A program made the position numbers and the translations under genes. Shown here one piece after another: positions 1 to 33,032 of a stretch of 33,032 nt of DNA. The notes under the pieces are model-generated. The model did no database searches. It saw only the letters and a program-made list of their open reading frames with translations, and was not told where the DNA came from. Origin of the DNA: a virus (Duplodnaviria > Caudoviricetes); IMG/VR virus record IMGVR_UViG_3300032219_001774, positions 1 through 33,032 of that record. One strand, given 5' to 3'. Positions within the stretch are counted from its first letter, which is position 1. The number at the start of each line of letters is the position of its first letter.

Positions 1-2
1 AC

Positions 3-281
3 TCCCTGAGTGAAAAAAGATTCACTAGGGCCCAAGTTCAAACCAGCAACATAGCCGATGACAGAATAGTAATTACAGCAAGTGCTTATGATCCTGACTC
101 TCAAGAAATGATTCTTGATTACACTTTTGAAGGCGGGACTCATACCACATTGCGACCAAGAGTTGCGTTGCGCGGATCGGCAATTGACATTCAGGTTCAA
201 ATTCTTTCTGGGTCACCTTCAGTTAAAACGATAAGCGTGACCGGCATCACAACAGATCGGCAGATGATCTCACAGGAATAG
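3..281 (+). CDS. 3' end of a structural gene (probable tail tubular/nozzle or head-stabilisation protein), 5'-truncated by the window
   Basis: Frame 3 is open from the window edge (SLSEKRFTRAQVQ...RQMISQE*) to TAG 279-281, which overlaps the next start. It sits just before the GNAT-like and ejection genes, as in podovirus tail modules. Confidence 0.55.
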   Translation, partial: SLSEKRFTRAQVQTSNIADDRIVITASAYDPDSQEMILDYTFEGGTHTTLRPRVALRGSAIDIQVQILSGSPSVKTISVTGITTDRQMISQE

Positions 282-730
282 TGAAAACACTTACACTAGA
301 GCTTTACGAAAGAATCATTCAGGCCGTTTATGATAAATCTCGCAATCATCTTAATATGCTTGGGCATGTCACAAAAGATGAGTGCTCTGAGTACATCGGC
401 TTTTATGCTTTTCACGGAGGTCTGTTTTGGAGCGAGCAGGATGGTCAAATTTGTGGAGTATCAACAGCACATCCAGGGCAGCGCAACATTGACTGGACAT
501 GGGATGGTCCTGCCGGAATATGGACTGCCCATCTTGTTTGGGCCGAAAACCCAGAAGCTCACGCAGAAGTCTTGCAACAGTTTTTGGAAACAAGACAAGA
601 ACCAGTCAAAGAGCTTTGGACTTGGCGAAAGCATAAGACTGTTGCATTAACTAGGAAGAAGCTAGAAAGGATTTTATCTTATGGGCGGAGGAGGAACAAC
701 AATTCAGGCACCAGAGGCTCCAAGGTATGA
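281..730 (+). CDS. Hypothetical virion-assembly protein, possibly GNAT-like (P22 gp14/T7 gp13 position)
   Basis: 149 aa, GTG start coupled to the upstream TAG. Alternating beta/alpha pattern. Lies between the tail gene and the first ejection gene. Function inferred from synteny. Confidence 0.45.
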   Translation: MKTLTLELYERIIQAVYDKSRNHLNMLGHVTKDECSEYIGFYAFHGGLFWSEQDGQICGVSTAHPGQRNIDWTWDGPAGIWTAHLVWAENPEAHAEVLQQFLETRQEPVKELWTWRKHKTVALTRKKLERILSYGRRRNNNSGTRGSKV

Positions 731-3314
731 CCAAGCAACGCGTGAAACGCTGCAAGCGCAGATAGATTTAGCTCCTCCCCAGTATGCGGCAGAGGCTCAA
801 TTTAGGCCGCTTTACAGTGCGCTCACAGCCGCAGATCAGGCATTTCAGACTCAGCAAGCGTTAAACATTGCTAGGCAAGCCTACCCGCAGATTGCTGCGA
901 TGGAGGCCGATTACAATCAGGCCAATCGTGCTGCTGAATTAGGCCAGCTTCAAACTGCCCTGCCTGCGTACCAGCAGGCTTTTAACGCCCTTACTCCTGG
1001 ATACGCTCAGGCCGTTGCGAACGCCGGTCAGTTGGCCCAAGCAGCCACTGAGCAGTCGTTAAACAGGCCCATATTTGGCTCCTATCTTGGTGGATTAAAT
1101 GACCCATACGGCACTCCTGTTGCCGCGCGTCAGCAGCAGGTAGTCGCAGTTGCTCAGCCGGGACAAGTGCCAACTCAAGTTCAACAACCAATTGCTCCGC
1201 GGCCTGTAGCGCCGACTCAAGGCATTCAGGTTGATCAAGGGCTGTCTGATAGATTCGTTCAATTTACGCAACAGATGCAGCAGTCGCTGCCCGGAGCTGT
1301 TGCTGCCCCAGTAAACCCTGGAGGCCCCATTGCTCCAGTGCGCGCCGCTGCACGCGGAGGTCGCGGTTTGATTACAAACCAGGAAGAAATCGACGCTCAG
1401 AATGCCAAGATTGCTCAGTACCAAACTGACCTTGCTGCGTTTAACGCGGCTGAGCCTGCAAGAAAAGCAGCTTCGTCAGAGTTTTTGGCTGCCTTCAACC
1501 CTGCCGCGGCATTTGCCCCTAGGGCTTCCGCACCCGCTCAAATACAGGGTCCAGTATTGCCTTCTGGACCACTTGGTGCTGGAGGGGCTCCAGTATCTGC
1601 TCTTGGAGGACCAGGCACAATGACTGGACAGATGCAGGGTCCGGCTTTGCCTTTTGGGCCTCAGGAGTTAGCTCCTAGAATCCAGCAAGCGCAAGCCCAG
1701 CCTGGTCAGTCAATGCAATCTGTGCTACAGACCCAACAAGGACAAGGTAGCGCAGCTATTATTCCGGCAGCCCAGCAGGCCGCATATCAGCAGGCATTTC
1801 AGAATCAACAACAGACCATGCAGCCTCAGGTGTCCATGAGAGCACCGCTTGAGCCTAATCAGTTGGCCGCGCAAGGTGGCGCTGCACCTTCTAGCATACG
1901 AGACACTCCCGCCGGTTCGTATATCAACGCAGTCCAAAACTTCACACCTACGAACGTGGCGTATGGGGCTGGAATGCCTCAGGAAGCTGGCTATCTCAAT
2001 CAGGTGCAGAGCGCACAGGCTGCCGCCCGAACCGCCGGGATGGTGCCTACGGCTGCAAACATGCAGCGTGTTGCAGGTCCGCAGCTAGCGTCCAACATTC
2101 AGAACCTGGACCAGAATGCGGTCAACCAGTACATCGCTGCAATGCCAGGCATGGGGCAGTACGCCAACATGCTGGCACAGCAGTCTCAGGCTGAGCTTTC
2201 GGCAGGCAGAAGCCTTACCGCAGAAGAGCAGCGCATGGCCGATCAGGCTGCCCGCTCTGCGTATGCTGCCCGCGGAACTGCACTCGGACCTCAGGCTGTT
2301 AACTTTGAAATCCTCAACCGTGCTGACGTTGCCAATCAACGCTACCAGCAGCGGTTGCAGAATGCTGCTCAGGCTGCTGGCACGATTCAAGGAATTTACC
2401 AGCCGGCCCTACAGCAGTCTTTGCAACGCCAGCAGCTTGGAATCGATTACGGGCTAGGACTCCAGCAGCAGGCCTTTGGTCAGGCTCAAGCGCGGGACGC
2501 AATGAACCAGCAGCTACAGGCACAGCGTTACGCCCAGGCCATGGGCACGCAACAGGCTGGTTTTGGTCAAGCCACTACAAGGGAGAATCTAAACCAAGAC
2601 ATCCAGCAAAAGCGGTACGACCAACTCATGGGTCAACAAAGGCTTGTGCAGAGTGCTCAGGAACAGGCTTACAATCAAGCCATGGGCCGCGAGCAGCTTG
2701 GCACAGGGCTACAGCAGACTGCCTTTAATCAGGCCATACAACGCGGCCAAGCAGAGCAGCAGGCATACACCGCCAGCACGGCAGCGCAGGCTGGTCAGGC
2801 AGCTTTGGGCGCGAGTGCAATGTCTCAATTGCAGCAGGCTCAGGCTCCTATTCTGCAAGCCTTTTACAAGCAACCCATTCTTCAGGGGCAAGAAAATCAA
2901 GCGCAGCAGTTGGCTCTTGCTGCTCAACAGCTATCTGGACCGCAGTTGTTCAACCCAGAGTCGCAGACTGGCATTGGCAGTATCTACGGAGCGTACAACT
3001 CGAAAGTAAATCTAGCCACCGCTCAAGCTCAGGCAAATGCTGCTGCAAAAGCTGGGCAAATGGGAATGTTTGGATCGCTTGGAGGATCTGCAATTGGTGC
3101 CGCTGGATTACTTGCGTTCTGTTGGGTGGCCAGAGAGGTGTACGGAACAGAAAATCCAAGGTGGATGCAATTCCGTGACTGGATGCTTGCAAACGCCAGC
3201 GATGATTTTGTGGATGCTTATATCCAGCATGGCCCCAAGGTTGCTGAGTTTATTTCTGATAAGCCTGAGCTTAAAAACATGATCCGTTCTTGGATGGACT
3301 CGAAGATTTCTTAA
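681..3314 (+). CDS. Q/A/G-rich internal virion (DNA ejection/pilot) protein with a C-terminal CWVAREVYG domain
   Basis: 877 aa. MGGGG...APEAP N-terminus, long Q/A-rich helical tracts, a Gly-rich hydrophobic segment, then a 64-aa domain resembling the CFI-box-CTERM pattern. Confidence 0.7.
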   Translation: MGGGGTTIQAPEAPRYDQATRETLQAQIDLAPPQYAAEAQFRPLYSALTAADQAFQTQQALNIARQAYPQIAAMEADYNQANRAAELGQLQTALPAYQQAFNALTPGYAQAVANAGQLAQAATEQSLNRPIFGSYLGGLNDPYGTPVAARQQQVVAVAQPGQVPTQVQQPIAPRPVAPTQGIQVDQGLSDRFVQFTQQMQQSLPGAVAAPVNPGGPIAPVRAAARGGRGLITNQEEIDAQNAKIAQYQTDLAAFNAAEPARKAASSEFLAAFNPAAAFAPRASAPAQIQGPVLPSGPLGAGGAPVSALGGPGTMTGQMQGPALPFGPQELAPRIQQAQAQPGQSMQSVLQTQQGQGSAAIIPAAQQAAYQQAFQNQQQTMQPQVSMRAPLEPNQLAAQGGAAPSSIRDTPAGSYINAVQNFTPTNVAYGAGMPQEAGYLNQVQSAQAAARTAGMVPTAANMQRVAGPQLASNIQNLDQNAVNQYIAAMPGMGQYANMLAQQSQAELSAGRSLTAEEQRMADQAARSAYAARGTALGPQAVNFEILNRADVANQRYQQRLQNAAQAAGTIQGIYQPALQQSLQRQQLGIDYGLGLQQQAFGQAQARDAMNQQLQAQRYAQAMGTQQAGFGQATTRENLNQDIQQKRYDQLMGQQRLVQSAQEQAYNQAMGREQLGTGLQQTAFNQAIQRGQAEQQAYTASTAAQAGQAALGASAMSQLQQAQAPILQAFYKQPILQGQENQAQQLALAAQQLSGPQLFNPESQTGIGSIYGAYNSKVNLATAQAQANAAAKAGQMGMFGSLGGSAIGAAGLLAFCWVAREVYGTENPRWMQFRDWMLANASDDFVDAYIQHGPKVAEFISDKPELKNMIRSWMDSKIS

Positions 3315-3316
3315 TT

Positions 3317-4057
3317 ATGGCAAGACCAATCAATCCATATCAAGGCCCGGCACCAGCCTCCATAGGTATGATGGGCCAGGGCCTCATTGAGGCTGGAGCC
3401 AACATTGGACGCTCGATTCAGGGTGGCTACCAAGCACTTGGACAGGGCTTGGCCAGTGGCATCACCGCAGCCGCCCAGGCGTATAAACAAAGCAAAGACG
3501 ACCAAGCCAAGTTTGACGCTACTAAAAAGCTGTTTGGCGCATTCGAGAGCTATCTTCCAAAACAAAAAGACCCTCAGACCGGGAAAGAATTTAGCCCAAT
3601 TGGAGATGAAATCAGGTCTATCTTTAACGACACAACGATGTCGGTTAGGGAGAAGAATGCCATGGCTCCAACATTGCTTAGCTTTCTCGCAAACGCGCAA
3701 CAGCAAGCAGGCAGGGAATCTGTAGCAAACATTATGAACACTGGTCGTGTTGAGGCCGCTGGCACACGCAGGCCGGCACCCATCACTGGCGGGTCGTTTG
3801 GTGAAGTACGAGGTGTTGACGATTACATGAACCTGCCCACAAATTCATCACAGGGCAATCCTGCGCCGCTTCAATCAACTCAACAGCAAGGATCTCCAAT
3901 GATTTCCGCTGATGGAAGCTCTGTGTATGATCCCATAAAAGGAAGATGGGTAAGGCTAGATAATAACGCAAGGACTGGAGAAATTGTTCCAGATAATTAC
4001 TACGACAATACTGACAATTTAATGTTTGATCCAAGGACAAAAAGGATTACACAGTAA
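3317..4057 (+). CDS. Putative internal virion/ejection protein
   Basis: ATG 3317 two bases after the previous stop (preferred over 3290). G/A-rich amphipathic N-terminus (GANIGRSIQGGYQALGQGLASGI). Ejectosome synteny. Confidence 0.6.
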   Translation: MARPINPYQGPAPASIGMMGQGLIEAGANIGRSIQGGYQALGQGLASGITAAAQAYKQSKDDQAKFDATKKLFGAFESYLPKQKDPQTGKEFSPIGDEIRSIFNDTTMSVREKNAMAPTLLSFLANAQQQAGRESVANIMNTGRVEAAGTRRPAPITGGSFGEVRGVDDYMNLPTNSSQGNPAPLQSTQQQGSPMISADGSSVYDPIKGRWVRLDNNARTGEIVPDNYYDNTDNLMFDPRTKRITQ

Positions 4058-4060
4058 ATT

Positions 4061-5722
4061 ATGGCTGATCCAACTTACCTAGACAGGCTTTACGACGAGA
4101 TCGGTCAGTACGGAGATCGCGTCAGAAACACAATTTTTGAGCCAGATCGCCGTGTGTTTTTGAATAAGATTATAAGCAACTGGACTACTCCTTACGAAAC
4201 TCCTGAAAGGAGACAAGAGGCAATGCGCCTTGCTGCACAGCAGACCAAAGAGCAGTACATGGCGCAGCAGAACGCTGGGCAGCTTTCTTTGGAAGATGCC
4301 ACAGAATCGCAGGCAATTCGTGAGGCTATTGGTAAACAGCTTTATTACCTTAAGCCTGATACGGCTTACCTAACTGAGCAGGAGCGTCTCAGAATGCAAG
4401 CGGTCAAAGAAGGCTACATGGCGCAACAAGAGGCTGCTAGGCCAACGGAGCAGTATGAGCAGCCAAGTGTTTCTGGACTCGATCCATACATTCAATACTT
4501 GGAGGAGAACAAGGAATTGCTTAAGAATCCTGAATACGCTGCTCCGACCCGCGAAGAGTTTAATCAATACTTTGTCAATAGGCAGGCTCCTCCAAAGGCT
4601 ACTCTTGATCCGTATACTGAGTATTTGCGTCAAAACGAAACTTTGCTGATGGGGCCACAGGGTCAATATGCAGCACCTACTCGCGAAGAGTATCAAAAGT
4701 ACTTTGTAGAGGGCCAAGCTCCTCCAAAGGCAGTTGCCGTGCCACCTGCGGTTGCGGAGATGGCAGCAGCCATGCCAATGCAACCACAGCCTCGCAGTAT
4801 CCCAACGCTCTCAGAAGTCCCACAAGAGGCGATTGCAGCCCAGCAGCCTAAGCAGCCGCGAGGGATGACTATTAGGGACCAGATTGCTGCGCTCCCGTAT
4901 GAGGCAGACAGGCTTGAGGCAACCAGAAAGGTTGTCGAGCAGGCTAGGGCCGCAGAGTTTGACAGAGGGATGAGGTATATCGCAGATACTTACGGTGACA
5001 TTGGATTGCCTAATGCAAAAAATGCTCGAGAAGTTCTTGAAAAGACCATCGACATTAAATTGCCAATGCCCAAGCCGGTAGAGGAAAGCGCCCAGTACAA
5101 GGCTGCTGAAAAGAACTGGGATGGCGGGCTTAGGGACAGGCAGAAGCGCCTTGTGTCAGCGTATAATGTTGTTCAAAAGTCGCAGGCTTTAATGGACAAA
5201 GACCCAAATGAGGCTCTTTTGTTTATGCGGGCAGCTATGGCAAAACCATTGCAGTCCATCATCTCAAGTGACGCAATTCAGGTTAGCGAAATGCTGATTC
5301 AATATCAGGACTTGTTAAATGCTCCGGCCTTTGCGCAGCTTACGGGGAAGCAACCCACAAACCCTGCTATTCTGTTTAATAAGTACTTATCCCTAGACGA
5401 AAAAGAGCAAGGCACTTTTTTTAATAGGCTTGTTTCTGCAATGGTTGAGGCCAACCCACAGAGGGCACTCAAAAATGCCATTTACACCGTCAATTCGTAT
5501 GTTGATGGGTACAACAAGGACATTGATGACCAGGTTGTTTTGCCAACAAGTCCAGCAATAGCAAAGCGGTTAGGTGCTGTGCAGTTTAAGCCTCTTGAAA
5601 ACAGGCAGTCACAAAACGAACTGCCAGACACATATCCTCAAGCTGGTGTTTCTGTGCCGGCTCAGCAAAAGTCTGCTGTGCCACTCGATATTGAGGCAAT
5701 GCGCAGTCGCTACAAAAAGTAA
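4061..5722 (+). CDS. Putative internal virion/ejection protein with an internal tandem repeat
   Basis: 553 aa, helical and Q/E/A-rich. Two ~42-aa repeats (LDPY..YL..N..LL....YAAPTREE...YFV..QAPPKA). Lies between ejection genes. Confidence 0.6.
   Translation: MADPTYLDRLYDEIGQYGDRVRNTIFEPDRRVFLNKIISNWTTPYETPERRQEAMRLAAQQTKEQYMAQQNAGQLSLEDATESQAIREAIGKQLYYLKPDTAYLTEQERLRMQAVKEGYMAQQEAARPTEQYEQPSVSGLDPYIQYLEENKELLKNPEYAAPTREEFNQYFVNRQAPPKATLDPYTEYLRQNETLLMGPQGQYAAPTREEYQKYFVEGQAPPKAVAVPPAVAEMAAAMPMQPQPRSIPTLSEVPQEAIAAQQPKQPRGMTIRDQIAALPYEADRLEATRKVVEQARAAEFDRGMRYIADTYGDIGLPNAKNAREVLEKTIDIKLPMPKPVEESAQYKAAEKNWDGGLRDRQKRLVSAYNVVQKSQALMDKDPNEALLFMRAAMAKPLQSIISSDAIQVSEMLIQYQDLLNAPAFAQLTGKQPTNPAILFNKYLSLDEKEQGTFFNRLVSAMVEANPQRALKNAIYTVNSYVDGYNKDIDDQVVLPTSPAIAKRLGAVQFKPLENRQSQNELPDTYPQAGVSVPAQQKSAVPLDIEAMRSRYKK
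4478..4732 (+). repeat. Two diverged in-frame tandem repeats (126 and 129 bp)
   Basis: 4478-4603 and 4604-4732 share gatcc.ta, cgcgaagagt, tactttgt and gctcctccaaaggc. Confidence 0.85.
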
Positions 5723-5727
5723 CCACC

Positions 5728-8022
5728 ATGGCTGACATCAATGAACTTTACGACCTTTTAAGGAGTGCTGACGCTGCCGCCCAGGCAGGCGACCAGCAAG
5801 CGGTGGCTGATGTTCAGGCATTGCTTGGCGAGTTGGACCGATTGCAGGCAACAGAGAAGCCGGCGACAAAGGCTGCTCCAAGCATGGGTGAAGAAGCATT
5901 GCAAACTGCTGCTCCTGTGATTCGTGGAGTATTGCCTACCCTTGCCATGATGGGTGCTGGAGCAGCAGCGGCAACAGCAGTTGGAGCGCCGGCACTAGCT
6001 GGAGCTGGAGCTTTAGCCACTGGGGCAATGCTTGCTGATCCAGTGATTGCTGGAGTCAATAAGCTGTTTGGCACTCGACTTACGACCCCTACGGAAGCTT
6101 GGTCGCACTTGATGGATCAGCTTGGGATTCCTGTGTCTAGCACTGAAGGGCAGAGGCTTATTGAGGCCATTTCTGCTGGAGGCATAAGTGCCCTCAGCGG
6201 AGTTGGAGCAGGCAAGATGCTTCAGGGCTTATCGTCTCCTTTGGCTAAGCGTGTTGGCGCAGCTTTGGCATCAGGGCCAGGGCAGCAAGTGGTAGCTGGC
6301 ATGGGTGCTGGAGCGGGCGGAGAGCTGGCAAGATCTAGTGCTGAATCAGCCGGCCTTGGAGAAACAGGACAAACGGTAGCCGGACTTGTTGGCGGGCTTG
6401 CTGGCGGCATGGCCGGCGCAAGAATAGGAGCTTCGCGTAGTCTTGCTCCAAGGCAGCCAAATGTGCCTGGAATGACTCCAGCAGAAGTTTCTGCAACAGT
6501 TGCTGCTGCCGAGGCAGAGGGCAAATCAGTAATGACCTCTGATTATTATCAGCCTAATACAAAATGGGGAAAACTCAGACAGGAATTTACTGAAGGAACA
6601 CTTCTTGGCACTGCTCCGCAAAGAGCAAGAGAGCAGCAGGATCGTGTAAACACGGTCAGCGAATTGTTGTCGCACTTTGGTGCATCTGCGGACTCAGATG
6701 TCATCAATGACGTGATGAAGTCGCTTGGCACTACTAGGGCAAGCAACTTAGCCACTTGGACTGGACAGAAGAATGCTATTGTTGGTCGCGTTTCTTCTGG
6801 AATGCCGGCCATGCAGGCTACTGAGCTGCAATCTACCCTTAACACAATAGACGCTGAAGCAAGGCGGATGGCGGGCATTAATCAAAGGTTTTATGCCCCT
6901 GCAATCGCAAAACTATCTGAACTTAGATCTGCGCTGCTTGGTGACGAAATTATTGATCCAGCAACCAGTGCTATTATTGGATACACTGGTAAGCCCTTGG
7001 CTCAAATCGAGCCTAACTTAAAAGTAATTGGCACTTCATTGGCAAAAGACCCAACGCTTGCTCACATTAAAAGTGACTTCGAGAAGGTCAGCCGCAAAGT
7101 TTACAGATCACTGCGCAATGATGTAAGAGGCTTTATTGAAGCAGCAGAAGGTCCAGGGGTTGCATCTGAATGGTCTAGGGCAAACTCTGAGATTTATGGA
7201 ATGATTAAAGAAACGGAGTCTACTGCACTTCGTTCCGTGCTGCGCCGGGGCACTGCAAATCCTGAGCAAGTGGGTCAGTTGCTGTTTTCCTCAAAGCCAA
7301 GCGATGTAAAGATTTTGGTCAACAACCTGGATCAGGCTGGGCTCGACAACGCAAAGTCCGCTATTTTATCCAAAGCTGCTAAAGATTCTTTGGTTAGCAG
7401 CGGAGACATTTCTATCCCAAAGTTTCTGAATAACGTACAGAAACTCTCAAAGCCAATTGGCGTTGTATTTGAGCCAGCAGAACTAGATGTGCTTAACGGC
7501 AAGATAAATTACCTTAAGTTGACGCAGCGATCTGGCTCGTTTAACGACAATCCGCAGACTGGCGCAAAGCTGGCAATGCCGTTGTTCGTGCAGATGATTA
7601 GCAGCGCTGTTGGTGGGGTCGCAAATGCTGCTGGCGCGCTTGGCGGAATCGGGCTGGCTGCTCGTGCGTATGAGTCTCCAACCACGCGCAAGCTACTGAT
7701 GAAGCTGCCAAGTCTCAAGCCAAATAGCCCTGAGCAGATGGCAATGGCCAAGCGCATCACAGAGTCACTGCATTCTGACTACGTCAACCAGGTTGCTGAC
7801 CAGACGCGCAACCAACAGATGACCTTCTTGCCTGAAACAACTCAACAGGAGCAGCTTGGTCAAGGCATGTCAGCCACAGATTCTACTACCGGCTACCGCA
7901 TGTTGAGCAAAGACGGCAAAAAATTTGGGCTGTATGGTCCTGACAACAGGCGAATTGGGATCTTTAGCTCTCAGGAGGACGCCCGCCGCAAAGCAGAAAA
8001 AGAGTTCAGAAAACGCAAATAA
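5728..8022 (+). CDS. Large DNA transfer/ejection protein (P22 gp16-like)
   Basis: 764 aa with Gly/Ala-rich hydrophobic N-half. VMTSD..QP..K.GK..Q, PEQVGQLLFS, RAYESP..R.LLM segments resemble, by recall, P22/Sf6-family DNA transfer proteins. Confidence 0.75.
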   Translation: MADINELYDLLRSADAAAQAGDQQAVADVQALLGELDRLQATEKPATKAAPSMGEEALQTAAPVIRGVLPTLAMMGAGAAAATAVGAPALAGAGALATGAMLADPVIAGVNKLFGTRLTTPTEAWSHLMDQLGIPVSSTEGQRLIEAISAGGISALSGVGAGKMLQGLSSPLAKRVGAALASGPGQQVVAGMGAGAGGELARSSAESAGLGETGQTVAGLVGGLAGGMAGARIGASRSLAPRQPNVPGMTPAEVSATVAAAEAEGKSVMTSDYYQPNTKWGKLRQEFTEGTLLGTAPQRAREQQDRVNTVSELLSHFGASADSDVINDVMKSLGTTRASNLATWTGQKNAIVGRVSSGMPAMQATELQSTLNTIDAEARRMAGINQRFYAPAIAKLSELRSALLGDEIIDPATSAIIGYTGKPLAQIEPNLKVIGTSLAKDPTLAHIKSDFEKVSRKVYRSLRNDVRGFIEAAEGPGVASEWSRANSEIYGMIKETESTALRSVLRRGTANPEQVGQLLFSSKPSDVKILVNNLDQAGLDNAKSAILSKAAKDSLVSSGDISIPKFLNNVQKLSKPIGVVFEPAELDVLNGKINYLKLTQRSGSFNDNPQTGAKLAMPLFVQMISSAVGGVANAAGALGGIGLAARAYESPTTRKLLMKLPSLKPNSPEQMAMAKRITESLHSDYVNQVADQTRNQQMTFLPETTQQEQLGQGMSATDSTTGYRMLSKDGKKFGLYGPDNRRIGIFSSQEDARRKAEKEFRKRK

Positions 8023-8026
8023 TCCT

Positions 8027-8179
8027 ATGCCACTCAAGCACTCACCCACAGAAAAGGCTTTCGTTGAGAACATCCGCACCGAGATCAAGTCCGGCAAGCC
8101 ACCCAAGCAGGCCCAAGCTATTGCGTACTCGGTCCAGAAGGAAGCCGCCAAGAAACAGGCATCCGCAAAAAAGCGTTAA
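8027..8179 (+). CDS. Small basic phage protein (MPLK...AF.ENI..E.K.GKP.KQA.AIAYS type)
   Basis: 50 aa from ATG 8027. Recognisable recurrent phage small-protein pattern. Confidence 0.7.
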   Translation: MPLKHSPTEKAFVENIRTEIKSGKPPKQAQAIAYSVQKEAAKKQASAKKR

Positions 8180-8283
8180 AGTTTTCTTGAATCACTGCCG
8201 ATTTGGGAGTTGTCTGCCAACCAGCGGTGGTTGATGCGGAGGCAGTCAGCCTTCGCCCACTGCTAAACACACTAGAATCAAAT

Positions 8284-8964
8284 ATGAAGATAGCAAAAAT
8301 CGCTGACCTCGCAAACCTTGCGGACGGCAGCATCATCGGAGAAATGTCAGTGCAGGTTAAGGCTGCATTCCCTGCCAAGACTGGCGAGGGTAAATACGGA
8401 CCATGGAGGGTACAGCCCGCTATCCTCAAGGACAGCACCGGCGAAGTGCGGGCTTCCTTTTGGGTGAAGGATGAGCTTAAAGACCTGGTCGGCCAGACCA
8501 TCACCATCAAGAGCCAAGGTGGCTCTAAGGGCCTTCAGGGGCTCAGCGTGAAGTTCAGCAGCCATAGCAACACCAACGAGCTGAACATCAGCGAAAAGGC
8601 TGCCATCATCGACAGCGTCCGCGGCGCTGAGCAGCAATACGCCTCAGCAGTGAAGGCCAACGCACAGATTGCCAGTGGCCAAGGTGGTGGCACTCCTGCC
8701 GATGCCAAGCGCCTCATCTTCCAGCGCGCCCAACTCTATGTGGAGTGCGCTAAGGCTGCCAAGTGGGCTGCCGGCGAAGCTGGGATCACGGACGCTGAAG
8801 GACTTCAGGCTCTCCGTTCCAGCCTGTTCATCTCCGCTGACAAGGCCAACCTCTGGAACGTGTTTCCAGCCACCGCCGCCAAGCCAGCTCCGGCAGAAGT
8901 GCCTGACGAGATTCCCATGGGGGGCGATGACATCGATGAGTTCAGCAAGGAAGCCGGATGGTAA
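8284..8964 (+). CDS. OB-fold single-stranded DNA-binding protein
   Basis: ILKDSTGEVRASFW OB-fold signature and an acidic C-terminal tail ending in an aromatic residue (DDIDEFSKEAGW). First gene of the replication operon. Confidence 0.7.
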   Translation: MKIAKIADLANLADGSIIGEMSVQVKAAFPAKTGEGKYGPWRVQPAILKDSTGEVRASFWVKDELKDLVGQTITIKSQGGSKGLQGLSVKFSSHSNTNELNISEKAAIIDSVRGAEQQYASAVKANAQIASGQGGGTPADAKRLIFQRAQLYVECAKAAKWAAGEAGITDAEGLQALRSSLFISADKANLWNVFPATAAKPAPAEVPDEIPMGGDDIDEFSKEAGW

Positions 8965-9293
8965 ACTCCCGAGCCAAAGGTGCCCGCGGTGAGCGTCTCT
9001 GGCGTGATGAACTCCGCGAAGCTGGCTTCACTGCACGCAGGGGCCAGCAGTTCGCCGGGGGCACAGACTCGCCTGACGTAATCTGTGAGGAGCTAAAGAA
9101 CCTCCACATGGAAGTGAAGTGCGTGCAGTCTTTGAATCTCGATAAAGCCTGCGAACAGGCCGAGCGTGATGCAGGTTTGAAAGCCTGGATAGTTGCTCAC
9201 AAGAAGGACCGCAAGCACTGGAAAGTGACAATGGACGCAGGTACATTCTTCCAGCTCCTCCGTGAAGGCATGGATTGCTTCACGAAATCCTAG
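8958..9293 (+). CDS. Holliday junction resolvase, Hjc-type PD-(D/E)XK nuclease
   Basis: SRAKGARGER ... SPDV ... MEVK motifs. Confidence 0.85.
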   Translation: MVNSRAKGARGERLWRDELREAGFTARRGQQFAGGTDSPDVICEELKNLHMEVKCVQSLNLDKACEQAERDAGLKAWIVAHKKDRKHWKVTMDAGTFFQLLREGMDCFTKS

Positions 9294-9364
9294 GAGACAG
9301 TCAGGAGAGACTGACCAGGGGCCGCGCATCTGTCAAACACGCGGACCAACCAACAAAAACTATT

Positions 9365-9673
9365 ATGCCCAAAACAAAAACAAGCGGAGAAAGTACAAGG
9401 CTGAAGAAGGTGGCCCCACAACAGTGGCGCTCCCGGGTGGCTGCACTGCCACTCAAAATACGGACCGAAGTTGCCCACGTTATCTGGTGGGATTGGTTCT
9501 CAGGCCGGAACGTATCAGAGAGGTGGCCGCACATGGATAGCTACATCAGGCGGCCCAAGTGGCACCAGCCAACAGATGCCCAGATTATCGAGGGACTCAT
9601 ACTGTGTGGCTACTCCCATGGCTTTGCTGCCAAGCGCATCCGTGAAAACAGCAACGTGAAAAACAAAAAGTAG
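9365..9673 (+). CDS. Hypothetical protein (Trp-rich)
   Basis: ATG 9365 after an A/C-rich leader. Fills the operon gap and ends 2 nt before the next start. Confidence 0.6.
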   Translation: MPKTKTSGESTRLKKVAPQQWRSRVAALPLKIRTEVAHVIWWDWFSGRNVSERWPHMDSYIRRPKWHQPTDAQIIEGLILCGYSHGFAAKRIRENSNVKNKK

Positions 9674-9675
9674 CC

Positions 9676-10251
9676 ATGAACATCACGATTAAGATCACCT
9701 ATTGGGGCGGCACAGTCATGGACATCTCCATTCCCGTTGCCATCGAGAAGGAGGATATAACCGCCCAGAAACCTGCCTCTGTGGTCGTGGCACCAGACGA
9801 ACCACAAGCGGCATCAGAATTGGCCATTCCTGTCGCTGGCGGGCTGGTCGATGTGTTCTGTAATGAGGTCACCAAGGAAGATCTGCAACCAACTGGAAAA
9901 CAATATGCTTCAGTGCAAGACATGCTTGAAGGAACAGAGATTGTGCGTGAAGTGCCTGCTGAGGTTGCCGATACCAGCGAGCAGTTTAAATGCACCGACG
10001 GCTTCTACTCGCTCCCGCCGGCACTTTACTCCGACTTCTGTGCCGCCTTTGGTGCGCCCACAGTCGAGCGTGAGCTAACCAAGGCTCGGCTTTGGTGTGA
10101 GACCAACCAACAGAACCGCAAGACTCGCCGCGGCATGGGGCGCTTCCTCAACGCCTGGCTCTGCCGTGCTCAAGGCGAGAAGCGCACACCCGTGAAGGCA
10201 CGTTCCGGCTCGCTGCTTGATGGCTGCAACAACTCAGCACAGAGCTGGTAA
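9676..10251 (+). CDS. Putative replication initiator/replisome-organiser-like protein
   Basis: C-terminal ERELTKARLWCETN..RKT.RGM.RFLNAWL.RAQ resembles phage replication-protein C-termini. Directly upstream of and coupled (TAATG) to dnaB. Confidence 0.6.
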   Translation: MNITIKITYWGGTVMDISIPVAIEKEDITAQKPASVVVAPDEPQAASELAIPVAGGLVDVFCNEVTKEDLQPTGKQYASVQDMLEGTEIVREVPAEVADTSEQFKCTDGFYSLPPALYSDFCAAFGAPTVERELTKARLWCETNQQNRKTRRGMGRFLNAWLCRAQGEKRTPVKARSGSLLDGCNNSAQSW

Positions 10252-10901
10252 TGGAGCCACCCATCGAGAGCGAGCGAGGCATCGCAAGCATCACACTTAA
10301 CAACCCTGAACTTGTGCTCAACTCCGTCTCAGACGCCGGCTTCAACACAGCTTTTATGGCTGACCTTGTGAGCCGGTATGTGGTGGAGACTGTGCTCGAT
10401 CAGGTGTCTAGGCGGGCCGTGTGTGACGCGAGAATTGTCTTTGAATGTGTCCGGGCTAAGTTGCCTGACTTTCAGTTTCACCAACTGACTGACTTGTACA
10501 CGCTTATGCCGATTTCGTCAGCTCTGCGTGAGTTGATGGGCATCGTGAAGTCCGCTGCTAAACGCCGCGCTCTGGCAGCGATCCTGTCCGAGGGGCAGAA
10601 ACACTTGGAGTCGCCTGACATCAGTACTGCTGAGTTGGTCAACACGCTCCACCTTGGCATTGAAAAGGTCCGCGGTGAACTGCACCCACCGGCAGTGCTG
10701 GACACCAAGGCCCTCATCATGGATGCGATTACCCGCTACCAAGAGGGAGACGACCTCACGCAGCGCATTCGCACTGGCTACGACAAACTCGATAACCTAA
10801 CCCCAATCCGCTACGGTGACTTCTTGGTCATAGGTGGTCCAGAGAAATCAGGCAAGACCATGCTCGCCATCAACATAATCGCAAACATATTGAACCAATG
10901 A
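10251..10901 (+). CDS. dnaB: DnaB-like replicative helicase, N-terminal half (NTD, linker, Walker A)
   Basis: PP.IESER start, IRTGYDKLDNLT, GDFLVIGGPEKSGKT (Walker A/H1). Stops 13 residues after GKT. Confidence 0.85.
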   Translation: MEPPIESERGIASITLNNPELVLNSVSDAGFNTAFMADLVSRYVVETVLDQVSRRAVCDARIVFECVRAKLPDFQFHQLTDLYTLMPISSALRELMGIVKSAAKRRALAAILSEGQKHLESPDISTAELVNTLHLGIEKVRGELHPPAVLDTKALIMDAITRYQEGDDLTQRIRTGYDKLDNLTPIRYGDFLVIGGPEKSGKTMLAINIIANILNQ

Positions 10902-11209
10902 GACTGCTTAACTTAACGCCGCACGCCATCGTGATAACCGGCCACGAAACCATACTGCCCTCAGGCTCCATAGCCAGGGTGAACACTCAGCTATGCAACA
11001 CTGGTGATGTTAATGGCATTCCGCTGATGACCAGCAAAACTCTTGGCATTAGCAATGTGCCTCAGCCTGAGTCCGGCACCATGTACATCGTCGCCAGCAT
11101 GGTCAGAATGCACCTGCCTGACCGCAAAGATCTGTGCTCACCATCAAAGTTGATCCGCAACCAACACGGTGGCGTTGTAGCCTGTGGCGCACTGGAGGTG
11201 AACCCATGA
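10898..11209 (+). CDS. Conserved phage hypothetical protein (NLTPH family)
   Basis: LNLTPH..., PSG.IARV, YIVAS.V, R.DL..P pattern. ATGA overlap with dnaB-N. Confidence 0.7.
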   Translation: MRLLNLTPHAIVITGHETILPSGSIARVNTQLCNTGDVNGIPLMTSKTLGISNVPQPESGTMYIVASMVRMHLPDRKDLCSPSKLIRNQHGGVVACGALEVNP

Positions 11210-11673
11210 GACACATCGGACTCATCGGGCTGGCAGGCTCTGGCAAGGACACTGCGGCAGAGGCGCTGGAAAAAACGCACTGCCGCTATGCTTTTGCCGG
11301 AAGACTAAAAAGCATCGCAAGGCTGTTTGGCTGGGATGGTCAAAAGGACGAGCGAGGCAGGGCGCTGCTGCAAGACCTGGGCATGGCTGGAAGAAAGTAC
11401 GACCAAGACATTTGGGTAAATGGCATCAAAAGGCTGCTTGGCCCTGAAGTGCTCAAAAGCAAACTGGTCTTCACAGACGTGCGCTTTCAGAACGAGGCTG
11501 ACTACATTCGTAGCATTGGTGGCACAATCGTCCGCATCGTCCGCCCGGGGCAGGCCGCAGAAAATCATGAATCCGAGCTAAACCAGTCCGCTGTGGCTGC
11601 CGATATAGAGGTGGTTAACGATGGCACCATCGAAGACCTACACCAAAAAATAAGAGCAATACTAACAAAATGA
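11206..11673 (+). CDS. Deoxynucleoside monophosphate kinase
   Basis: IGLIGLAGSGKDT P-loop, R.LLQ.LG, TDVRFQNE, HESE, NDGTIEDL. Confidence 0.9.
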   Translation: MRHIGLIGLAGSGKDTAAEALEKTHCRYAFAGRLKSIARLFGWDGQKDERGRALLQDLGMAGRKYDQDIWVNGIKRLLGPEVLKSKLVFTDVRFQNEADYIRSIGGTIVRIVRPGQAAENHESELNQSAVAADIEVVNDGTIEDLHQKIRAILTK

Positions 11674-12029
11674 TAGACATACCAAGACACGAACTGCTGG
11701 ACAAGTTGGCTGATGGCTGGAGGGTGCGGATCAAAGGCGGCTATGTGAAAGGGAACATGAACAACTTAAAGACCCTGACTGAACTCAGGGGCATGGACTT
11801 TGGTTGCCTCATTGATCGCGAATGGGAAGGCGTGCCCCATCAGCCAGTGCTTCAATATGGGAACCTGAATATCCAAACAGCATTTAAGCAATTGAATAAT
11901 ACTGGGGCTGCGTTTATTTGCAGGGCTGACTGGAGAAATACTAAACTGACATTGAAAGATTGCCATGGAGCTATCTTGCATCTCCTTTTAGCCGACATCC
12001 TTGCAAGTGACTGGGAAGTCTGGGCTTAA
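11670..12029 (+). CDS. Hypothetical protein (DUF2829-like C-terminus)
   Basis: ATGA-coupled 119-aa ORF with R..W and DILASDWEV motifs. Confidence 0.55.
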   Translation: MIDIPRHELLDKLADGWRVRIKGGYVKGNMNNLKTLTELRGMDFGCLIDREWEGVPHQPVLQYGNLNIQTAFKQLNNTGAAFICRADWRNTKLTLKDCHGAILHLLLADILASDWEVWA

Positions 12030-12047
12030 CACTAAACAACTAACATT

Positions 12048-12812
12048 ATGATTCTACGAAACATACCTATGGCTGAGTACCGGCAGATGGAGGGCCTGTC
12101 GAAGCATGAGTTGGACAACTTCTCGGTTGCTCCATCATACTACCTGCACCGCAAGGGCCAGGAGTGGAAGCCATCCCGCAGCATGGAGCTTGGCACGCTG
12201 ATCCACTCGCTTGTGCTGGAAGGTCGCTGCGACTTTGCAGTGGGGCCTGAGGTGGACCGGCGCACTAAGGCTGGCAAGGAGGAGTGGCAGCTCTTCTGCG
12301 AGAACAACATTGGCAAGACCATCGTCACTCACGACGAAGCTGCTATTATTACAGGCTGCTTCAAGGCGTGTGAGCCCTTGATGGAGAACTGCGTCTACTA
12401 TGACGACGACATCGAGACATCGCTCTTCTGGGAGAGGGACGGCGTGAAGTGCAAGGGCCGTCCTGACATGATAGCAGAGATCAATGGTGAGGTGTGCTTG
12501 GTGGACTTAAAGACCACCAACGACATCCGCAACTTTGACTCCTCATTCAATAGGTTCAGGTACGATGTCCAAGCTGCTTGGTATCAGTACGGCTTCCAAC
12601 AAGCAGCCGGCCTGAGCGAGGCTCCAGGCTTCTGGTTCTTGGTTGTGGACACTGAGGCTCCGCACCTGTGTCAGTTCATGCGTGCCGGCAGCGAGATCCT
12701 GATTAACGCGAACGCTAAGATCGAAGAAGAGTTGGCTCACTTTGCGCGGTGTCAAACCGCCCAAGAGTGGCCTGGGTTGCCGGAGTTCAAACTCATCCTG
12801 CCTCGCTTCTAA
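12048..12812 (+). CDS. RecE/exonuclease VIII-like PD-(D/E)XK exonuclease
   Basis: LSKHEL, GTLIH.LVLE, RRTKAGKE, CKGRPD, VDLKTT, Y.VQAAWY motifs. Confidence 0.9.
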   Translation: MILRNIPMAEYRQMEGLSKHELDNFSVAPSYYLHRKGQEWKPSRSMELGTLIHSLVLEGRCDFAVGPEVDRRTKAGKEEWQLFCENNIGKTIVTHDEAAIITGCFKACEPLMENCVYYDDDIETSLFWERDGVKCKGRPDMIAEINGEVCLVDLKTTNDIRNFDSSFNRFRYDVQAAWYQYGFQQAAGLSEAPGFWFLVVDTEAPHLCQFMRAGSEILINANAKIEEELAHFARCQTAQEWPGLPEFKLILPRF

Positions 12813-12994
12813 TGGAAACTGCACTACTCAAGACGTTGGACTCACTGCTGGAGGCGTTTGCTCGCCACTACACAGCCGTGCAGGACCGTGACCCTGTGGC
12901 TCAGATGATCCAGCGAGATTGCTGGCGTCACTTCCAAGTCGAGGTGGCCAAGGCACGGCAGAAGATCAGGTGTGAACTGGAGGCGCTTGAATGA
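12812..12994 (+). CDS. Hypothetical protein
   Basis: 60 aa, coupled at both ends (TAATG, ATGA). Confidence 0.6.
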   Translation: METALLKTLDSLLEAFARHYTAVQDRDPVAQMIQRDCWRHFQVEVAKARQKIRCELEALE

Positions 12995-13251
12995 AAGAGT
13001 ACGTTGCACTCCGGCGCAGCATCACCAATGACGGCTACGAGCACCTGCCGCGGCCAAAGATTGTGCAGGAAGTCTTGTTGATCGGGAGCAGGGAAAACTG
13101 CCAGAGCCTGATTGATGAGTTGGCTACGCAGCCAATGCACATGTCTACAGAAGAGGTCTTCGTGGACTTCTTAGTGACAAAGTACAAGGGCCACAGGACA
13201 CACAACTCACAGGAAATCCGCAAGGACAACGGGAAGCGGTTACGCAAATGA
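12991..13251 (+). CDS. Hypothetical protein
   Basis: 86 aa, ATGA overlaps at both ends. Confidence 0.6.
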   Translation: MKEYVALRRSITNDGYEHLPRPKIVQEVLLIGSRENCQSLIDELATQPMHMSTEEVFVDFLVTKYKGHRTHNSQEIRKDNGKRLRK

Positions 13252-13829
13252 AAAAGGGTGTCTTGATCATCAGCCTCGAAATGCCAGCGAGCCAGATCAT
13301 TGACCGGCTTGTGGCTCGCCTTGGCAATGTCAGCCTCCGGGCTTTGGCAGAAGGTGTGAAATCTGAACATGAACTGATGGGAATGCAGCGTGCTCTTAAC
13401 GTGCTGCACAAGGCTCCGCTTATCATCCGTGACGACCTGTACGACATCGGGAGCATCTGCTCTGTGGCGAGGGCCATGAGCAAATCCACGATGGGCCTGG
13501 GTGTCATGTTCGTAGACTACATTCAGTTGGTGAGGTGTCAGCTTGGCAAGGATGCCAGTCGTGAGCGTGAGGTGGCAGAGGTGTCCAGGTCGTTGCGTCT
13601 GCTTGGGCTGGAGCTGGGCTGCTTGGTCATTGGGATCACGCAACTCAACGAGCAGGGGAAAGCGCGTGAGTCCCGGGCAATCCAGCAGGATGCCACCTGC
13701 ATCATGGCTATCGAAATAGATGGCGAAGAAAACCGAAAAGTGAATATACCTTTTCAGCGCAATGGTCCGTGTGGTGTGAGCACACACCTGCGGTTTAACG
13801 GCAGAACAGCATCATTCCTAAATAGTTAA
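13248..13829 (+). CDS. dnaB: DnaB-like replicative helicase, C-terminal half (H1a-H4, Arg finger)
   Basis: VLIISLEM (H1a), MFVDYIQL (Walker B/H2), REREVAEVSRSLR (H3), TQLN...RESRAIQQDA (H4), QRNGP. No Walker A in this ORF. Confidence 0.9.
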   Translation: MKKGVLIISLEMPASQIIDRLVARLGNVSLRALAEGVKSEHELMGMQRALNVLHKAPLIIRDDLYDIGSICSVARAMSKSTMGLGVMFVDYIQLVRCQLGKDASREREVAEVSRSLRLLGLELGCLVIGITQLNEQGKARESRAIQQDATCIMAIEIDGEENRKVNIPFQRNGPCGVSTHLRFNGRTASFLNS

Positions 13830-13833
13830 ACAT

Positions 13834-14343
13834 ATGAGATTTGCAGCACAACGAAACATAAGTATGCAGGACAACCTGCCGGCTGACGGTACGGTGTACA
13901 TGCCTAACCTGGACAACAAGCTGGGCAGCATGATGAAGGCGCTCCGTGACTGGGAGAAGCGCCGCGGGCTAGAGATGACGTACAAGGGCAAGTACATCGA
14001 GAACCGGCCAATGAAAGTTGAAGAAAAGCCTAAAACTGCGGCCCCGGCTGACCGATTGGCAAAGGACTCCAGTATGCCGGCAATCAAGGTGCCGCGGGAT
14101 TTGGAGAAAACGCCTCGGCAGGGCAATAAACCGGGCCCTAAACCAACACTAACTAAAGAAGAAAGAAGGCAACGCAAGAATGAAAACAACCGACTCTATC
14201 GGCTCAAGCACAACACAGAGGCACGGCAACGCAGCAAAAACTGGAGAGCAAACCAAACTCCAGAACAACGCGAACTTCAACTCCAGCGTGTCCGCGACTG
14301 GAAGGCTAAAAAGAAAGCTGAACGCGAATTGCGTAGTGTGTGA
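13834..14343 (+). CDS. Hypothetical protein with a very basic helical C-terminus
   Basis: 169 aa. R/K-rich tract (ERRQRKNENNRLYRLKH...WRAN) of the nucleic-acid-binding type. No HNH core. Confidence 0.6.
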   Translation: MRFAAQRNISMQDNLPADGTVYMPNLDNKLGSMMKALRDWEKRRGLEMTYKGKYIENRPMKVEEKPKTAAPADRLAKDSSMPAIKVPRDLEKTPRQGNKPGPKPTLTKEERRQRKNENNRLYRLKHNTEARQRSKNWRANQTPEQRELQLQRVRDWKAKKKAERELRSV

Positions 14344-14416
14344 GATAATTGTTCCTGAACTCCAAGAAGAAATTATTCGGCTGAAAAACAAAATCAAAAA
14401 ACTAGAAGCAAAATGA
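14336..14416 (+). CDS. Possible tiny coiled-coil peptide
   Basis: Fills the gap (ELQEEIIRLKNKIKKLEAK) and ends in an ATGA overlap with the next gene. Start uncertain. Confidence 0.3.
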   Translation: MCEIIVPELQEEIIRLKNKIKKLEAK

Positions 14417-14757
14417 TCATGCTTTCGATCGAAGCAGCACTGCTATTCGACAGCCAAAAAGAGACAGCCAGGCTAGTCAGTTTTGATGGCGAGCTAGACA
14501 CTATCTGTGAGCTGCTGCGTGCAAGCGCAGTGGACACGGTCCGTGTAGACAAGCAACACATCATCCTTGTAGACGATGAAGGCTTCATTAAGCAGCTCAA
14601 GACCGGCTTCCGCGTCAAGCTAGGCAAACGAGCGGTTGAGTTCGCCGGCAATGGGTTGCTTGTTGGCGATCTGTACGGAGGGAATGCTCCCATTACCCTG
14701 AACATTGCTGATCTAGATATTGAAGTTCTGAAATTTGAATATGAAAGAGAAATCTAA
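14413..14757 (+). CDS. DUF3846-like phage protein
   Basis: ILVDDEG.IK...F....FAGNGLLVG pattern. Confidence 0.65.
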   Translation: MIMLSIEAALLFDSQKETARLVSFDGELDTICELLRASAVDTVRVDKQHIILVDDEGFIKQLKTGFRVKLGKRAVEFAGNGLLVGDLYGGNAPITLNIADLDIEVLKFEYEREI

Positions 14758-15280
14758 GCCCAAAAAACGTGTCTACAAGTCACCCGAAACCCGGGCGCGT
14801 CAGCTTGCTGGGCTGGCCAACGTCCGCATCGAAGATTACGTCATGGGCGTGCAGATCGAGAAAGTGAACGGCCAGGGTTACCTTGCCAGCGTGACAGAAG
14901 ACCAGAAAAAACAGGTTATTGACCTGTATTGCCAAGGTTACTCTGTGCGTGGCATTGTGGAAAAGACTGGTGTCAGCCAGACAGTCGTCCAAGCCATCAA
15001 GACTTATGGCCTCGATCACGACTCCCAGTTCAGGGAGAAGATGTACGCCGCCGGCCTCAAAGAAAAGCTCCAGCAGGTGGCTGCTGGGGCCGCGGACAGG
15101 GTGATCGAGCTAATGCCTGAGATGTCAGCCAAGGACTCTGTGCTTGCCATGGGCATTGCCACAGACAAGTTGGCTGCCCTGGAGCGTAACCGCGGGCCTG
15201 AGAGCCTACACCAACATGTACACGTCCACACTACCGCGGAGGTGGGTGATGCGTTCATGGCAGCCATGAAGCCCAAGTAA
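14741..15280 (+). CDS. HTH protein, candidate terminase small subunit
   Basis: HTH (VIDLYCQGYSVRGIVEKTGVSQTVV), then a helical oligomerisation-like region (GIATDKLAAL) and a C-terminal beta strand (HQHVHV). Confidence 0.5.
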   Translation: MKEKSKPKKRVYKSPETRARQLAGLANVRIEDYVMGVQIEKVNGQGYLASVTEDQKKQVIDLYCQGYSVRGIVEKTGVSQTVVQAIKTYGLDHDSQFREKMYAAGLKEKLQQVAAGAADRVIELMPEMSAKDSVLAMGIATDKLAALERNRGPESLHQHVHVHTTAEVGDAFMAAMKPK

Positions 15281-16509
15281 TGTGGATACTACCGAAACAA
15301 CTCATATCAGCCTTTGTTCAGGGTACGGAGGCATTGACCTCGGACTCCGGCGAGTGCTCCCAAACCTGCGCACGGTCGCTTATGCGGAGATCGAAGCCTT
15401 CGCCTGCGAAAACTTACTTGCGCGAATGGAAGGCGGGCAACTTGATGCGGCTCCGATCTGGAGCGATCTCAAGTCCTTCCCTTGGGAAAGCTTTCGAGGT
15501 ATGGTGGACATCCTCACTGGAGGCTACCCCTGCCAGCCGTTTAGCGCAGCCGGCAAGCGAGCTGGAGCAGACGACCCAAGGCACCTCTGGCCATTTATCT
15601 CAGCCGGAATTGCTGCAATGCGACCAAGTCTCTGTTTCTTTGAAAACGTCGAGGGACATATCTCGCTGGGGTTGCCCGACGTCATCGAAGACTTGGCAGG
15701 AATGGGTTACAGAACAACGTGGGGCATATTCAGCGCGGCTGAAGTTGGCGCGCCTCACCAGCGCAAGCGAGTGTTTGTCATGGCCGTCGCCAGTGGCTTC
15801 GGAAGTGAGACAAGGTTTTCAGGACCGCTCACGAGGCATGAAGGGATCACAGGAATCACTGACGACTGTGGTGCTCAAAAATGGCCTAGCCGCCCCGGCC
15901 AACCACAGCACGCTTGGGAGCCGCCCAGAGTTGTTGTCGGACGCATGGCCCACTCCAACAGCCCTGAGCCGAGTCAGGAACGAGGAGACGATGGAGAAAT
16001 GTCTCAAGTTTCGCCAAAGCAACGGACAGACCACAGTGCCTCTGTATCTGGAGGAGAGAGTCAACATCGAGGAGAAGGGCCGCCAAGAGTGGTGGGGCAC
16101 TCCAGCGGCAAACGATGCGAACAAGACTCCACACTGCGAGATCAACAGCAAACAGGCGGGGCTAGTCAGGTCAGTCGGGAGGGAGGAGGCAAAGGCATGG
16201 GCAACACCCAGAGCAGAGATGGACAGCGGAGCGCACAGGGGGAAGCCGGACACGCTGCACAGCCAGATCAAGGCATGGGCGACCCCTCAGACACGGGACA
16301 ACCGCAGCGGGGGAGCGGAACGATGGGACAACCCAAACAAAAGCCGGAATTTGAACGATCAGATAGCAACAGAGACAATACAGAACGCGAAATTGAACCC
16401 GCGCTGGGTAGAAGCATTACAAGGACTTCCGATAGGCTGGACTATGCCAAACTGTGCATCACCTGTGACAATCGCACAGACGAGTTGCGCCTCCTCGGCA
16501 ACGGAGTAG
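15280..16509 (+). CDS. Overlapping alternate-frame methyltransferase partner chain (beta-type: TRD-like modules plus motif IX)
   Basis: 409 codons open over the MTase gene. Five W-x-[TS]-P modules and a motif IX-like LNPRWVEALQGLPIGWT. ATG coupled to the upstream stop. Confidence 0.75.
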   Translation: MWILPKQLISAFVQGTEALTSDSGECSQTCARSLMRRSKPSPAKTYLREWKAGNLMRLRSGAISSPSLGKAFEVWWTSSLEATPASRLAQPASELEQTTQGTSGHLSQPELLQCDQVSVSLKTSRDISRWGCPTSSKTWQEWVTEQRGAYSARLKLARLTSASECLSWPSPVASEVRQGFQDRSRGMKGSQESLTTVVLKNGLAAPANHSTLGSRPELLSDAWPTPTALSRVRNEETMEKCLKFRQSNGQTTVPLYLEERVNIEEKGRQEWWGTPAANDANKTPHCEINSKQAGLVRSVGREEAKAWATPRAEMDSGAHRGKPDTLHSQIKAWATPQTRDNRSGGAERWDNPNKSRNLNDQIATETIQNAKLNPRWVEALQGLPIGWTMPNCASPVTIAQTSCASSATE

Positions 16510-16607
16510 TGCCGGCAACGGCAGAGTTAGCATTCAAAACATTATTAAATGAACTACACAAAGATCGGCGCACTGCCAACGCACCGCTACATCTGGGTGG
16601 ACAGTGA
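15282..16607 (+). CDS. DNA (cytosine-5) methyltransferase, catalytic (alpha-type) chain
   Basis: Motif I SLCSGYGG, IV GGYPCQPFS.AG, VI FFENVEG, VIII HQRKRVF, X LLGNGVVP. GTG start. No recognisable motif IX in this frame. Confidence 0.9.
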   Translation: MDTTETTHISLCSGYGGIDLGLRRVLPNLRTVAYAEIEAFACENLLARMEGGQLDAAPIWSDLKSFPWESFRGMVDILTGGYPCQPFSAAGKRAGADDPRHLWPFISAGIAAMRPSLCFFENVEGHISLGLPDVIEDLAGMGYRTTWGIFSAAEVGAPHQRKRVFVMAVASGFGSETRFSGPLTRHEGITGITDDCGAQKWPSRPGQPQHAWEPPRVVVGRMAHSNSPEPSQERGDDGEMSQVSPKQRTDHSASVSGGESQHRGEGPPRVVGHSSGKRCEQDSTLRDQQQTGGASQVSREGGGKGMGNTQSRDGQRSAQGEAGHAAQPDQGMGDPSDTGQPQRGSGTMGQPKQKPEFERSDSNRDNTEREIEPALGRSITRTSDRLDYAKLCITCDNRTDELRLLGNGVVPATAELAFKTLLNELHKDRRTANAPLHLGGQ

Positions 16608-17091
16608 GTACACTCACGCTGAGCCGTGTGGCCTAGTGGAAGCCATGTGGGTTGGTCTGACGGCTATCCCGGGGCGAGCTTGGGGCATCAATGTGATCCT
16701 GCGAGACGGGGGCGCTCTGTACCGCAACATCCCGCCTCATGCGGTGGCGTTTAGTGAAGACGCTGAGCCTTGGTCCATCAAGGACGCTCAGTTGTGGGAC
16801 TGCTACAGCTACGGCTTCACCGTGCTGCAAAACCCTATCCTGCGCGGGCTGGAGGTCATTGTAGTGTGGAAGGATAATGTACAGTACGGGGAGTACATGT
16901 TCTCGGTGACCCACCTGCATGACGGCTGGTCTGACGCACCGGATCAGGACAAGGAGTTCATATTTGTGCAGCTCTACAATGGCCGGCTGACGATTCAGCC
17001 TACCAACAGGGTGAGGTTCATTGACCACAGCTTTACAAAAAATGAGTTGCCTAAACTTAAACTGCAAACGGCTATATATTCCTGCGAATGA
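16549..17091 (+). CDS. Hypothetical phage protein
   Basis: 180 aa with typical codon usage (GGALYRNIP.HA, QLWDC, QP.NR). ATGA-coupled to the next gene. Confidence 0.7.
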   Translation: MNYTKIGALPTHRYIWVDSEYTHAEPCGLVEAMWVGLTAIPGRAWGINVILRDGGALYRNIPPHAVAFSEDAEPWSIKDAQLWDCYSYGFTVLQNPILRGLEVIVVWKDNVQYGEYMFSVTHLHDGWSDAPDQDKEFIFVQLYNGRLTIQPTNRVRFIDHSFTKNELPKLKLQTAIYSCE

Positions 17092-17765
17092 TCGTCATGC
17101 CAGCAAACGCGACAGGCTGGTTCTGGCACTGTCTTGCACGGGAAACTGGGCGCATTGGGCATCTGTTTTCCCCTGGAGCTCAGCGTGGCCCATGGCCTTG
17201 GTTTCCCTACGCACTGGACAACGGTGCCTTTGCTGCTTGGGATCAGGACGACAACGTGTGGCGCGAAGACCTCTGGGATGTCGAAGCATGGCGTAAGATG
17301 ATTCGGTGGGCAGACGCAAACACACAAAAGCCACAGTGGGCTATCGTTCCTGATTGGATTGGCAGCGGAGAGCGTACCATCGAGCGGTGGTATCAATTCA
17401 AAGATGAAATTCCATTTCAAAAAGCTCTAGCTGTTCAGAATGGCATGGGCGTTGCTCAAGCCAGAGAACTGGAGCCCGATGTCATTTGTGTGGGTGGCAC
17501 CACCGAATGGAAGTGGGCTACCGTTGAAATGTGGGCGAAGGAATTTCCGCGGGTGCATGTGCTGCGCGTCAATTCACCCACAAAACTGGACTGGTTGGAG
17601 CAGCTCGGAGTGGAGTCCTGTGATGGCACAGGGTGGAATCGCGGGGACAAGACGCAAACTTACGGACTAGAAACCTGGGCACGATCCAAGGCACAGCCTA
17701 CGACATCATTGCTAACCACCCACGTTTGCAAGCAGCCGGACAAACAACAGTTGACTTTTCTATGA
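17088..17765 (+). CDS. TGT/DpdA-like (tRNA-guanine transglycosylase fold) protein
   Basis: YALDNGAF, IVPDWIG, VHVL, SCDGTGW match the D-S/N-G-A-F ... D ... H ... D-S/G-S/T-x-W layout of TGT/DpdA-like TIM barrels. Confidence 0.6.
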   Translation: MIVMPANATGWFWHCLARETGRIGHLFSPGAQRGPWPWFPYALDNGAFAAWDQDDNVWREDLWDVEAWRKMIRWADANTQKPQWAIVPDWIGSGERTIERWYQFKDEIPFQKALAVQNGMGVAQARELEPDVICVGGTTEWKWATVEMWAKEFPRVHVLRVNSPTKLDWLEQLGVESCDGTGWNRGDKTQTYGLETWARSKAQPTTSLLTTHVCKQPDKQQLTFL

Positions 17766-18073
17766 GTCCGCATGAACTACATGCCGATTGGTTGAATAAA
17801 CAAAAACTTATGTCAGAAACCACAACAACAACCCGCAAAACCCGTGTCCGCAAGCCCAACGCACCGCACATTACGGCACTGAAACAAGCTGTGAGCAAGG
17901 CGCTTAAGAATGAGTGGCTTTTGCAGCAGGCTCTAATCAAGCACAGTAATGCATGTGATCGCGCTTTGGCCAAAGTGGCCAAGCTCACTTTAGATGCCTG
18001 GGAGTCTTGGCGCGCAGTGCAGGCTCGTAGTGTTGATTGCGCAAACGCGCACAACATGATAAATAAGACGTAA
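17762..18073 (+). CDS. Hypothetical protein
   Basis: ATGA-coupled start at 17762 and TAATG-coupled end. Confidence 0.55.
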   Translation: MSPHELHADWLNKQKLMSETTTTTRKTRVRKPNAPHITALKQAVSKALKNEWLLQQALIKHSNACDRALAKVAKLTLDAWESWRAVQARSVDCANAHNMINKT

Positions 18074-18822
18074 TGGCAAATGTTGTCAGATCGTGGAAAA
18101 GATTCCTCGCCGTGGGATGTTCCCACGGTCACCACGCTGACCAAGCATTGCTCTCCAAGGTGTTAGCGTTTAAGAAACGGTGGAATCCGCACACGACGCT
18201 GCACCTTGGGGATGCCATCGATTTGGCTTGCCTCCGAGCAGGAGCAGCCGGCACTGCCGATGACGCAGTAGATCCCGAGAGTGACCTCAACGATGGGCTC
18301 ACGTTCTTGAGCCGTCTTGAGCCTCAGGTATATCTTCTTGGCAACCATGAGGCCCGGCTCAACACACTGATGGAGTCACCCAGGGCCATAGTCAGCGCAT
18401 TGGCGGCCAGAGTCATGGGCCAGATCACTGACCGGGCAAAAGCCATGCGCTGCGAGGTTGTGGACTACAATTTCCAAAATGGGTGGAGACAGCTAGGCGA
18501 CTGTCTGTTTGGCCATGGATATATGGCCTCTGAGCAGGCTACAAGGGATCACGCTGAGGCTGTGTGTGGTCCAGGTGGAACCACTAAGGTTGTCATCGCT
18601 CACCTACACAGGGTGCAGCAGGCTGAGGGCCGCAACAGAGCGCATCCAACAGGCTACTGTGTGGGCTGGCTGGGGGACAAGGACGCGATGGGATACGCAG
18701 CCAACCGGAGAGCGACGACATCCTGGAGCCGCGGCTTCGCATGGGGCGAGTACTGTCACAACGAAACGATTGTATGGCTGGCAAAAGAGACAAAGACAAA
18801 CGACTTCAGGCTTCCGGTCTAG
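18073..18822 (+). CDS. Calcineurin-like metallophosphoesterase
   Basis: GCSHG (DxH position), LGDAID, GNHE, HG, AHLH motifs. Confidence 0.85.
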   Translation: MANVVRSWKRFLAVGCSHGHHADQALLSKVLAFKKRWNPHTTLHLGDAIDLACLRAGAAGTADDAVDPESDLNDGLTFLSRLEPQVYLLGNHEARLNTLMESPRAIVSALAARVMGQITDRAKAMRCEVVDYNFQNGWRQLGDCLFGHGYMASEQATRDHAEAVCGPGGTTKVVIAHLHRVQQAEGRNRAHPTGYCVGWLGDKDAMGYAANRRATTSWSRGFAWGEYCHNETIVWLAKETKTNDFRLPV

Positions 18823-19031
18823 AGTCCCTAGTGGCAGCACTCAAGCGAGAGTTGGAGGGTGAGCCTGCTCCAGAGGGCTGGTACACTGTGGCGCAGATTG
18901 CCAGCCTGCTGGACATTCACTATCCGGCTGCTGAGAGGTTGGCAGCCAGGAAAAGATGGGAGTGCAAGAAGTTTACTGCGATGACTTCCGACAACAGGAA
19001 GCTGCTGGTCAAACATTATTGGATTAAGTGA
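18774..19031 (+). CDS. Small HTH/excisionase-like DNA-binding protein
   Basis: WYTVAQIASLLDIHYPAAERL helix-turn-helix pattern. Last gene of the + strand operon. Confidence 0.6.
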   Translation: MAGKRDKDKRLQASGLESLVAALKRELEGEPAPEGWYTVAQIASLLDIHYPAAERLAARKRWECKKFTAMTSDNRKLLVKHYWIK

Positions 19032-19033
19032 TT

Positions 19034-19092
19034 TGAAAATGGAAATTCAAATTCAAATTTGGATTTCAAAATTGAAAATCAAAATCAAAATT
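19034..19092. repeat. AT-rich ~6-bp periodic array ((C/G)AAAAT / TCAAAT units)
   Basis: gaaaat ggaaat tcaaat tcaaat ttggat ttcaaaat tgaaaat caaaat caaaat read directly. Confidence 0.75.
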
Positions 19093-19355
19093 GCCCGCCC
19101 ATATACCTGGGTGTGAGCACGCCGGTGGCCCAACCTGGAGCCCGGTGATAGGTGCCTGGAAATGCAGGAATAGGAAAACATGAACCAGGATGCCTGCATT
19201 AAGAAGCATGAATGGCCATTCATGGCCAAACATTCGTGCATTTAAATACATGCAAAAAAATGCATGTGTTTTTGTTACTGCATTCTAATGCATGAATTTT
19301 CCTTCACCCTTTACCAGGCCAGCTCGCTTTTAGGGTGCGTGTGCAATGGCGCAAA

Positions 19356-19394
19356 GGCCAGAGTCAGGGCCAGAGTCGCAGCCAGGGTCAGGCC
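19356..19394. repeat. Three imperfect 12-bp tandem repeats (GCCAGRGTCRSR)
   Basis: gccagagtcagg gccagagtcgca gccagggtcagg. Confidence 0.75.
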
Positions 19395-19477
19395 ATGGCG
19401 AAGGGGGCCAAGGGCGGCGCGAAAGGGAGCGCACAGGCGGAGGCCAAGGGGCAGAGCAGGGGCAGAATCTGGGCAGC

Positions 19478-19510
19478 AAAAAGGGCCCCCTCTTGCGAAG
19501 GGGCCCCTTT
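19478..19510 (-). terminator. Rho-independent terminator of the minus-strand cassette
   Basis: Minus strand GGGCCCCTTC-GCAA-GAGGGGGCCC-TTTTT: 10-bp stem, GNRA loop, U-tract, just after the last minus-strand ORF. Confidence 0.9.
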
Positions 19511-19527
19511 GTGTGTGGAGGGTGGCT

Positions 19528-19593
19528 TCAGTCTCGGAAAAGCACTCTCAGGACGAAGTAGAGGGTCAGAGCCTCGAGTAATCGGTCACTCAT
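19528..19593 (-). CDS. Possible 21-aa hydrophobic peptide (MSDRLLEALTLYFVLRVLFRD)
   Basis: ATG overlaps the upstream gene's end (ATGAGTGA). Ends just before the terminator. Not in the ORF track. Confidence 0.4.
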   Translation of the reverse strand: MSDRLLEALTLYFVLRVLFRD

Positions 19594-19762
19594 ATCTTTG
19601 CGCTTCAAACGTGATCCCGTGACAATGCCCTTGTGAGCCTCCACAGAGCTCAAAGGCCTTTTCCTCTGCGTGCTCCCGAGAATAAGCGCGCACGTACATT
19701 GTATCAGTTTCGCTTGTCCCGTCTAAATAGCGGGATGTGACTGTAACGCGATAGTTTTTCAT
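19586..19762 (-). CDS. Small hypothetical protein (58 aa, MKNYRVTVT...VRAYSREHAEEKA)
   Basis: Translated by hand. ATGA-coupled. Y.V...V.A.S...A...A pattern is common in small phage early proteins. Confidence 0.7.
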   Translation of the reverse strand: MKNYRVTVTSRYLDGTSETDTMYVRAYSREHAEEKAFELCGGSQGHCHGITFEAQRYE

Positions 19763-19935
19763 GCTTCGAACCTGGAATAGACTAGCGCCATAGCTGTGAC
19801 AAGCGCACCTGAAAACGGGAGCGCAAGGGCAAGGGCGGTTTCACCGTCGGGGTAAACGGTGAGCAGCCAAACGTCGAAGGCGGCCAGCGCCAAGCAGGCG
19901 AGCCTAATAAGGGCAGTGTGTTTGCGGGTGTTCAT
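19759..19935 (-). CDS. Small two-helix membrane protein
   Basis: 58 aa from ATG 19935: basic N-terminus and two hydrophobic segments. Confidence 0.65.
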   Translation of the reverse strand: MNTRKHTALIRLACLALAAFDVWLLTVYPDGETALALALPFSGALVTAMALVYSRFEA

Positions 19936-19939
19936 AAAG

Positions 19940-20242
19940 TTATCCAATAAATACAATGTGGCAATATCCAACCGGACGGAGCACGATTTGCTCCCCATAG
20001 CTTTCGCGCTGGCAACGAACACCAGTCAGGCCCAGCTCCGCTTTCACGGCGCGGACTATGCGGCGTTCATAATTGGCGAACGACTCGCCCCACTGGCCGC
20101 GCTCACGAACCTGTACGGTGCCGCGCTTAACCCAACTGTAGTTTGCTTCTCCGCCGAAAGTGTCTGTCATCTCGTAAGCAATAGTCATTTTTCCGGTCAT
20201 TTTACGTTCCTTTACAGTGTCAAAAAATGCTTTCCAGTTCAT
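19940..20242 (-). CDS. Conserved phage hypothetical protein (TDTFGGEANYSWV family)
   Basis: EMTDTFGGEANYSWVKRG and K.ELGLTGVRC motifs. Confidence 0.75.
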   Translation of the reverse strand: MNWKAFFDTVKERKMTGKMTIAYEMTDTFGGEANYSWVKRGTVQVRERGQWGESFANYERRIVRAVKAELGLTGVRCQRESYGEQIVLRPVGYCHIVFIG

Positions 20243-20245
20243 GGC

Positions 20246-20671
20246 TTAGGCGTGCGCGATTGCTACCGTGTAGTTAGTGAGCCCGGCATACTCCGCCAAG
20301 GCCACCAGAGCGCCTTTGATGGCTTGCTCGCCCACTCCTTGTATGCTGTGGGCTAATTTGATGCCTGCACTTTCCAGAGCTTCCGAGATGGCGGCGCTTT
20401 CCTTGTCGTAGCCATAGCCTCCCGCTTTGCCTTTGCCGACTGCGTAGGAGTCTTTCAGGTTGAGCCAAACACAAGCGTAGGCGGTTGACGCTGGCCAGTA
20501 CACGCGCACCGTGGCAACGGCGGGATGGGTGGGCATGCCAGTGTAGGCGCACGGGTACGGCGTGGCGGCCAAATCTAGGATCATGTATTGACGGTGCAAG
20601 CCGTGCTGCTCTTTGCGATATGATCCGAGAGAGCGGGACTGTGGAGTATAGCTGGCTACTGTGTTTTTCAT
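20246..20671 (-). CDS. Conserved phage hypothetical protein (G.G.AGGYGYDK.SAA family)
   Basis: ATG 20671 after an A-rich leader. GKGKAGGYGYDKESAAISEALESAGI. Confidence 0.75.
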   Translation of the reverse strand: MKNTVASYTPQSRSLGSYRKEQHGLHRQYMILDLAATPYPCAYTGMPTHPAVATVRVYWPASTAYACVWLNLKDSYAVGKGKAGGYGYDKESAAISEALESAGIKLAHSIQGVGEQAIKGALVALAEYAGLTNYTVAIAHA

Positions 20672-20750
20672 GCTGTCGTTTTTTAGGATGTTAGGCGGAG
20701 CAGTCTGCTCCCTGCTCGCCCCCCAGGTGAGAGGGCGAGACGGGAACGGA

Positions 20751-20954
20751 CTAGATGGAGTTGAGCACCTGTGCGCGCAGGTCACCGATTACGGCTGCGA
20801 CAAACTCCGCACGGTAGCATGCCGCGGCCCCAGAGCGGATGCTGCGGAGCAGGAAGCGAAGCCGGCTGTAGCGCGCACGATTGCGCACAAGAGCGGCGCG
20901 CTCATGGCGGATTAGAGAGAGGATGGCAAGGAGGTGAGTGTCGGTGGATTGCAT
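20751..20954 (-). CDS. Small Arg-rich hypothetical protein
   Basis: 67 aa from ATG after AACAAACTAAACAACCT. Bounded by intergenic hairpins. Confidence 0.6.
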   Translation of the reverse strand: MQSTDTHLLAILSLIRHERAALVRNRARYSRLRFLLRSIRSGAAACYRAEFVAAVIGDLRAQVLNSI

Positions 20955-21031
20955 AGGTTGTTTAGTTTGTTGGCGATGCCCTATCGGCACCCTACCGCCC
21001 CCCCGTGTAGGAGAGGCGGAATGGGTGCGGA

Positions 21032-21214
21032 TTATTCGGCGTATTCTAGGGGAATACTAAGCTTTGCAGACCAAGCAGCACACACACGAGCCGCGTGCTT
21101 GTCGTTAAAACATGGGATTTCCAGGATGCAGGTCTGAGTGTTCTCTAAAAAGAAGTAGAATGTGCGGCGGATGCGGTTGCGGAGGTTAGAGGAGGAGCGG
21201 AGTGTTCTTGTCAT
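21032..21214 (-). CDS. Small hypothetical protein, first gene of the minus-strand cassette
   Basis: 60 aa from ATG 21214, directly downstream of a candidate promoter. Confidence 0.55.
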   Translation of the reverse strand: MTRTLRSSSNLRNRIRRTFYFFLENTQTCILEIPCFNDKHAARVCAAWSAKLSIPLEYAE

Positions 21215-21220
21215 GTCTAG

Positions 21221-21249
21221 AGTATCGGCAGGCTCTCGGAGAAAGTTAA
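21221..21249 (-). promoter_or_regulatory. Candidate sigma70-like promoter of the minus-strand cassette
   Basis: TTAACT-N17-GATACT with upstream T-tracts (21250-21270). ATG lies 7 nt after the -10. Confidence 0.4.
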
Positions 21250-21767
21250 GCAAAAAAGTGAAGAAAAATTAAGCAGAACAGCCGACCAGGTGCGAAGGCA
21301 TGGCAGGCGAGCGGGTGCAGCGAGTAGCGTGCGGGTGCCGGCAGAGCAGCGGGGGCGGGAAATGGTGTAAAGCTGACCGGAGTGGTCAGGATTAAATGCG
21401 TGGAGACACCCTCGCCTCCCGGGCAACGCGCGCGGCCCTCGCCGGCTCTCTCCGCCCCCATGCTCTGCGGCCCCCTGGCCGCCCCGCGGCAGCCCCCGGG
21501 TGCCCCTTTTCCATAACGCCAGACAACGCCAGTAGTATGGAGTCACAGAGAGGCGTTGCTGCCGATTTGGCTCTGCGGTCGGCCCCGCCTTGGCTTGGCG
21601 GCCTGCCCTGGCTCGGCGGCGGCTGGGCCGGCTTGGCTTCAGATCGGAACCGGTAGGGGGGGGAGGGGGTCGCCGCGTCTCTAGGAACTTTAGCTACAAC
21701 TCATCCCCCCACCTGAAAATTTTTGCCCCCCATGGCGGCCCCCTTGCGCCTCTGTGCGCGCACCTGC

Positions 21768-21796
21768 TTGACGGCCTGTTGCCGGCGCGCTACACC
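21768..21796 (+). promoter_or_regulatory. Candidate rightward sigma70-like promoter
   Basis: TTGACG-N17-TACACC upstream of the packaging/structural operon. Confidence 0.35.
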
Positions 21797-21992
21797 TGCC
21801 TGTGACGACGTGTGTATGGCTGGCTAGTAGGGACGCGGGCATGTTGCCCCTGTGGCTTGCGTCACCTTTCCCCTGATTGAGTACCAGGTCTAGGTGGCGC
21901 TAAGTTGCAGCCGGTTTGCATGTGCAGACTGGGCGTCCTTTTGCTGTGTCAGGTGTGTATAAAAATTGAACACTTTGGTTCGTAGTACGGGA

Positions 21993-22502
21993 ATGCGTAT
22001 GAAATTTACAATCCATGAAAAGCAGGTGAGGGCGAAGTTGGGTGCCGATTATGACCTGAGCAAGTACACGGAAGGCGTGGACTACAGGCGGCAGAAGACC
22101 GGGTTTGGCAGCCGTGTCATGTTTAAGGCCGGTTTGTTTGATCTTAACAGCGATCTTAACGACTTAAGTGACGCTCAAGTCAGCTCAAGTGACGTTATGC
22201 CGCAACAAGAGCCAAGTATAATCGCGTTAAGTGTGGTTGATCCCAGTTTAGTGGAACATAAACAGGACAAGTCACCGATCTTAATTAAGGTTGCCGATCT
22301 TAATCAGCCTGAGTCGCCACTTATAACCAGGCCGGCGCTTTTGGACGGGGCCGTGCGAACCGCCAAGGTCGTTAAGAAGCATTTGAACCAGCGTTATGTG
22401 GAGACTGATACGTTGGGAACGGTGTTCGTCGGAGGAAAAGGCCGGCAGGTTAAGCTTAACCAGGTCATCCACGTTAAGAGCGGTAGTCTCTACTTAGTTT
22501 AA
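21993..22502 (+). CDS. Hypothetical protein upstream of terL (possible DNA-binding protein)
   Basis: 169 aa with globular-looking ends (YTEGVDY; RYVETD..G.VFV) and a low-complexity middle carrying DNA repeats. Confidence 0.55.
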   Translation: MRMKFTIHEKQVRAKLGADYDLSKYTEGVDYRRQKTGFGSRVMFKAGLFDLNSDLNDLSDAQVSSSDVMPQQEPSIIALSVVDPSLVEHKQDKSPILIKVADLNQPESPLITRPALLDGAVRTAKVVKKHLNQRYVETDTLGTVFVGGKGRQVKLNQVIHVKSGSLYLV

Positions 22503-22940
22503 GTGTACTTAACTACCAGTAGCTACTTAAGCTAAGTAGTACTTCGTTGCTACCCCTTCGGGCCGTCGGCCCGACCCTTCGGGGTAGCTTAGAGAAGCGA
22601 TATACTTCCGGTAAGCTAGAGCTTGGAGTCTGAGCATAGTACCCCCAAGACTGAGTGTTAGCCACCTAGAATTGGGGGTAGTGCTCATTGAAGCGTCACA
22701 CTTCCGTATAAGTGTCGTTGTCGCGTCGCATATCACAGTCTTTGCCCATGGCTACCCGTTCAGCCTAGCATTGTCTCTATCGCGGACGACTGTGCAGCAC
22801 TCACTGATTCTTGAACATCAGTGATCTTTAATCTCGGTCAAGAGGAATACCGAGAACCATGTCTTCATCCGGTGGGTCCGTGTTTCAGGTTGACCAGCGG
22901 CTACGCGGCGTTCCCTATGTTGGGGCGCAACGCGAACATC
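22503..22940 (+). ncRNA. Putative large structured RNA or cis-element in front of terL
   Basis: At least seven consecutive stems and two cUUCGg loops in an interval with no credible ORF. G-U pairs favour the + strand. Confidence 0.5.
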
Positions 22941-22956
22941 CCAAAAATCCAGTACC

Positions 22957-24678
22957 ATGTCAATGTCAGACGAGCAGAAAGATCGCCTCATCCAGAAGAT
23001 TCTCAAGTTTCCGCTCATTGAGCATCCCTTGATGCCGGCTCCCTCCGAGGAGCAGCGGATGACGATGATCGAGAACGTCGGTCCCGAGGAGGTCATGCGC
23101 CTCTTCCTGATGCGGGAGCAGCGAGTGAAGGCGGAGCTTTCTGACCCTCACCGCTACGGTACGGAACTTGAGTCCTGGAAGGATGCTGACTCAATTCTCA
23201 ACACCCACTCGGAACTGCTCATCCTTGGTGGCAACCGGGCTGGAAAGACTGAGTACGCCGCCAAGCGGATTGCCCAGGCGTTTGTGGGAGCTGACCTCAA
23301 TGGCTTCGCCCCTGACTGGGTGAAAGAGAAGTTCCGCAAGCGTGGCCTAAACATCTGGTGCCTGCACACGACAAACATGACGAGCGTCTCGATGCAGCAG
23401 AACGTCTTTCACAAGTATCTTCCGACAGAACTCAAAGAAGCCAAGCGCAGCCGGACGACTCAGGTTAGCTGGACCCAAAAAAACGGCTTTAGTGACAATA
23501 CCGCGGTCTACAACGGTAACCAGATTTGGTTTCTAAACTACAGCCAGGACATCAAGGTTGTTGAAGGCGGCGAGGTGGACTTTGTGTGGTGCGATGAGCT
23601 TGTGCCAGCAGATTGGCTGGAGACGCTCAAGTACCGCTTGGTCACCCGTAACGGCAAACTGATCGTAACCTTCACGCCGATCCTTGGGTACACCCAGGTT
23701 GTTAAGGAGTTCATCACGACTGCCAAGATTAAGACCTGGAAGCAGAGTGAGCTTCTGCCCAACAACAACGTCATCGGCGTTCCCAAGGGGCACATGCCCT
23801 ACACCGCGGAAGGTGTGTACGGGAAGCACGGCTGTATCTGGTTTCACTCGAAACTGAATCCCTACAACAACTGGGAGCGGATGTGCCAGACTCTCAAGGG
23901 ACGCAGCACTCACGACATCAAGATCCGTGCTTACGGCTGGGCAGACCAGACTGCCGGCAGTCAGTTCCCAATGTTTGGTGAACTAAACGTGTTCACCGAT
24001 AGTGTCACCGATAGATGCCCAGAAGGCACCAACTACATGGTGGCTGATCCAGCCGGAGCCCGAAACTGGTTCATGCTCTGGGCCAGGGTGGACGCACATG
24101 GCACCATCTGGATATACCGTGAGTGGCCGGATCAAAGCTATGGCGAGTGGGCGCTACCGAGTGACAAGCCAGATGGCAGAGCTGGCCCGGCACAGAGAAG
24201 CGGTGCTGGCCGCGGCGTAAACGAGTACACTGAACTAGTCTGGAGCCTAGAAACTCATGCTGACAAACGCGAAGAGATTGCAGAACGATACATTGACCCA
24301 AGAAGCGCAGGAACGGAGACGACGAGCAAGGAGGGTGGCGTCACGCTGCTTGACCTGCTTCTGGACGCTTCTGAACCGCTGTATTTCCTGCCTGCCGCCA
24401 GTGTTTCAGTGGATGAGCGTGTTTTAATCATCAACGATTTGCTTTGCTATAATCGTGAAGCTGACATTGATATTAAGGAAAACCATCCGCGGCTACTGGT
24501 GCATGAGAGTTGCCAGAACCTTATTTACTCACTCAGAGAATGGACCGGGCACGACGGACAGAAGGGAGCCTGTAAAGATCCCATTGACGCTCTTGGGTAT
24601 CTTGTGGTAATGCAGCCTAGCCACACTGGCTCATTTAATAAGCAGTGGCAAAGTGTTAATAAGTGCGGCAGTTATTAA
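22957..24678 (+). CDS. terL: Terminase large subunit
   Basis: GGNRAGKT (Walker A), VWCDE (Walker B), VTFTP (motif C), nuclease domain VADPAG / IYREWP / YIDP / KDPIDAL. Confidence 0.93.
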   Translation: MSMSDEQKDRLIQKILKFPLIEHPLMPAPSEEQRMTMIENVGPEEVMRLFLMREQRVKAELSDPHRYGTELESWKDADSILNTHSELLILGGNRAGKTEYAAKRIAQAFVGADLNGFAPDWVKEKFRKRGLNIWCLHTTNMTSVSMQQNVFHKYLPTELKEAKRSRTTQVSWTQKNGFSDNTAVYNGNQIWFLNYSQDIKVVEGGEVDFVWCDELVPADWLETLKYRLVTRNGKLIVTFTPILGYTQVVKEFITTAKIKTWKQSELLPNNNVIGVPKGHMPYTAEGVYGKHGCIWFHSKLNPYNNWERMCQTLKGRSTHDIKIRAYGWADQTAGSQFPMFGELNVFTDSVTDRCPEGTNYMVADPAGARNWFMLWARVDAHGTIWIYREWPDQSYGEWALPSDKPDGRAGPAQRSGAGRGVNEYTELVWSLETHADKREEIAERYIDPRSAGTETTSKEGGVTLLDLLLDASEPLYFLPAASVSVDERVLIINDLLCYNREADIDIKENHPRLLVHESCQNLIYSLREWTGHDGQKGACKDPIDALGYLVVMQPSHTGSFNKQWQSVNKCGSY

Positions 24679-24682
24679 AGTT

Positions 24683-26800
24683 ATGCTCAACACCAACACG
24701 GACGTTTTAGCGATTGCGTCAAAGAACCCACATGTTGGGGAGCTTTTGAGCGAGTACAACCGCTCCATGATCAACTCCTCTCAGGGGAATCTGGTCACCA
24801 AATTTGACAATATCCGCTTTTGCCGTTGGCCTGGGCAGACCGATGACGGCAAGAAACACTCTGAAAACCGCTCTGAAGGTGACCCGGCATGGCCGTTTGA
24901 GGGTGCTTCTGACGTCCGAACCCGTCTAATTGACGGCACTTGCAACGAGTTAACTGCTTTGCTGGTTGGAGCTTTCCAGAAAGCCGAAATTAAGGCCATT
25001 GGCGTTGAGCTTAACGACATGTCAGTGTCTCAGGTTGGAACGACACTACTTCGCTGGATTCGGGACGCCAAGATGCCCCAGCAGCTTTACAAAGAGGCTA
25101 CTTTGGGCGCTCAGTACGCCCTTCAGTACGGCTGGAGCGCATTCTTTGTAGGCTGGCAGCAGAACATCAGTGTCCGCACTCAGGACATTTCCATGGACCA
25201 GATCATTGGCCTGGCCCAGCAGTCCGGTAGCCAGGTGCTCATGGAGTTGCCTCAGCTAATTGTCAATGCTCCTGAACAAGCAGCCGAGATTTTGCAGACT
25301 GCCATTCCAACAATCAAGGCGTCCGATGCCAAGCGCATGGTGCGCGAACTGGCGGCCACAGGTGCCACGACGATGGATGAGGAGTATGTCAGCCGAAACT
25401 TACCCGAGATCGTAGCTCTAAAGCCGTGGGATGAGATCATCTTCCCTCCAGAAACTGCGGACTTGCAACGGTCCCGGGTAATCTTTCGCAGAACATGGAT
25501 GTCTGAGGTGGAATTGCGTGAAAAAATCACGACAGAGGGCTGGAATCCCGACTGGGTAGAGCGTGCGTTGCAGCAGCTCGGCAAATCCACGACCTACTAC
25601 AACATCAACCTGCTGCCAACGACCACCATGATGGTCTACAATGGTGTAAACTACCAGAACATGGTGGAGGTTGTGTACTGCTACACTAAGAGCATTGATG
25701 GAGACGCTCCAGCAATCTTTTACACTGTTATCTGCCCACAGGCGGCATCAAATCGAGAGGAAGACTCTTCTTCTTGGGCAATCCATGACCGGCTTGATTA
25801 TGCTCATGGGGAGTATCCGTTTGTTGAGTTCCGACGGGAGCAACTTCGACGGGCGATCACTGACACTCGCTCCATACCGGAGTTGGCGACTACGGATCAG
25901 GATGAAATTAAGGCCCAGCATGACTCAATTCGAGATCATACAGCCTTCTCGACACTGCCTCCGATCAAGGTAGTTAAGCGTGTAGGCGCAATCAATAAGA
26001 TCGGCCCAGGCGTGTCTTTGCCGGTCACCAATCAGAACGACTACACGTTCATGGAGCCTCCGGCTCGCGAACCTACCGTGGCGTTTAACCTGATTCAGCG
26101 CGTTGAGGCCCAGCACGCAGCCTACTTTGGCACGAACAACGGGAACGTGAATCCCATGACCACCCAGATGCTTCAACAGGCACTGGTCAACACATGGCTG
26201 CTGTCCTGGCGCTCTGTGTTTCGGCAGATGTTCTCGCTCTGTTGCCAGTACATGCCGCCTCAGGAAATTCAGCGCATCACCGGCGGGACACTGCCGCAGA
26301 ATTTGTCTGACATCCACAACGAGTTTGACATCAATGTCCGCTTTGATGTGCTAAACTTGGATAAGGAATACATCGCTCAGAAGGTGGACTTTCTGACCAA
26401 GATTAAACAGATGGACACAGGTGGCGTCCTAAATGCTAATCGCATTACCGAGATGCTGATTCAAGCCATCGCGCCAGAAATGGCCGGCGAGCTTATCATG
26501 AATCAGGAGCAGGCTTCTCAGAAGATGTTTAAGGATGTTCAGAATGACATTGGCATGATGCTTCTGGGTAACGAGGCCCTGTATCAAGAGAATGATCCCG
26601 CGGCGCAGACCAAGATGCAGTTTGCCCAGCAGGTGATGCAGAACAATCCCAAGGCGCAGGCTGCTCTCCAGAGTGATGAGAACTTTAGGGCGCTCTTTGA
26701 AAACTATGTGAAGAGCTTGCAGATGAGCGTCATGCAGCAGCAGAACGCGCAGATTGGCCGGCTAGGTGTAACTCCAATGCAACAGCAACCTGGGCAATGA
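24683..26800 (+). CDS. Portal protein (P22-like length with Q-rich C-terminal barrel)
   Basis: ~705 aa directly after terL. PFEGASD.R and YPFV motifs, Q-rich helical C-terminus. Confidence 0.85.
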   Translation: MLNTNTDVLAIASKNPHVGELLSEYNRSMINSSQGNLVTKFDNIRFCRWPGQTDDGKKHSENRSEGDPAWPFEGASDVRTRLIDGTCNELTALLVGAFQKAEIKAIGVELNDMSVSQVGTTLLRWIRDAKMPQQLYKEATLGAQYALQYGWSAFFVGWQQNISVRTQDISMDQIIGLAQQSGSQVLMELPQLIVNAPEQAAEILQTAIPTIKASDAKRMVRELAATGATTMDEEYVSRNLPEIVALKPWDEIIFPPETADLQRSRVIFRRTWMSEVELREKITTEGWNPDWVERALQQLGKSTTYYNINLLPTTTMMVYNGVNYQNMVEVVYCYTKSIDGDAPAIFYTVICPQAASNREEDSSSWAIHDRLDYAHGEYPFVEFRREQLRRAITDTRSIPELATTDQDEIKAQHDSIRDHTAFSTLPPIKVVKRVGAINKIGPGVSLPVTNQNDYTFMEPPAREPTVAFNLIQRVEAQHAAYFGTNNGNVNPMTTQMLQQALVNTWLLSWRSVFRQMFSLCCQYMPPQEIQRITGGTLPQNLSDIHNEFDINVRFDVLNLDKEYIAQKVDFLTKIKQMDTGGVLNANRITEMLIQAIAPEMAGELIMNQEQASQKMFKDVQNDIGMMLLGNEALYQENDPAAQTKMQFAQQVMQNNPKAQAALQSDENFRALFENYVKSLQMSVMQQQNAQIGRLGVTPMQQQPGQ

Positions 26801-27048
26801 CACAAAAAGAACGCGCAGCTTACGGATTTGCCGGAAAAAACCACATCTGGGATCAGGTGATTGAGACGATCCAGCAGATGCAGGAAACCATGTGGCTACA
26901 CGCTATTGGCAACAACAACAAAGGCGAGGACCGTGTTCACGCTTGTGGCCAGGCGGATGGTGTAAACTTGGTTTACTCAACACTTTTAACATTAAGAACA
27001 GAAGCATTAAAATTAAATGGCTTGACTGATGAAAAGGATTTGGCATAA
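26797..27048 (+). CDS. Small conserved protein between portal and scaffold
   Basis: 83 aa, ATGA-coupled, R.HACGQ.D motif. Typical position. Confidence 0.7.
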   Translation: MTQKERAAYGFAGKNHIWDQVIETIQQMQETMWLHAIGNNNKGEDRVHACGQADGVNLVYSTLLTLRTEALKLNGLTDEKDLA

Positions 27049-27112
27049 CGCCAACAACGGGCCTTCCAGCGTTACTGGATTGTAGATAAAGGATACTTGC
27101 GACCTTAACCGC

Positions 27113-28093
27113 ATGAACGAAAACGAAGTACAGCCTGATTCCGGGGATCAGGAGGCAGAAGTAAGTCCCGTTGCTCAGAAACTCGGTTTAATGGATGAGA
27201 AAGGGTTAAGTGACCTTCTTAAATCCAACTTCCTTAACGAGGAGGAGGCAACTCCGGCCACACAGGGGCAGGGATCAGAATACGCCGCGGATTCCTTTGG
27301 CGAGGACGATCAGTTGGCGGACGATGATTCCGAACCGCACGAAAGCAGTTCTTTGACTAGAGGCGTCCAGAAGCGCATCAACAAATTAGTTGCTGCGAAG
27401 AAGGCTGCCCAATCTGAACTTGAAGCGCAGAGAGCACAGTTGGCACAGCTTCAGCAGGAATTGGAGTCCGCAAGGGCTTCTGTACCTGTAAAGCATCAGG
27501 ACCAAACTGACTTTGCAGAAGGGCTCAACACTTTTGAACAGGTGAAGTCCGAGTATGACAAAGCGGTGGAAGTCTTGTTGTGGTGTGAGGACAACTCTGA
27601 TGGAGGCGTGATCACGTTGCCTGATGGCACGGAACACGAACTCTCAGACAGGGAAGTCCGAGCAATGAAGCGCACGGCGATTAAGCGCAAGGAGGTCGAG
27701 CTGCCAGCACGGCTGAACTACCTGCAACAGCAGGCACAGGCAGACGCACAGGTGGCCGCAGACTTTCCTTGGTGGGGCAGGTCGGAGACTGAAGAGTTCC
27801 AAGTAGCTCAACAGATTATCCGTGACTTTCCTGAGCTTAAAAAGCGACGTGCTGACTGGAAGCATTTAACAGGCTTAGTAGTGCTTGGCGCAAAGGCATA
27901 CGCAGAATCGAAGACAAAGGCCAAAGGCCAGGGTCAACCGATTCGGCGGGCACCTGCACAGCCAGGCGTGACTAAGGCTCCTCCTGCTCGCACTCAAACA
28001 TCAGATACGTCAAAGGCCAAACATCAGTTCGCAAGGACAGGTGGCAGTCGTGACGGCTTAACCGACTTGGTAAAAGCAATGAACTTTGTTTAG
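27113..28093 (+). CDS. Capsid scaffolding protein
   Basis: Acidic N-terminus, GVQKRINKLVA.KK coiled coil, basic/Pro-rich C-terminus. Directly before the capsid gene. Confidence 0.8.
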   Translation: MNENEVQPDSGDQEAEVSPVAQKLGLMDEKGLSDLLKSNFLNEEEATPATQGQGSEYAADSFGEDDQLADDDSEPHESSSLTRGVQKRINKLVAAKKAAQSELEAQRAQLAQLQQELESARASVPVKHQDQTDFAEGLNTFEQVKSEYDKAVEVLLWCEDNSDGGVITLPDGTEHELSDREVRAMKRTAIKRKEVELPARLNYLQQQAQADAQVAADFPWWGRSETEEFQVAQQIIRDFPELKKRRADWKHLTGLVVLGAKAYAESKTKAKGQGQPIRRAPAQPGVTKAPPARTQTSDTSKAKHQFARTGGSRDGLTDLVKAMNFV

Positions 28094-28127
28094 TTCACGC
28101 AGCAAAACGCAGTAACCTCATTCATTT

Positions 28128-29213
28128 ATGGCTTCTCTTGTTGAACCTAATCTCTCCGGTCGCGGTCTTCGCGAAGACTTGATGGACATGATCGCCTTGG
28201 TTGACGCCAAGGACACACCGTTCACGTCCATGGCAAAGAAGGGCTCCAAGCCCGGCAATATGTTCTTCCGCTGGCAGTCTGACAGCCTTCCGACTCCTCA
28301 GGTTGGTGGCACGCCAGACGGTCTGGACGTCAACCTCACCACTGGTGTCACCAACTATGTTGTTGGATACCGCGCTGAGCTTGCCAACTACGCCCAGATC
28401 TACCGGCGCGCAGTCCGTGTTTCCAAGCTCACTCAGGACATCGCTGATGTTGCTGGCGTGCGTGACGAACTGGCTGACAACGTCGCCAAGGCCATTACTG
28501 GCATCAAGCGTGATATGGAAGTCACCATGACCTCCAATCAGGTTTCCCAGCTTGACACTGGTGACCAGACTGTTGCTTACCGCACCGCGGGCGCACAGAC
28601 CTGGATCAGCAATGCTGGCACTGGCACTCCGACTCCTGGCAACATTCCCAGCATCTTCCGTACGCCTACAACTTCCATCGTTGGCACTGGAACTGCACTG
28701 GGAACCTCGCTAACGGACTCCGCTGTGCAGGGCCTGCTCAAGTCTATCTTCGATCAGACTGGTCACTACACCAGTTTTGACTGCATTGTTGGGACGGATC
28801 TGAAGCGCGCCTTCACCGGCCTGCTCGGAACAACCGCTCTGACCACGGTCAGCAACTCCAGCAACACGCTTGCTGCCGGCGCTACCAAGGTGCAGACCTT
28901 CCAGCGTGATGCAGCCGCGGACACCTACATCCAGTCGCTGGACGTGTTCCAGGGTGACTTTGGCACGGTGCGCTTGCATCCCACCACGTTTATCGGCACT
29001 GTTGCCGGTAGCCCGCTCGCCTGGACTCCCACTCCCTACAAGGGTTTGGTCTTGGACATGAACCTCATCGAGGTCCGTTACGGTGGCAACGTGGCTCAGG
29101 TCACTGCCCTGTCTGACAACGGTGGTGGACCTGGCCGTTTGGTTGAAGCAGTTGCTGGTCTGGTTGTCGGGAACCCGCTGGGCCTCGGCAAGTTCGACTA
29201 CAACGCTGCTTAG
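28128..29213 (+). CDS. Major capsid protein (DUF5309/SU10-like HK97 fold)
   Basis: REDL.D.I..V...DTPF.SM, F.WQ.DSL, NY.QI.RR.V.VS, KRDME, Y......GDFG.V. Strong codon bias. Confidence 0.9.
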   Translation: MASLVEPNLSGRGLREDLMDMIALVDAKDTPFTSMAKKGSKPGNMFFRWQSDSLPTPQVGGTPDGLDVNLTTGVTNYVVGYRAELANYAQIYRRAVRVSKLTQDIADVAGVRDELADNVAKAITGIKRDMEVTMTSNQVSQLDTGDQTVAYRTAGAQTWISNAGTGTPTPGNIPSIFRTPTTSIVGTGTALGTSLTDSAVQGLLKSIFDQTGHYTSFDCIVGTDLKRAFTGLLGTTALTTVSNSSNTLAAGATKVQTFQRDAAADTYIQSLDVFQGDFGTVRLHPTTFIGTVAGSPLAWTPTPYKGLVLDMNLIEVRYGGNVAQVTALSDNGGGPGRLVEAVAGLVVGNPLGLGKFDYNAA

Positions 29214-29223
29214 TTGATTTGTA

Positions 29224-29382
29224 GCGACACCTGCGGAGGACCGGGATGCTCGGTCGATTAAAGTGGTGTGACAGCCAGGAGAGACTGGCACAACTCTTGC
29301 GACACCTGCCACAGACACGGCATTGAGCCAGATAGTGCGTGGATTGCAACCACGAATGGTGTGACAGCCGGGAGAGACTGGC
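29224..29382 (+). ncRNA. Tandem pair of a conserved structured RNA-like motif downstream of the capsid gene
   Basis: Two units GCGACACCTGC-[variable hairpins]-TGGTGTGACAGCCRGGAGAGACTGGC at 29224-29289 and 29299-29382. Confidence 0.7.
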
Positions 29383-29408
29383 GGCACTTTTATGACAGTC
29401 TTACCTAC

Positions 29409-29732
29409 ATGATTAGCATCCCTGAAAACATGGTTGGGCAGCTTGAGAAAGAGCTGCGTGCAGGTTGGGAGCGCAACAAGATCGAGGCTAAAGTTCAGGC
29501 CAAGCAGATCGCTAAACTTAATCACGAAAGGCACAGGTCCGTTGAAGGACTCGGCCAAAAAATAGCCACTATCCCAGGCACTGCATACCATTTCTGGGGC
29601 CAAAAACTTGGCTACGGATGCTGGAACGACAAGGCATTCATGGATGAGTTCTTGCGTGACAATCCAGAGTGCAGAGTGAATAGTGGCGGCGTTAAAGAAA
29701 TCAGTGTTGGTTGGACTCCGCCTAGTAAATGA
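29409..29732 (+). CDS. Hypothetical head-associated protein
   Basis: ATG 29409. A.IP...Y..W......CW.D..F...F.RDNPE pattern, recurrent after capsid genes. Confidence 0.7.
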   Translation: MISIPENMVGQLEKELRAGWERNKIEAKVQAKQIAKLNHERHRSVEGLGQKIATIPGTAYHFWGQKLGYGCWNDKAFMDEFLRDNPECRVNSGGVKEISVGWTPPSK

Positions 29733-30925
29733 AGACCGTACCGTTTAGCGCCATCCTAGCAGAAGCCTGTCAATTGATAGGCTTGGATCGGAATACGCTA
29801 AATGATAAGTCTTTTGCTGCGCTCAGGGATTTTACCAATCGCAGGCTGAGCATGATCTGGGACCGCGAGGAGTGGCCCGACATACAGAACATTCAGGAGG
29901 TTTGGCCTGGCACTCGGATCAGCAATGTGGTGGCTAATCCGATTGAGCTTCTGACGGAAAGTGGTGTGGAAATCCTTCAGGAGGACGATCAGCCAATTTA
30001 CGTCCAGAACGCTGCCAACACGATCCCAATTGAAATCGAGTTGGACCCAAATTATCCGCGAGTCTACCTCAAGGACTTCTCCGAGCAGGCTTGGCAGCAG
30101 GGTAAGATTGGCGAGTCGTACGTCAACATTATCAACCCGTTCTGGATTCTCAAAGAAGACGGCACGCTCGCAAGCTCCGCGGCTACCCAGTACAACTTCA
30201 CGTTTGAGACTGCTGACGACAACTCTCTCCCGTACATCAGGAGCATCACGGTACAAATGCCCTGGTGTACGCCTCAGTGGACGTACATCAGTGGCTCAAC
30301 GCTGGAGTTTGTAAACAACCGGCAGCCCATTGCGGTGGTGTCTGGGCAGGCAATCGGTTGCTGGACGAATGATCCACGGAAGGGAACAAGAGGCCGTGAC
30401 GAGTCGTTTGTGGTGGAGAACATGCCGAACCTAGACCTCGACATCCTTCCGACTACGGAGGTGCTCAGCCAGGATTTGTTCGTGCTGAGGTTCCCTAACT
30501 TCAGTAACAAGTTTGTCCTGCTTAGAGCAGTTGCTCCGTACTTGTTTGGCACCAGATACGACTCAACTTTAATTTACTCTGCCGGCTCACAAGTCTATTA
30601 CGATCCGAGCCAAGCCAGTTCTGCGTACAACCCGCCCGCCAAGAATCTGCCGGTGTCTGGCAACTTCTGGAATGCGCTTGATGAAGTGGCTGCCACTGTT
30701 AATCCAAGCAACCCAAGTTCAGCATGGCAGATTGTGCAGATTCCATTTAGGTTTAAGGGCTATCTGGTCAACTCGGTGGCCGCAGACTTTATGCGTTCTG
30801 AAGGTCGCCCAGAAGAAGCTGACGCTCTTGAGGGCATGGCTGAGTTTGCGGTGCAGCAGCAGATTGATGTGCTGATTCGCCAGCAGGGTCAGATTCAACG
30901 AATGAACATGGTTTACACTTATTAA
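29729..30925 (+). CDS. Head-tail adaptor/tail tubular protein A-like
   Basis: 398 aa. N-terminal helical (L.G.D...N.RL..IW...WP) and C-terminal IP.RF..YL....AAD segments. Position after capsid. Confidence 0.6.
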   Translation: MKTVPFSAILAEACQLIGLDRNTLNDKSFAALRDFTNRRLSMIWDREEWPDIQNIQEVWPGTRISNVVANPIELLTESGVEILQEDDQPIYVQNAANTIPIEIELDPNYPRVYLKDFSEQAWQQGKIGESYVNIINPFWILKEDGTLASSAATQYNFTFETADDNSLPYIRSITVQMPWCTPQWTYISGSTLEFVNNRQPIAVVSGQAIGCWTNDPRKGTRGRDESFVVENMPNLDLDILPTTEVLSQDLFVLRFPNFSNKFVLLRAVAPYLFGTRYDSTLIYSAGSQVYYDPSQASSAYNPPAKNLPVSGNFWNALDEVAATVNPSNPSSAWQIVQIPFRFKGYLVNSVAADFMRSEGRPEEADALEGMAEFAVQQQIDVLIRQQGQIQRMNMVYTY

Positions 30926-30927
30926 GC

Positions 30928-31131
30928 ATGATCACCAAATTCATTAGAAAAAGGAACATTGATCCTGCAAAGGCATTCAATAAAAACTTTGCTAGAATCC
31001 AAGTTTCTGCTACAAGCCAGACCTTCAAATTTACCAAGACAGTTCCTCCATCTACTGGAGTTGATTTTATTACAACTGAAGCTGGCTTTAGACTTACCAC
31101 AGAAAGCGGAGACAATTTGATTTTAGGCTAA
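30928..31131 (+). CDS. Small virion protein
   Basis: 67 aa ending ITTEAGFRLTTESGDNLILG, a motif common before tail-fibre genes. Confidence 0.65.
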   Translation: MITKFIRKRNIDPAKAFNKNFARIQVSATSQTFKFTKTVPPSTGVDFITTEAGFRLTTESGDNLILG

Positions 31132-31132
31132 T

Positions 31133-33032
31133 ATGGGTGACAAAATCTCTCAACTACCAGTAGCAACAACCGTTGATGGAACGGAACTTATTCCAATCGT
31201 CCAGGCTGGGGATACCAAGCAGGTTACTGGAGCAATTCTGCGCGCACCATTTGGAACTGCCGGAGGAGATCTTACAGGATCGTACCCTAATCCTTCTCTT
31301 GCTGCTGTCACAACGGCGACCACAAGAGGGAGTGCAACCGAGGTGCCAGTTGTTACCATTGACGCCAAAGGTCGCGTCACAGCCCTGACAGCCGCTGCTA
31401 ATCCCCAGGGCACCGTCACTAGTGTCGTTGGTGGCACTGGACTTACCGGTGGCACGATTACGTCCACCGGCACACTGGCAGTCAGCTATGGCACCACAGC
31501 AGGCACAGCCGCACAGGGAAACGACAGCAGATTGTCAGATTCTAGGATTCCCACTGGTGCTGCTGGTGGCGACTTGGCTGGCAGTACATATCCTAATCCG
31601 ACTCTGGCGGCTATTACAGCCGCACAGAGCAACATTGGCAGCGGCACGGCTGTTCCGGTAATCAGTGTCGATGCCAAGGGGCGTGTCACAGCACTAAGCA
31701 GCACGCCGATTAGCAGCTCTGCTGGTGGAACTGTAACTAGCATTGCGGCTGGAACCGGGCTTTCTGGCGGGACAATCACTACCAGCGGCACGATTGCAAT
31801 CGCGGATGTCACGACTGCTCAAACAGCGGTTGGCAACTCAACCACAATCCCTGTTATCACTGTCAACGCACAAGGACAGATTACCGCGCTGACCACTGCT
31901 GCGGTTGCCAGTGGAGTTGCTCTTGCAACAACTGCCCCATCAAACTTGGCATCTGTTGCTGCCGTTGGCACTGGCACTACAGCAGCTCGCAATGACCATC
32001 AGCATGCCCTCCCAACCGCAGCGGATGTAGGAGCATTGGCTGCAACTGCCGCGGCTGGAGGAGACTTGACCGGCAACTTCCCGAACCCAACGCTGGCTGC
32101 TGTTACGACGGCTCAGACAGTTGGCAGTTCGTCTGCGATTCCTGTCATAACGGTGGACGCTAAGGGCAGGATAACCACGCTGACAACTGCAACAAATTCT
32201 GCGATTGGAACCGCGGGTGGAGATTTAACTGGAACCTACCCGAATCCAACACTCAATACAGTTGCTGTTAATAAAGGTGGAACTGGACAAACATCCTACA
32301 CCGATGGGCAGCTTCTGATTGGGAACAGCACAGGCAATACGCTCGCCAAAGCCACACTGACCGCGGGCACTAATGTGACCATCACGAATGGGCCTGGAAC
32401 TATTACTATTGCGGCAAATAATTCAGTGTATCTTGCTGATGCGCTTATTGTTGCTGGCGGCGGTGGTGGAGGTGGAGCAGGTGGCGGCGGTGGTGGCGGA
32501 GTTATTGTACACAATAATCAAGTTTTATTTGCTGGCTCAATTTATCCGATTGTAGTTGGGGCAGGTGGAGCTTCGATTCTTGGAATCTCGGGATCATCTA
32601 GCCCTCTTGCAAACAGCGGGTCTAATACAACTGGTTTTACATTAACCGCAGTTGGAGGCGGAGGTGGTGGGGCGTGGAGCATAGCCACAGACAACCAAAA
32701 TGGACTTTCTGGTGGCTCTGGTGGTGGAGGTGGATTAAACGCTGTTGGCGCATTAAATGCCGGTGGCTCAGCAACATCAGGACAAGGCTTTGCTGGAGGA
32801 AACGCAAACCACACTCAAGCTGCTGGAACTGGCGCAGGGGGAGGTGGCGGAGCTGGCGCAGTTGGCGGCAATGCCACAGCTGGCCCAGGCGGAGCAGGAG
32901 GGGCTGGAATTGTTAATGCCTACAATGGAACTTCGCTAACATGGGCTGGCGGAGGTGGTGGAGGCAATCAAACTGCTGGAGCCGTTGCGGCAGGAAATGG
33001 TGGAGAAGGAGGTGGTGGAGGTGGAGCAAATG
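31133..33032 (+). CDS. Tail fibre protein, 3'-truncated by the window
   Basis: Open from ATG 31133 (MGDKISQLP...DGTELIPIVQ). Four AGGDL.G..PNP.L repeats, PV.T.DAKGR.T repeats, GTVTS..GTGL.GG, then a GGGGG-rich distal domain. Absent from the ORF track because it has no stop. Confidence 0.88.
   Translation, partial: MGDKISQLPVATTVDGTELIPIVQAGDTKQVTGAILRAPFGTAGGDLTGSYPNPSLAAVTTATTRGSATEVPVVTIDAKGRVTALTAAANPQGTVTSVVGGTGLTGGTITSTGTLAVSYGTTAGTAAQGNDSRLSDSRIPTGAAGGDLAGSTYPNPTLAAITAAQSNIGSGTAVPVISVDAKGRVTALSSTPISSSAGGTVTSIAAGTGLSGGTITTSGTIAIADVTTAQTAVGNSTTIPVITVNAQGQITALTTAAVASGVALATTAPSNLASVAAVGTGTTAARNDHQHALPTAADVGALAATAAAGGDLTGNFPNPTLAAVTTAQTVGSSSAIPVITVDAKGRITTLTTATNSAIGTAGGDLTGTYPNPTLNTVAVNKGGTGQTSYTDGQLLIGNSTGNTLAKATLTAGTNVTITNGPGTITIAANNSVYLADALIVAGGGGGGGAGGGGGGGVIVHNNQVLFAGSIYPIVVGAGGASILGISGSSSPLANSGSNTTGFTLTAVGGGGGGAWSIATDNQNGLSGGSGGGGGLNAVGALNAGGSATSGQGFAGGNANHTQAAGTGAGGGGGAGAVGGNATAGPGGAGGAGIVNAYNGTSLTWAGGGGGGNQTAGAVAAGNGGEGGGGGGAN

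Follow-up and report, generated by a model that had tools for sequence, protein, structure and literature searches.

Two conserved genes encode a DnaB-type helicase cut through its ATP-binding core in a large family of uncultured bacterial viruses

We analyzed a stretch of 33,032 nt from a virus of the Caudoviricetes (IMG/VR record IMGVR_UViG_3300032219_001774; hereafter, the window), in which an earlier reading made from the sequence alone (the sequence-only reading) had recognized a DnaB helicase divided between two ORFs. Both ORFs were found where that reading had placed them (Table 1), and they are the only two matches to DnaB_C in the 33-kb record. Because the record is incomplete (estimated completeness, 83%), a further helicase gene beyond it is possible.

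Table 1. Features of the split dnaB locus in window coordinates; counts out of 77 refer to the distinct related locus pairs described in the text
Feature	Position	Strand	Description
ORF coupled to the N-half start	9676..10251	+	stop/start overlap 10249-10253; no family match; syntenic in relatives
DnaB N half	10251..10901	+	216 aa; N-terminal domain, linker helix, first RecA-fold strand, P-loop (Walker A) and helix
Crn4-type ring nuclease homologue	10898..11209	+	always directly follows the N half; in 77/77 gaps
Deoxynucleoside monophosphate kinase	11206..11673	+	PF21448 E 9e-14, phrog_139 E 7e-38; variable cargo
119-aa ORF, no known family	11670..12029	+	variable cargo; no Pfam, PHROG or NCBIfam match
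Exonuclease VIII (RecE-like, PD-(D/E)XK, DUF3799)	12048..12812	+	PF12684 E 7e-23, phrog_412 E 1e-50; constant cargo
60-aa ORF, no known family	12812..12994	+	variable cargo; no Pfam, PHROG or NCBIfam match; in few relatives
86-aa conserved protein, function unassigned	12991..13251	+	constant cargo; coupled to the C-half start in the window
DnaB C half	13248..13829	+	193 aa; catalytic Glu (SLEM), Walker B, sensor Gln, DNA-binding loops, Arg finger

The two ORFs (216 + 193 = 409 aa) tile the DnaB profiles with neither overlap nor gap. The N half covers positions 6–221 of TIGR00665 (435 positions; E 5e-9) and the C half covers 224–432 (E 7e-29). On Pfam DnaB_C (PF03796, 255 positions) the corresponding segments are 2–44 and 49–254 (E 6e-30 for the C half), and on PHROG19 they are 192–378 (E 1e-13) and 381–578. 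This bears out the claim that the halves, when concatenated, give a contiguous DnaB of ∼409 aa with nothing missing or duplicated, and the domain order of DnaB and SF4 helicases (N-terminal helical domain, linker and RecA-fold domain; TIGR00665) runs across the two ORFs. The N half aligned with one-piece relatives over 215 profile columns (probability 100), and the C half aligns with E. coli DnaB from residue 254. The DnaB scores of the split pair lie below the curated equivalog cut-offs. In the AlphaFold model of the C half alone, pLDDT was <50 over most of residues 133–193, the same part of a one-piece relative being modelled at 77–89. This is suggestive of a dependence on the N chain; the input alignments differ, and we did not count it as evidence.

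Of 337 locus records, 237 contained near-complete versions of both halves and a C half sharing ≥50% identity with that of the window. None of the 237 had the halves joined in one ORF, so that the single polypeptide per subunit that is typical of DnaB is absent throughout. After removal of redundancy, 77 distinct pairs remain at the DNA level. They come from viral and metagenomic contigs, many of which were assembled separately, and the break lies at the same place in 77/77. The relatives, in which the same breakpoint was to be sought, are therefore not all intact. Across the 77 pairs, the identity of the N half falls to ∼40% and the gap ranges from 1.3 to 3.8 kb. The ATG of the C half is positioned exactly 10 codons upstream of the catalytic Glu in 73/77, and the stop of the N half 13–18 codons past the Walker A Lys in 69/77, the longer N-half tails (8/77) being overlaps with the next gene.

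Walker A (K-S-G-K-T), SLEM, the Walker B Asp, T-Q-L-N, R-E-S-R and the finger Arg are each present in 77/77, and with them the DnaB catalytic set (Walker A Lys/Thr, catalytic Glu, Walker B Asp, sensor Gln and Arg finger). The C half was thought to carry all the remaining motifs, which is correct except for one residue, the Lys of the K-x-R finger motif. In DnaB, a lysine finger that acts in trans stands two residues ahead of the Arg finger (K444 in H. pylori; PMC8421360); at this position all 77 pairs have another residue, namely Ile (44), Phe (16), Tyr (16) or Trp (1). The finger is also replaced in many one-piece relatives, whose P-loop instead has a Lys at K-3, counted from the Walker A Lys, and this K-3 lysine may compensate for the absent finger. 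Compared to E. coli DnaB, the loop before the fourth helicase motif (H4) lacks ∼11 residues, as it does in the one-piece relatives.

The gap between the halves (2346 nt) is occupied by six ORFs, all on the plus strand. Of the seven junctions between the stop of the N half and the start of the C half, six are stop/start overlaps and one is an 18-nt spacer (12030–12047). The start of the N half is also coupled, as had been claimed for both halves and for nearly all of the intervening genes. The ORF upstream of the N half is possibly a replication initiator, judged by its position; in an intact relative, the equivalent position is held by an HTH_36 protein.

The description of the six intervening genes as unrelated fits the three that are variable cargo, and fails for the other three, which are present in 77/77 related gaps. 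The product of the first gap gene matched the solved structures of Crn4a (E 4e-8) and Crn4b (E 2e-4) in phmmer. At the positions of Crn4a T13, H15 and R112 (taken from PMC12830947), the gap homologues have Thr in 74/77, His in 71/77 and Arg in 77/77. Homology and these catalytic positions place the gene among the Crn4 family, and from its sequence an anti-defence role is likely. The exonuclease VIII gene was recovered in 77/77 loci, and it stands between the halves in all the two-half loci whose neighbourhoods were listed. The 86-aa protein, found in 77/77 gaps with its own HMM, had no match in Pfam, PHROG or NCBIfam, and its atlas matches were only under 0.9. Its C-terminal motif, Walker A-like in some relatives, was considered as a dnaB remnant and rejected, since its distance to the catalytic Glu misfits and varies. 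Among the variable genes, the kinase is missing from many related gaps and the 119-aa ORF is skipped cleanly in the contigs of relatives (joints 11651/12047).

Both halves are under purifying selection. Median dN/dS was 0.053 for the N half (471 pairs), 0.042 for the C half (767 pairs) and 0.051 for exonuclease VIII, these pairs being non-independent and many of them coming from one dense subclade. None of the pairs reached 0.5, and neither half has internal stops. Neutral evolution of the halves, raised earlier as a ground for doubt, is thus excluded. The P-loop part is the tightest stretch of the N half (amino-acid difference of 0.036 compared to 0.09–0.18 elsewhere, in mid-distance pairs), and its synonymous sites diverge almost as far as those of the remainder. 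The halves also diverge together: their distance correlation (0.85) was the top of 28 gene pairs in 14 loci despite the intervening genes, and ranked first in 344/500 subsamples.

The best DNA match to the stretch is one contig with zero differences, which is possibly the source of the window and was not counted as independent. No RNA data set was listed as carrying the stretch. Among the best 120 of 232 matches, the relatives of the N half are all of 216–257 aa; a search restricted to the range of 458–2000 aa, with 430-aa forms outside it, returned none. Cultured phages gave no match to the N half, and matches to the C half were generic DnaB at <60%.

A one-piece allele was found inside the split clade. 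The one-piece proteins P0001 and P0140 nest within it (100/99 with the split L018), and an AU test against a split-only clade gave a modest p of 0.034 under a simple model (LG+G4), three long-branch rows being left out. Both fall in one 90% cluster with the free C half P0138 (95% identical). The model of a one-piece relative is a full DnaB (TM 0.79 to 4esv_H), in which the break position lies in the loop between helix 220–233 and strand 241–244. The one-piece allele has a 7-residue linker that is present in neither half. A pattern scan of viral contigs for the joined junction gave four matches, all of them distant one-piece outgroups of ∼40% identity.

The break and its conservation, the selection on both halves, the catalytic residues on both and the C half's own start are directly established. 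The 77 pairs, purifying selection, invariant residues, co-divergence and nested one-piece allele support the earlier proposal of a fragmented helicase, whose active site would be shared between chains. We consider it likely that the halves bind non-covalently and rebuild each subunit, with a predicted 6+6 ring hydrolysing ATP and unwinding DNA. The collar at the N-terminus, the linker helix, and the strand and helix of the P-loop would come from the N chain, and the C chain would give the catalytic Glu, Walker B, the DNA loops and the Arg finger. In the RecA-fold topology, the P-loop strand sits in the beta-sheet that the C chain otherwise forms; therefore, folding itself would hold the pair and added tails would be unnecessary. 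The coupled stop/start chain would yield roughly matched amounts of both halves. Neither of the two purposes suggested earlier, separate control of the N-ring and the motor or interference with host DnaB, gained support. Regarding the first, the N chain holds the P-loop strand and helix, so there is no clean separation, and both genes lie in one coupled ORF chain, at which promoter and terminator scans gave signals no better than chance.

As to its origin, a single old rearrangement may have put a three-gene block (the Crn4-type ring nuclease, exonuclease VIII and the 86-aa gene) into a surface loop of dnaB, and the split would have been tolerated after this insertion. It would then be kept because a reversal needs an exact join and because the block genes are themselves under selection. 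A wider picture, which we put forward tentatively as possible, is that of a 12-chain heteromeric motor with the P-loop and the catalytic base coming from different genes, where the stimulatory lysine, otherwise supplied by the adjacent subunit, might have shifted to the P-loop. The internal loop might serve as a protected site for the anti-defence ring nuclease, since losing the block would take an exact re-join. Alleles of the split and the joined form might interconvert naturally.

Other explanations were weighed against the reassembly of two chains. The halves could be kept for something other than self-sufficient unwinding, as an ATPase-competent loader or recruiter engaging the host DnaB, or as a poison of the host ring. 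The absent lysine finger, the shortened loop and a Walker A that departs from the A-R-P-x-x-G-K-T pattern given for DnaB would suit such a role. However, the finger change and the short loop are common to one-piece relatives, and are therefore family traits and not results of the split; the N-terminal domain is retained along with every other catalytic residue, and the record, 83% complete, has no second DnaB. We regard this alternative as unlikely. Mis-assembly or gene decay, which one window by itself could not exclude, is already refuted as the cause of the split and has a negligible probability, given the repetition of the break in many separately assembled contigs, dN/dS of ∼0.05 and intact reading frames.

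Covalent joining of the halves into one polypeptide, through a gene-packed group I intron, protein trans-splicing or ribosomal bypass, appears very unlikely, although gene order and strand permit it and fractured gp41 helicases with split inteins are known (PMC2677866). Rfam gave no match in the window, and none, with E values up to 1 allowed, in the gaps of five related loci and of the two loci flanking the window; a strongly diverged intron core buried in coding sequence may escape such a scan. The 18-nt spacer is the only one in the window's gap, and in 21 divergent representatives the nucleotides beyond the last conserved codons at the junctions are unconserved, unlike splice sites. The frame from the N stop to the next gene varies, and the ATG of the C half holds its place across saturated synonymous divergence. 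The tails are far too short for an intein, for which neither ORF has room, and Hint/intein and homing-endonuclease families had no match on any of the eight ORFs (Pfam, PHROG and NCBIfam profiles). The claim that intein, homing endonuclease and intron are lacking was thus upheld within these scans. Ribosomal bypass would need to cross 1.3–3.8 kb of variable content. It is extremely improbable that the block is an excisable DNA element whose recombination restores an intact dnaB in infection. The one-piece allele within the clade is what such excision might leave, but its 7-residue linker is foreign to both halves, direct or inverted repeats are absent at both junctions, and no recombinase family matched among the 29 ORFs scanned. 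An 18-nt repeat with a spacing of 2347 nt, tried as an att repeat, was rejected, being 78% identical and lying away from the junctions. The block also varies in size and content, and 0/11 joints listed in four DNA runs connect the halves, contigs being prone to drop rare variants.

We conclude that the DnaB-type helicase of a large family of uncultured bacterial viruses is encoded by two conserved genes, cut through the ATP-binding core. To our knowledge, each subunit of a DnaB-type helicase is taken to be a single chain, and the known interruptions are mended by inteins or introns. No splice-free split DnaB was found in the literature covered, which included few subscription papers; the term 'split helicase' is reportedly used in one paper for a plasmid gene (PMC4824171). 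A natural cut that separates the P-loop from the catalytic base, long under selection and made without splicing, shows where a RecA fold can open, and here a gene fission has been fixed without a selfish endonuclease. The natural split pair and the natural joined relative, 95% identical over the C half, provide a ready test system, in which ring opening, loader-free loading and subunit-specific mutagenesis of a hexameric motor become directly testable. Dozens of phage Crn4-type genes are added in a fixed setting, and split dnaB loci are likely to have been mis-annotated as broken helicases.

The closest parallels are the genes-in-pieces of T4-like phages: NrdA-a/NrdA-b of Aeh1, split by mobE (PMC3045599), and the T4 topoisomerase gp39/gp60, split by mobA, and gp43A/43B of phages 25 and 44RR (PMC2988022). 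As in these, the gene of an essential phage enzyme has become two genes, each translated by itself, with catalytic residues in both products and no splicing. Reassembly into an active enzyme has been shown for Aeh1 NrdA (PMC3045599) and phage 25 gp43 (PMC2988022), whereas for the split DnaB, joint possession of the active site by independently translated fragments is seen at the sequence level. NrdA activity in Aeh1 requires acquired tails (PMC3045599); the DnaB halves have no conserved, oppositely charged tails. In contrast to the T4-like cases, the split protein is a RecA-fold ring motor, and the insert consists of 1.3–3.8 kb of ordinary phage genes without a homing-endonuclease family match (no HNH, GIY-YIG, LAGLIDADG or Vsr, the only nuclease match being of the exonuclease VIII type). 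Synonymous divergence beside the junctions showed no dip of the sort that homing would leave. The DnaB split is fixed over a wide clade, which holds a nested one-piece allele, and the T4-like splits occur in one or two phages each.

The fractured gp41 genes (Dassa et al. 2009, PMC2677866), found in environmental DNA, also divide a DnaB-superfamily phage helicase between two ORFs that flank another gene. Their halves are ligated by split inteins around a free-standing endonuclease. The split DnaB has neither an N-intein on the N half nor a C-intein on the C half, and therefore its product would remain two chains. In jumbo phages, DNA polymerase III alpha and RNA polymerase subunits are likewise split and come from distant separate genes without splicing; their breaks are described as lying between subdomains (PMC7824862), whereas the DnaB break lies inside one nucleotide-binding fold. 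Compared to DnaB itself (TIGR00665, PF03796; PDB 4esv, 7t22), the domain order, fold and catalytic motifs except one are shared, and the differences are the two genes, the lysine finger replaced with a Lys at K-3 of the P-loop, and the shorter loop before H4. The first gap gene resembles Crn4 (PMC12830947; PDB 9sma, 9qs9, 9r7b) in its homology and in keeping the three catalytic positions named for Crn4a. The Crn4 survey reported 11 homologues among 28,137 phage genomes, the word helicase being absent from its main text (PMC12830947), whereas here a Crn4 homologue resides inside dnaB in 77/77 loci.

The window record has an estimated completeness of 83% over its 33,032 bases. Family profile matches revealed a terminase, a DNA-transfer protein, and a portal and a capsid of SU10 type, which point to a podovirus-like phage. 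The 435 positions of TIGR00665 are tiled by the N half (6–221) and the C half (224–432) of its dnaB gene, the only two DnaB_C matches in the record. The 2346 nt between the halves hold six ORFs; stop and start overlap at six of the seven junctions, and an 18-nt spacer occupies the remaining one. Thus, the contiguous two-ORF DnaB and the nearly complete coupling of the genes in between, both noticed in the sequence-only reading, were confirmed.

Features of the split dnaB locus, in window coordinates
Feature	Position	Length	Remarks
N half	10251-10901	216 aa	ends 15 codons past the Walker A lysine
K-3 / Walker A site	10837-10860		
Crn4-type ring nuclease homologue	10898-11209		directly after the N half in 77/77; E 4e-8 to solved Crn4a
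86-aa protein, no known family	12991-13251	86 aa	in 77/77 gaps; conserved L-P-R-P-K and C-terminal R-x-x-N-G-x-R motifs
C half	13248-13829	193 aa	starts 10 codons ahead of the catalytic glutamate
K-x-R finger site	13753-13764		

We collected loci from viral contigs and 25 of the 64 parts of a metagenome collection (337 records including the window, many being the same contigs refetched). A locus was counted as two-half when both halves were near-complete and its C half was at least 50% identical to that of the window. We observed the following. The halves were fused in one ORF in none of the 237 two-half records, which collapse to 77 distinct DNA pairs; the remaining records have a half missing at a contig end or are distant helicases. 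The same breakpoint therefore recurs in related phage contigs, and the split dnaB is a family trait. Identity goes down to ∼40% for N halves and ∼63% for C halves, and the gap varies from 1311 to 3820 nt. With the N-half alignment as a protein-search query, the best 120 of 232 matches were all 216–257 aa long. Of 185,579 species genomes, a single one matched, through a 13.5-kb contig in a MAG titled Pedosphaera sp. that carries the whole split locus plus the terminase. This hints only weakly at a host in the Verrucomicrobiota, as the contig may be binned phage. In the earliest-branching split lineage (L217, L219 and L216), the C half has a short N-terminal extension overlapping the preceding gene.

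No device joining the halves was found at the split locus. None of the ORFs of the split region matched intein or homing-endonuclease families and Rfam gave no match over the whole window, in line with what had been read from the sequence. At an E-value of up to 1, Rfam produced a single weak match in seven loci, located outside the gap. Repeats flanking the block between the halves were not found, and none of the 11 joints listed in four DNA runs links the N and C halves. The C-half ATG lies at codon -10 from the catalytic Glu in 73 of the 77 pairs and at -11 to -22 in the others. A group I intron in dnaB with genes inside it is very unlikely, since there was no Rfam match in the gaps examined and the junction DNA past the last conserved codons is not conserved (21 divergent representatives).

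Neither half evolves neutrally. The median dN/dS (Nei-Gojobori; pairs with dS 0.05–1, which are not independent) was 0.053 for the N half (471 pairs), 0.042 for the C half (767 pairs) and 0.051 for the exonuclease; between the window and its nearest relative it was 0.049 and 0.080 for the N and C halves, respectively. Conservation within the N half is strongest over its final 42 residues, which contain the P-loop, yet the fourfold-degenerate sites of this stretch have diverged nearly as much as elsewhere. It is therefore the protein that is constrained; neither a splice signal nor recent conversion of the tract explains the pattern. In a set of 14 loci sharing eight genes, the distances of the N and C halves had the highest correlation of 28 gene pairs (Spearman 0.85; first in 344 of 500 subsamples), compared to 0.43–0.70 for either half against the genes between. 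On these sequence comparisons, both halves are selected as parts of one ATPase.

In the AlphaFold model of the one-piece relative P0001 (mean pLDDT 81; TM 0.79 to the full DnaB 4esv_H), the break maps to the loop joining the P-loop helix and the catalytic-Glu strand. The RecA fold places the P-loop strand inside the sheet made by the C-half portion, so the nucleotide site would need both chains. This requirement and the position of the break favour fragment complementation, which we consider likely: the N and C chains would reassemble non-covalently into each helicase subunit, and these subunits into a predicted 6+6 ring. The two-chain helicase with a shared active site, as originally proposed, gains from the break conserved in 77 pairs, purifying selection and invariant motifs; its assembly is a prediction.

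Walker A, the catalytic Glu, the Walker B Asp, the sensor Gln and the finger Arg are invariant (77/77). The claim that the C half has all the remaining motifs fails only at the lysine finger, which is replaced by a hydrophobic residue in 77/77. In DnaB, this finger is supplied by the next subunit (PMC8421360). All 77 split loci have a lysine at K-3, three residues before the Walker A Lys. One-piece DnaB-like proteins (P0001-P0017, L225-L270, L338-L385) gave 43 distinct motif pairs for comparison: 16 have the K-3 Lys without the finger Lys and 24 the reverse, counts inflated by kinship, and the three exceptions are, by eye, pattern mis-hits. The two lysines are almost mutually exclusive among these proteins, and the swap recurred in more than one lineage. 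We infer that the K-3 Lys takes the place of the trans lysine finger, in cis. The lysine-finger change is older than the split.

A search for longer relatives yielded 17 full-length proteins, 16 of them outgroups (39–50% identical). The other, P0001 (431 aa), is 72% identical across the C half. Split forms and P0001 form one clade (support 100/100), with P0001 sister to the split locus L018 (100/99); separately built N and C trees agree, and a split-only clade without P0001 was rejected (p-AU 0.034, three long-branch outgroups left out). Two further members of the 90% cluster of P0001, both examined as protein records, are another one-piece protein, encoded on a contig of 40 kb, and a free C half of 196 aa that has the split-type start (95% identical). 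One old split, re-joined later in the P0001 lineage, is the simplest reading of these trees. It is also possible that the P0001 allele was never split or was restored by recombination, as its linker is of the same length as in the outgroups P0014 and P0015. On any of these readings, split and joined forms coexist in closely related phages, an argument for their having the same function.

The sequence-only reading had described the six intervening genes as unrelated. Six ORFs are indeed there, but three are constant family-wide (the Crn4 homologue, exonuclease VIII and the 86-aa protein); the variable cargo comprises a dNMP kinase, a methyltransferase and small ORFs. Upstream of dnaB in distant one-piece relatives there is a DUF3799 exonuclease (L228) or a dNMP kinase (three of four loci). 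The block may therefore have arisen by a rearrangement that brought replication genes of the phage itself into dnaB. Homologues of Crn4 or of the 86-aa protein were not found in 86 listed intact-candidate loci or in four further one-piece loci. The catalytic residues named for Crn4 (PMC12830947) are kept in the gap homologue (Thr 74/77, His 71/77, Arg 77/77). Phage Crn4 copies have been proposed to act as anti-CRISPRs (PMC12830947), and the gap homologue is likely an anti-CRISPR or anti-CBASS gene. A Crn4-type homologue is fixed inside dnaB throughout the family, in copies far exceeding the 11 phage homologues reported in that source. The 86-aa protein may have an accessory role in the action of the split helicase.

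Elsewhere in the window, the C5 DNA methyltransferase has a long, poorly conserved middle, and a 409-codon open alternative frame lies across its gene (15280-16509 and 15282-16607). At 16549-17765, a ferredoxin-annotated gene (phrog_3704) adjoins a weakly tRNA-guanine-transglycosylase-like gene (phrog_887), possibly a DNA modification pair.

We found no description of a splice-free split DnaB in the literature searched; the 'two-subunit DnaB' of PMC12593628 is not a precedent, as the phrase used there means helicase plus primase. Phage enzymes in pieces include Aeh1 NrdA (PMC3045599), T4 gp39/gp60 and gp43A/B (PMC2988022), and gp41 helicases with split inteins (PMC2677866). Unlike the gp41 helicases, the split DnaB is without the split inteins described for them, and it is also without the endonuclease and tails described for the Aeh1 NrdA group. 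From its sequence, it is predicted to work in the same way as Aeh1 NrdA, gp39/gp60 and gp43A/B.
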